From: Eledone cirrhosa
Lineage: Eukaryota
NCBI GenBank assembly: GCA_964016885.1
Contig: OZ024743.1
Location: 251,224,001-251,288,000 of the forward strand
Direction: 5' to 3'
DNA: 64,000 bases
In this document: piece after piece, positions 1 to 64,000 of the stretch
How the letters are laid out: the number at the start of each line of letters is the position of its first letter
How positions within the stretch are numbered: the stretch's first letter is position 1
Notes under the pieces: model-generated
Databases searched by the model: none
Seen by the model: the letters and a program-made list of their open reading frames with translations, nothing else
What the model was told of the DNA's origin: nothing
Translations under genes and position numbers: made by a program

Positions 1-120
1 GCAGGTGGTGGGATCAGGATGTGGGGGAGGATAGCTGTTAAGTGTTGCATATTAGTTATATGCATATATGAAGTGAACTTCTTAACTTCAAAGTCATGTC
101 TTTATATATATATATATATA

Positions 121-406
121 TGCAAAAGTTCTATTTAAAATTGTTGGGATACAAGTAAATATTTTTATAACTGATATAAAGCACTCGACAAGTATTTGGA
201 GTAGATATACGATATTATACTATCCAGATGGCTTCCAAAAATAATGGTTGCATTTTAAAAGGGTACGTCAAAGCTTATTTGTAAAACTGTTATATATTGT
301 ATTTTGTCTGATGAAGGCATACCATAATTTAATTTGGTATCCCTGAAATATGTATAATGAAATAAATATGGTTTTATAAATATAGTTTCCATTTATTAAT
401 ATCGTA
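121..406 (+). mobile_element. (TA)n-flanked HHR-bearing non-autonomous element (family H1); ~121-217 is an inverted arm, ~218-406 the forward arm
   Basis: Lies between two (TA)n tracts; homologous to 38571-39007 and 24795-25057; contains an HHR at 300-364. Confidence 0.7.
300..364 (+). ncRNA. Type I hammerhead ribozyme motif (family H1), predicted AUA cleavage
   Basis: tattttgt-CTGATGA-aggcatacca..tggtatccct-GAAA-tatgtATA-atgaaata; stem I tattttgt/atgaaata (2 G-U), stem II agg-c-atacca/tggtat-c-cct. Confidence 0.7.
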
Positions 407-431
407 TATATATATATATATATATATATTT

Positions 432-497
432 GTGGCCTAGCGGTAGGTACTAGAGATGGTGGAGATCCTGGCCTTGAGTTCAATCCTGGTCAGGAGG
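432..497 (+). mobile_element. Degenerate tRNA-derived SINE head fragment
   Basis: A-box-like gtggcctagcggt and B-box-like gagttcaatcc. Confidence 0.4.
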
Positions 498-636
498 TAC
501 ATGTAATATGAATGTATGTATAGTATACTTGGCAATATACCGTACGTTTAATTAAAAACAATTAGAAGACCATACACTATCAGTTTTAAAGTAGTGACTA
601 TGTCACTTACTTCTTTTCGGCAAAAGAAGGGAGAGA

Positions 637-678
637 AGCTGACAGTCTGTTTCACGCTGGTTGGTGTTCATCAGAGCC
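637..678 (-). ncRNA. Type I hammerhead ribozyme motif, predicted GUC cleavage
   Basis: Reverse complement ggct-CTGATGA-acaccaaccagcgt-GAAACAG-A-CTGTC-agct; stem I extended by ttttcggc..agggag / ctccct..gccgaaaa. Confidence 0.75.
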
Positions 679-947
679 ACTCACTCCCTGCTTCCGCCGA
701 AAATTATAGAAGCTTGATTCTTATAGAATTCCAGTAATAATCAGGAGATGATTATACAGAGCGATTGCCGGTCCAGCAAAAATTAGGTATTAGGATTGGT
801 GCTCTGAAATAACGATGTATACATGAATGTATGTATAGTATATTTGGCAATATACCGTATGTTTAATTAAAAACATTTAGAAGACCATATGCTATCGGTT
901 TTAAAGTAGTGACTATGTCGCTTCTTTTCGCTGAAAGAAGGGAAAGA

Positions 948-989
948 AGCTGACAGTCTGTTTCATGCTGGTTGGCGATCATCAGGTCA
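948..989 (-). ncRNA. Second, more degenerate HHR motif of the 315-bp repeat
   Basis: Reverse complement CTGATGA-tcgccaaccagcat-GAAACAGACTGTC; proximal stem I mutated. Confidence 0.55.
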
Positions 990-1030
990 CGCACTCCCCT
1001 GCTTCTGCCAAAAATTATAGAAGCTGGATT

Positions 1031-1066
<36 letters not shown>

Positions 1067-1071
1067 CCTTA

Positions 1072-1111
<40 letters not shown>

Positions 1112-1897
1112 TGTAAAGGATTTTGTGTCCTAATACTTTTTGTAAGTATAGATTACTAAGCTGATTAATGGTATTACTGGTATCATCTCATCCACATAGA
1201 CAAACACACACACATACATACATATACATATATAAAAGTAGAGGAAGAATATGGAGTTGTTTTATATTTCATATGCTTGTGCAAAATTCTGTGTTATTAT
1301 CTGTGCAAGTTTATGTGTATGTGTGTGTTTCTGTATATATATGTACTTGTGTATCCCTGTGTATGTAAATGACTGAAAGACTGCAAAGTAAAAATGTATA
1401 TAAATGAAGAAATGTTGTAGGAAATATGAAAATATGTTAAATAATTGATAAAGTTACCTCCCCCTGACCTCTCCACCATAACTAACATTGCTCTACCAAA
1501 CATGGTTCATCAAGAATATATTGGAATGTGGAGACAATTTCATTGAAGTACCTTTTGAATATTCTGTTTTCTCTTTCAAGTATAGCAAAGAATGTTGTGA
1601 CTGGGCTCTCATCTCAGCAACCCTTAGACTACTTAAAATGAGATGAAAAAAGAATATATTAAAAGTAAAATATGAATAAAAAGGAAGCTAATAAATAAAA
1701 CATTGAAAATATGCAAATATATATTTAGAAAATGTCTCAAAAATATGAGAAAATATTGGGAAAATATGACAATGGTAATTATGATGATGCTAGTAATGAT
1801 AATGGTGATGATAATGATGATTTTTATAATGTTTTCCAATTTAGGCAAAAGGCCAGCAAGTTTTGGTGAGGGCATAGTGTATTATATTGGTTCAATA

Positions 1898-2086
1898 ATA
1901 ATAATAATAATTGTTTCTACTTTAGGCACAAGGCCAGCAATTACCCAGTGCATTACTGGTACTTTATTTTATCGACCCCGTAAGGATGAAGGCAAAGTCA
2001 ACCTCGGCGGGATTTGAACTCAGATCGTAAAGGGACGTAACTATGCTGGAAAGCATGGCGTCCGACCCTCTACCGATGCTGCCAAT
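1898..2086 (-). mobile_element. tRNA-derived SINE with Nin/Deu-like central domain
   Basis: Reverse complement has tctgagttcaaatcccgccgaggttgactttgccttcatccttacggggtcgataaaataaagtaccag and an (ATT)n tail; same family as 10.7 and 47.3 kb. Confidence 0.75.
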
Positions 2087-2644
2087 GATAATTTATTCTT
2101 GAGATTTTTCTGTTAATAGAAGCATCTGTTTAGCTATGTAATTCCACCAGCATCCACCTTACCAAATACCTTTCTGGGATTACTTCAAGAATTTATGTTA
2201 CTTTAAAAGTTCCTTTCCATCTACTTTCTTTTTACCACTTGATCTGCCAAATGTCGGCCCCATTCATAACAAAGAATTGATGAAGAAGATAATTATTTCT
2301 TTACTCTATAAATTACATATTCATTTTATTTTATTTTATTTATTTATTTATTTTTGCATATTTAATAAATTCTGCAAACTTCCACCATCATCACCACCAC
2401 CACCATCCTCCCTCGTCATCATCATTGCCATCATCTTGACTACCATCATCACCACCAACCTAACCAGGACGAAAAGAACCACACCATAAACCCCTACAAT
2501 CATTACCACCACCAACACCATCATCATCACCACTACCATCATAACCATCACCAGGATCAATTGTAACCACACCATAATACCCTCAGTATCACCACCACAA
2601 TCACAGCTAACACCACCATTACCAGCAACCATCATCCTCATCCT

Positions 2645-5252
2645 GTACCATCAGATGTGGTGGTGGTGGTGGTGATAGAGCAGGTTGTAGTTTGAGGTGG
2701 TAATGGTGGTGGTGGTGGTGGTGATGTTGATAGTGCTGGTTGTAGTTTGAGGTGGTGATGGTGGTGGTGGTGGTGGTGATAGAGCTGGTTGTAGTTTGAT
2801 GTGGTGGTGGTGGTGGTGGTGGTGATAGAGCTGGTTGTAGTTTGAGGTGGTGATGGCGGTGGTGGTGGTGGTGATAGAGCTGGTTGTAGTTTGAGGTGGT
2901 GATGGTGGTGGTGATAGAGCTGGTTGTAGTTTGAGGTGGTGATGGTGGTGGTGATAGAGCTGGTTGTAGTTTGAGGTGGTGATGGTGGTGGTGGTGGTGG
3001 TGGTGATAGAGCTGGTTGTAGTTTGAGGTGGTGATGGTGGTGGTGGTGGTGGTGGTGGTGGTGATAGAGCTGGTTGTAGTTTGATGTGGTGGTGGTGGTG
3101 ATGTTGATAGTGCTGGTTGTAGTTTGATGTGGTGGTGGTGATGATGTTGATAGTGCTGGTTGTAGTTTGATGTGGTGGTGGTGGTGGTGATGTTGATAGT
3201 GTTGGTTGTAGTTTGATGTGGTGGTGGTGGTGATGTTGATAGTGCTGGTTGTAGTTTGATGTGGTGGTGGTGGTCGTGGTGATAGAGCTGGTTGTAGTTT
3301 GAGGTGGTGATGGTGGTGGTGGTGGTGGTGGTGATAGTGCTGGTTGTAGTTTGATGTGGTGGTGGTGGTGATGTTGATAGTGCTGGTTGTAGTTTGATGT
3401 GGTGGTGTTGGTGGTGGTGGTGATGTTGATAGTGTTGGTTGTAGTTTGATGTGGTGGTGGTGGTGATGTTGATAGTGCTGGTTGTAGTTTGATGTGGTGG
3501 TGGTGTTGATGTTGATAGTGCTGGTTGTAGTTTGATGTGGTGGTGTTGGTGGTGGTGGTGATGTTGATAGTGTTGGTTGTAGTTTGATGTGGTGGTGGTG
3601 GTGATGTTGATAGTGCTGGTTGTAGTTTGATGTGGTGGTGGTGTTGATGTTGATAGTGCTGGTTGTAGTTTGATGTGGTGGTGTTGGTGGTGGTGGTGAT
3701 GTTGATAGTGTTGGTTGTAGTTTGATGTGGTGGTGGTGGTGATGTTGATAGTGCTGGTTGTAGTTTGATGTGGTGGTGGTCGTCGTGGTGATAGAGCTGG
3801 TTGTAGTTTGATGTGGTGGTGGTGGTGGTGGTGATGTTGATAGTGCTGGTTGTAGTTTGATGTGGTGGTGGTGGTGATGTTGATAGTGCTGGTTGTAATT
3901 TGATGTGGTGGTGGTGGTGATGTTGATAGTGCTGGTTGTAGTTTGATGTGGTGGTGTTGGTGGTGATGTTGATAGTGCTGGTTGCTGTTTGATGTGGTAG
4001 TGGTGGTGATGTTGATAGTGCTGGTTGTAATTTGATGTGGTGGTGGTGGTGATGTTGATAGTGCTGGTTGTAGTTTGATGTGGTGGTGGGGAGGTTGATA
4101 GAGCTGGTTGTAGTTTGATGTGGTGGTGATGGTGGTGGTGGTGATGTTGATAGAGCTGGTTGTAGTTTGATGTGGTGGTGATGGTGGTGGGGAGGTTGAT
4201 AGAACTGGTTGTAGTTTGATGTGGTGGTGGTGGTGGTGATAGAGCTGGTTGTAGTTTGATGTGGTGGTGGTGGTGATGTCGATAGTGCTGGTTGTAGTTT
4301 GATGTGGTGGTGGTGGTGATGTCGATAGTGCTGGTTGTAGTTTGATGTGACGATGGTGGTGGGGAGGTTGATAGAGCTGGTTGTAGTTTGATGTGGTGGT
4401 GATGGTGGTGGGGAGGTTGATTGAACTGGTTGTAGTTTGATGTGGTGGTGGTGGTGGTGATAGAGCTGGTTGTAGTTTGATGTGGTGGTGGTGGTGATGT
4501 CGATAGTGCTGGTTGTAGTTTGATGTGGTGGCGGTGGTGATGTCGATAGTGCTGGTTGTAGTTTGATGTGGTGGTGGTGGTGGTGATGTTGAGAGAGCTG
4601 GTTGTAGTTTGATGTGGTGGTGGTGGTGGTGATGTCGATAGTGCTGGTTGTAGTTTGATGTGGTGGTGGTGGTGATGTCGATAGTGCTGGTTGTAGTTTG
4701 ATGTGGTGGTGGTGGTGATGTCGATAGTGCTGGTTGTAGTTTGATGTGGTGGTGGTGGTGGTGATGTTGATAGTGCTGGTTGTAGTTTGATGTGGTGGTG
4801 GTGGTGGTGATGTTGAGAGAGCTGGTTGTAGTTTGATGTGGTGGTGGTGGTGGTGATGTCGATAGTGCTGGTTGTAGTTTGATGTGGTGGTGGTGGTGAT
4901 GTCGATAGTGCTGGTTGTAGTTTGATGTGGTGGTGGTGGTGATGTCGATAGTGCTGGTTGTAGTTTGATGTGGTGGTGGTGGTGGTGATGTTGATAGTGC
5001 TGGTTGTAGTTTGATGTGGTGGTGGTGGTGGTGATGTTGAGAGAGCTGGTTGTAGTTTGATGTGGTGGTGGTGGTGGTGATGTCGATAGTGCTGGTTGTA
5101 GTTTGATGTGGTGGTGGTGGTGATGTCGATAGTGCTGGTTGTAGTTTGATGTGGTGGTGGTGGTGATGTCGATAGTGCTGGTTGTAGTTTGATGTGGTGG
5201 TGGTGGTGGTGATGTCGATAGTGCTGGTTGTAGTTTGATGTGGTGGTGGTGG
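2645..5252. repeat. GT-rich minisatellite: core GATAG(T/A)GCTGGTTGTAGTTTGA plus variable (GTG)n, unit ~34-60 bp
   Basis: Directly visible tandem units; length varies in steps of 3 nt. Confidence 0.95.
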
Positions 5253-5768
5253 GGCTTATGAATCTGATAATTGCAGACATGGTAGTGGTTGTCATGGTGG
5301 TAGTAATCACTGTCATAGTAATAGTAGTATTAGTAGTATATGTTATATGAGTTGTGATGTTAATGATGGTTCTCTTGATAATACTACTTTTAGTGGTAGC
5401 AGTGTAGTATTAGTAGTAGTGGTGGTGATGGCAACTGCAGTTCAAATGGTTCTGGTGGTTATTGTAGTCATTTTGATGGTAGTAATACTACTACTAATAA
5501 TAATATGATGGCCATAATAATAATAATAATAATATTAGTAATCATCACCATCATCATCATGTGGCTGATAGAATATTAGTTTGTATATTGGGGTAGGATG
5601 GGAAGTGGGGGCATATTCTGTAAATATCAATACATTCTCTAAATCTGATACCATCCACCCATCCACCTTTTCACTCCTAACCACTGCTCCACTAATCTTC
5701 AACACTTAAGCAACAAATTTGTTTACTTCAGAAAAACATTTTCATATATATTTTTCAATATTTATATC

Positions 5769-5886
<118 letters not shown>

Positions 5887-6310
5887 TTTTGAATATTTTA
5901 TATTTAGATGTATATATTTATTTGTCCATTCCACTCAGGATATCTTAAGATTCCTTTCACACACACAAACATCTGAAGATATAAATGAACATATCATTAA
6001 TTATAAATAGCAGTGCTAAAAACAAAATTTAGTAAATGGTGTTGATAATAATAAAAATAACATTAATGAAAATATTAATGATAATGCAAAAAATAAAGAT
6101 GATAATAACAATAAAAAAGAATAACAATAATAATAATAAGCACATCAATAATAATATGTAAAATAAAATAAACGAAAGAGCCAACAACCAAAAATATTGC
6201 AAAGAATCTCTGCTTTTTCAGTAAATTACTGTGGAATTCCTGAGAATAAATTATTCATTTTGTTAGTTTTATATTTTAGTTTACATTTTAGCCTATATAT
6301 ATATATATCC

Positions 6311-6416
<106 letters not shown>

Positions 6417-6699
6417 AATATTATAGATGTATGTATATCAAATATTATATATATATGTATGTATATCAAATATTATATATGTATGTGTATATCAAATATT
6501 ATATATGTGTGTATATCAAATATTATATATGTATATGTCAAATATATATTTTTTTTATTAACTTTACATTATGCTTTATTTATGTATTTTCTTGTAGTTA
6601 TTTATATTGTTTTATTTTTCTTAATATTATTACTATATTTTTTTATTGTTTATTATTCATATATTTATGTATCTTTACATACACACAAACACGCACTCA

Positions 6700-6735
<36 letters not shown>

Positions 6736-6849
6736 CATATCATCACTATCATCATTTTACATCTATTTTCCCTGTTTGAATATATTAGATGGGTTGCCAC
6801 ACTCTGAAGCAAGACAGGCAGGTCAGACAACTATGTATTGCTTATACAT

Positions 6850-7100
6850 TCCATTCTGGTATGGTTTCTATGGCTGGATGCCCTTCTTAATGTTAGCCAC
6901 TTTATGGAAAGTACCAGGTTTGTCTTTTGTCATACCACCGCTACCACCTGACAAGGGGAACGGATGCTTTTTTTGTGGCACCACCACTACCACACTACAG
7001 TGCAGGCTAGGTATATTTTATCATGGCACCAACACTACCAATTTATAGAGTGGGTTGGGTGTATTTTATTGTGACATCAGCACTTCTGCCTTCCAATGTG
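6850..7100 (-). mobile_element. Degenerate RTE 3'-UTR/SINE tail fragment
   Basis: ggtttctatggctggatgcccttc is the reverse complement of the gaagggcatccagc..tagaaa motif in the RTE 3' UTR (31307-31330). Confidence 0.55.
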
Positions 7101-8094
7101 AGCTAAGCTCTGAGCCCATATTATTTTGGTATTAGTACTACCACATTTCAACACTAGTGCATGTACATTCTTAGGTGGGTTGAGTGGAGTGTGATAGGGA
7201 TATGCAGGCTGGATTAGATTGGGGTTTGGGCTGCATATTACTAGAGGATGGGGTGGGGTGGCTTCGGGGTAAATGAGCAACATCTGGTGGTATTGTCAGG
7301 AGAAAGAGTTGGTAAGCACAACTAACCAATCTGGAATGGTTATGCTTGGAGGAGGGGAATTTGGTTTTAAGTTTGGCAGAGTGAGTTGTGGTGCAATAGG
7401 GAGTAAGTTTTGTGCCTTAGGGTTTTCTTAGTGAGATGGAAAAAAGACTGAATAAGCTGTGTCCAACAGTACAGTGAATGTGCATCTTCCTTTGTGTAGA
7501 AGTCAGGGATGTTGATACATGGGGAAGGAGACATGTATGTGTATATATATATGTGTGTGTGTGTTAATATGTGAAGATGTGTAGCTCTGTGGTTAAGATG
7601 TTGGACTGATGCTCATACAATTGTAGGTTCGATTCCTGGACTATGTGGTATGTTGAGTTCTTGAGCAGGACACTTCATTTTTTGTTGTTTTTCCATAATA
7701 GGATTGAGACCTCTACCATTAAAACACCAAATAAACTTCAATCTCAATAATATGCAATCTCATATGAAGCCAGCTAAATCTTCAGAGGTGTGAGCTGTAA
7801 ATTTCATTTTAATTCGTATGTTATTATATATATATTTATATATCATGAGAAGGTTTTTGTTGATTATTCCATGCTGGCATGGGTTGTGGAGGACTTTTTG
7901 AGACAATATTTTACAGTTGGATGCCCTTCCTGACACTAATGCTTTTATTTACTTCTTAAAACACAGAGAGATACAGTGTAATGATACATGTTACAGATAT
8001 ATATATATATATATATACATATGACAAAAATTGTTGAAGATGACAATGATGATAATATATTCACAAAACTTGTATATATATATATGTGTGTATG

Positions 8095-8290
8095 TGTCAC
8101 GGCAAAAAGCACGGCAAAAAGTACACAGTGTAAATGAGATTGCCGTTCGGAAGGGCATCCACCTGTAGAAACCAAAATGAGTTCTGTATGAGTAAGATGT
8201 GGTCACCTGACCTGGCATTACTCACAACAGCACAACTCATATAACTCATGCTAGCATGGAAAAATGGACGTTAAATGCTGATGATGATAT
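8095..8290 (+). mobile_element. RTE 3'-tail fragment ending in (GAT)n
   Basis: ggaagggcatccacctgtagaaacc ... catgctagcatggaaaaatggacgttaaatgctgatgatgat. Confidence 0.6.
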
Positions 8291-10062
8291 ATTACCCTCA
8301 TTTTCATCAAAACAATTTCCATTTTTTTTTTTTATGCTGGACCATTTGTAAGTGAGATATGACCTCTGACCCATTTCAGTGGTTAGTAGTTCTAGTTAGA
8401 TACTGATTTAGTTTGTGACAACCCACCCAACCCTTGCTAGAAGGTAAAATGTACATTAAATGATGATGTAAATTACATAGTTATATTTACATCATTCTCT
8501 ATTTATATTCATTAAATGAATCAAACTTCATTAATATATTATGGATATGAATGGAATACATGTTTGAGTGTATCTATCTTTCCATCCATCTATGTATCTA
8601 TCTATTCATTTCATTGTGAGTACCTATATGCATGAGTGAAAAATTGCACATGCAGCATATGCACATCTATCCCTATTGATCTGCCTGTCTATTTATCTGT
8701 TTATCTACATATCAATATACTTATCCATCTATATAGCTATGTATCATCATCATCTTCATCACTAGCATGGGTTAGATGGGTTTTCCTATTTAAAGCAAGT
8801 CAAGGTCAGCTGAGCATGTCTTGCTCATACAACACCGCTTTTGGCTTGGTTTCTACCACTGAATGCCCTTCCAACCACATTTACAATGATCACTGCTTTT
8901 TGTCATGACACCTACATGACCACTGTACAGTGTGGGCTGGATGTTATTTGTCATGTCGCCATCCCGACCAATTTACAATGTGGGCTGGGGGCTTTGGTGG
9001 GAAGGGTGTGTGGGAATTAGTGAAGTGGATTTTTGGGCATGTGTGAAGGGCAGAATGTTTGGATGTGGGAGTGTGTGGAAGGGAGGATGAAGGTGAAATT
9101 GAGGGAGGTGTATGGTAGATGTGAATACTATATCTATGCTTCAGATTATGCTCATCGGAAGGCAGATCTTTTGTATTATTGGATAACGCCAGAGATCCTG
9201 GTCCTGTGTCCCCTATGCATGGCTTATACAGCCTTCACAAGCCACTCTTCTACTCCTAGTTTTCTATGTATGTATGTATCTATCAATATACTTATCCATC
9301 TATTTTGCTATGTATGTATCCATCACATCATCCATAAATACACACACACACACTCTCACACACATGTATATAATTTATCCAATCACAAATTAATAAAATA
9401 AAATAAGCTACCAGCCAACCAACGAAGCTAACACACACCTTAATTTGAATTCAGTTTAAGTTAAGAAGAGAACCAAACTATTAGAGGAGCATTCATCTTT
9501 TCATTGACACAAATAATTAACGCTAATTAGGGGAATGGTATAACTGAAGAGAAAGTCTTTGCCCAATTTATTAATACATGTGTGTGACTGGCTGGCTTAT
9601 GTGGTGAAAGCACTTAGATATATATTTAATGTAGTGGTTAAAAACCTTTTCATCAAAATGAAACAGAAACTAACGAGTAAAAGACAAATATACAGCACAG
9701 AACTTTTTTACTTTGGATTTCAATGAAATTATTAGCCAATTCAGTGTTCAGCTGGAATGTTGGTCAATGAAGATTGTATTGGTTGAGGATGGGAGCGGGG
9801 TGAAGAAGGGGTGGGGCAGCTGTATGGTATTGATGGTCGATGTAGCAGTAGTTTTTAATAGTGTTAAGTTTTTATACTTGTTTTTACAAATGTTACAACC
9901 AGTATCATTACTATTGTTGTTGGTGGTGTTCTTGTTGATGCTGTTGTATTGGTGTTGTGTTGCTGCTGTTGTTGCTATTATTATTGATGATGATCTTACT
10001 GCTGTTGTCATCAAATGGATGCGTGATGCTTTTCAGCAGCACTTATCTCAACTGCTCTGTGG

Positions 10063-10690
10063 TTAGAGTGAATGATTATCTTTAGGAACCATTCAACATC
10101 ATGTTCTCAGTCTACAATGGTTGTCCCTTCTCATCCCTTTCGTATGTATTGACTCTTGAGCCATTACTACACAAATTGGAGACTTTGAGGGGCTTCCTGC
10201 GTGAACTAGGATATATGGAGATATGTTTCAGTATATGCTGATGGCATCACCATAGTGGTATTGAAGACCAAACGCATTGAGATAATTGGCACCACTCTCA
10301 GAAAAATCAGGGATAAGAGGGAAGTGCTTCTTTCTAAGAAGTTTGTTGAAAGGTAGGTGAGAGAGGCAAGCATGATCTGAATGAATGATCCTGTAGATTG
10401 GAAGAGGAAAACTGGGAGAGGAGTGCACATGCCCTAGCAGTCATGGTGTCCATGGATTTTTGTGGTTTTTTTTCCATGTGTGACCATCAGAAATCACCAC
10501 TATTGAGGAATTTATATTGCTTGAATTTGTTTTACATATTTTCCTTGTGTTTGTTATATGACTTTTTACATGCGTAAACCCACACTGTACTGTCCTGTGC
10601 CCCCCCCCCCCCCCAACCCAGACAATCCCTAATGTTTTCTTCATGTAAGCCCTGCATGGCTAATAAAGAAATCATTATTTATTGTAATGC
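10063..10690 (+). pseudogene. Decayed L1/Tx1-like non-LTR reverse-transcriptase fragment
   Basis: Manual translation with stops/frameshifts: VRVNDYL*EPFNIMFSVYNGCPFSSL..YVLTLEPLLHKL..VSVYADGITIV, matching the QGCPLSP and YADD motifs. Confidence 0.65.
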
Positions 10691-11180
10691 ACTGGGTAAT
10701 TGCTGGCCTTGTGCCTAAAGTAGAAACAATTATTTATTGGTGGATTGGCAGTATCGGTAGAGGGTCTGACGCCATGCTTTGCAGCATAGAGTTACACCCC
10801 TTTGTGGTCTGAGTTCAAATCCCGCCGAGGTTAACTTTGCCTTTCATCCTTACGGGGTCGATAAAATAAAGTACCAGTAATGCACTGGGATAATTGCTGG
10901 CCTTGTGCCAAAAGTAGAAACAATTATTATTATTATTAAGGTGGTGGATTGGCAGTATTATTAGAGTGTCGGACAACATACTTTGCAGCATAGAGTTATG
11001 GCTCTTTACGATCTGAGTTCAAATCCCACCGAGATTAGCTTTGCTTTTCATCCTTACGGGGTCGACAAAATAAGCACCAGTAATGCACTGGGGTCAATTT
11101 AATCAACACCCCCCCCCCCCCCCCCCAAAAAAAAAATTGCTGGCCTTGTGCCTATAGTAGAAATAATAATAATAATTATT
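10685..11180 (+). mobile_element. Tandem of 2-3 Nin/Deu-like tRNA-derived SINE units
   Basis: Repeated ggtggattggcagtat..tctgagttcaaatccc..cttacggggtcgataaaat..ttgctggccttgtgcc..(att)n. Confidence 0.8.
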
Positions 11181-11847
11181 ATTATCATATTTATTGCCAT
11201 CGTTATATTGCAGATTTGTTTTTTGTTTTTTATTAATTGATTGCTTTTTAATTGACTGATTAGATTTTCTTTCTCAAAATGGATTGCTTTCATTGAAATA
11301 TTGGATAATTACTACAACTCAATTAATTTCGTTTCTTTTAATTGTGCCATGATTTGTTCAGCGGAGCCAGCAGAAATTAGTTATTTGTTGATAGTTACCT
11401 CTCCCACACTGTATGTTTACTAACAGCTTCTTTTGTTGTTGTTGTAGTAGTACTAGCTATAGTTGTTATTGTTGTAGTTGTCATTGTTCTTAATGTTGTT
11501 GCCTTCATTGCTCTTGCTATCGTTTTTGTTGTTGGCCAATAAAGAAACCATTGTTGTCATTGTCAGTTGGTTTTCATGTGGTTAAACTGTGTGTATGTTG
11601 TGTGTTAACTGGACTGGCTGGACATTGGTTAATACCAGTCAATGAGTCAACTGGACAATCAATTACCTCTTGATTTTATTGTTGTTTTTGTTTTGTTGTT
11701 ACAGCAACTGAACATATTGATTAGTTCACATAACAGATCAATTGAATTTTTCAATTATTTCGGTTAATTGAACCCACTGTATCTTTTCCTCCACCACCCC
11801 ACCTATTGCCCTTCTTGTTGTCCACCTCCTGTACCTTTGTGGCCTTG

Positions 11848-12180
11848 TAATACAGTTAAACAATTGTTTTTGAAGTAGAAACATTGTGTGTTATGTTATA
11901 ACACAGTTAAACACTTGTGTGTGTAGTAGCAATATTGTGTTAGGTTGTAACACAGTTAAACCTTTGTGTGTGTAGTAGAAACATTGTGTGTTAGGTTGTA
12001 ACATAGTTAAACACTTGTGTGTGTAGTAGCAACATTGTGTGTTATGTTATAACACAGTTAAACACTTGTGTGTGTAGTAGCAACATTGTGTTAGGTTGTA
12101 ACACAGTTACACACTTGTGTGTGTAGTAGAAACATTGTGTATTCTGTTCTAACACAGATATACACTGTGTGAAGTAGCAA
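11848..12180. repeat. ~50-bp minisatellite, ~6-7 copies
   Basis: aacacagttaaacacttgtgtgtgtagtag recurs near 11900, 11949, 12000, 12051, 12100, 12151. Confidence 0.9.
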
Positions 12181-12404
12181 TGTGAAATAAAGGGCCTTGC
12201 ATAAGGACACTGTGCATTACTCAGTCTGGGAATCGAACCTATGGCCATACCATCACAAGCTCAACCCCTAAACCTCTAGGTCACATGCTTATTTTATATA
12301 AATGCAGGTATGTTATTTATTTTATTAGACAAAACAATCAGGCCATAAGAATAAGAATGAGTCAGAAAGGAAAAACAGTAAATACACATCAACCACTCCT
12401 TCGG

Positions 12405-12845
12405 TACGACAACAGGGAATGCTGGTGTTGTCCTCTAAATGTTTTTGAGGGAAACCAAGACACTCATAGCATTACCATAAGTGATAGCAAGTCCCTCAAT
12501 TACACACAACAGGGAATGCAGGTGTGGCCCTCTAAATATTTTTGAGACAAGTCAAGACACATTACTATTGGGGATACCAAGTCCCATAAATGCCCACAAG
12601 GAATGCTAGCATTGCTCTCTGAATGTTGTTGAGGAAAGCCAAGATGCTCACAACATTACCACACATGTTAGTGGGTGTCATAGTTATACATACAGTACTA
12701 CAAAAAGCTGTTGTTGTCCTCTAAATGCTTTTGAAGCAAGACACTCACAACATTACTATTTGAAAAAAAGTGGGTTGCTCAATTACAACAGGGAATGCTG
12801 GTGTTGCCATCTAAAAGATTTTTAAGGCATCCAAAACACATTATC
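12405..12845. repeat. Degenerate ~95-100-bp tandem repeat, ~5 copies
   Basis: acaacagggaatgctggtgttg..ctctaaat..caagacactca..cattac recurs. Confidence 0.75.
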
Positions 12846-13587
12846 AGTTTAATTTTTCAAGCACAGATCATCATGTTTGAAGGGTTTGATGGTGATGGTA
12901 GTGACACTGATGGGTGGGTCACAATAAAATGATAGAAACACCCTAGGCTGAGGGAATTTCCTTCAGGATCCAGCTTTATTTTAAGTACCATAGGGAAAGG
13001 GAATGGTAGAGTGAGGGCGACCACAAAACCGATCAACTTTCTTTCTCTTCCATCATTTTGGACAAGATGAGGGGCAGTGTGTGTGTGGGGGGATGAATGA
13101 ATGGAGGAGAGGGGGCAGATATTATAATGTCAGGAGAGTTGAGTCATTGACTGAATAGAGGGTTAGAAGAAAGTGACATGGCCTGTAGTGGTGGTGGATT
13201 ATTGATTATTGATATATAATTGGAAGGAGGAAGGGGAGTAAGAAAAGAGAAAAAGAGAGAGTCAGAGAGAGAAATGGTGAAAAGATATATGAAAAGAGGC
13301 AAGCAAGAAAGTAGTTAAACATGTAGTTATCCATGCTTGTATGAGTTAGGCTGATTGTCAAGTACTGAGGTTAGATTAGTTAGGTGACCATGTCTTGCTC
13401 ATACACTCCACATTTGGCTTGGTTTATAGGCCTGGAGGTCCTTTTTAGTGCCAACAACTTTACTGTATATACTGGATGCATGCTTTCTACAGCTAGATGC
13501 CCTTCATAACATCAACCACTTTACATAATATACTGGGAGTTATTTTATCATGACACCAGCACTACCACTTTAGTGGGTTAACTGGTG

Positions 13588-13795
13588 CAGTGGATTGGCA
13601 AGCTCGTTAAAACATTCGATAAATGCTTAACAATATTTGTTTTGGGTCTTTATTTTCTGAGTTGAAGTTACAATGAGGTCAACTTTGCCTTTTAATTTTC
13701 TGGGGTCGATAAAATAAAGCACCAATTAAGTGTTAGGGTCGATATAATCAACTTTTCCTTTCAAAATTGCGTGTCTTGTGCCTAAATTAGAAGCC
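13588..13795 (+). mobile_element. Degenerate Nin/Deu-like SINE
   Basis: gaggtcaactttgcctttt..ggggtcgataaaataaagcacc. Confidence 0.6.
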
Positions 13796-13819
13796 ATATA
13801 TACACACACACACATCCTA

Positions 13820-13867
<48 letters not shown>

Positions 13868-15290
13868 TACATACAGGCCAGCCTGGAGTTTGGGTGGCCA
13901 AGGTGGGCTGAAATTCATGAGCAAGCTGTTTCATCAATTGAACAACTGCAACAATCACCTATTGTTGTTACAGCTCATACCTACATAGTTGACTTCCTAC
14001 AAGTTTATATGTCATGGGTTTCTCAAGTGATTTAATAATGGGCCCCAGTCCTATCATACATACACACACACATATATATATGTTGCTGCGGTTACAGCTC
14101 AGGCTTGCCTGATTGCTTATAAGGATGAATCCCATACGTTCTTCAAGTATTTTAACGAGGGGGGGGGGGGCAAGTTCTATAAAAGACACATTGTTGTTGC
14201 TAGAGCTCGTGCTTGCATAGGCTTAGCTGGCCTCATACAAGGTTGCATCACATAGGTTTCTCAGGTATTTTAATGATAGGGGCTCTAGTTCTCTCATGAA
14301 TTTACTTCCCCCACTGCCACCACTACCACAGGACTATACACCAGTCTGTTTCAATGGTTAACTACCAATTGCTGCTTCTAGTACTCCTTTTTGTCAGGTA
14401 ATTGGACTAAAGTAACGTGAAATGAAACCGCATGCTAAGGACACAATGCAACGATGGGAATTGAACCAATGACTTTATAATAATGAGTGAAACACTGTAG
14501 CCATTAAGTGATGTGCTGTTACAGGAGGTAGTGAAAGTGTAGTGAAGTCACTTGCTAAAGGACACAATGTACTGCAGGATCAATGAAAATATACAATCAG
14601 AACTGCCATTATTTCAATTAGGTCTTAGAAATAATGCATCACCAGGAATGGAACTCATGGCCTTATAATTGTAAGCCATATGCCCTAACCACTAAGCTAT
14701 GCTCCTTCATAGTACAGTTAGAGAAAGAGAACGAGAGAGTAGTTTTCTATCTGCTAATTTATTTATTGGTATCCACTAAATATATATTGATATAAATATC
14801 AAGTATCAAGACCAACAGACATATTGTCTAGGTTTGCTTTAGTTTCACAAATGGTTTTATTAAATTATTCTAAAGTCGTTTCTCTTTAATGGTTCACGGA
14901 ACTGTTGGAGGACGGAATTAAAAAGGACATTTCAAAGAGAGGGGATTGAGTCGAATAAATAATACAGTCACTCAATGATTAATATGTATGTGTACATGTT
15001 GTGTATAGTGGCTGTGTATATATAATATTTGTATGTATGTGTGTGTGTGTGTACATGTCTGTATATGGGCTGTGTTTCTGTGTATAGTGTTTGTATGTGT
15101 GTATATGTGTTTGTGTATGGTGGCTGTGTATCTGTGTATATATAGTTTGTATGTATGAGTGTGTTTGTGTGTACATGTCTGTGTACATTGGCTGTGTCTG
15201 TATAAATGGTGTTTGTATGCGGGTGTGTGTGTGTGTGTGTGTGTGTATCTGTACATGGTTGCTGTGTATCTGTGTATGATAGTCCATGTA

Positions 15291-15408
<118 letters not shown>

Positions 15409-15579
15409 CATATATATGTTTGTATGCATGTGTATACACATATGTTTGTATGTATATATATATGTATGCATATACACGTCTATATGCATGTCTATGTATG
15501 TATGTATGTTATGTGTGTATGTCTGAAAATGGGTTTAAAATGTTGATGACGATACACACATACATAAACACACACTTAT

Positions 15580-15610
<31 letters not shown>

Positions 15611-15766
15611 CATACACACACACACTTACACACACACATACATACATATATATATACATACACACACACATGTATATGTTTATTTCTGTTCAGTTGTACA
15701 AGTATGTCCATCCTTGTGCATTTCCAATAACTTTTTCCATGAGAAAACTATTCTTGGAGGATAGGG

Positions 15767-17900
15767 GTGGTATTATTAGTGGTGTTAGTGGTGGTGGTGG
15801 TAGTAGTGGTGGTGGTGGTTGAGGGTGGTATTATTAGTGGTGTTAGTGGTGGTGATGTATTGGTGGTTGAGGTGGTAGTTGTGGTGGTTGAGGTGGTAGT
15901 AGTGGTGGTGGTGGTGGTGGTAGTTATGGTGGTGGTGGTGGTGATGTTAGTATTGGTGGTTGAGGTGGTAGTTGTGGTGGTGGAGGGTGGTAGTAGTGGT
16001 GGTGTTAGTGGTGGTGGTTGAGGGTGGTAGTTGTGGTGGTGGAGGGTGGTAGTAGTGGTGGTGTTAGTGGTGGTGGTTGAGGGTGGTAGTTGTGGTGGTG
16101 GAGGGTGGTAGTAGTGGTGGTGTTAGTGGTGGTGGTTGAGGGTGGTAGTTGTGGTGGTGGAGGGTGGTAGTAGTGGTGGTGTTAGTGGTGGTGGTTGAGG
16201 GTGGTAGTTGTGGTGGTTGAGGGTGGTATTATTAGTGGTGTTAGTGGTGGTGATGTATTGGTGGTTGAGGTGGTAGTTGTGGTGGTTGAGGTGGTAGTAG
16301 TGGTGGTGGTGGTGGTGGTAGTTGTGGTGGTGGTGGTGGTGATGTTAGTATTGGTGGTTGAGGTGGTAGTTGTGGTGGTGGAGGGTGGTAGTAGTGGTGG
16401 TGGTGGTGGTGGTGATAGTATTGGTGGTTGAGGTGGTAGTTGTGGTGGTTGAGGGTGGTAGTAGTGGTGGTAGTAGTGGTGGTGGTGGTGGTGGTGGTGA
16501 TAGTATTGGTGGTTGAGGTGGTAGTTGTGGTGGTGGAGGTGGTAGTAGTGGTGGTGGTGGTGGTGGTGATAGTATTGGTGGTTGAGGTGGTAGTTGTGGT
16601 GGTTGAGGGTGGTAGTAGTGGTGGTAGTAGTGGTGGTGGTGGTGGTGGTGGTGGTGATAGTATTGGTGGTTGAGGTGGTAGTTGTGGTGGTGGAGGTGGT
16701 AGTAGTGGTGGTGGTGGTGGTGGTGATGTTAGTATTGGTGGTTGAGGTGGTAGTTGTGGTGTTTGAGGGTGGTAGTAGTGGTGGTGGTGGTGGTGGTGAT
16801 GTTAGTATTGGTGGTTGAGGTGGTAGTTGTGGTGTTTGAGGGTGGTAGTAGTGGTGGTGGTGGTGGTGGTGATGTTAGTATTGGTGGTTGAGGTGGTAGT
16901 TGTGGTGTTTGAGGGTGGTAGTAGTTGTGATGCTGCTGTTAGTAGTGGTGGTGGTGGTGGTGGTGTTAGTGGTGGTGGTTGAGGTGGTGGTGATAGTATT
17001 GGTGGTTGAGGTAGTAGTTGTGGTGTTTGAGGCTGGTAGTAGTGGTGGTGGTAGTGATAGTATTGGTGGTTGAGGTAGTAGTTGTGGTGTTTGAGGGTCG
17101 TAGTAGTTGTGATGCTGCTGTTAGTAGTGGTGGTGGTGGTAGTGATAGTATTGGTGGTTGAGGTAGTAGTTGTGGTGTTTGAGGCTGGTAGTAGTGGTGG
17201 TGGTGGTGATAGTATTGGTGGTTGAGGTAGTAGTTGTGGTGTTTGAGGGTGGTAGTAGTGGTGGTGGTAGTGATAGTATTGGTGGTTGAGGTAGTAGTTG
17301 TGGTGTTTGAGGGTCGTAGTAGTTGTGATGCTGCTGTTAGTAGTGGTGGTGGTGGTAGTGATAGTATTGGTGGTTGAGGTAGTAGTTGTGGTGTTTGAGG
17401 GTGGTAGTAGTGGTGATGCTGCTGTTAGTAGTGGTGGTGGTGGTGGTGGTGGTGTTAGTGGTGGTGATGTTAGTATTGGTGGTTGAGGTGGTAGTTGTGG
17501 TGGTGGTGGTGGTGGTGGTGGTGATGTTAGTATTGGTGGTTGAGGTGGTAGTTGTGGTGTTTGAGGGTGGTAGTAGTGGTGATGCTGCTGTTAGTAGTGG
17601 TGGTGGTGGTGGTGTTAGTGGTGGCGATGTTAGTATTGGTGGTTGAGGTGGTGGTGGTGGTGTTTGAGGGTGGTAGTAGTGGTGATGCTGCTGTTAGTAG
17701 TAGTAGTGGAGGTGGTGGTGGTGGTGGTGGTGGTGGTGGTGCTGTTAGTGGTGGTGATGTTAGTATTGGTGGTTGAGGTGGTAGTTGTGGTGTTTGGTGA
17801 GGAGTGCTGCTGTTAATAGTGGTGGTGGTGCTGCTGTTAGTGGTGGTTGAGGTGGTAGTTGTGGTGTTTGGTGAGGAGTGCTGCTGTTAATAGTGGTGGT
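15767..17900. repeat. GT-rich minisatellite with cores TAGTATTGGTGGTTGAGGTGGTAGTTGTGG and GAGGGTGGTAGTAGTGG
   Basis: Direct tandem units with variable (GGT)n. Confidence 0.95.
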
Positions 17901-18943
17901 GGTGTTAGTATTGATGGTTGAGGTGGTATTGGTAGGTGTGGTGTTGGGGGATGGGGGTGATGTTAGTATTAATAGTTGTTGGTGGTGGATGTGGTGGTGA
18001 TATGGCAACGATTATAGTGTTAGTAGTGCTGGGTCAATGGTGACAGTGGTGGCAATGATGTTAGTGTTAGTGCTGGTAGTGATGATGGTGGTTTTAGTGT
18101 TGGTGATGTTGCTGGCAATGATGGTAGTATTGGTAGTAGTAGTAGTAGTGGTGGTTGTGATGGTAACGTTGTCAGTGGTGGAGGTGTCTAATAACAGGGT
18201 AATGTATTAGTATGGAAATTATTTACTAAAAAAAAGGGAGAAAAAACAATAAAATTCTCTCTAATTTCCTTGTCTAATATTTTGTGTTTGCTTTCATCTC
18301 AAATTACCATTGATTATTTCATAAGTTGAATGTTAAATGAGGTGTTATCATGGAAGGTGGGCTGTCTATAGGGGGAGGAGACATTATGTAGGGGTTATGG
18401 TGGTGGGGTGGAGGGTCAACATATAGGTATTGGTGGTGGTCTTAATGTCAGGGTATAGATAACGATGGTGGTGGAGGTGTGGTGGTCAAAATATAGGTTG
18501 GGTAGTGATGGTGGGGGAGTTAGAATATAGGTAGTGGTGTGGGTGTGGGGAGATAGAATATAGGTAGGGGTTTGGGTGTGGGGAGTTAGAATATAGGTAG
18601 GGGTTGTGGTGGAGTGGGGGGTGTCAGAATATAACTAGGGGCATGAGTGAGTTAGTGTGGATAGGGGTAGTGGGGGTGGAGGTAGAGGTAACAGTGTAGT
18701 AAGGGAGGTGGCACAGTGCCACGGATGTGGGCAGAGTAGAATTTTACTATTTCATTGACTCTCACTACCAGCAACTAAAACTGCTCACCAAATGAGAACG
18801 CTACTCAACCTGATAAATACAGCAGCCAAATATCCCTTAAATACATTTAACTAATCACACTTAATTAAATATACACTACCATCATCATCATCACCACCAA
18901 TTAATGTCCATTTTTCCACTCTAGCATGGGTATATATATTTAT

Positions 18944-18960
18944 CGTAGACACATAAAAAG

Positions 18961-19008
<48 letters not shown>

Positions 19009-19112
19009 ATAACACTACATGCGTCTTTGACGGTTAGGGTCATTTAGAGGGAATTCCCTCTAAATGACCCTCCCGGTGTGTATGTGTGTGTGTTATCTTT
19101 TTATGTGTCTAC
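18944..19112. repeat. Nested inverted repeat with a perfect 36-bp central palindrome (19036-19071)
   Basis: cgtagacacataaaagataacacacac / gtgtgtgttatcttttatgtgtctacg; agggtcatttagaggg-aatt-ccctctaaatgaccct. Confidence 0.85.
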
Positions 19113-19239
19113 GTTTTAGTAAGCAACCAAAATTCTGGTTGCTTCAACTGACGCAATGGATCAACTCACAATTCTATAACGCATGCACTGCATGTCTTGC
19201 ATGCACGCACCCTTCGCCCCTGATATTTCATTTCATTTC

Positions 19240-19552
19240 ATTTTACGTTCACTTTTCCCTGCTTGCAAGGGTGGGACGGGAACTGATTCTGGCTTGATTT
19301 TTACAGCTGGATGCCCTTCCTAACACCAACCTCATTTACAGTGAGTGCTGGGTGCTTTTTTGCCGTGGCACCTCCACGACCACTTTGCAGTGGAATGATA
19401 AGGACCCCAGTCCTATCATCTCATTTCTACAGCTGAGTAAACTGGAGCAATGTGAAATAAAGTGTCTTGCTCAAGGAAACAACACATCACCCAGTCTGAG
19501 AATTGAACTCACAACCTTTCGATTGCAAGCCCAATGCTCTAACCACTAAGCC
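19240..19552 (-). mobile_element. Full tRNA-derived SINE with RTE-derived 3' tail
   Basis: Reverse-complement head ggcttagtggttagagc..gagttcaattc..ccttgagcaagacactttatttcac; tail shares aggaagggcatccagctgta with the RTE 3' UTR; near-identical copy at 31523-31856. Confidence 0.8.
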
Positions 19553-19793
19553 ATATATATACCCCTGCTAGAGTGGAAAAATGGACATTAATTGGTGAAA
19601 AAAAAATATATATATACAAACACACACACCCTATCATCATCATCCTTTAATGTCCATTTCCCATGCTAGCATGGGTTAGACGAGTTATCCCGTATGTATA
19701 TATATATAGGACAACTCATACAACACACACAAAAACAAGATGGTGTAGGACAGAACAAAGGAGAGGCACAAAAAACAAAGAAAAGAATCCCCA

Positions 19794-19836
19794 GTCACTG
19801 AAGAGGTCACAGAATGTGTGACGAAAGAACTTTGAC
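19794..19836 (+). ncRNA. Minimal type I HHR-like motif in a (TA)n-flanked element (~19710-20045)
   Basis: gtca-CTGAAGA-g-gtcaca-gaatg-tgtgac-GAAAG-AA-CTT-tgac; one unpaired G at the base of stem II. Confidence 0.55.
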
Positions 19837-20056
19837 AATATATGAACAATCGTCTGGTTGTAGAACCAACCAACCAGAAATTTATAAATTCTTAAATTTA
19901 TAAATTTAATTTATAATAAATTGGAGTGAAAGCAACTGGTGCTTGTGTTTCTTATTGGCAACATGACGCTCCCAAAGCATGACAATATCGGTTTCAACAC
20001 ACGTTTTCAGATAAAGATCTTGCTAAACAAATTCAGAAACGATATATATATATATA

Positions 20057-20201
20057 TGAAAAGATTCAGCATCCTGAGTGCTGAGATCCAGCCGTTTCAA
20101 CAGCTAGATCCGAACGGATCATATTACCCACTCTACTACCCCAAGCATTGAGTACTCTGGTGGGTTATGGTCCACCTGGTATTTTACCACACCCTATCTG
20201 A
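20057..20201 (+). mobile_element. (TA)n-flanked element with a degenerate HHR-like hairpin; homologous to 24553-24784
   Basis: gatccagccgt-ttca-acagctagatcc-GAA; tattacccactctact..gagtac..ggtccacctggt shared (inverted) with ~24655-24725. Confidence 0.5.
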
Positions 20202-20218
20202 TATATATATATATATAT

Positions 20219-20515
20219 CTAAGGCAGGTAAAATTCCCGAGATCCATGGACGAGTTCTCTCCAGCGGTCTTTGTCGCTCATTATCGCTGCCATGTCCTGC
20301 GTCTCCAACAGACCAGTGTCTGTCCTTAGGGCATCAACATACGTTAACCTTGGTCTTCCTCTTCTAGTGTGTCCATGTAGGGGCTCCCACAGGAGCACTG
20401 AGTGGAATGTCAACTCTGGATGTTGGTGAGCATGTCCAGCTAACCTCAGTCTCTTCTGTGTCACTTTTGAGCTGACTTTTGGGATGCTCCCATACAGCTC
20501 TGAGTTTTTCATCTC
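20219..20515 (-). pseudogene. 3' end of RTE-like LINE family B, in (TA)n
   Basis: KRLRLAGHAHQH..LLWEPLHGHTRRGRPRLTYVD C-terminal motif; homologous to ~23930-24200. Confidence 0.8.
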
Positions 20516-21334
20516 ATATATATATATATATATGTATATATATATGTGTACTGTAAGGTGGTCATGTAGGTGCCATAAAAAAGCACTCAGCCTGCAGTGG
20601 AAAGTGGATGTTAAAGAATAATGAGATATCTATATAGATATTATTGACTCCTTCATTGTAGAGTAGATTTAGATGATTTCTGCAGTTATTTCTAGCATCA
20701 TTGTAAGCCTGTTGTATTGTTCTAATATATATAGAGAGATATATTCATTTACTTGTTTAATGATGCAATATGATGGAGACCGTGTGGTTTCGATAACATG
20801 ATGTTTTGTACACTATTCAATATCTCCTCTTGTTCCAAAGAATTCTCCCCTGACGACAAATCAAAATTTTCCAATATTAGTTGTTCCAATGTTTTGAAAC
20901 AACTAATATTGTTTTTTTTTTATTATAAAAAATATGGTTGGGGGGTGGGTATATAAATATATAAGTTGTACTGACATATTTTAGTTAGTCTGGCTTATAT
21001 TCCCTCAGATTGAGATTTTAGTATAAGTTTAATATGTTATATATATATGTATATATCATCATCATCATCATTGTTTAACGTTTATCTTTCACGCTAACAT
21101 GGGTTAGACGGGTGACTGTGTCTCACTTGTATAGGACTATCTGGCAGGTTTTCTACGGATGGATGCCCTTCCTAACACCAACCACATTTACAATGTGGAC
21201 TGGGAGGTTTTTACCGTGTTACCTACACAGCATGTATATATATATATGTGTGTGTGTGTATGAGTGAGTCCCAGGTTCAATCAGGGGTTACCACAGTAAG
21301 GTACTCAATACATTAGTTGAGTGTAAACATTAGA

Positions 21335-21444
21335 TTTAATATAGAAATGGCTTCTATAGGTCTAGAACTGTTTCATTCAAAAGAAATCATCTTTCCTGGT
21401 GAATGAAGCAGTTCTAGTTCTGTAGAAGCCATTTCTATATTAAA
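21335..21444. repeat. Fold-back element of two inverted HHR 3' halves (family of 49427)
   Basis: Arms tttaatatagaaatggcttcta..ctagaactgtttcattc / gaatgaagcagttctag..tagaagccatttctatattaaa; left arm reverse complement reads GATGA-tttc..gaat-GAAAC. Confidence 0.7.
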
Positions 21445-21519
21445 CATGGCTATATATATTCATATATATATATATATATGCATAATATAAGCATATAGAC
21501 AATATGCCCCCACCTCCTC

Positions 21520-21795
21520 CCACTGCAAAGTGGTCGTGGAGGTGCCACAGCAAAAAATCACCCAGTCCACACTGTAAAGTAGATGTGTAGGCGCCACGGA
21601 AAAAAAGCACCCAGCACTCACTGTAAATGAGGTTGGTGTCAGGAAGGGCATCCAGCTGTAGAAATCAAGCCAGAATCAGTTCCCGTATGAGCAAGACAAG
21701 GTCAGCCGACCGGACACTGCCCACAACAGGTCAACCCGTCTAACCCATGTTAGCATGGAAGAACGGACGTAAAACGGTGATGATGATGATGACGA

Positions 21796-21798
<3 letters not shown>
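21520..21798 (+). mobile_element. RTE-tail SINE 3' fragment with (GAT)n tail
   Basis: aggaagggcatccagctgtagaaatc..ggacgtaaaacggtgatgatgat. Confidence 0.7.
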
Positions 21799-21829
<31 letters not shown>

Positions 21830-22333
21830 CTGTTAGTTTTCTCTAAAAACATTTTTTTACGATTCCACCCTGCCTGTTCCCTCAATCTTTCTAATTTCTC
21901 ATTCTTTCTTCGGATGAAGGACTAGCTATTTCAAGCATTAAAATAACATATTCCTTCCATATATTGTACCAATTGTGTTATTTCTGTTTATCTTTTACAT
22001 ACATTTATTTTGTTTTGACCTGTTTAGCCTGATTTGCTTTTTGGCCTAGGTGGTTGATGCTTTCTTGACCACTATTTCAGTTTTGTATGGCGTCTTAACA
22101 TATTGTTTAGCTCTGGTTTTTTAACTATGGAGCGCTTGCCAGCATAACTCTGATTTTTGCGTTTCGTTTTGCCTTTTCTACCCGCCGAAATGCGATTCTT
22201 GCTAAATCTATATTTATATATATATATAATTTCATTTTCATTTCATATATATATATATATATATTACATATATGTATATATAAGTATATGTATATATATA
22301 TATAAGTATATGTATATATATATATATATATAA

Positions 22334-22614
22334 GCGCCATCCAGGCCGAAACAAATGAGATTGTGTAGGTGTCACGACAAAAAAACACACAGTCCACGCT
22401 GTAATGTGGCCGTGTTGGCAACACGGTAAAAACCTCCCAGACCCACACTGTAAATGTGGTTGGTGTTAGGAAGGGCATCCAACTGTAGAAAACCTGCCAG
22501 ACAGTCCTATGCGAGCAAGACAATCACTCTTGCCTCAAGTGGGACTACCCCCGTCCAAACCCATGCAAGCGTGGAACACGGACGTTAAACGTTGATGATG
22601 ATGATGATGATGAT
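22334..22614 (+). mobile_element. Severely 5'-truncated RTE family A copy (3' UTR only), in (TA)n
   Basis: Near-identical to ~52311-52589, including the (GAT)n tail. Confidence 0.9.
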
Positions 22615-22982
22615 AAGTATATGTATATATATATATATATAAGTATATGTATATATATATATATATGTATATGTATATATATATATTTATATGTATATAT
22701 ATGTATATATATATACGTACATATATACGTATGAATATGAGAATAAATGTGCTGCGTGGTTGCAAATGGGTTACATATGAATAAAGTTGGTCCTTCATCA
22801 GTGATCTTCCAACCATCATCGGTATTTCTTCGCTTTAAAGACCATATACCTCCGGTTGGTGCGAGCAATGGCTAAAGAAAGTCGTTGGGACACGTAAATA
22901 AAGGGAACAGTGAGAGTGTAAACAAACAAAGATGGTAAAGCAACGAAAAGTGAGGAAGAACGAGTCACGTCCCAAATTTCCA

Positions 22983-23035
<53 letters not shown>

Positions 23036-23047
23036 CTATATATCTAT

Positions 23048-23160
<113 letters not shown>

Positions 23161-23243
23161 CATATATATATGTATATATATGTAGATAAATCTACCTAAA
23201 TATACGGTAGTGTCCAATCCGTATGAAGAACTCAATGTAATCT

Positions 23244-23371
23244 ATTTCTGAAGACAGCATATATATGTGTAGGTATGTATATTCCCTCTGATAGTTTGTA
23301 CAATTTTTACATAAATCTATATGATATACATACCAACACACACATATATATCCTAGAAACGATTGTAAAAT
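23244..23371 (+). ncRNA. HHR-like motif with a very long stem II, in a (TA)n-flanked element
   Basis: attt-CTGAAGA-[~100-nt hairpin atatatatgtgt..ggtatgtatat / atatacatacc..acacatatatat]-GAAAC-gatt-GTA-aaat. Confidence 0.5.
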
Positions 23372-23472
23372 GATGAATTTTTTAATATAAGGAACTGTTT
23401 CTTTGTTTTTATTCATTGTTTTTATTAATTTATGTATATATATATATATATATCATATAATATATATATATA

Positions 23473-24206
23473 CAACGACAAAGTTCTGGTGACAAACACA
23501 GTGAAGGAGGCAGAGGAGTTGATGCAGGAGGTGGAGACTGTGTCGATGAGTGTGGGGCTGAGAATGAATGAGATTAAGACAAATAATCTGGTAGAGAATA
23601 CTAAGAAGCTAGAGAAGATTACTAATGTAGGCGGGAAGGCGCTAGAATTGGTTGAGGACTTCCTGTATTTGGGAGCAAAGATTGGGAATACAGAAGATGG
23701 TGTGGTCGAGAGGAAGAACAAAGCCTGGGCGGCATGTCACAATTTGAGATCGGTGTGGAAGTTGGACCTTCGTAAAGACCTGAAGATCCGTTTCTTCGTT
23801 GCTGTAGTGGAGTCTGTGCTGTTGTACGGGTCAGAGATTTGGACACTGACCAAGAAACTTTCTCAGATGGTGGATGTGTGCTACACAAGAATGCTGACGA
23901 TGGCTCTGACCATTAATCAGTATACACTGAGTATGAAGAACTCAGAGCTGTAAGGGAGCCTCCCAAAAGTCAGCTCGAGAATAGCACAGAGGAGACTGAG
24001 ATTAACTGGACATGCTCACCATCATCCTGTGGGAGCCCCTGCATGGACACACTGGAAGAGGGAGACTGAGGTTGACATATGTTGATGCCCTAAGGACAGA
24101 CATCGGTCTGTGGGTGACGCAGGACATGGCAGCGATGATGAGGGACAGAGACTGCTGGAGAGAACTCATCCATGGATCTTGGGAATTTTACCCGCCCTAG
24201 ATAGAT
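23473..24206 (+). pseudogene. 5'-truncated RTE-like LINE family B (RT C-terminal part), with a stop and a deletion
   Basis: GLRMNEIKT..DFLYLG..VESVLLYGSEIWTLT..GRGRLRLTYVD; starts in (TA)n, ends tagatagat. Confidence 0.85.
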
Positions 24207-24207
24207 A

Positions 24208-24470
24208 TGAACATTTGATAACATAATAAACAGCACACTATAATTATTCCATTACCAAAGGTTTTAAGAAACTAGATGAACCTTACAAAATCGTCGGCCC
24301 ATTCATTAGAGGAAATAGTTATGTTTTGGATATAAGTTTTGAAATTGATATAACTCTTTCATCTGATGAATGGGCCAGACGTTTCTGGAAGTATCGTCTA
24401 GTTTCTTGAAACCTTTGGTAATGGAATCATAATATTCTGTTGTTTATTATGTAATTAAATAGTTCTGTAT
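24208..24470. mobile_element. Fold-back element with two inverted HHR-like copies
   Basis: ~110-bp imperfect arms; + arm HHR at 24357-24426, - arm copy has a mutated core (CTAATGA..AAAA). Confidence 0.7.
24357..24426 (+). ncRNA. Type I HHR motif, predicted GUA cleavage
   Basis: tttcat-CTGATGA-[agacg/cgtct imperfect stem II]-GAAACC-TTT-GGTA-atggaa. Confidence 0.6.
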
Positions 24471-24608
24471 TATACATAGAGCACTATTCTTTCCTTTACC
24501 TTTTCTATGGAAATACTTAACATATATATATATATATATTAAAAAATTCTAATTTAGTCCAGAAATAGCCGTCAAAACGGCTTGAGTTCTGCCGTTGGGG
24601 TTAAACAT

Positions 24609-24645
<37 letters not shown>

Positions 24646-24794
24646 GAAGGAAATGTGGTAAGGAACCAGGTGGACCATAACGCACCAAAGTACTCAATAC
24701 TTAGGGTAGTAGAATGGGTAATAGGAATGAGTAGGACCCCGACGACTGAGTTCAAGCCATTTCGACGGCTAATTCTGGACTAAAAATATATATA

Positions 24795-25057
24795 TGCAGA
24801 GGTTATATTTAATTTGTTGGCATTCAACAAGCTTAAACATTTTTATAGCTGATATAAAGCACTCAACAGATTAGTGGAGTAAATATACAATATATTAATA
24901 AATGGAAACTATATTTATAAAACCATATTTATTTTATTATATATATTTCATGGGCAACCAAGCACACCATAATTTACCTTGGTTGCCTTTGAAATATATA
25001 TAATAAAATAATGATGGTTTTATAAATATAGTTTCCATTTATTAATATATTGTATAT
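24795..25057. mobile_element. Family H1 element folded back at HHR stem II
   Basis: Inverted arms 24883-25057 centred on ggcaaccaag..cttggttgcc-ttt-GAAAtatatataataaaata. Confidence 0.75.
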
Positions 25058-25076
25058 ATATATATATATGTATATA

Positions 25077-25178
25077 CATAGTGGCACCAAAAAATGTATA
25101 CACACTTTGATTTCCTGTACAGTCAATATATATTAGAATGCTGTTGAAGTGTGTATACGTTTTTTGGTGGACACCCTG
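25077..25178. mobile_element. Tc1/mariner-type MITE
   Basis: ~30-bp imperfect TIRs (caccaaaaaatgtatacacactt / aagtgtgtatacgttttttggtg..accctg), TA on both sides. Confidence 0.7.
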
Positions 25179-25202
25179 TATACACACACACACACACACA
25201 TA

Positions 25203-25633
25203 CCGTATATAATCATGTAAAAGTTGATCCCATGTAAAAGTCAACGCTAGTTCTTCATGGACATCAGATCAATATTTCTGAATCAAGGTATTATCCTAAA
25301 CATAAATGTTGCGATGAGGAAATTAATTTTACAATGCTATTATGTATTGACGTACACAAGTGGAAATATTTGTAAGAGCTACATGGCTTTATTTATGTGT
25401 TTTATTAGTAAGTTTTCATGTTTTGATGTGTAGAAATATTGGTATTATTACAGTAATTCATGGTTTTACATTTATTTATTTAGCGTCCATTTGAACTTCT
25501 GTTTATTGATATGGTATTTTGTATTGTAATGTTTATTTCACCCTCTTGATAGTTGTATGTAATAGTCAACTTCATAAATTTAACCAGCAAAAAATACTGT
25601 AAAATGTCTGACATTTTCACAAATATATATAGT
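25203..25633. mobile_element. Degenerate pogo/mariner-like MITE
   Basis: taCCGTATATAATCATGTAAAAGTTGA at the left end, a decayed complement at the right end; subterminal atgtaa(a/t)agtcaac repeats. Confidence 0.45.
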
Positions 25634-25895
25634 GTATGTATTCTTTTATTGTTTTACTGGTTTCTGTTATTAGACAGCATTAATTCTGAGGCACTGCTAT
25701 GATGGGATTTAGTCAATCATATTACCACAGTACTTATATTTTCAAGGCACTTAATCTCATCATTCTCCTTTTTTGTTGAACTGCTAAGATATAAGGTATA
25801 AAGACATATATGGAAACATTGATGCAAACTCACTCTCCCCCATATATATATATACACACACATACCCATACTCTCTCTCTCTATATATATATATC

Positions 25896-26185
25896 TAAAA
25901 GACTAAAGTATGTCTTGAGCCAGAAGGCTCATTTGGCCGGTGCTTATCCCGGTTCATGGCGTGAAGCGACTGAGAGTACAAGACTCCCCCTGGACAGGAC
26001 GCCAGTCCATCGCAGGGTTAAACCTCCAGCTATTGCTGGTACTCATTTTCAGCTGAGTAAACTGGAGCAACGTGAAATAAAATGTCTTGCTCAAGGAAAC
26101 AACACATCACGTGGTTCGAAAATTGAACTCACAGCCTTTCGATTGCAAGCCTACTGCTCTAACCACTAAGCCATGCGCCTTCACA
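25896..26185 (-). mobile_element. tRNA-derived SINE with Meta-like central domain
   Basis: Reverse complement: gcatggcttagtggttagagc head; aaccctgcgatggactggcgtcctgtccaggggg domain. Confidence 0.75.
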
Positions 26186-26936
26186 CATGTATATATATAC
26201 TCCCTATGTTATCCTACCCACCCCATCCCATAGGATAGAGGGAGCTCTTCAGTTGTGCCAATGACTGATAACCTCCCTTGTGCTGGTGCTATGATAAAAT
26301 GTATTCAGTATGAATTGTAAAGTGACAGGAATGTCATTCAGCTGCAGAAACCATGTCAAAAATGGTTGAGAAGACTCTTTAATGTTTCAAGCGTACTGCA
26401 ACCTCTCTAAAGTTGGTGGCACAGCAAATTGCGCTTGGTACAATCTATAAAGTAGTTGGTGATATGAAGGGCATCCAGTCATAGAAAACTTGCCAAACAA
26501 AGGGTAAAGTGGACTCTTCAATTGTGTGAAAGACATGATGATCTCCCTTGTGTTGTTGCTGTGGTTGTATGTAATTTCTCACTCTCTAGCGCGAGCCGCA
26601 TGCAGCCCGTTTGGCTTTCTGAATGGCATGCCTAATTTCAAAATTGCCTTGAATTTTTAGTAGTGTGGCCTACCTTATAATGAGCCACATCTTATGCAGC
26701 CCACTGCTTGACAAAGGTTTCCTGCTCTAGAATGTAGGAACATATGTAAGAGAGCTTGCTCCTAGCCCATCTGAGAGAGAGAATTCAGTGGCTCCAGTAA
26801 AGCACTAACTTGTTAGAAAGGAAAATAGGTGTTGAATAATGATGAGCATTAGGCATATACACGTTGTATGGTGAGATTGAACCTAGAATCATATGGGGGT
26901 GAAGTGAACTTCTCAATCAGACAACCATACTTGTGC

Positions 26937-27015
<79 letters not shown>

Positions 27016-27874
27016 TCTGAATTTGTGCTAGCTTAATATAAGCTGCTAAACGCAAGTTTTAATTAGTCAAATTATTGTAACGGCTTACAATAAGCTAACA
27101 TAATTTCATAATTTAAATCACCTCAATGTTTTGTAAAATAATTGATGTATATATATATATTTATTCACTCTATGGTTATCTTTATACTAACGTGTATGCA
27201 CACACACACACATATATATAACTTGTATTGAATTTACTTTGGATTTTTGTCATTTGATCTCTATATTTGTTATTATTTAGTGTGCAGGCAAAATGTTTTA
27301 CAGCTCATAGTTACAACCCTTTACGCTGTGAGTTCAAATCCCACCAGTAATGCATTGCAGTCAATTTAATCAACTTTTCCCTCTCCCAAAATGTTTGGCT
27401 TGTGCCTAAATCAGAAACTATTAGTATTATTATCATATACTGTGTGTGTGTGTGTATATATGCCTGGGACGGTTGACAGGGTCACTGATGAAGGACTTAC
27501 TTTTTCATATGCACCACCATTTGCAACACGCAGCCATCATTATTATCATATTTACACATAATTTTTCTTCTGCTGCTACCCGTCAGTTTCGTTCTTTGTA
27601 CCGTTTACCCTTTCTCGTTCTTTGTACCTTTTACCCTTTCTAGCAGTCTCTCTCTCTGTTAGCCTCCTCCTCAACTTTCACTCACTCATTCTCTGTCACT
27701 ACCTCGCCTCCTCCTCTTTCCTCCTCCTCTTTCCTCCTCCTCCTTCAAGTTTGACCTGTGTGTAATTCTTTTCTCGCGCGTTCCTGGTCAAGCTGGTATG
27801 GAATTTTTTTCTCTCTCTCTCTTTCGTCTGCGACTTCACAAAACTTATGTTTACCGAATTCGTAGACCAGACCC

Positions 27875-27920
27875 CTTCTTCTTCTTCTTCTTCTTCTTCT
27901 TCTTCTTCTTCTTCTTCTTC
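27875..27920. repeat. (TTC)n microsatellite
   Basis: Direct. Confidence 0.95.
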
Positions 27921-28107
27921 TTTTTCTTCCCCCCATCAGACTTGTGCGAAATTCCTTCCTTGCTCACATTTCAACCAGGTGTGATGGTCTTTTGTCTCTT
28001 GTTCACGATTTCACCGAGTTTATATTCATAGAGATCTGGAACTTGTCTATTTCTTCTCAATTTCCGTTGCTTAAACCTTTTTGTTTATTACCCTAACGTC
28101 CCCTTTA

Positions 28108-31100
28108 TCTAACGAGGTTGTAGAATTGCTTGAACGTAAGAAGGTTGATGTTTGCTGTATCCAAGAGACCAGGTGGAGGGGCGGGTCTGCTAGATTCATT
28201 GTGGGTAAAAAACGTTGCTATAAGCTTTTCTGGGTGGGAAATGACAATGGGATAGGTAGGGTAGGAATCATGTTAGCAGAAAAATGGGTGGATAAGATAA
28301 TAGATGTAAATAGAGTGAATGACAGAATAATTAAAATAAGACTTGTTCTAAACAGAACTACTGTGACAGTGATATCTGCATACGCGCCCCAATCCGGACT
28401 GCCTGGCGCTATAAAAGACAGATTCTATGAGACACTGATGCTCACTACCTCCCAAATAACCAACAGTGACTATATAATTATTGCTGGCAACCTAAATGGC
28501 CACGTTGGACAACATTGTGACGGCTATGACGGAATCCACGGAGGCTATGGGTTTGGTACTAGAAACGAGGAAGGCTCCAGAATCCTGGAATTCTGTGATG
28601 CAAATAACTTAATTATCTGTAACACTAACTTCAAAAAACGTGACAATCACTTGATCACCTATAGATCAGGGGAACATACCAGCCAGGTAGATTATATCCT
28701 TACCTCATGAAGAACGCACCTCCCAACAGAGACTGATAATTAGCGACCTCATAGTCAGGACGAGACGTACTAGACAGCAGAAGAGGACTATCCTCAGGAG
28801 AAAAATATGGAAGCTAAAGGATCCCACAGCCAGAAATAAATTTCAAAGCATATTACTTGATGCTTTCGACAGTAAGGAAGAGCAATTAGAGTCATACAAT
28901 GTAGAGGAACAGTGGGAATTCCTGAAAGCAAACCTGCTGATGGCGGCAGATGAAGTCTGTGGCTGGAGCAGGCCTGTAGGCAGGAGGAGAGTAACATGGT
29001 GGTGGAACAGTAAGGTGGAGGGGTCAATCAAGGCCAAAAAGCAGGCTTGGAAAGCATGGCGGGATGGGGGAAGTAGAGAAGACTATCAAGTGGCCAGGAG
29101 GGAAGCTAGGAGACAAGTGTACTTCGCAAGAAGGGAAGCAGAGGAAAGAAAGTTCAAGCATGTTCTACAACGCGATGACCAAAAACGTGAGGTGCTCAGG
29201 ATTGCTAGGCAATGTGTCAAGGAAAACCGTGATATTGTCGGGGAGAAGTGTGTACTTAACGATGATGGCGTACTTGCCATCACTGACGCTGATAAGAAGG
29301 TAGCTTGGAAGTCTCACTACGAAAGGCTACTAAATGAGGAGAATAAATGGGAGAAAGACAGTCTCCCCCACATCGACCCAATAGAGGGACTAGCAGTGTT
29401 AGTCGAAGGTAGTATAATAAGTAAGGCAATCAAAGATATGAAGACGGGTAAGGTGGCTGGGCCTTCGGAAATAGTTGCTGAGATGCTGAAAGCCTCTGGA
29501 ACGGTGGGACACACCATGGTCACCCGGATAGTAAACCAAGTCATACAGAATGGGGTTGTTCCGAAGGACTGGCGTAGCAGCATCATCGTTAACTGTTACA
29601 AGGGTAAAGGAGACGCCCTAGATAGGAGTAACTATAGAGGCATTAAATTAATCGACCAGGTCATGAAGGTCACGGGAAAAGTAATAGCGCAACTAATCAG
29701 AGAGAGAATTGATCTAGATGAAATGCAGTTCGGGTTTGTGTCAGGCAAAAGTACCACAGACGCACTCTTCATTGTACGACAACTACAGGAGAAGTACCTA
29801 GCTAAAAGTAAACGACTATATTTAGCTTTTGTCGACTTGGAGAAAGCCTTCGACAGATTCCCCCGTTCCATTATCTGGTGGGCTCTTAGAAAACTAGGTG
29901 TTGACGAATGGCTTGTGAGAGCTATACAAGCCATGTATAAAGAAACAGTCAGCAAGATTAGAATTAATAACGAATATAGTGAAGAGTTTAGCGTAAAAGT
30001 TGGTGTCCATCAGGGCTCTGTTCTCAGCCCCCTACTATTTATTATTGCCCTTCAGGCTATAACAGAGGAGTTCAAGACCGGCTGCCCATGGGAACTCCTA
30101 TACGCAGATGATCTAACGCTCATAGCTGAATCAATGGCCGAGCTAGAGAAGAAATTCCAAACATGGAAGCACGGCCTAGAATCAAAAGGCCTTAAAATTA
30201 ACCTGGCTAAGACTAAAGTTCTAGTTTGTAGGAAAGAAAATAAGGTGCCGGTCCCTTCCGGGAAATGGCCATGCTCGGTGTGTAGGAAAGGCGTAGGTAG
30301 AAACTCCATTTTATGTCCTAAATGCAAAGTATGAGTGCATAAAAGATGTAGTGGGATCACAGATAAGCTAACTAAGAACATAGATTTTACATGTGGCCGG
30401 TGCTCTGGTGCAATAAGTAGCAGCAAGTGCCCACAAAATACTAGCTCTTTCAATTGCGGAGAGGGTTCTATAGAAATAGTGGACAGCTTCCGTTACCTGG
30501 GTGACAAAATCAGCAGTGGGGGAGGGTGCTCTAAAAGTACAGTAGCTAGAGTCAGAACTGGATGGAAAAAGTTCAGAGAGCTTATACCACTATTAGCCGC
30601 TAAAGGGTTCTCCCTAAAAATGAAAGGCAGGTTGTACGATGCCTGCATACGGACAGCAATGTTGCATGGCAGTGAGACCTGGGCATTGTGTGAAGAGGAT
30701 ATACGCAGACTAGAGAGGAACGAAGCTTGCATGCTCCGCTGGATGTGTAATAGTAATATACGTGAACGGCAAAGCATAAACGAACTAAGGAAAAAATTAG
30801 AAATAAGAGGGATCAAATGTTGTTTACTCGAGAGAAGGCTACGTTGGTATGGTCATGTGATGCGCATGAAAGACGACAGCTGTATAACAAAGTGCAGGGC
30901 AATAAAGATAGACGGTAGCCACGGAGTAGGCAGACCCAGAAAAACCTGGGACGAGCTGATAAATTCCGACCTCACACACTTTCACCTCTCCAAGACAATG
31001 TCACTGGACCGAGACCTTTGGCAGTATTCAGTAATAGAGAAGACCCGCCTTACCTAAATACAAAGTAAAACCTACTACAGTCAGTAGGCATCTCTAACAA

Positions 31101-31449
31101 AATACACCCCCGTCCCACCACCCCCACCCCATCCACACCACCCCTTTCAATATAAAGTTATGTTGGTGCCACAACATGCAGGCCGAAACAAATGAGATCA
31201 TGTAGGTGTCACGACAAAAAAACACACAGTCCACGCTGTAATGTGGCCGTGTAGGCAACACGGTAAAAACCTCCCAGCCCCACATTGTAAATGTGGTTGG
31301 TGTTAGGAAGGGCATCCAGCTGTAGAAAACCCGCCAGACAGTCCTATGCGAGCAATGACAACCACTCTTGCCTCAAGTGGGAAAACTCCCGTCCAAACCC
31401 ATGCAAGCGTGGAACATGGACGTTAAACGATGATGATGATGATGATGAT
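28108..31449 (+). mobile_element. RTE-clade LINE family A, copy 1: APE endonuclease + RT, nearly full length but disrupted
   Basis: APE motifs (CCIQETRW, SAYAPQ, GNLNGHVG, SQVDYIL); RT motifs (DLEKAFD, QGSVLSP, YADD, FRYLG); net 44-nt deletion near 28706 relative to copy 2; TGA for TGG at 30332; (GAT)n tail. Confidence 0.95.
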
Positions 31450-31522
31450 ATATATTGTTATACTTTGGGAGGGTCACGCTGCCAAACAAAAAATCTTACA
31501 AAACAAATACAAAAATGAAGTA

Positions 31523-32328
<806 letters not shown>

Positions 32329-32366
32329 AATATTCTGTATGAAAATATTCTGTATGTAATATTCTG

Positions 32367-35300
32367 TCTAGCTGTGTCATTCTCGATAAAAGCACTGGAT
32401 ATGTAGTCCTGATGATTTCTAACAAGAATGAAACGCGTAGATTACTTCCCTTGCTTTTATCGAGAATCTAATTGTAATACGTGACGTATTCTATTCTATA
32501 GCGATTAGGTCTTCAAAATGTTTATTATAAACATACAGAATATTTTCGAATATTCTATGTCTATATTCACATATATATCGCTATTTCAGAGCATTTATTC
32601 CAATTTCTAATTTCTGCCGGACCGGCAACCGCTCTTTCAAACCAGTTCCTGTACACAGCTAAGTATTCTATAAGTCTCTAGCTGTGTCATTCTCGATAAA
32701 AGCACTGGATATGTAGTCCTGATGATTTCTAACAAGAATGAAACGCGTAGATTACTTCCCTTGCTTTTATCGAGAATCTAATTGTAATACGTGACGTATT
32801 CTATTCTATAGCGATTAGGTCTTCAAAATGTTTATTATAAACATACAGAATATTTTCGAATATTCTATGTCTATATTCACATATATATCGCTATTTCAGA
32901 GCATTTATTCCAATTTCTAATTTCTGCCGGACCGGCAACCGCTCTTTCAAACCAGTTCCTGTACACAGCTAAGTATTCTATAAGTCTCTAGCTGTGTCAT
33001 TCTCGATAAAAGCACTGGATATGTAGTCCTGATGATTTCTAACAAGAATGAAACGCGTAGATTACTTCCCTTGCTTTTATCGAGAATCTAATTGTAATAC
33101 GTGACGTATTCTATTCTATAGCGATTAGGTCTTCAAAATGTTTATTATAAACATACAGAATATTTTCGAATATTCTATGTCTATATTCACATATATATCG
33201 CTATTTCAGAGCATTTATTCCAATTTCTAATTTCTGCCGGACCGGCAACCGCTCTTTCAAACCAGTTCCTGTACACAGCTAAGTATTCTATAAGTCTCTA
33301 GCTGTGTCATTCTCGATAAAAGCACTGGATATGTAGTCCTGATGATTTCTAACAAGAATGAAACGCGTAGATTACTTCCCTTGCTTTTATCGAGAATCTA
33401 ATTGTAATACGTGACGTATTCTATTCTATAGCGATTAGGTCTTCAAAATGTTTATTATAAACATACAGAATATTTTCGAATATTCTATGTCTATATTCAC
33501 ATATATATCGCTATTTCAGAGCATTTATTCCAATTTCTAATTTCTGCCGGACCGGCAACCGCTCTTTCAAACCAGTTCCTGTACACAGCTAAGTATTCTA
33601 TAAGTCTCTAGCTGTGTCATTCTCGATAAAAGCACTGGATATGTAGTCCTGATGATTTCTAACAAGAATGAAACGCGTAGATTACTTCCCTTGCTTTTAT
33701 CGAGAATCTAATTGTAATACGTGACGTATTCTATTCTATAGCGATTAGGTCTTCAAAATGTTTATTATAAACATACAGAATATTTTCGAATATTCTATGT
33801 CTATATTCACATATATATCGCTATTTCAGAGCATTTATTCCAATTTCTAATTTCTGCCGGACCGGCAACCGCTCTTTCAAACCAGTTCCTGTACACAGCT
33901 AAGTATTCTATAAGTCTCTAGCTGTGTCATTCTCGATAAAAGCACTGGATATGTAGTCCTGATGATTTCTAACAAGAATGAAACGCGTAGATTACTTCCC
34001 TTGCTTTTATCGAGAATCTAATTGTAATACGTGACGTATTCTATTCTATAGCGATTAGGTCTTCAAAATGTTTATTATAAACATACAGAATATTTTCGAA
34101 TATTCTATGTCTATATTCACATATATATCGCTATTTCAGAGCATTTATTCCAATTTCTAATTTCTGCCGGACCGGCAACCGCTCTTTCAAACCAGTTCCT
34201 GTACACAGCTAAGTATTCTATAAGTCTCTAGCTGTGTCATTCTCGATAAAAGCACTGGATATGTAGTCCTGATGATTTCTAACAAGAATGAAACGCGTAG
34301 ATTACTTCCCTTGCTTTTATCGAGAATCTAATTGTAATACGTGACGTATTCTATTCTATAGCGATTAGGTCTTCAAAATGTTTATTATAAACATACAGAA
34401 TATTTTCGAATATTCTATGTCTATATTCACATATATATCGCTATTTCAGAGCATTTATTCCAATTTCTAATTTCTGCCGGACCGGCAACCGCTCTTTCAA
34501 ACCAGTTCCTGTACACAGCTAAGTATTCTATAAGTCTCTAGCTGTGTCATTCTCGATAAAAGCACTGGATATGTAGTCCTGATGATTTCTAACAAGAATG
34601 AAACGCGTAGATTACTTCCCTTGCTTTTATCGAGAATCTAATTGTAATACGTGACGTATTCTATTCTATAGCGATTAGGTCTTCAAAATGTTTATTATAA
34701 ACATACAGAATATTTTCGAATATTCTATGTCTATATTCACATATATATCGCTATTTCAGAGCATTTATTCCAATTTCTAATTTCTGCCGGACCGGCAACC
34801 GCTCTTTCAAACCAGTTCCTGTACACAGCTAAGTATTCTATAAGTCTCTAGCTGTGTCATTCTCGATAAAAGCACTGGATATGTAGTCCTGATGATTTCT
34901 AACAAGAATGAAACGCGTAGATTACTTCCCTTGCTTTTATCGAGAATCTAATTGTAATACGTGACGTATTCTATTCTATAGCGATTAGGTCTTCAAAATG
35001 TTTATTATAAACATACAGAATATTTTCGAATATTCTATGTCTATATTCACATATATATCGCTATTTCAGAGCATTTATTCCAATTTCTAATTTCTGCCGG
35101 ACCGGCAACCGCTCTTTCAAACCAGTTCCTGTACACAGCTAAGTATTCTATAAGTCTCTAGCTGTGTCATTCTCGATAAAAGCACTGGATATGTAGTCCT
35201 GATGATTTCTAACAAGAATGAAACGCGTAGATTACTTCCCTTGCTTTTATCGAGAATCTAATTGTAATACGTGACGTATTCTATTCTATAGCGATTAGGT

Positions 35301-36944
35301 CTTCAAAATGTTTATTATAAACATACAGAATATTTTCGAATATTCTATGTCTATATTCACATATATATCGCTATTTCAGAGCATTTATTCCAATTTCTAA
35401 TTTCTGCCGGACCGGCAACCGCTCTTTCAAACCAGTTCCTGTACACAGCTAAGTATTCTATAAGTCTCTAGCTGTGTCATTCTCGATAAAAGCACTGGAT
35501 ATGTAGTCCTGATGATTTCTAACAAGAATGAAACGCGTAGATTACTTCCCTTGCTTTTATCGAGAATCTAATTGTAATACGTGACGTATTCTATTCTATA
35601 GCGATTAGGTCTTCAAAATGTTTATTATAAACATACAGAATATTTTCGAATATTCTATGTCTATATTCACATATATATCGCTATTTCAGAGCATTTATTC
35701 CAATTTCTAATTTCTGCCGGACCGGCAACCGCTCTTTCAAACCAGTTCCTGTACACAGCTAAGTATTCTATAAGTCTCTAGCTGTGTCATTCTCGATAAA
35801 AGCACTGGATATGTAGTCCTGATGATTTCTAACAAGAATGAAACGCGTAGATTACTTCCCTTGCTTTTATCGAGAATCTAATTGTAATACGTGACGTATT
35901 CTATTCTATAGCGATTAGGTCTTCAAAATGTTTATTATAAACATACAGAATATTTTCGAATATTCTATGTCTATATTCACATATATATCGCTATTTCAGA
36001 GCATTTATTCCAATTTCTAATTTCTGCCGGACCGGCAACCGCTCTTTCAAACCAGTTCCTGTACACAGCTAAGTATTCTATAAGTCTCTAGCTGTGTCAT
36101 TCTCGATAAAAGCACTGGATATGTAGTCCTGATGATTTCTAACAAGAATGAAACGCGTAGATTACTTCCCTTGCTTTTATCGAGAATCTAATTGTAATAC
36201 GTGACGTATTCTATTCTATAGCGATTAGGTCTTCAAAATGTTTATTATAAACATACAGAATATTTTCGAATATTCTATGTCTATATTCACATATATATCG
36301 CTATTTCAGAGCATTTATTCCAATTTCTAATTTCTGCCGGACCGGCAACCGCTCTTTCAAACCAGTTCCTGTACACAGCTAAGTATTCTATAAGTCTCTA
36401 GCTGTGTCATTCTCGATAAAAGCACTGGATATGTAGTCCTGATGATTTCTAACAAGAATGAAACGCGTAGATTACTTCCCTTGCTTTTATCGAGAATCTA
36501 ATTGTAATACGTGACGTATTCTATTCTATAGCGATTAGGTCTTCAAAATGTTTATTATAAACATACAGAATATTTTCGAATATTCTATGTCTATATTCAC
36601 ATATATATCGCTATTTCAGAGCATTTATTCCAATTTCTAATTGCTGCCGGACCGGCAACCGCTCTTTCAAACCAGTTCCTGTACACAGCTAAGTATTCTA
36701 TAAGTCTCTAGCTGTGTCATTCTCGATAAAAGCACTGGATATGTAGTCCTGATGATTTCTAACAAGAATGAAACGCGTAGATTACTTCCCTTGCTTTTAT
36801 CGAGAATCTAATTGTAATACGTGACGTATTCTATTCTATAGCGATTAGGTCTTCAAAATGTTTATTATAAACATACAGAATATTTTCGAATATTCTATGT
36901 CTATATTCACATATATATCGCTATTTCAGAGCATTTATTCCAAT
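32367..36944 (+). mobile_element. 310-bp tandem array (~14.8 units), one type I HHR per unit: non-LTR retrozyme-like multimer
   Basis: Exact 310-bp period; the only variant noticed is T>G at 36643; ends in (TA)n; HHR at 32403+310n for n=0-14. Confidence 0.9.
32403..32445 (+). ncRNA. Type I hammerhead ribozyme (first of 15 copies), predicted cleavage after GUA at 32439
   Basis: gtagtc-CTGATGA-t-ttct-aaca-agaa-t-GAAAC-GC-GTA-gattac; palindromic stem III ACGCGT; flanked by a perfect 16-bp IR attctcgataaaagca/tgcttttatcgagaat. Confidence 0.85.
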
Positions 36945-37253
36945 ATATATATATATATATATATAAAACAAATAACGAAACGAAATTAAATTTCGTTTCG
37001 CTTTTAACTCACTTTTGTATGACTGACGCTTAAACAATTAAGTTAAAGTGTACATCTACATATGTATACGGAAGTATTAGTATGCATATAAATACACACA
37101 TGTATACATATGTACATGTACTCAGCTTTTCACTAGACACTTTACAGTGAGTGTCAGCTAGTCTGTATGTAACCACACAGGCGGACCGGGTTTTAGAGTC
37201 ATACGAGTTTTCAAGGAAACACATTTCCTCTATTCTCCAGAGGGCCAGACAGG

Positions 37254-37298
37254 AATATTGGACTAGTTTCGATGTTATTACATCTCATCAGCAATATT
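37254..37298 (-). ncRNA. Type I hammerhead ribozyme, GUC cleavage
   Basis: Reverse complement aatattg-CTGATGA-gatgt-aata-acatc-GAAAC-TA-GTC-caatatt. Confidence 0.9.
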
Positions 37299-37797
37299 TA
37301 CCCATCTTCCGGCTTCTCTGGAGAATTGTAAAAGCACATATCGTTATATGCTTTTTCTATGAAAATTAGTAGTGGGTAGACTAATTTGCATAGAACGTGA
37401 GTCATTGTACGCACCGGTTCAGCGGAAACGATAAAAACAAATAACGAAACGAAATTAAATTTCGTTTCGCTTCTAACTCACTTTTGTATGACTGACGCTT
37501 AAACAATTAAGTTAAAGTGTACATCTACATATGTATACGGAAGTATTAGTATGCATATAAATACACACATGTATACATATGTACATGTACTCAGCTTTTC
37601 ACTAGACACTTTACAGTGAGTGTCAGCTAGTCTGTATGTAACCACACAGGCGGACCGGGTTTTAGAGTCATACGAGTTTTCAAGGAAACAATGACTCACG
37701 TTCTATGCAAATTAGTCTACCCACTACTAATTTTTATAGAAAAAGCATATAACGATATGTGCTTTTACAATTCTCCAGAGAAGCCGGAAGATGGGTA

Positions 37798-37842
37798 AAT
37801 ATTGCTGATGAGATGTAATAACATCGAAACTAGTCCAAAATT
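37798..37842 (+). ncRNA. Type I hammerhead ribozyme (one stem I mismatch)
   Basis: aatattg-CTGATGA-gatgtaataacatc-GAAACTAGTC-caaaatt. Confidence 0.85.
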
Positions 37843-38258
37843 CCTGTCTGGCCCTCTGGAGAATAGAGGAAATGTGTTTCCTTGAAAACTCGTATGACTC
37901 TAAAACCTGGTCCGCCTGTGTGGTTACATACAGACTAGCTGACACTCACTGTAAAGTGTCTAGTGAAAAGCTGAGTACATGTATATATGTGTGTATTTAT
38001 ATGCATACTAATACTTCCGTATACATATGTAGATGTACACTTTAACTTAATTGTTTAAGCGTCAGTCATACAAAAGTGAGTTAGAAGCGAAATGAAATTT
38101 AATTTCGTTTCGTTATTTGTTTTTATCGTTTCCGCTGAACCGGTGCGTACAATGACTCACGTTCTATGCAAATTAGTCTACCCACTACTAATTTTCATAG
38201 AAAAAGCATATAACGATATGTGCTTTTACAATTCTCCAGAGAAGCCGGAAGATGGGTA

Positions 38259-38303
38259 AATATTGCTGATGAGATGTAATAACATCGAAACTAGTCCAAT
38301 ATT
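38259..38303 (+). ncRNA. Type I hammerhead ribozyme with canonical core, cleavage after GUC at 38296
   Basis: 7-bp stem I, 5-bp stem II with G-C closing pair, palindromic stem III ACTAGT; distal ttctccagag/ctctggagaa extends stem I. Confidence 0.9.
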
Positions 38304-38515
38304 CCTGTCTGGCCCTCTGGAGAATAGAGGAAATGTGTTTCCTTGAAAACTCGTATGACTCTAAAACCCGGTCCGCCTGTGTGGTTACATACAGACTAGC
38401 TGACACTCACTGTAAAGTGTCTAGTGAAAAGCTGAGTACATGTACATATGTATACATGTGTGTATTTATATGCATACTAATACTTCCGTATACATATGTA
38501 GATGTACACTTTAAC

Positions 38516-38570
<55 letters not shown>

Positions 38571-38573
<3 letters not shown>

Positions 38574-39006
38574 AAAGTTATATTTAAATTGTTGGGTTAC
38601 AACGAGTAAATATTTATAACTGATATAAAAGCACTCAACAAGTATTTGGAGTATATATATCTCTATCTATTTCCTCTCTCTATATACCTCTCTCTGTTTC
38701 TTTACATGAAGTTCTTCTCTTTATCTATCTTTCTATCTCTCTCTATTTAGTTGCATGCATTTCTTCTTTTTCTTCGTTTTTCTTTCTTTCTTTCTCTTTA
38801 CAACTGTCCATAATATTTTTACTGCCAAATCAACTTTTCAAATGCAAGTCGATGTTGAAAGGTATGTCGAATCTATTTATTTATAAGACTGTCTATATTG
38901 TATTTTGTCTGAAGAAGGCATAACATATTGTTAATATGATATCCCTGAAATATATATAATGAAATAAATATGGTTTTATAAATATAATTTCCATTTATTT
39001 AATATC

Positions 39007-39007
<1 letters not shown>
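38571..39007 (+). mobile_element. Family H1 element with HHR at 38901-38966
   Basis: tattttgt-CTGAAGA-aggcataacatatt-gtt-aatatgatatccct-GAAA-tatatATA-atgaaata; homologous to 121-406; (TA)n on both sides. Confidence 0.75.
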
Positions 39008-39064
<57 letters not shown>

Positions 39065-39599
39065 TAATCTATATAGCTCAGTGTGTCGTCATGCTCCTTC
39101 CTTATAGAAATCTACGATATAGAATTTCTTCAATTGGAATTTACAATTCAGTATTCGAAATAGTTTCGATTGCGTCTTGGCACATCTCATTTTTTCAATT
39201 TCACCCACAATTACTAAAAAAATAGATAAAACTCAATATTTTACGATTTTTCTCTGTCATTTAAACTGCTAAACTCTTTCCACTACCATTCAAAATCTAT
39301 ACAACTTCATACTTTCTGCTACATTCTCTTTCCAAGCTTGATGGTGATACTGTCCGTATTACTCTGTCATATCATCTGCCTACCTCTATCTACAACCCAC
39401 ACATTTTGCTACTTTCTCTTTTATACTTCAAATTATTACATTTCATACGAAACGACAATTATTCAAAAGCAACAGATACATTTATTCAACAACAAGCGAT
39501 AAATCTTTTTTAAAACCTCTTTTCCAAACGCATACAAACACACACTCACTTCAACAACAACAACAACGATCTGCCTTTTATAGATAATGATAAACAATA

Positions 39600-39876
39600 A
39601 TATCCTCTATGAGGTCACTAAACCTGCTAGAAACAGCAGCTAACTCTCCCCCATACCACACCCCTCCCTACTGTTTAAATTTAGAAAACATATCTTCTAT
39701 GAGGTCACTAAACCTGCTAGAAACAGCAGCTAACTCTCCTCCATATCACACCACTCCCTACTGTCTTAAATTTAGAAAACACATATCCTCTATGAGGTCA
39801 CTAAACCTGCTAGAAACAACAGCTAACTCTCCCTCATATCACAACCCTCCCTACTGTCTTTAATTTAGAAAACACA
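39600..39876. repeat. ~90-bp tandem triplication
   Basis: tctatgaggtcactaaacctgctagaaacagcagctaactctcc occurs three times. Confidence 0.9.
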
Positions 39877-40134
39877 CAGACAACCATGCAGAACAACTCC
39901 ATCCCAGCTCTGTTGTTCGGCTGGCATCGTCTATGCGCGTGTTGCGCAAGTACTGTGAAACAATAAATTTCAACACTTTTTTGCACAGAGATAATATCCA
40001 TAGGCGAAACTACAATTGTCAATGCTGGCGAAGCTCCTGCTTCCAGGTCTGCAATTCATTCACCCAGTGCCTGGCAGACAAAAACGTGCTGCCATAAAAT
40101 GGGTGGTGCAACCTAACTTTGGTAACTTAATGAC

Positions 40135-40162
40135 CCCGAGCAACGCCGGGCTTTAATGCTAG
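40135..40162 (+). mobile_element. Helitron-type 3' terminus
   Basis: GC-rich hairpin cccgagc-aac-gccggg, 8 nt, then CTAG followed by T. Confidence 0.65.
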
Positions 40163-40354
40163 TATATATATAAACAGTAAACAAATGACTGTTTTTATAT
40201 ACATCTGCAAAGCATGACAAGTTTTATCTGCTGTCACAATTGGTTAAATTGTTAGTAAAGCAGAGTTAAATGACATCCACCACAGCAGTGCAGCACCATA
40301 AGGCACTAAATTGATTGTCATTATCTATCTTGTTAATTATTAATCTTGTTAAAC

Positions 40355-40471
40355 TGAGTTCAAATCCCGCTGAGGTTGACTTTGCCTTTCATCCTTACGG
40401 GGTCGATGAAATAAAGTACCAGTAATGCACTGGGTAATTGCTGGCCTTGTGCCTAAAGTAGAGACAATTAT
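40355..40471 (+). mobile_element. Nin/Deu-like SINE 3' part
   Basis: ctgagttcaaatcccgctgaggttgactttgcctttcatccttacggggtcgat. Confidence 0.75.
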
Positions 40472-40679
40472 CTATCTCGTTAATTTATTCATTTCTGGTT
40501 TCGTTTACATAATAAATGTGGGTGATGGTGTCGGTGGTAGAAATGGTGGTGGTGTTATTGGTGGTTGTTTTGGTTGTGTTGTTATGGTGTTAGTGATGAT
40601 GTTGTCAAAGTGTTGTTGTTTGAGGTGGGGGTGATGTTGATGTTGGTAATAGGGTTGGTGATAGCACAGATATATTGTT

Positions 40680-41665
40680 GTTGGTGGTGTTGGAGGTATT
40701 GATGATAGTGGTAGTGTTGTTGTGATGGTTGTGGTGTTGGTGTGGTTGGTGGTGGTATTGATGATAGTGGTAGTGTTGTTGTGATGGTGGTGTTGGTGTT
40801 GTTGGTGGTGTTGGTGGTATTGATGATAGTGGTAGTGTTGTTGTGATGGTGGTGTTGGTGTTGTTGATGGTGGTGGTGTTGGTATTGATGATAGTGGTAG
40901 TGTTGTTGTGATGGTTGTGGTGTTGGTGTGGTTGGTGGTGGTATTGATGATAGTGGTAGTGTTGTTGTGATGGTGGTGTTGGTGTTGTTGGTGGTGTTGG
41001 TGGTATTGATGATAGTGGTAGTGTTGTTGTGATGGTGGTGTTGGTGTTGTTGATGGTGGTGGTGTTGGTATTGATGATAGTGGTAGTGTTGTTGTAATGG
41101 TTGTGGTGTTGGTGTTGATGGTGGTGTTGGTGGTATTGATGATAGTGGTAGTGTTGTTGTGATGGTTGTGGTGTTGGTGTTGTTGGTGGTGTTGGTGGTA
41201 TTGATGATAGTGGTAGTGTTGTTGTGATGGTGGTGTTGGTGTTGTTGATGGTGGTGGTGTTGGTATTGATGATAGTGGTAGTGTTGTTGTGATGGTTGTG
41301 GTGTTGGTGTTGTTGGTGGTGTTGGTGGTATTGATGATAGTGGTACTGTTGTTGTGATGGTGGTGTTGGTGTTGTTGATGGTGGTGTTGGTGGTATTGAT
41401 GATAGTGGTAGTGTTGTTGTGATGGTTGTGGTGTTGGTGTTGTTAATGGTGGTGGTGTTGGTGGTATTGATGATAGTGGTAGTGTTGTTGTTGATGGTGG
41501 TGTTGGTGGTATTGATGATAGTGGTACTGTTGTTGTGGTGTTGGTATTGTTGATGGTGGTGTTGGTGGTATTGATGATAGTGGTAGTGTTGTTGTGATGG
41601 TTGTGGTGTTGGTGTTGTTGATGGTGGTGTTGGTAGTATTGATGATAGTGGTAGTATCGTTGTTG
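40680..41665. repeat. GT-rich minisatellite, core GGTATTGATGATAGTGGTAGTGTTGTTGTGATGG
   Basis: Direct tandem units of ~50-65 bp. Confidence 0.95.
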
Positions 41666-42384
41666 TTGGTGATGATGATGATGGAGTTGGGAGTGATGGT
41701 GGTTGTGTTAGTAGTTTTAGTGGTTGTGATGGTGTTGTTAGTTGTAGTAAGGAAATATGCATATTGCTTTAGTCACCTCCTCTATTTAAGCCAACTCAAG
41801 TGTGACACTATAACCCAGTGTAAATACTAACACTAAACCAACTACTATTCAGTCTTTGTGCTACCATATAAATAAACCATCAGTAGTACTACGGTAATAG
41901 ATATTAACGCATTCATATAAAAAAATGTAAAGGTAACTTTCATGAACAACAAAAAATAATGAATGTCTTTCAATGTATTGAAATAATTGTTTGTTTGTGC
42001 TGATATACCAATGTATATTAATGGAACTGAATATCATCATCAACATCATTTGAAAACATCAGGAAATTAATAAATTACTTATGTTTTTATTTCTCTTTTA
42101 CTTTTCCCCTCAGCGGGCCTCAAAGTATGACCAACAGATGTAAAGCTAACTTGGAACAACTCTGCGTGGTCAATTATTGGGGGCTGTTACAGCTTTATCT
42201 CTCATGAAGTGTTATTAACAATAGAATTGTTTTTTCATTTTTGGAAAACGTTTTGTAGACTAAATAGGCAGCTTGATCAAGCAATTTGAAGAGAGATTTG
42301 TGGTGGGGTTTAGAAGCACTAAATATTCAGATACACAGTACTGGAATCACAATATCATGTTCACAGTATACACAGTAAGTCATT

Positions 42385-42815
42385 GATGTTAGGAAAGGCA
42401 TTCAGTTATAGAAACCATGCTCTCAGTACATACTGTAAAGTCTTTGGAGTTAGGAAAGACATGCAGCTGTAGAATCCATGTTCCCAATATGCACTGTAAA
42501 AAGGTTGGTGTTGAACATCCAGCCATAGAAAACTTGCTCCCAGTACACACTGAAAAGAGGTTGGTGTCAGGAAAGGTATCCAGCCATAGAAACCATACTC
42601 CTAGTGAACATTGTAAATAGGTTGGCATTAGGAAGGGCATCCAGCCATAGAAACCATACTCCCAGTACACATTGTAAAGAAGTTTACATTAGGATAGGTA
42701 TCAAACTATGGAACATATGAGCAAGGCATGGTTACCTGACTAGTTAAGCCACAGAATGCGACAACTCTTATAAACCATGCAAGCATGGAGTATTGACGTT
42801 AAGCATTGATGATAA
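42385..42815 (+). repeat. Tandem ~58-bp amplification of the RTE/SINE tail motif (about 6 copies) followed by the tail end
   Basis: ttaggaagggcatccagccatagaaaccatactcccagtacacattgtaaa repeats. Confidence 0.7.
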
Positions 42816-43249
42816 TGATATATGGTTGTAAGGCTCAAGTATTATTATACTTTCTATCATCCTGTGTCCTATACAAAGAAAAAAGCCACAGGCATCTGGT
42901 TTAGGATATGTACACCCTTTTACTGTGTGAGGCAAACAGAGACTAAAAGGGTTGGTATCAGGAAGGGCATCTGACTTTAAAATTCTCTCAAAATATTCCA
43001 TCCAACCAATGCCTGCATAGAAAAGTCAATGTAAAAATGATGTAAAAACTAGAGAGATATCCAAATGATAGCAGGTTATCAGGAATACACTGAGTATGTT
43101 TCATTCGTGTCGTTTCTATTCATTGCAATCTAGTCTCTATGTTTTATTTTATAACTGCTGTTTTATTTTTGTAATGTTTACCTATTCTTCGTTTGTTGCT
43201 ATCATATTTGTTTGAATTTTTTAATCCTCTGTGTAGGATTCTTCACATT

Positions 43250-43722
43250 TATGAGATTGTGAGTTCAATTCTCAGACCAGGCAGTGTTTGTGTCTGTGAA
43301 CATGACACTTTATTTCACGTTGCTCCAGTTCACTGAGATGTACATATGTGGCATCGTTTGTGCCAAGCTGTATCAACCTTGACCTCTATCTTGTTTTATA
43401 TTGGTGGCATGGAGAGGGGAGACTGGTGTGTATGGGGACTTTTGGTCTCCCACAAAAACACCTTGCTTAGGATTGTGCCTCAGAGGGGAACCTTCTAGGG
43501 ACAAACCCTTGGTCATTTGTGACAAGAATGGATCTAAAGAATGTTGATCACTGATGAAAAGTCATTATATTCATTGGTCAGAATCTGGCCATTTTGCTGG
43601 TCAACAAAAACAAAGGGGCGCTCTTCATTGAAATGCTCAGCCACTTACATGTTAATTTCATAAGCAGGTTGTTCAGATGACTGAACAACTGTAACACTCG
43701 TCTTTGAAACTGATGAAGGTCC
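43250..43722 (+). mobile_element. Degenerate tRNA-derived SINE(s)
   Basis: gagttcaattctcagacc..acactttatttcacgttgctccagttcact; 3' block tgctcagccacttacatgttaatttc is shared with ~46240. Confidence 0.6.
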
Positions 43723-44297
43723 GTTTCATATGTGTATGTCTATGTATGTATAATGATGATGATGGTTACAATGAAGATAATGTTGATGATGATGATGGTG
43801 ATGGTGACGATGACAATGGTGATGATGATAACATTGGTGACAAATGATGATGATGCTGACTGCTGGATTTCATTGATTTTGATTATGACAGTTATTACAA
43901 TGATGATGATGATGATGATGAAAAATCCATCACCTTACCTTCCCCTCTCCCTCTTACATCATATTATTCGATAATGTTTAACAAATAAGGTCTGATATAG
44001 TTCTCAATATCAGGTTGTCATGGTGATTGTTAATAATTGACTGGAGGAAGTACTTCTGCCGCCCACCCCACCCCACCTGCGTCCCTCCTCAATATGAGTT
44101 GTTATGGTGATTGTTAATAATTGACTGGGACCCTCCAGTTGTTACCTCACCCACCACCTCCAAACCTCTCCCTCCTCAATCACCTGGTCAATGACTCTGA
44201 TGGTTCACACCTTAATTTAACACCTCTTCCATGTCTTGTGTGTACATCTGTTGCATGTATTACTCTGTGTGTATGTGTGTGGTTATTGTGTGTGGTT

Positions 44298-44345
<48 letters not shown>

Positions 44346-44419
44346 TGTTTGTGTATTTCTATTGTGCATGTGTAGCTATTGTGTTTATTTGTATGGCAGT
44401 GTATCTGTTGTGTGTCAAT

Positions 44420-44800
44420 ATTAATGTGTGTCTATGTAGTGTGTGTGTGTGTGTGTGTTTATTACTGTGTCTATGTAGTGTGTGTGTGTTTATTACTGTG
44501 TGTATGTAGTGTGTGTGTGTGTGTTTATTACTGCCTATGTTCGTAACTGTCACTGTATGTATGTGTGTGTGTGTTTATTACTGTGTGTATGTAGTGTGTG
44601 TGTGTGTTTATTACTGTGTGTATGTAGTGTGTGTGTGTGTGTGTTTATTACTGTGTGTATGTAGTGTGTGTGTGTGTTTATTACTGTGTGTATGTAGTGT
44701 GTGTATGTAGTGTGTGTGTGTGTTTATTACTGTGTGTATGTAGTGTGTGTGTGTTTATTACTGCCTATGTTCGTAACTGTCACTGTATGTATGTGTGTGT
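44420..44800. repeat. TG-rich minisatellite (TTTATTACTGTGTGTATGTAG(TG)n)
   Basis: Direct. Confidence 0.9.
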
Positions 44801-45984
44801 AGATGTATCTTTCTCTATGTGTACATATATGTATCTGTCCCCTCCCCACTAGTCTATCCCCCCGCCCCATGTAATGGTAGTTTCTCACCTAGACCCACTC
44901 TCTCTCTCTCTCTCCATCTCCCACCTAGCTTTAGCCACACTTCAGCTACCCTCTTCCCTCTAATTCAATTCCTTCCACCACACACACACACATTCACATT
45001 AATATGTTCTAACAGTCATACATATATGTACATATACACACACAGATGCACATGCACACTTACTTGTGAAAAAAACACACACATACACACATATTCACAT
45101 GGAAACTCCCACACAGACATTCATACATACACACACACACTTTCTGTAGTCCACAACACTCTCGCCAACATATTAGATTAAGCTTTACCAATTTTCTATT
45201 TTTGCTTTACCCTATGCTATCACTGTGTCCACTCCCCACCACCCACGACAGCCACTCCCCCATCACTCCCCCTCCCCATCACTCCTCCTGTTTTCCACAA
45301 CCTCCCCATGTCACACTCACCTTTCAACTATTGTTCTTTCATTTTGTTCACCATTTGCCTCCCCCCCCCCCGCCGTCACTCCCTCCCCCATGTCACACTC
45401 ACCTCCCAACTATTATTGTTTCACTCAATCCATGCACCCCCCTTGTGCTCCCACCCACCCACCCTACTGCCATCCTCACCTCTTCCTGTTACACCTCCCT
45501 CCTCTCCTTCTCTGTACACCCCCACCTCTCATCTATTGTTATTGCAGCCTGCACCCTGCCCCCTGCTCATGACCATCCACGGGTACATTGAGGCAACCAT
45601 TCACTTAAAAGCCCCACCCCATAGAGACAAATTGTGTAAACACTTAATAACAACAGGTGTTCTCTCTTTCCCTGGCTTCCTGTCACTGCTCATTCTACCT
45701 GTGTATGTATGTGAGGTCTGAGAGAAAGAGAGACTCTGTGTGTGAATGTGTGTATGACTGCATGTGTATAAGTAAATGTGTGTGATTCCATATGTGAGTG
45801 ACTGTGTGAAATGTTTGTTAGTGTGTGTGTGTGTGTTTGTGTGTGTTTGCAAGTGAACTGTGTGTGCTAGTGAAGCTGTGTGTGTTTGCAAAGCTCTGTG
45901 TGTGTGAGATGATATATTTGTTAATGAGCCATGTGCAGATGTATATGTGTTTCGATGTGTGTGTATATGAGTTGATATATAGTG

Positions 45985-46320
45985 GAAGGCATGTAGCTGG
46001 GCAGTTAGAGCATTTGACTCAGGATCGTAAGGTAGTAAGTTCAATTCTCTGTGGTATGTTGTGTCTTTGAACAAGACAAGTTTATGTTGGTGTTATGTGT
46101 CATTGAACAAGTCACATTGCCCCAGTTCACTCAGCTGGCAAAATGAGAAGTACCTCTGGTTCAAAAGGCCAGTCTTGTCATACAGTGTCACGCTGAATCT
46201 CTCAGAGAACTACATTGAGAATACACATGTCTGGGGAATGCTCAGCCACTTACACATTAATTTCATGAGCTGGCATCGATATCAAATCAACTGGAATAGC
46301 CAGCAGTGGATCCAGTAGAG
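45985..46320 (+). mobile_element. Degenerate tRNA-derived SINE
   Basis: gaaggcatgtagct..gttagagcatttgactcaggatcgtaaggtagtaagttcaattc head. Confidence 0.6.
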
Positions 46321-46407
46321 AGCCAACATATATTGATATATATGTATAGATGTGTGTGTGTCTGTAAGACAGTAACACTTAAAATACCCATTTCTATGTG
46401 TGTGTAA

Positions 46408-46481
<74 letters not shown>

Positions 46482-47059
46482 AAATAAATAAATGTCAACA
46501 AGGAAAAATGACACAACACAATACAATACAATGAACACCCATGGTAGCATTAAATGATGATAATGATGATGTTATATATTGGTTTAATACATGATATAAG
46601 AAGGAAAGAGTTTTAACGTTTTGGATGATAGTCCTTCAATGTAAAATAAATCAAGAGTGAGAAGACAGGATGTTTGGAAGAAAGAAAATGAAATAGAAAT
46701 ATATAAACGATGAGTGTGAGAAGTAAAGTTGTGTTCTGTTACTGAATTAATTAGGTAGAGAGGGTATTTAATTCGTTTTTGAAATTTAGAGGTGAGCTTT
46801 AAATGACTATCTGTTTCATTTAGTGATGAAATAATGAGAAAGCTTTGATAATTTCTCGATCAAATGAGACTAGTACTCTTATAAAAAAAAATCACTGCTA
46901 CATCCTGTAAAGTAGTCATGCTGGTGAAATGACAATAAACGGCCAGTCAACCCAGTAAAGTGGTCATTTTGGTGCCATGACAAAAAGCACCCAATCCACA
47001 GTAAAGTAGTTGTGTTGGTGACATGACAAAAAGTGCCCAGTCCACATGGTTTTTCAATG

Positions 47060-47336
47060 ACACTCCACTCAATTATTTGGAAGCAGTAGCGGGCTCGACC
47101 TGGAGATGGATTTCAGTGCATACTTGAACAGCCTGCTGCAGCCCACAGTGAGAGAGTTAGAATCTTGCTAAAACCAAATAACAGCCAATGAAATATGGGA
47201 TGATATGGCTAATTGAATGAGGATTAAATCACCTGGTTTGGATGGTCTGCCCTAAGAGCTTTACACAAACATACCAGACTTCTTTGGCGACATCGTAGTG
47301 GCTATCTTCAGCAACTGGCAGCCGAACAGGAGAATT
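47060..47336 (+). pseudogene. L1/Tx1-like RT N-terminal fragment
   Basis: ITANEIWDDMAN*MRIKSPGLDGLP*ELYTNIPDFFG, matching the KSPGxDG motif. Confidence 0.7.
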
Positions 47337-48480
47337 GAATTGTCTTTCCCCTCTCCCAAAAATGACCTTGTGCTTAAATCAGACACCATTATTATTATTA
47401 ATGATCTGAGTTCAAATCCTGCCGAGGTTAACTTTGCCTTTCATCCTTACGGGGTCGATAAAATAAAGTACCAGTAATGTACTGGGTAATTGCTGGCCTT
47501 GTGCCAAAAGTAGAAACAATTATTATTATTAGGAATGTTGGATTGGCAGTATCTTGGTAGAGCTTTGTAGCATAGAGCTATGGACCTTTATGTTCTGAGT
47601 TCAAATCCTGCCGAGATTAGCTTTGCCTTTCATCATTTCAGGGTCGATAAAATAAAGTACCACTAATACACTGGTGTCGATTTAATTGACTTTCCCCTCC
47701 CCCAAAATTGGTGGCCTTGTGCCTAAACCAGAAACCCTCATTATTACTATAAACGGTGGATTGGCAATATCTTGGTATAGCTTTGTAGCATAAAGTTAAG
47801 GCTCTTTACATTCTGAGTTCAAATCCTGCAAAGGTTAACTTTCCCTTTCATCCATAGAGGATTGATAATATAAAGTACCAGTAATGCACTGGTGTTGATT
47901 CAATTGAACCCCCCCCCCCCCCCCCCTAATCGTTAGCATTGTGCCTAAATCAGAACTAACTATTATTCGGACAGTAGATTAAATATGCTTTGCAACAGAT
48001 AGTTACTTGCCTTTATATTTTAAGTTCAAATCTCACCAAGGTTATCTTTGCTTTTCATTATCAAAGGCGGTGGATTGGCAGTATCGGTAGAGGGTCTGAC
48101 GCCATGCTTTGCAGCAAAGAGTTACGGCCATTTATGGTCTGAGTTCAAATCCCGCCAAGGTTAACTTTGCCTTTCATCCTTACGAGTTCGATAAAATAAA
48201 GTACCAGTAATTACACTGGGAATATTGCTGGCCTTGTGCCAAAAGTAGAAACAATTATTATGGGTTTGATAAAATAAAATACCAGTAATGTACTGAGGTT
48301 GATTTAATTGACTTACCTCACTTCCCTTAAAATTGCTGGCCTTGTGCCAGAAGTAGAAACAATTGTTATGGGTTTGATAAAATAAAATACCAGTAATGTA
48401 CTGGGGTTGATGTAATTGACTTACTCCACTTCCCTTAAAATTGCTGGCCTTGTGCCAAAAGTAGAAACGATTATTATTAT
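47337..48480 (+). mobile_element. Head-to-tail array of ~6-7 full or partial Nin/Deu-like SINE units
   Basis: Repeated ggattggcagtatc..tctgagttcaaatcc..ctttgcctttcatc..gataaaataaagtaccag..ttgctggccttgtgcc. Confidence 0.85.
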
Positions 48481-48799
48481 GGAGTACTTGATATTTTTCT
48501 TTAATGTGTTGAGTGCTTCTTTCCATTGCTGAATTTGACATTATGCTTTTTTGGCTGCTGAAATAAGTCGAAGAGTTAACGTTTTTATTCAGAATAAAGT
48601 TAGTATTAATTTACAAGACCTCAACTGTTAGTTCTTAGTTCTTACATAAATTCAATTTCCTTTTACATTTAATGGATGTACATACACATGATCTTCTATT
48701 TGCTGGCATGTGCCATATACATATATACAAGTGTTTTAGTATATGTATATATGTACATATACACACAAATATATATATATATGTATATGTTTACATAAC

Positions 48800-48862
<63 letters not shown>

Positions 48863-49072
48863 GTATGTATATATATATATGTATGTATATATATATATGT
48901 ATGTATATATGTATGAATATATATATATATATACGTATGTATATATATATATGTATGTATATATATATATGTATGTATATATATATATATGTATGTATAT
49001 ATATATATGTATGTATATATATATATATGTATGTATATATATATATATGTATGTTTATATATATATGTATGT

Positions 49073-49112
<40 letters not shown>

Positions 49113-49168
49113 GTATATATATATATAGACAAAGGTATTTATATATACACATACATACACACACACAT

Positions 49169-49211
<43 letters not shown>

Positions 49212-49426
49212 TCTGTTTATTCATTTATTTATTTATTTACTTATTTATTTATTTCAAAAAAGCACTCTGGCTAATTGACCACTCCCCAAAGAAAAAACGG
49301 CCTGTGCCATGTTGTGGTCCTGTGTATCTAAATACCATCCTACCCCCCAAAATCCCCCACCCCCAGCCACCACTCCTCCCTTACCACTACATAAATGTAT
49401 AAATACCAGAACTTAATATGACACCC

Positions 49427-49477
49427 AGCTTCCTGAAGATTTCATCTGAATGAAACGGTACTAGTCTTGTAGAAGCT
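49427..49477 (+). ncRNA. Type I HHR motif, predicted GUA cleavage
   Basis: agcttc-CTGAAGA-t-ttc-atct-gaa-t-GAAAC-ggtactagtctt-GTA-gaagct; perfect 6-bp stem I; near-palindromic stem III. Confidence 0.7.
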
Positions 49478-49695
49478 CCTTCTATAAAATAAAAAATAAA
49501 AATATATATATATATATGTATGTGTGTATATATATATATATATTTATATATATATGTGTATGTATATATACATATATATGTATATATATATATGTATGTG
49601 TGAATGTATATATATATATATATGTATGTGTGTATGTATATATACAAATATATGTATATATATATATATGTATGTGTGAATGTATATATATATAT

Positions 49696-52589
49696 GCTCC
49701 AGAATCCTGGAATTCTGTGATGCAAATAACCTAACTATCTGTAACACTAACTTCAAAAAACGTGACAATCACCTGATCACCTATAGATCCGGGGAACACA
49801 CAAGCCAGGTAGATTATATCCTTACCAGAAGACGTGACAGAGTGTCTGTTGTAAACACTAAATCCCTCCCCCATGAAGAATGCACCTCCCAACATAGACT
49901 GATAATTAGCGACCTCATAGTCAGGTCGAGACGTACTCGACAGCAGAAGAGGACTATCCTCAGGAGAAAAATATGGAAGCTAAAGGACCCCACAGCCAAA
50001 AATAAATTTCAAAACATATTACTTGATGCTTTCGACAGTAAGGAAGAACACTTAGAGTCGGACAATATAGAGGGACAGTGGGAATTTCTGAAAGCAAACC
50101 TGCTGTTGGCCACAGACGAAGTCTGTGGCTGGAGCAGGCCTGTAGGCAGGAGGAGAGTAACATGGTGGTGGAACAGTAAGGTGGAGGAGTCAATTAAGGC
50201 CAAAAAGCAGGCTTGGAAAGTATGGCGGGATGGGGGAAGTAGAGTAGACTATCAAGTGGCCAGGAGGGAAGCTAGGAGAGAAGTGTACTTAGCAAGAAGG
50301 GAAGCTGAGGAAAGAAAGTTCAAGCATGTCCTACAACGCGATGACCAAAAACGTGAGGTGTTCAGGATTGCTAGGCAATGCGTCAAGGAAAACCGTGATA
50401 TTGTCGGGGAGAAGTGTGTACTTAACGATGATGGCATACTTGCCATCACCGACACTGATAAGAAGGCAGCTTGGAAGTGTCACTATGAAAGGCTACTAAA
50501 TGAGGAGAATAAATGGGAGAAAGACAGTCTCCCCCATGTCGACCCAATAGAGGGACCAGCAGTGTTAGTCGAGGGGAGTATAATAAGTAAGGCAATCAAG
50601 GATATGAAGACAGGTAAGGCGGCTGGGCCTTCGGAAATAGTTGCTGAGATGCTGAAGGCATCTGGCACGGTGGGACACACCATGGTCACCCGCATAGTTA
50701 ACCAAGTCGTACAGAATGGGGCTGTTCCGAAGGACTGGCATAGCAGCATCATCGTTAACTGTTATAAGGGTAAAGGAGACGCCCTAGATAGGAGTAACTA
50801 TAGAGGCATTAAATTAATCGACCAGGTCATGAAGGTCACAGAAAAAGTAATAGCGCAACTAATCAGAGAGAGAATTGACCTAGATGAAATGCAGTTCGGG
50901 TTTGTGTCAGGCAAAAGTACCACAGACGCTCTTTTCATAGTACGACAACTACAGGAGAAGTACCTAGCTAAAGGTAAACCCCTCTACTTAGCTTTTGTCG
51001 ACTTGGAGAAAGCCTTCGACAGAGTCCCCCGCTCCATTATCTGGTGGGCTCTTAGAAAACTAGGCGTTGACGAATGGCTTGTGAGGGCTATACAAGCCAT
51101 GTATAAAGAAACAGTCAGCAAGGTTAGAATTAACAACGAATATAGTGAAGAGTTTAGCGTAAAAGTTGGCGTCCATCAGGGCTCTGTTCTCAGCCCCCTA
51201 CTATTTATTATTGCCCTTCAGGCTATAACAGAGGAGTTCAAGACAGGCTGCCCATGGGAACTCCTATACGCAGACGACCTGACACTCATAGCGGAATCAA
51301 TGGCCGAGCTAGAGAAGAAATTCCAAACATGGAAGCACGGCCTAGAGTCAAAAGGACTTAAAATTAACCTGGCTAAGACCAAAGTTCTAGTTTGTAGGAA
51401 AGAAAACAAGGCGGCGGTCCCTTCTGGGAAATGGTCGTGCTCGGTGTGTAGGAAAGGCGTAGGTAGAAACTCCATTTTGTGTCCTAAATGCAAAGTATGG
51501 GTGCATAAAAGATGTGGGATCACAGGTAAGCTAACTAAGAACATAGATTTTACATGTGGCCGGTGTTCTGGTGCAATAAGTAGCAGCAAGTGCCCACACA
51601 ATACTAGCTCTTTCAATTGCGCAGAGGGTTCTATAGAAATAGTGGACAGCTTCCGTTACCTGGGCGATAAAATCAGCAGTGGGGGAGGGTGCTCTGAAAG
51701 TACTGTAGCTAGAGTCAGAACTGGTTGGAAAAAGTTCAGAGAGCTTATACCACTATTAGCTGCTAAAGGGTTCTCCCTAAAAATGAAAGGCAGGTTGTAC
51801 GATGCCTGCATACGAACAGCAATGTTGCATGGCAGTGAGACCTGGGCATTGTGTGCAGAGGATATACGCAGACTAGAGAGGAACGAAGCTTGCATGCTCC
51901 GCTGGATGTGTAACAGTAATATACGTGAACGGCAAAGCATAAACGAACTAAGGAAAAAATTAGAGATAAGAGGGATCAGATGTTGTTTACTCGAGAGAAG
52001 GCTACGTTGGTATGGACACGTGATGCGCATGAAAGTCGATAGCTGTATAACAAAGTGCAGGGCAATAAAGATAGACGGTAGCCACGGAATAGGCAGACCT
52101 AGAAAAACCTGGGACGAGCTGATAAACTCCGACCTCACACACTTACACCTCTCCAAGACAATGTCACTGGACCGAGACCTTTGGCGGTACTCAGTAACAG
52201 AGAAGACCCGCCTTGCCAGTAGGCATCTCTAACAAAATACACCCCGTCCCACCACCACCACCCCCACCCCATCCACACCACCCCGTCCTATGTAAAGTTA
52301 TGTTGGTGCCGCGCCATCCGGGCCGAAACAAATGAGATCGTGTAGGTGTCACGACAAAAAAACACACAGTCCACGCTGTAATGTGGCCGTGTAGGCAACA
52401 CGGTAAAAACCTCCCAGACCCACACTGTAAATGTGGTTGGTGTTAGGAAGGGCATCCAACTGTAGAAAACCTGCCAGACAGTCCTATGCGAGCAAGACAA
52501 TCACTCTTGCCTCAAGTGGGACTACCCCCGTCCAAACCCATGCAAGCGTGGAACACGGACGTTAAACGTTGATGATGATGATGATGATG
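49696..52589 (+). mobile_element. RTE-clade LINE family A, copy 2: 5'-truncated, in (TA)n, (GAT)n tail
   Basis: Homology to copy 1 begins at gctccagaatcc; (TA)-rich microsatellite on both sides. Confidence 0.95.
49698..52232 (+). CDS. Open 5'-truncated RTE ORF: APE C-terminus, RT and embedded PHD-like finger (no native start)
   Basis: Uninterrupted frame with [49 protein letters not shown]. Confidence 0.85.
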
Positions 52590-52684
52590 TATATATATGT
52601 ATGTGTGTATGTATATATATATATATGAATATATATGTATATATATATGTATATACATATGTATATATATATGTATGTGTGTAT

Positions 52685-52782
<98 letters not shown>

Positions 52783-52859
52783 ATATATATGTATGTATAT
52801 ATATATATATGAATATATATGTATATATATGTATGTGTATATACATATATATATGTGTG

Positions 52860-52912
<53 letters not shown>

Positions 52913-52983
52913 GTATATATATACGTATATATATATATATATATATACGTATATATATACGTATATATATATACATATATGTC

Positions 52984-53041
<58 letters not shown>

Positions 53042-53440
53042 TATACACATACATATATTACAATCATCAGCTTTTCCCCTGCTACATATGTATGTGTGTG
53101 TGTATGTATGTGTGTGTGTGTGTGTATGTATGTGTGTGTGTGTATATAAATACCTTTGTCTCCAATGATAACACTACCTACCCACTAACCCTCAGTCACA
53201 TCCTATAATCGTATGTAATTATATTCGTTTGGCACAATCTTTTACATTGAATGAGTCTGAAGAGAAGATTTCCCAGAGAATAACTTTCCTTACTGCTGAC
53301 GTTGCCGACATTACACGCTGATGCAGCTAAGTCTGCTGCTGATATTGGTGACGTAGCTGCTGACATTACTGTTGATGTTTCTGTAGGTACTGTTGATGTT
53401 GTTGGTGATAATGTTGGTGATGATGTTGCTGATGATATTG

Positions 53441-56400
53441 ATGGTACTAGTTATGTTGGTGATGTTGATGTTGCTGTTGTGGTTTGATGGAACTAGTGAT
53501 GTTGGTGATGTTGATGTTGTGGTTTGATGGAACTAGTGATGTTGGTGATGTTGATGTTGCTGATGTGGTTTGATGGCACTAGTGATGTTGATGTTGTTGC
53601 TGATGTGGTTTGATGGAACTAGTGATGTTGGTGATGTTGGTGATGTTGCTGATGTGGTTTGATGGAACTAGTGATGTTGATGATGTTGATGTTGCTGTTG
53701 TGGTTTGATGGAACTAGTGATGTTGGTGATGTTGATGTTGCTGTTGTGGTTTGATGGAACTAGTGATGTTGATGTTGTTGCTGATGTGGTTTGATGGAAC
53801 TAGTGATGTTGGTGATGTTGGTGATGTTGCTGATGTGGTTTGATGGAACTAGTGATGTTGATGATGTTGATGTTGCTGTTGTGGTTTGATGGAACTAGTG
53901 ATGTTGGTGATGTTGATGTTGCTGATGTGGTTTGATGGAACTAGTGATGTTGGTGATGTTGATGTTGCTGTTGTGGTTTGATGGAACTAGTGATGTTGGT
54001 GATGTTGATGTTGTGGTTTGATGGCACTAGTGATGTTGGTGATGTTGATGTTGCTGATGTGGTTTGATGGCACTAGTGATGTTGGTGATGTTGATGTTGC
54101 TGTTGTGGTTTGATGGAACTAGTGATATTGGTGATGTTGATGTTGCTGTTGTGGTTTGATGGAACTAGTGATGTTGGTGATGTTGATGTTGTGGTTTGAT
54201 GGCACTAGTGATGTTGGTGATGTTGATGTTGCTGATGTGGTTTGATGGCACTAGTGATGTTGGTGATGTTGATGTTGCTGTTGTGGTTTGATGGAACTAG
54301 TGATATTGGTGATGTTGATGTTGCTGTTGTGGTTTGATGGAACTAGTGATGTTGGTGATGTTGATGTTGTGGTTTGATGGCACTAGTGATGTTGGTGATG
54401 TTGATGTTGCTGATGTGGTTTGATGGAACTAGTGATGTTGTTGATGTTGATGTTGTGGTTTGATGGCACTAGTGATGTTGGTGATGTTGATGTTGCTGAT
54501 GTGGTTTGATGGCACTAGTGATGTTGGTGATGTTGATGTTGCTGATGTGGTTTGATGGAACTAGTGATGTTGGTGATGTTGCTGATGTGGTTTGATGGAA
54601 CTAGTGATGTTGGTGATGTTGATGTTGATGTTGTGGTTTGATGGAACTAGTGATGTTGTTGATGTTGATGTTGTGGTTTGATGGAACTAGTGATGTTGGT
54701 GATGTTGATGTTGCTGGTGTGGTTTGATGGAACTAGTGATGTTGTTGATGTTGATGTTGCTGATGTGGTTTGATGGAACTAGTGATGTTGGTGATGTTGC
54801 TGATGTGGTTTGATGGAACTAGTGATGTTGATGATGTTGATGTTGTGGTTTGATGGCACTAGTGATGTTAGTGATGTTGATGTTGCTGGTGTGGTTTGAT
54901 GGAACTAGTGATGTTGTTGATGTTGATGTTGCTGATGTGGTTTGATGGAACTAGTGATGTTGGTGATGTTGATGTTGCTGATGTGGTTTGATGGAACTAG
55001 TGATGTTGATGATGTTGATGTTGCTGATGTGGTTTGATGGAACTAGTGATGTTGATGATGTTGATGTTGATGTTGTGGTTTGATGGAACTAGTGATGTTG
55101 CTGATGTGGTTTGATGGAACTAGTGATGTTGATGATGTTGATGTTGTGGTTTGATGGCACTAGTGATGTTGGTGATGTTGATGTTGCTGGTGTGGTTTGA
55201 TGGAACTAGTGATGTTGTTGATGTTGATGTTGTGGTTTGATGGAACTAGTGATGTTGATGATGTTGATGTTGCTGATGTGGTTTGATGGAACTAGTGATG
55301 TTGATGATGTTGATGTTGATGTTGTGGTTTGATGGAACTAGTGATGTTGGTGATGTTGATGTTGCTGGTGTGGTTTGATGGTACTAGTGATGTTGTTGAT
55401 GTTGATGTTGTGGTTTGATGGAACTAGTGATGTTGATGATGTTGATGTTGCTGATGTGGTTTGATGGCACTAGTGATGTTGGTGATGTTGATGTTGCTGT
55501 TGTGGTTTGATGGAACTAGTGATATTGGTGATGTTGATGTTGCTGTTGTGGTTTGATGGAACTAGTGATGTTGGTGATGTTGATGTTGTGGTTTGATGGC
55601 ACTAGTGATGTTGGTGATGTTGATGTTGCTGATGTGGTTTGATGGCACTAGTGATGTTGGTGATGTTGATGTTGCTGTTGTGGTTTGATGGAACTAGTGA
55701 TATTGGTGATGTTGATGTTGCTGATGTGGTTTGATGGAACTAGTGATGTTGGTGATGTTGATGTTGCTGTTGTGGTTTGATGGAACTAGTGATGTTGGTG
55801 ATGTTGATGTTGTGGTTTGATGGCACTAGTGATGTTGGTGATGTTGATGTTGCTGATGTGGTTTGATGGAACTAGTGATGTTGTTGATGTTGATGTTGTG
55901 GTTTGATGGCACTAGTGATGTTGGTGATGTTGATGTTGCTGATGTGGTTTGATGGCACTAGTGATGTTGGTGATGTTGATGTTGCTGATGTGGTTTGATG
56001 GAACTAGTGATGTTGGTGATGTTGCTGATGTGGTTTGATGGAACTAGTGATGTTGGTGATGTTGATGTTGATGTTGTGGTTTGATGGAACTAGTGATGTT
56101 GTTGATGTTGATGTTGTGGTTTGATGGAACTAGTGATGTTGGTGATGTTGATGTTGCTGGTGTGGTTTGATGGAACTAGTGATGTTGTTGATGTTGATGT
56201 TGCTGATGTGGTTTGATGGAACTAGTGATGTTGGTGATGTTGCTGATGTGGTTTGATGGAACTAGTGATGTTGATGATGTTGATGTTGTGGTTTGATGGC
56301 ACTAGTGATGTTAGTGATGTTGATGTTGCTGGTGTGGTTTGATGGAACTAGTGATGTTGTTGATGTTGATGTTGCTGATGTGGTTTGATGGAACTAGTGA

Positions 56401-59400
56401 TGTTGGTGATGTTGATGTTGCTGATGTGGTTTGATGGAACTAGTGATGTTGATGATGTTGATGTTGCTGATGTGGTTTGATGGAACTAGTGATGTTGATG
56501 ATGTTGATGTTGATGTTGTGGTTTGATGGAACTAGTGATGTTGCTGATGTGGTTTGATGGAACTAGTGATGTTGATGATGTTGATGTTGTGGTTTGATGG
56601 CACTAGTGATGTTGGTGATGTTGATGTTGCTGGTGTGGTTTGATGGAACTAGTGATGTTGTTGATGTTGATGTTGTGGTTTGATGGAACTAGTGATGTTG
56701 ATGATGTTGATGTTGCTGATGTGGTTTGATGGAACTAGTGATGTTGATGATGTTGATGTTGATGTTGTGGTTTGATGGAACTAGTGATGTTGGTGATGTT
56801 GATGTTGCTGGTGTGGTTTGATGGTACTAGTGATGTTGTTGATGTTGATGTTGTGGTTTGATGGAACTAGTGATGTTGATGATGTTGATGTTGCTGATGT
56901 GGTTTGATGGAACTAGTGATGTTGGTGATGTTGATGTTGATGTTGTGGTTTGATGGAACTAGTGATGTTGGTGATGTTGATGTTGCTGGTGTGGTTTGAT
57001 GGTACTAGTGATGTTGTTGATGTTGATGTTGTGGTTTGATGGAACTAGTGATGTTGTTGATGTTGATGTTGTGGTTTGATGGAACTAGTGATGTTATTGA
57101 TGTTGCTGATGTGGTTTGATGGCACTAGTGATGTTGATGATGTTGATGTTGATGTTGTGGTTTGATGGCACTAGTGATGTTGTTGATGTTGATGTTGTGG
57201 TTTGATGGAACTAGTGATGTTGTTGATGTTGATGTTGTGGTTTGATGGAACTAGTGATGTTATTGATGTTGCTGATGTGGTTTGATGGAACTAGTGATGT
57301 TGATGATGTTGATGTTGATGTTGTGGTTTGATGGCACTAGTGATGTTGGTGATGTTGATGTTGCTGGTGTGGTTTGATGGAACTAGTGATGTTGTTGATG
57401 TTGATGTTGATGTTGTGGTTTGATGGCACTAGTGATGTTGTTGATGTTGATGTTGTGGTTTGATGGAACTAGTGATGTTATTGATGTTGCTGATGTGGTT
57501 TGATGGCACTAGTGATGTTGATGATGTTGATGTTGCTGATGTGGTTTGATGGAACTAGTGATCTTGATGATGTTGATGTTGATGTTGTGGTTTGATGGAA
57601 CTAGTGATGTTGGTGATGTTGCTGATGTGGTTTGATGGAACTAGTGATGTTGATGATGTTGATGTTGTGGTTTGATGGCACTAGTGATGTTGGTGATGTT
57701 GATGTTGCTGGTGTGGTTTGATGGAACTAGTGATGTTGTTGATGTTGATGTTGTGGTTTGATGGCACTAGTGATGTTGGTGATGTTGATGTTGCTGGTGT
57801 GGTTTGATGGAACTAGTGATGTTGTTGATGTTGATGTTGCTGATGTGGTTTGATGGAACTAGTGATGTTGATGATGTTGATGTTGCTGATGTGGTTTGAT
57901 GGAACTAGTGATGTTGATGATGTTGATGTTGCTGATGTGGTTTGATGGAACTAGTGATGTTGATGATGTTGATGTTGATGTTGTGGTTTGATGGAACTAG
58001 TGATGTTGGTGATGTTGCTGATGTGGTTTGATGGAACTAGTGATGTTGATGATGTTGATGTTGTGGTTTGATGGACACTAGTGATGTTGGTGATGTTGAT
58101 GTTGCTGGTGTGGTTTGATGGAACTAGTGATGTTGTTGATGTTGATGTTGTGGTTTGATGGAACTAGTGATGTTGATGATGTTGATGTTGCTGATGTGGT
58201 TTGATGGAACTAGTGATGTTGATGATGTTGATGTTGATGTTGTGGTTTGATGGAACTAGTGATGTTGGTGATGTTGATGTTGCTGGTGTGGTTTGATGGT
58301 ACTAGTGATGTTGTTGATGTTGATGTTGTGGTTTGATGGAACTAGTGATGTTGATGATGTTGATGTTGCTGATGTGGTTTGATGGAACTAGTGATGTTGG
58401 TGATGTTGATGTTGATGTTGTGGTTTGATGGAACTAGTGATGTTGGTGATGTTGATGTTGCTGATGTGGTTTGATGGAACTAGTGATGTTGGTGATGTTG
58501 ATGTTGCTGTTGTGGTTTGATGGAACTAGTGATGTTGGTGATGTTGATGTTGCTGTTGTGGTTTGATGGTACTAGTGATGTTGTTGATGTTGATGTTGTG
58601 GTTTGATGGAACTAGTGATGTTGTTGATGTTGATGTTGTGGTTTGATGGAACTAGTGATGTTGGTGATGTTGATGTTGCTGGTGTGGTTTGATGGCACTA
58701 GTGATGTTGGTGATGTTGATGTTGCTGTTGTGGTTTGATGGAACTAGTGATGTTGGTGATGTTGATGTTGCTGATGTGGTTTGATGGAACTAGTGATGTT
58801 GGTGATGTTGATGTTGCTGATGTGGTTTGATGGAACTAGTGATGTTGATGATGTTGATGTTGCTGTTGTGGTTTGATGGAACTAGTGATGTTGATGATGT
58901 TGATGTTGATGATGTGGTTTGATGGAACTAGTGATGTTGGTGATGTTGATGTTGCTGATGTGGTTTGATGGAACTAGTGATGTTGGTGATGTTGATGTTG
59001 CTGATGTGGTTTGATGGAACTAGTGATGTTGATGATGTTGATGTTGCTGATGTGGTTTGATGGAACTAGTGATGTTGATGATGTTGATGTTGATGTTGTG
59101 GTTTGATGGAACTAGTGATGTTGATGAGTTGATGTTGATGTTGTGGTTTGATGGAACTAGTGATGTTGGTGATGTTGATGTTGTGATGTGGTTTGATGGA
59201 ACTAGTGATGTTGGTGATGTTGATGTTGCTGATGTGGTTTGATGGAACTAGTGATGTTGATGATGTTGATGTTGTGATGTGGTTTGATGGAACTAGTGAT
59301 GTTGATGATGTGATGTTGATGTTGTGGTTTGATGGAACTAGTGATGTTGATGATGTTGATGTGATGTTGTGGTTTGATGGAACTAGTGATGTTGGTGATG

Positions 59401-62400
59401 TTGATGTTGCTGATGTGGTTTGATGGAACTAGTGATGTTGATGATGTTGATGTTGATGTTGTGGTTTGATGGAACTAGTGATGTTGATGATGTTGATGTT
59501 GCTGATGTGGTTTGATGGAACTAGTGATGTTGTTGATGTTGATGTTGTGGTTTGATGGAACTAGTGATGTTGTTGATGTTGATGTTGTGGTTTGATGGAA
59601 CTAGTGATGTTGATGATGTTGATGTTGATGTTGTGGTTTGATGGAACTAGTGATGTTGGTGATGTTGATGTTGCTGTTGTGGTTTGATGGAACTAGTGAT
59701 GTTGATGATGTTGATGTTGATGTTGTGGTTTGATGGAACTAGTGATGTTGGTGATGTTGATGTTGATGTTGTGGTTTGATGGAACTAGTGATGTTGATGA
59801 TGTTGATGTTGATGTTGTGGTTTGATGGAACTAGTGATGTTGGTGATGTTGATGTTGCTGATGTGGTTTGATGGCACTAGTGATGTTGATGATGTTGATG
59901 TTGCTGATGTGGTTTGATGGAACTAGTGATGTTGATGATGTTGATGTTGCTGATGTGGTTTGATGGAACTAGTGATGTTGATGATGTTGATGTTGCTGAT
60001 GTGGTTTGATGGAACTAGTGATGTTGATGATGTTGATGTTGATGTTGTGGTTTGATGGAACTAGTGATGTTGGTGATGTTGATGTTGCTGATGTGGTTTG
60101 ATGGCACTAGTGATGTTGGTGATGTTGATGTTGCTGTTGTGGTTTGATGGAACTAGTGATATTGGTGATGTTGATGTTGCTGTTGTGGTTTGATGGAACT
60201 AGTGATGTTGTTGATGTTGCTGATGTGGTTTGATGGAACTAGTGATGTTGTTGATGTTGATGTTGTGGTTTGATGGCACTAGTGATGTTGGTGATGTTGC
60301 TGATGTGGTTTGATGGAACTAGTGATGTTGGTGATGTTGCTGATGTGGTTTGATGGAACTAGTGATGTTGGTGATGTTGATGTTGCTGTTGTGGTTTGAT
60401 GGAACTAGTGATGTTGATGATGTTGATGTTGCTGATGTGGTTTGATGGAACTAGTGATGTTGGTGATGTTGATGTTGCTGATGTGGTTTGATGGAACTAG
60501 TGATGTTGGTGATGTTGCTGATGTGGTTTGATGGAACTAATGATGTTGGTGATGTTGATGTTGCTGATGTGGTTTGATGGAACTAGTGATGTTGGTGATG
60601 TTGATGTTGCTGATGTGGTTTGATGGAACTAGTGATGTTGGTGATGTTGATGTTGCTGATGTGGTTTGATGGAACTAGTGATGTTGGTGATGTTGATGTT
60701 GCTGATGTGGTTTGATGGAACTAGTGATGTTGATGATGTTGATGTTGCTGATGTGGTTTGATGGAACTAGTGATGTTGATGATGTTGATGTTGATGTTGT
60801 GGTTTGATGGAACTAGTGATGTTGGTGATGTTGATGTTGTGGTTTGATGGCACTAGTGATGTTGGTGATGTTGATGTTGCTGATGTGGTTTGATGGAACT
60901 AGTGATGTTGGTGATGTTGATGTTGTGGTTTGATGGCACTAGTGATGTTGGTGATGTTGATGTTGCTGTTGTGGTTTGATGGAACTAGTGATGTTGATGA
61001 TGTTGATGTTGCTGATGTGGTTTGATGGAACTAGTGATGTTGGTGATGTTGATGTTGCTGATGTGGTTTGATGGAACTAGTGATGTTGGTGATGTTGATG
61101 TTGCTGATGTGGTTTGATGGAACTAGTGATGTTGGTGATGTTGATGTTGCTGTTGTGGTTTGATGGAACTAGTGATGTTGATGATGTTGATGTTGCTGTT
61201 GTGGTTTGATGGAACTAGTGATGTTGGTGATGTTGCTGATGTGGTTTGATGGAACTAGTGATGTTGATGATGTTGATGTTGCTGTTGTGGTTTGATGGAA
61301 CTAGTGATGTTGGTGATGTTGCTGTTGTGGTTTGATGGAACTAGTGATGTTGATGATGTTGCTGTTGTGGTTTGATGGAACTAGTGATGTTGATGATGTT
61401 GATGTTGCTGTTGTGGTTTGATGGAACTAGTGATGTTGATGATGTTGATGTTGATGTTGTGGTTTGATGGAACTAGTGATGTTGGTGATGTTGATGTTGC
61501 TGATGTGGTTTGATGGAACTAGTGATGATGGTGATGTTGATGTTGCTGTTGTGGTTTGATGGAACTAGTGATGTTGGTGATGTTGATGTTGCTGATGTGG
61601 TTTGATGGCACTAGTGATGTTGTTGATGTTGATGTTGCTGATGATAGTGATGGCACTAGTGATGTTGGTGATGTTGATGTTGCTGTTGTGGTTTGATGGA
61701 ACTAGTGATGTTGGTGATGTTGATGTTGCTGTTGTGGTTTGATGGAACTAGTGATGTTGATGATGTTGATGTTGCTGATGATAGTGATGGCACTAGTGAT
61801 GTTGGTGATGTTGATGTTGCTGTTGTGGTTTGATGGAACTAGTGATGTTGGTGATGTTGATGTTGTGGTTTGATGGAACTAGTGATGTTGGTGATGTTGA
61901 TGTTGTGGTTTGATGGAACTAGTGATGTTGGTGATGTTGATGTTGCTGATGTGGTTTGATGGAACTAGTGATGTTGGTGATGTTGATGTTGCTGTTGTGG
62001 TTTGATGGAACTAGTGATGTTGGTGATGTTGATGTTGCTGTTGTGGTTTGATGGAACTAGTGATGTTGATGATGTTGATGTTGATGTTGTGGTTTGATGG
62101 CACTAGTGATGTTGGTGATGTTGATGTTGCTGATGTGGTTTGATGGAACTAGTTATGTTGGTGATGTTGATGTTGCTGTTGTGGTTTGATGGAACTAGTG
62201 ATGTTGGTGATGTTGATGTTGCTGATGTGGTTTGATGGCACTAGTGATGTTGTTGATGTTGATGTTGCTGATGATAGTGATGGCACTAGTGATGTTGGTG
62301 ATGTTGATGTTGCTGTTGTGGTTTGATGGAACTAGTGATGTTGGTGATGTTGATGTTGCTGTTGTGGTTTGATGGAACTAGTGATGTTGATGATGTTGAT

Positions 62401-64000
62401 GTTGCTGATGATAGTGATGGCACTAGTGATGTTGGTGATGTTGATGTTGCTGTTGTGGTTTGATGGAACTAGTGATGTTGGTGATGTTGATGTTGTGGTT
62501 TGATGGAACTAGTGATGTTGGTGATGTTGATGTTGTGGTTTGATGGAACTAGTGATGTTGGTGATGTTGATGTTGCTGATGTGGTTTGATGGCACTAGTG
62601 ATGTTGTTGATGTTGATGTTGCTGATATGGTTTGATGGAACTAGTGATGTTGGTGATGTTGCTGATGTGGTTTGATGGAACTAGTGATGTTGTTGATGTT
62701 GATGTTGCTGATGTGGTTTGATGGAACTAGTGATGTTGGTGATGTTGATGTTGTGGTTTGATGGAACTAGTGATGTTGGTGATGTTGATGTTGTTGATGT
62801 GGTTTGATGGCACTAGTGATGTTGTTGATGTTGATGTTGTTGATGTGGTTTGATGGCACTAGTGATGTTGGTGATGTTGATGTTGTTGATGTGGTTTGAT
62901 GGCACTAGTGATGTTGTTGATGTTGCTGTTGTGGTTTGATGGAACTAGTGATGTTGGTGATGTTGATGTTGCTGATGTGGTTTGATGGAACTAGTGATGT
63001 TGGTGATGTTGATGTTGTGGTTTGATGGAACTAGTGATGTTGGTGATGATGATGTTGTTGATGTGGTTTGATGGCACTAGTGATGTTGTTGATGTTGCTG
63101 TTGTGGTTTGATGGAACTAGTGATGTTGGTGATGTTGATGTTGCTGATGTGGTTTGATGGAACTAGTGATGTTGGTGATGTTGATGTTGTGGTTTGATGG
63201 AACTAGTGATGTTGGTGATGTTGATGTTGTTGATGTGGTTTGGTGGCACTAGTGATGTTGTTGATGTTGCTGTTGTGGTTTGATGGAACTAGTGATGTTG
63301 GTGATGTTGATGTTGCTGATGTGGTTTGATGGAACTAGTGATGTTGGTGATGTTGATGTTGTGGTTTGATGGAACTAGTGATGTTGGTGATGTTGATGTT
63401 GTTGATGTGGTTTGATGGCACTAGTGATGTTGTTGATGTTGATGTTGCTGATGTGGTTTGATGGAACTAGTGATGTTGGTGATGTTGATGTTGCTGATGT
63501 GGTTTGATGGAACTAGTGATGTTGGTGATGTTGATGTTGTTGATGTGGTTTGATGGCACTAGTGATGTTGTTGATGTTGATGTTGCTGTTGTGGTTTGAT
63601 GGCACTAGTGATGTTGGTGATGTTGCTGATGTGGTTTGATGGAACTAGTGATGTTGGTGATGTTGATGTTGTTGATGTGGTTTGATGGCACTAGTGATGT
63701 TGTTGATGTTGATGTTGCTGTTGTGGTTTGATGGCACTAGTGATGTTGATGATGTTGATGTTGTGGTTCGATGGCACTAGTGATGTTGGTGATGTTGATG
63801 TTGCTGATGTGGTTTGATGGAACTAGTGATGTTGATGATGTTGATGTTGCTGATGTGGTTTGATGGAACTAGTGATGTTGGTGATGTTGCTGATGTGGTT
63901 TGATGGCACTAGTGATGTTGTTGATGTTGCTGATGTGGTTTGATGGCACTAGTGATGTTGATGATGTTGATGTTGTGGTTCGATGGCACTAGTGATGTTG
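53441..64000. repeat. >10.5-kb GT-rich minisatellite, core GTGGTTTGATGG(A/C)ACTAGTGATGTTG, units mostly 40/46 bp; runs off the window
   Basis: Direct; ACTAGT in nearly every unit. Confidence 0.97.

What the first reader, a model, noticed from the sequence alone, without database searches (positions are those of the whole stretch)
508..1034. 315-bp and 310-bp units share a conserved block while the ribozyme stems have been rewritten
Seen: agagcgattgccggtccagcaaaaattag..tgctctgaaataacgatgtatacatgaatgta (from ~758) matches agagcggttgccggtccggcagaaattag..tgctctgaaatagcgatatatatgtgaatata (from ~32224), with similar unit length and the same HHR orientation. Stems I, II and III and the long flanking stem differ in sequence but still pair. 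Inference: this is compensatory evolution supporting selection on RNA structure, and the conserved non-ribozyme block is a candidate RT-recognition or promoter signal.
Basis: partly seen in the sequence, partly recalled or inferred. Interest (0 to 1): 0.72.

Follow-up and report, generated by a model that had tools for sequence, protein, structure and literature searches.

The report
Conserved RNA start-site domain in retrozymes
The two repeats are related non-coding jumping elements with a predicted self-cutting RNA, and the block they share belongs to a predicted folded RNA region, kept in several very divergent families, that surrounds the two fixed points where their genomic copies end, so it is likely the handle at which a Penelope-type reverse transcriptase starts copying them.

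Summary
Confirmed and extended. The 315- and 310-bp units are homologous over their whole length (67%). They are two branches of a non-coding hammerhead retrozyme superfamily (16,587 block matches in the genome). Across 11 subfamilies the ribozyme module is the most variable part and changes are compensatory, including C3-G8/U3-A8; such covariation is already published for Penelope-type hammerheads. The block is not a stand-alone motif. It is the 3' half of a ~148-nt predicted RNA domain shared with distant families K, M and N, in which the block's letters change while its helices are kept. Copies end at two sites inside this domain, about 30-35 nt apart, next to (TA)n, like the two start sites of a Penelope-like reverse transcriptase. 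Two-armed insertions nearly always pair one long with one short end (35 of 42, none long-long) and carry one haplotype on both arms. RT recognition is favoured over a promoter, but no autonomous partner was found and nothing was assayed. The scan had already noted the two-armed arrays and U3-A8 elsewhere in this genome; the shared start-site domain was in none of the notes or papers seen.

The parts
508..1034 (-). Family A retrozyme insertion, about 1.7 units, 5'-truncated next to (TA)n, 3' end at start site 1
606..712 (-). Ribozyme module of unit 1: long flanking stem (arms 691-703 and 614-626), stem I, core CUGAUGA 668-674, stem II, GAAA plus self-complementary stem III 641-653; predicted cleavage after 641
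   Evidence: (z -4.1)
925..1014 (-). Ribozyme module of unit 2 (core 979-985, GAAA plus stem III 952-964)
750..897 (-).
859..895 (-). Pa 5' arm (891-895), conserved single-stranded motif and hairpin H2 (859-876): best-conserved sequence across four families (71-88%)
837..856 (-). Hairpin H1, 7-8 bp with a 4-nt loop; 6 of 8 pairs show double changes
815..829 (-). Start site 1 (short 3' ends), at the edge of an AU-rich run; the homologous position 509 is this insertion's own end
801..813 (-).
786..794 (-). Start site 2 (long, tail-bearing 3' ends), in an unpaired linker
758..778 (-).
31971..32328 (-). Family B short arm, about 1.15 units, ends at site 1 in the (TA)54 tract 31873-31980
32312..32367 (.). 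Junction between the arms, with a local 14-bp repeat made of element sequence
32367..36944 (+). Family B long arm, 14.8 units of 310 bp, 15 hammerheads, 13 of 14 full monomers identical; ends at site 2 in (TA)n
32496..32643 (+). First full copy of the start-site domain in family B

Best explanation
Units A and B are two branches of a non-coding, hammerhead-bearing repeat superfamily whose genomic copies end at two fixed sites about 30-35 nt apart inside a shared ~148-nt region, and that region is likely a folded RNA domain which a Penelope-like reverse transcriptase/endonuclease would recognise and at which it would start copying. Inferred cycle: tandem DNA is transcribed; type I hammerheads with self-complementary stem III cut as dimers into ~310-nt monomers, which would be circularised; a PLE protein supplied in trans would bind the domain, cut both strands of a (TA)n tract and extend both DNA ends, one from site 1 and one from site 2, going round the same circle; the two cDNAs are joined at their 5' ends, giving the two-armed arrays. 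The ribozyme module needs only pairing and a core, so it drifts by compensatory change; the start-site domain must also fit a protein and changes more slowly. Shown here: homology, copy numbers, covariation, end positions, TA targets, long/short asymmetry, one haplotype per insertion. Inferred: folding in vivo, cleavage, circles, protein binding, identity of the partner.
For: Ends: of 80 scored A-type ends 33 fall in one 4-nt bin at site 1 and 30 at +16..+27 (site 2); of 37 B ends 18 and 18; 52 of 80 and 33 of 37 are followed by (TA)3. K and M show the same two classes. In a purified PLE the 30-40-bp tail is the stretch between two internal RT start sites, both target strands are extended, the protein is predicted dimeric, and RNA downstream of the start sites is required (PMC11167929); the right half of the block lies just downstream of site 2. 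Asymmetry: 35 of 42 two-armed loci have one long and one short end, 0 of 42 two long ends (B 16 of 16). One template: both arms identical in 8 of 8 B loci with full monomers on both arms, against 7 of 136 between-locus pairs; 106 of 114 units equal their arm's majority; private variants run through both arms of three more loci. Structure: on a sequence-only alignment of 29 copies from four families Pa+H2+H1 are 93.5% paired with 43 double-change cells (shuffles 14.5, 0 of 500; slid controls 25-50% paired); Pb reads AU,GC,AU,GC,CG in A/B, UA,GC,AU,AU,GC,CG,UA in K, AU,GC,AU,GC,UA,UA,AU in M, and Pc also covaries; family N gives another Pb variant; single copies of A, B, K and M each fold into the two-part architecture (z -1.9, -3.0, -2.9, -3.2); a model built without K finds K (32 hits, best E 7e-11) and pairs all Pb and Pc positions in the best hit. 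Outside the domain A and B show no similarity to K or M above shuffles.
Against: No autonomous PLE with this domain was found in 70 GIY-YIG loci (only 150 of 10,595 candidates were scored), and three sampled Neptune families share a different tail motif. Two of five measures do not beat shuffles (112 and 196 of 500), and those shuffles ignore relatedness. Pa has no double change; H2 has one covarying pair of six. On the unadjusted alignment Pb/Pc are only 67.6% paired because K is out of register; the K register was set by hand and is fitted to the model. The B fold lacks H2. Deep covariation rests on four or five lineages. Site 1 sits at an AU-rich run and could be a TA-microhomology joint. 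In a shorter arm-to-arm comparison 4 of 17 loci differed (1, 7, 15, 50 differences; probably arms shorter than the segment, not checked). In vitro, hammerhead cleavage was not needed for PLE insertion, and 8 of 9 Xenopus retrozyme dimers did not cleave.
Confidence: 0.62

Rival explanations
1. The conserved region is an internal DNA promoter (or transcription-factor site) that drives the tandem transcript; the fixed ends fall in it only because PLE-derived ends lie next to the promoter.
For: PLE pLTRs are reported to carry an internal promoter (passage in PMC8557442). The H2 segment is conserved in sequence across four families (71-88%) with five of six pairs never changing on both sides; its arms resemble forkhead sites (motif recalled, not tested).
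Against: In several A subfamilies both H2 arms change together (6 of 29 rows). No Pol III B box in A, B, C, K or M on either strand.
Confidence: 0.13
2. Only site 2 is an RT start. The second arm is made by snap-back copying of the first cDNA and is joined to the far target end by TA microhomology at site 1; the domain still binds RT.
For: Site 1 lies at an AU-rich run in all families; the tail-bearing arm is usually the longer one in B loci; identical arms are also expected.
Against: In L157 the short-ended arm has 8 hammerheads and the long-ended arm 1; single-armed copies such as window 508-1034 end at site 1; two start sites were seen in vitro.
Confidence: 0.15
3. The helices are kept for circular-RNA stability, ligation or escape from decay, or are homogenised by template switching between inverted repeats, and have nothing to do with RT recognition.
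For: Retrozyme circles are generally predicted to be highly paired (PMC7229834); inverted repeats can be corrected without selection (own knowledge).
Against: C3-G8/U3-A8 is a tertiary pair, not a hairpin arm; the only region shared by all families is the one holding both ends; the long flanking stem is the strongest helix yet the least conserved in sequence.
Confidence: 0.1

Closest known systems
Metazoan non-LTR retrozymes (Cervera and de la Pena 2020, PMC7229834: passages and Discussion read; Li, Clavereau, Pollet, bioRxiv 10.64898/2026.07.22.740005: parts 1-3 of 5 read, supplements not seen)
   Same: About 300-nt low-GC non-coding tandem units, one type I hammerhead per unit, no LTR/PBS/PPT, thousands of copies, co-occurring with PLEs; PLE mobilisation and circle-templated tandem cDNA are proposed there.
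   Different: In the parts read neither paper maps insertion ends, describes two-armed long/short arrays or names an RT-recognition structure. Unlike 24 of 57 Xenopus families, no matching pLTR was found here.
Penelope-like elements, EN+ clades (Craig et al. 2021, PMC8557442: passages and section 6 read; Frangieh et al. 2024, PMC11167929: parts 1-2 of 4 read)
   Same: 5' truncation, partial tandems, adjacent inverted copy, 30-40-bp tail often at one end only, (TA)n targets; two internal RT start sites that define the tail.
   Different: No ORF. Start region lies 130-165 nt after the cleavage site in a covarying multi-helix domain; for the anole element only an AC-rich stem loop inside the ORF is described.
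PLE hammerheads with covarying cores (Cervera and de la Pena 2014, PMC4209133: passages read)
   Same: Extreme within-genome variability full of compensatory changes, U3-A8 core variant, palindromic helix III, proposed dimeric cleavage.
   Different: Here stem III runs from 6 to 16 self-complementary nucleotides between families, and the variability can be set against a slower-changing neighbouring domain.

Membership tests
Metazoan non-LTR retrozyme | [quoted passage not shown] | tested here: met
   A: 2 hammerheads 311 nt apart; B: 15 in a 310-bp array
Metazoan non-LTR retrozyme | Non-coding, low GC, dispersed at high copy number | tested here: met
   No ORF of 150 aa or more over either locus; GC about 0.33; 16,587 block matches and 3,107 A-type hammerhead matches, controls 0
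Metazoan non-LTR retrozyme | Self-cleavage and expression as circular RNA | not testable with these tools
   No holder on record as RNA; contigs cannot tell a circle from tandem DNA
Type I hammerhead ribozyme | Core CUGANGA / GAAA / UH with stems I-III and covarying C3-G8 pair | tested here: met
   Rfam gathering thresholds not reached
Non-autonomous PLE derivative | PLE insertion signature: two 3' ends 30-40 nt apart, inverted 5'-truncated partner arm, (TA)n target | tested here: met
Non-autonomous PLE derivative | Sequence or structure shared with the pLTR of an autonomous PLE in the same genome | tested here: inconclusive
   No hit in 70 GIY-YIG loci by BLAST, nhmmer or covariance model; sampling covered 70 of 150 scored out of 10,595 candidates
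Autonomous PLE | RT plus GIY-YIG ORF | tested here: not met
   the RT ORFs in the window are APE-type LINE pieces
tRNA-derived SINE | Pol III A and B boxes, tRNA-like head | tested here: not met
   No B box in any unit; no A box in A or B; no Rfam tRNA hit at either locus

The most novel reading that the evidence does not exclude
The 148-nt domain is a dedicated RT-docking RNA, the first defined template-recognition structure for Penelope-like enzymes: it holds two unpaired start sites 30-40 nt apart so that the two subunits of one RT/endonuclease dimer prime from both ends of a (TA)n break on a single circular RNA and copy it in rolling-circle fashion, which would explain the PLE 'tail' and the strict long/short arm asymmetry, and would parallel the structured template RNAs of the related telomerase.
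Probability: 0.4. Interest if true: 0.78.

Novelty: new member of a known kind. Interest (0 to 1): 0.56.

Why it matters
How non-coding retrozymes are recognised by a retrotransposon enzyme, and what sets the internal start sites of Penelope-like reverse transcription, are open questions. This superfamily gives a natural mutational scan: at least five divergent families keep one fold around the same two end points, which names the helices and positions to mutate in an existing in vitro PLE assay. The ribozyme covariation itself is a good but already published phenomenon.

Tried and rejected
Rfam at gathering thresholds: no hammerhead. Genome DNA search with unit B returned nothing because common words are skipped; patterns were used instead. 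Partner search: 50 GIY-YIG loci fell into 7 clusters, 20 more added one divergent Penelope/Poseidon-like copy; none carries the domain. Junction chimeras: 5 of 206 retrozyme loci abut PLE sequence within 25 nt, from four different PLE families; one (L224) is a two-armed insertion with a Neptune arm and a retrozyme arm, suggestive only. Two further motif searches for a partner gave only more non-coding families. Metagenome scan: one chance match in a bacterial-looking coding region without a hammerhead. Expression: no RNA holder listed, no evidence either way; a planned read-laying test on raw DNA reads was not obtained, so whether the other organisms carry B in their genomes stays open. A 10-12-nt match of the block to a tRNA-derived SINE was judged chance because K, M and N lack it. 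First B fold was framed wrongly (z -0.6) and redone. A-to-I editing as the driver of fast stem evolution: A>G excess is present but G-U wobble tolerance predicts the same, so unresolved. Branch-wise substitution counts were not made; subfamily-versus-copy counts stand in for them. R-scape was not available.

Full report
Setting. The window is G000:C4:251224001-251288000 of a 3.0-Gb animal-type genome rich in (TA)n. My impression that it is a cephalopod is recalled, not tested.

Observation. Unit A at 508-1034 holds two type I hammerhead motifs on the - strand; unit B forms a 14.8-unit, 99%-identical array at 32367-36944 with 15 hammerheads on the + strand and a short inverted arm at 31971-32328. 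The quoted block is real (76% over 155 nt, E 5e-25), but the monomers (311 and 310 nt) are homologous end to end: 67% identity, score 187 against a best shuffle of -5. Both ribozyme modules fold far better than shuffles (z -4.1 and -5.5).

Family size. The block pattern matches 16,587 places with 0 for the reversed control; the A-type block 1,087; an A-type hammerhead pattern that does not use the block 3,107. From the fetched loci, 116 full units (104 A-type, 12 B; 48 from the hammerhead-anchored sample) clustered into 12 groups; one group of a single copy was left out of the counts.

Ribozyme covariation. Among the 11 majority lines, position 3-8 is C-G in 6 and U-A in 5; stem I, II and III pairs swap between C-G, U-A, G-C and A-U; stem III stays self-complementary at 6 to 13 nt (16 nt in family M), which fits dimeric cleavage. 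Over ribozyme and domain helices together, 21 of 27 alternative pair types are canonical, 14 by double change, against 149 of 308 copy-level changes (p=0.004). Cognate 5' and 3' arms pair at -32.3 kcal/mol on average, swapped arms at -22.9 (best in row for 8 of 11). On a tree of non-ribozyme columns (43 copies) the core label changes 4 times, at least 2 forced by well-supported branches. The module is the most variable part: 75 of 101 columns vary, against 82 of 155 in other non-ribozyme columns and 17 of 60 in the block. This behaviour, including U3-A8, is published for PLE hammerheads (PMC4209133, passages).

Is the block special? With B included it is better conserved than the other non-ribozyme columns (p=0.001); among A-type subfamilies alone it is not (12 of 60 vs 41 of 155, p=0.38). 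Many units were picked by the block motif, but subfamilies found only through the hammerhead pattern also keep it with one change. A profile search of PLE-flanking DNA then turned up more distant families: K (759 pattern matches; ~340-nt units, C3-G8 hammerhead), M (42 matches among 40 of 318 candidates scored, U3-A8) and N. All are non-coding tandem repeats. Outside a ~148-nt region A and B are not similar to K or M above shuffles.

The domain. Single copies of A, K, M and B fold independently into the same two-part shape: helix Pa closing a loop with hairpins H2 and H1, then helix Pb closing an unpaired linker and the 3-nt-loop hairpin Pc (z -1.9, -2.9, -3.2, -3.0; B lacks H2 in its best fold). 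On a MAFFT alignment of 29 copies RNAalifold predicts H2 and H1. Pa+H2+H1 are 93.5% paired with 43 double-change cells (shuffled 14.5; 0 of 500), slid controls 25-50%; the two measures that count pairs or types do not beat shuffles (112 and 196 of 500), and Pa has no double change. Pb and Pc score weakly on that alignment (67.6%) because K is shifted; without K all five helices are 90.6% paired with 24 double-change cells (0 of 500; pair count 42 of 500). Anchored by motifs, K and M give compensated Pb and Pc, and a covariance model built from A, B and M finds K in 16 loci (32 hits, best E 7e-11) and pairs all 11 Pb/Pc positions in the best hit, all but one in the second (alignment fitted to the model).

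Where copies end. Relative to the first T of the block's TTTCAGAG, of 80 scored A-type ends 33 lie at -8..-5, 14 at -20..-9, 3 further upstream and 30 at +16..+27; of 37 B ends 18, 1 and 18; most run into (TA)n (52 of 80, 33 of 37; alignments run a few bases into the TA tract, so the true site 1 junction is about 8 nt further 5'). K and M have the same two classes. This is the PLE signature: 5' truncation, inverted partner arm, 30-40-bp tail at one end, TA targets (PMC8557442, section 6). In the purified anole PLE the tail is the stretch between two internal RT start sites, both strands are extended, and RNA 3' of the starts is needed (PMC11167929). Both sites here lie in unpaired parts of the domain, and Pc plus the Pb 3' arm lie just 3' of site 2.

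Two-armed insertions. Of 42 two-armed loci 35 have one long and one short end (B 16 of 16, A 14 of 19, K 4 of 6, M 1 of 1); 4 have a long end and an eroded short end, 2 a short and an intermediate end, 1 two short ends, none two long ends. In B both arms have the same haplotype in 8 of 8 loci with full monomers on both arms, while only 7 of 136 locus pairs are identical (median 4 differences; 13 haplotypes in 17 loci) and 106 of 114 units equal their arm's majority. One RNA variant therefore templated all units of both arms, as expected for a circle, although a homogeneous uncut multimer is not excluded.

Partner. The genome has at least 10,595 GIY-YIG candidates (150 scored). The 70 loci examined are mostly Neptune-type PLEs with intact-looking ORFs, U3-A8 or C3-G8 hammerheads with palindromic stem III, TA targets and two ends, so suitable machinery exists, but none carries the domain. 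Junction chimeras point to four different families (5 of 206 loci). The partner is unidentified.

Literature and novelty. The element class and its proposed PLE dependence are known (PMC7229834; bioRxiv 10.64898/2026.07.22.740005). Searches showed no paper describing a conserved start-site structure in retrozymes or PLEs; the library lacks most subscription papers and the preprint's supplements were not seen. Earlier notes of this scan describe the two-armed arrays and U3-A8 in this genome; I had reached those results before opening them. Verdict: a new member of a known kind whose ribozyme covariation is expected, with one addition of real interest, a covarying RNA domain that brackets the two insertion ends across at least five families. 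Interest 0.56.

Noticed in passing
window 32367-32986: Unit B is held at 76-100% of sampled words by 20 runs from 16 studies with 17 organism codes, none on record as RNA. In 4 runs laid it is one clean contig each, 99% or more alike, depth 15-48, with a 310-nt wrap-around joint in 2 of 4. Trace carry-over of a very high-copy repeat, a circular RNA, or sharing between species could each explain it.
   Followed up: partly
window 36967-38521: A third hammerhead element (461-nt monomer, two-armed, in the same TA tract as the end of the B array), unrelated to A/B by BLAST and by the covariance model.
   Followed up: no
window 308-362 and 49433-49470: Two more hammerhead-like motifs of other families; related motifs occur near PLE loci.
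   Followed up: no
L064, L091, L094 3' ends: Three Neptune PLE families share a short motif (ACYCGTGT) in the stretch between their two 3' ends, a candidate recognition motif of their own; tails are about 38, 66 and 55 nt.
   Followed up: no
L224:1331-1900: Two-armed insertion between TA tracts whose one arm is a Neptune PLE 3' end and whose other arm is an A-type retrozyme, joined at a 3-nt microhomology; best single hint to a partner.
   Followed up: partly
B haplotypes, monomer positions 2, 20, 259, 276, 295, 310: Template-level variants in the ribozyme module are enriched for A>G on the RNA strand (6 of 27 A vs 0 of 31 T>C); A-type copies 5.6% vs 2.4% in the long stem. A-to-I editing or wobble tolerance.
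   Followed up: partly
window 28075-31057 and 49680-52232: Two APE-type (RTE-like) LINE copies, the second with an 850-aa open frame.
   Followed up: no
L191:1430-1660: A high-copy tRNA-derived SINE shares a 12-nt stretch with the block; probably chance.
   Followed up: partly
L286: Old A-type array of many diverged tandem units over about 6 kb, unlike the homogeneous young B arrays.
   Followed up: no
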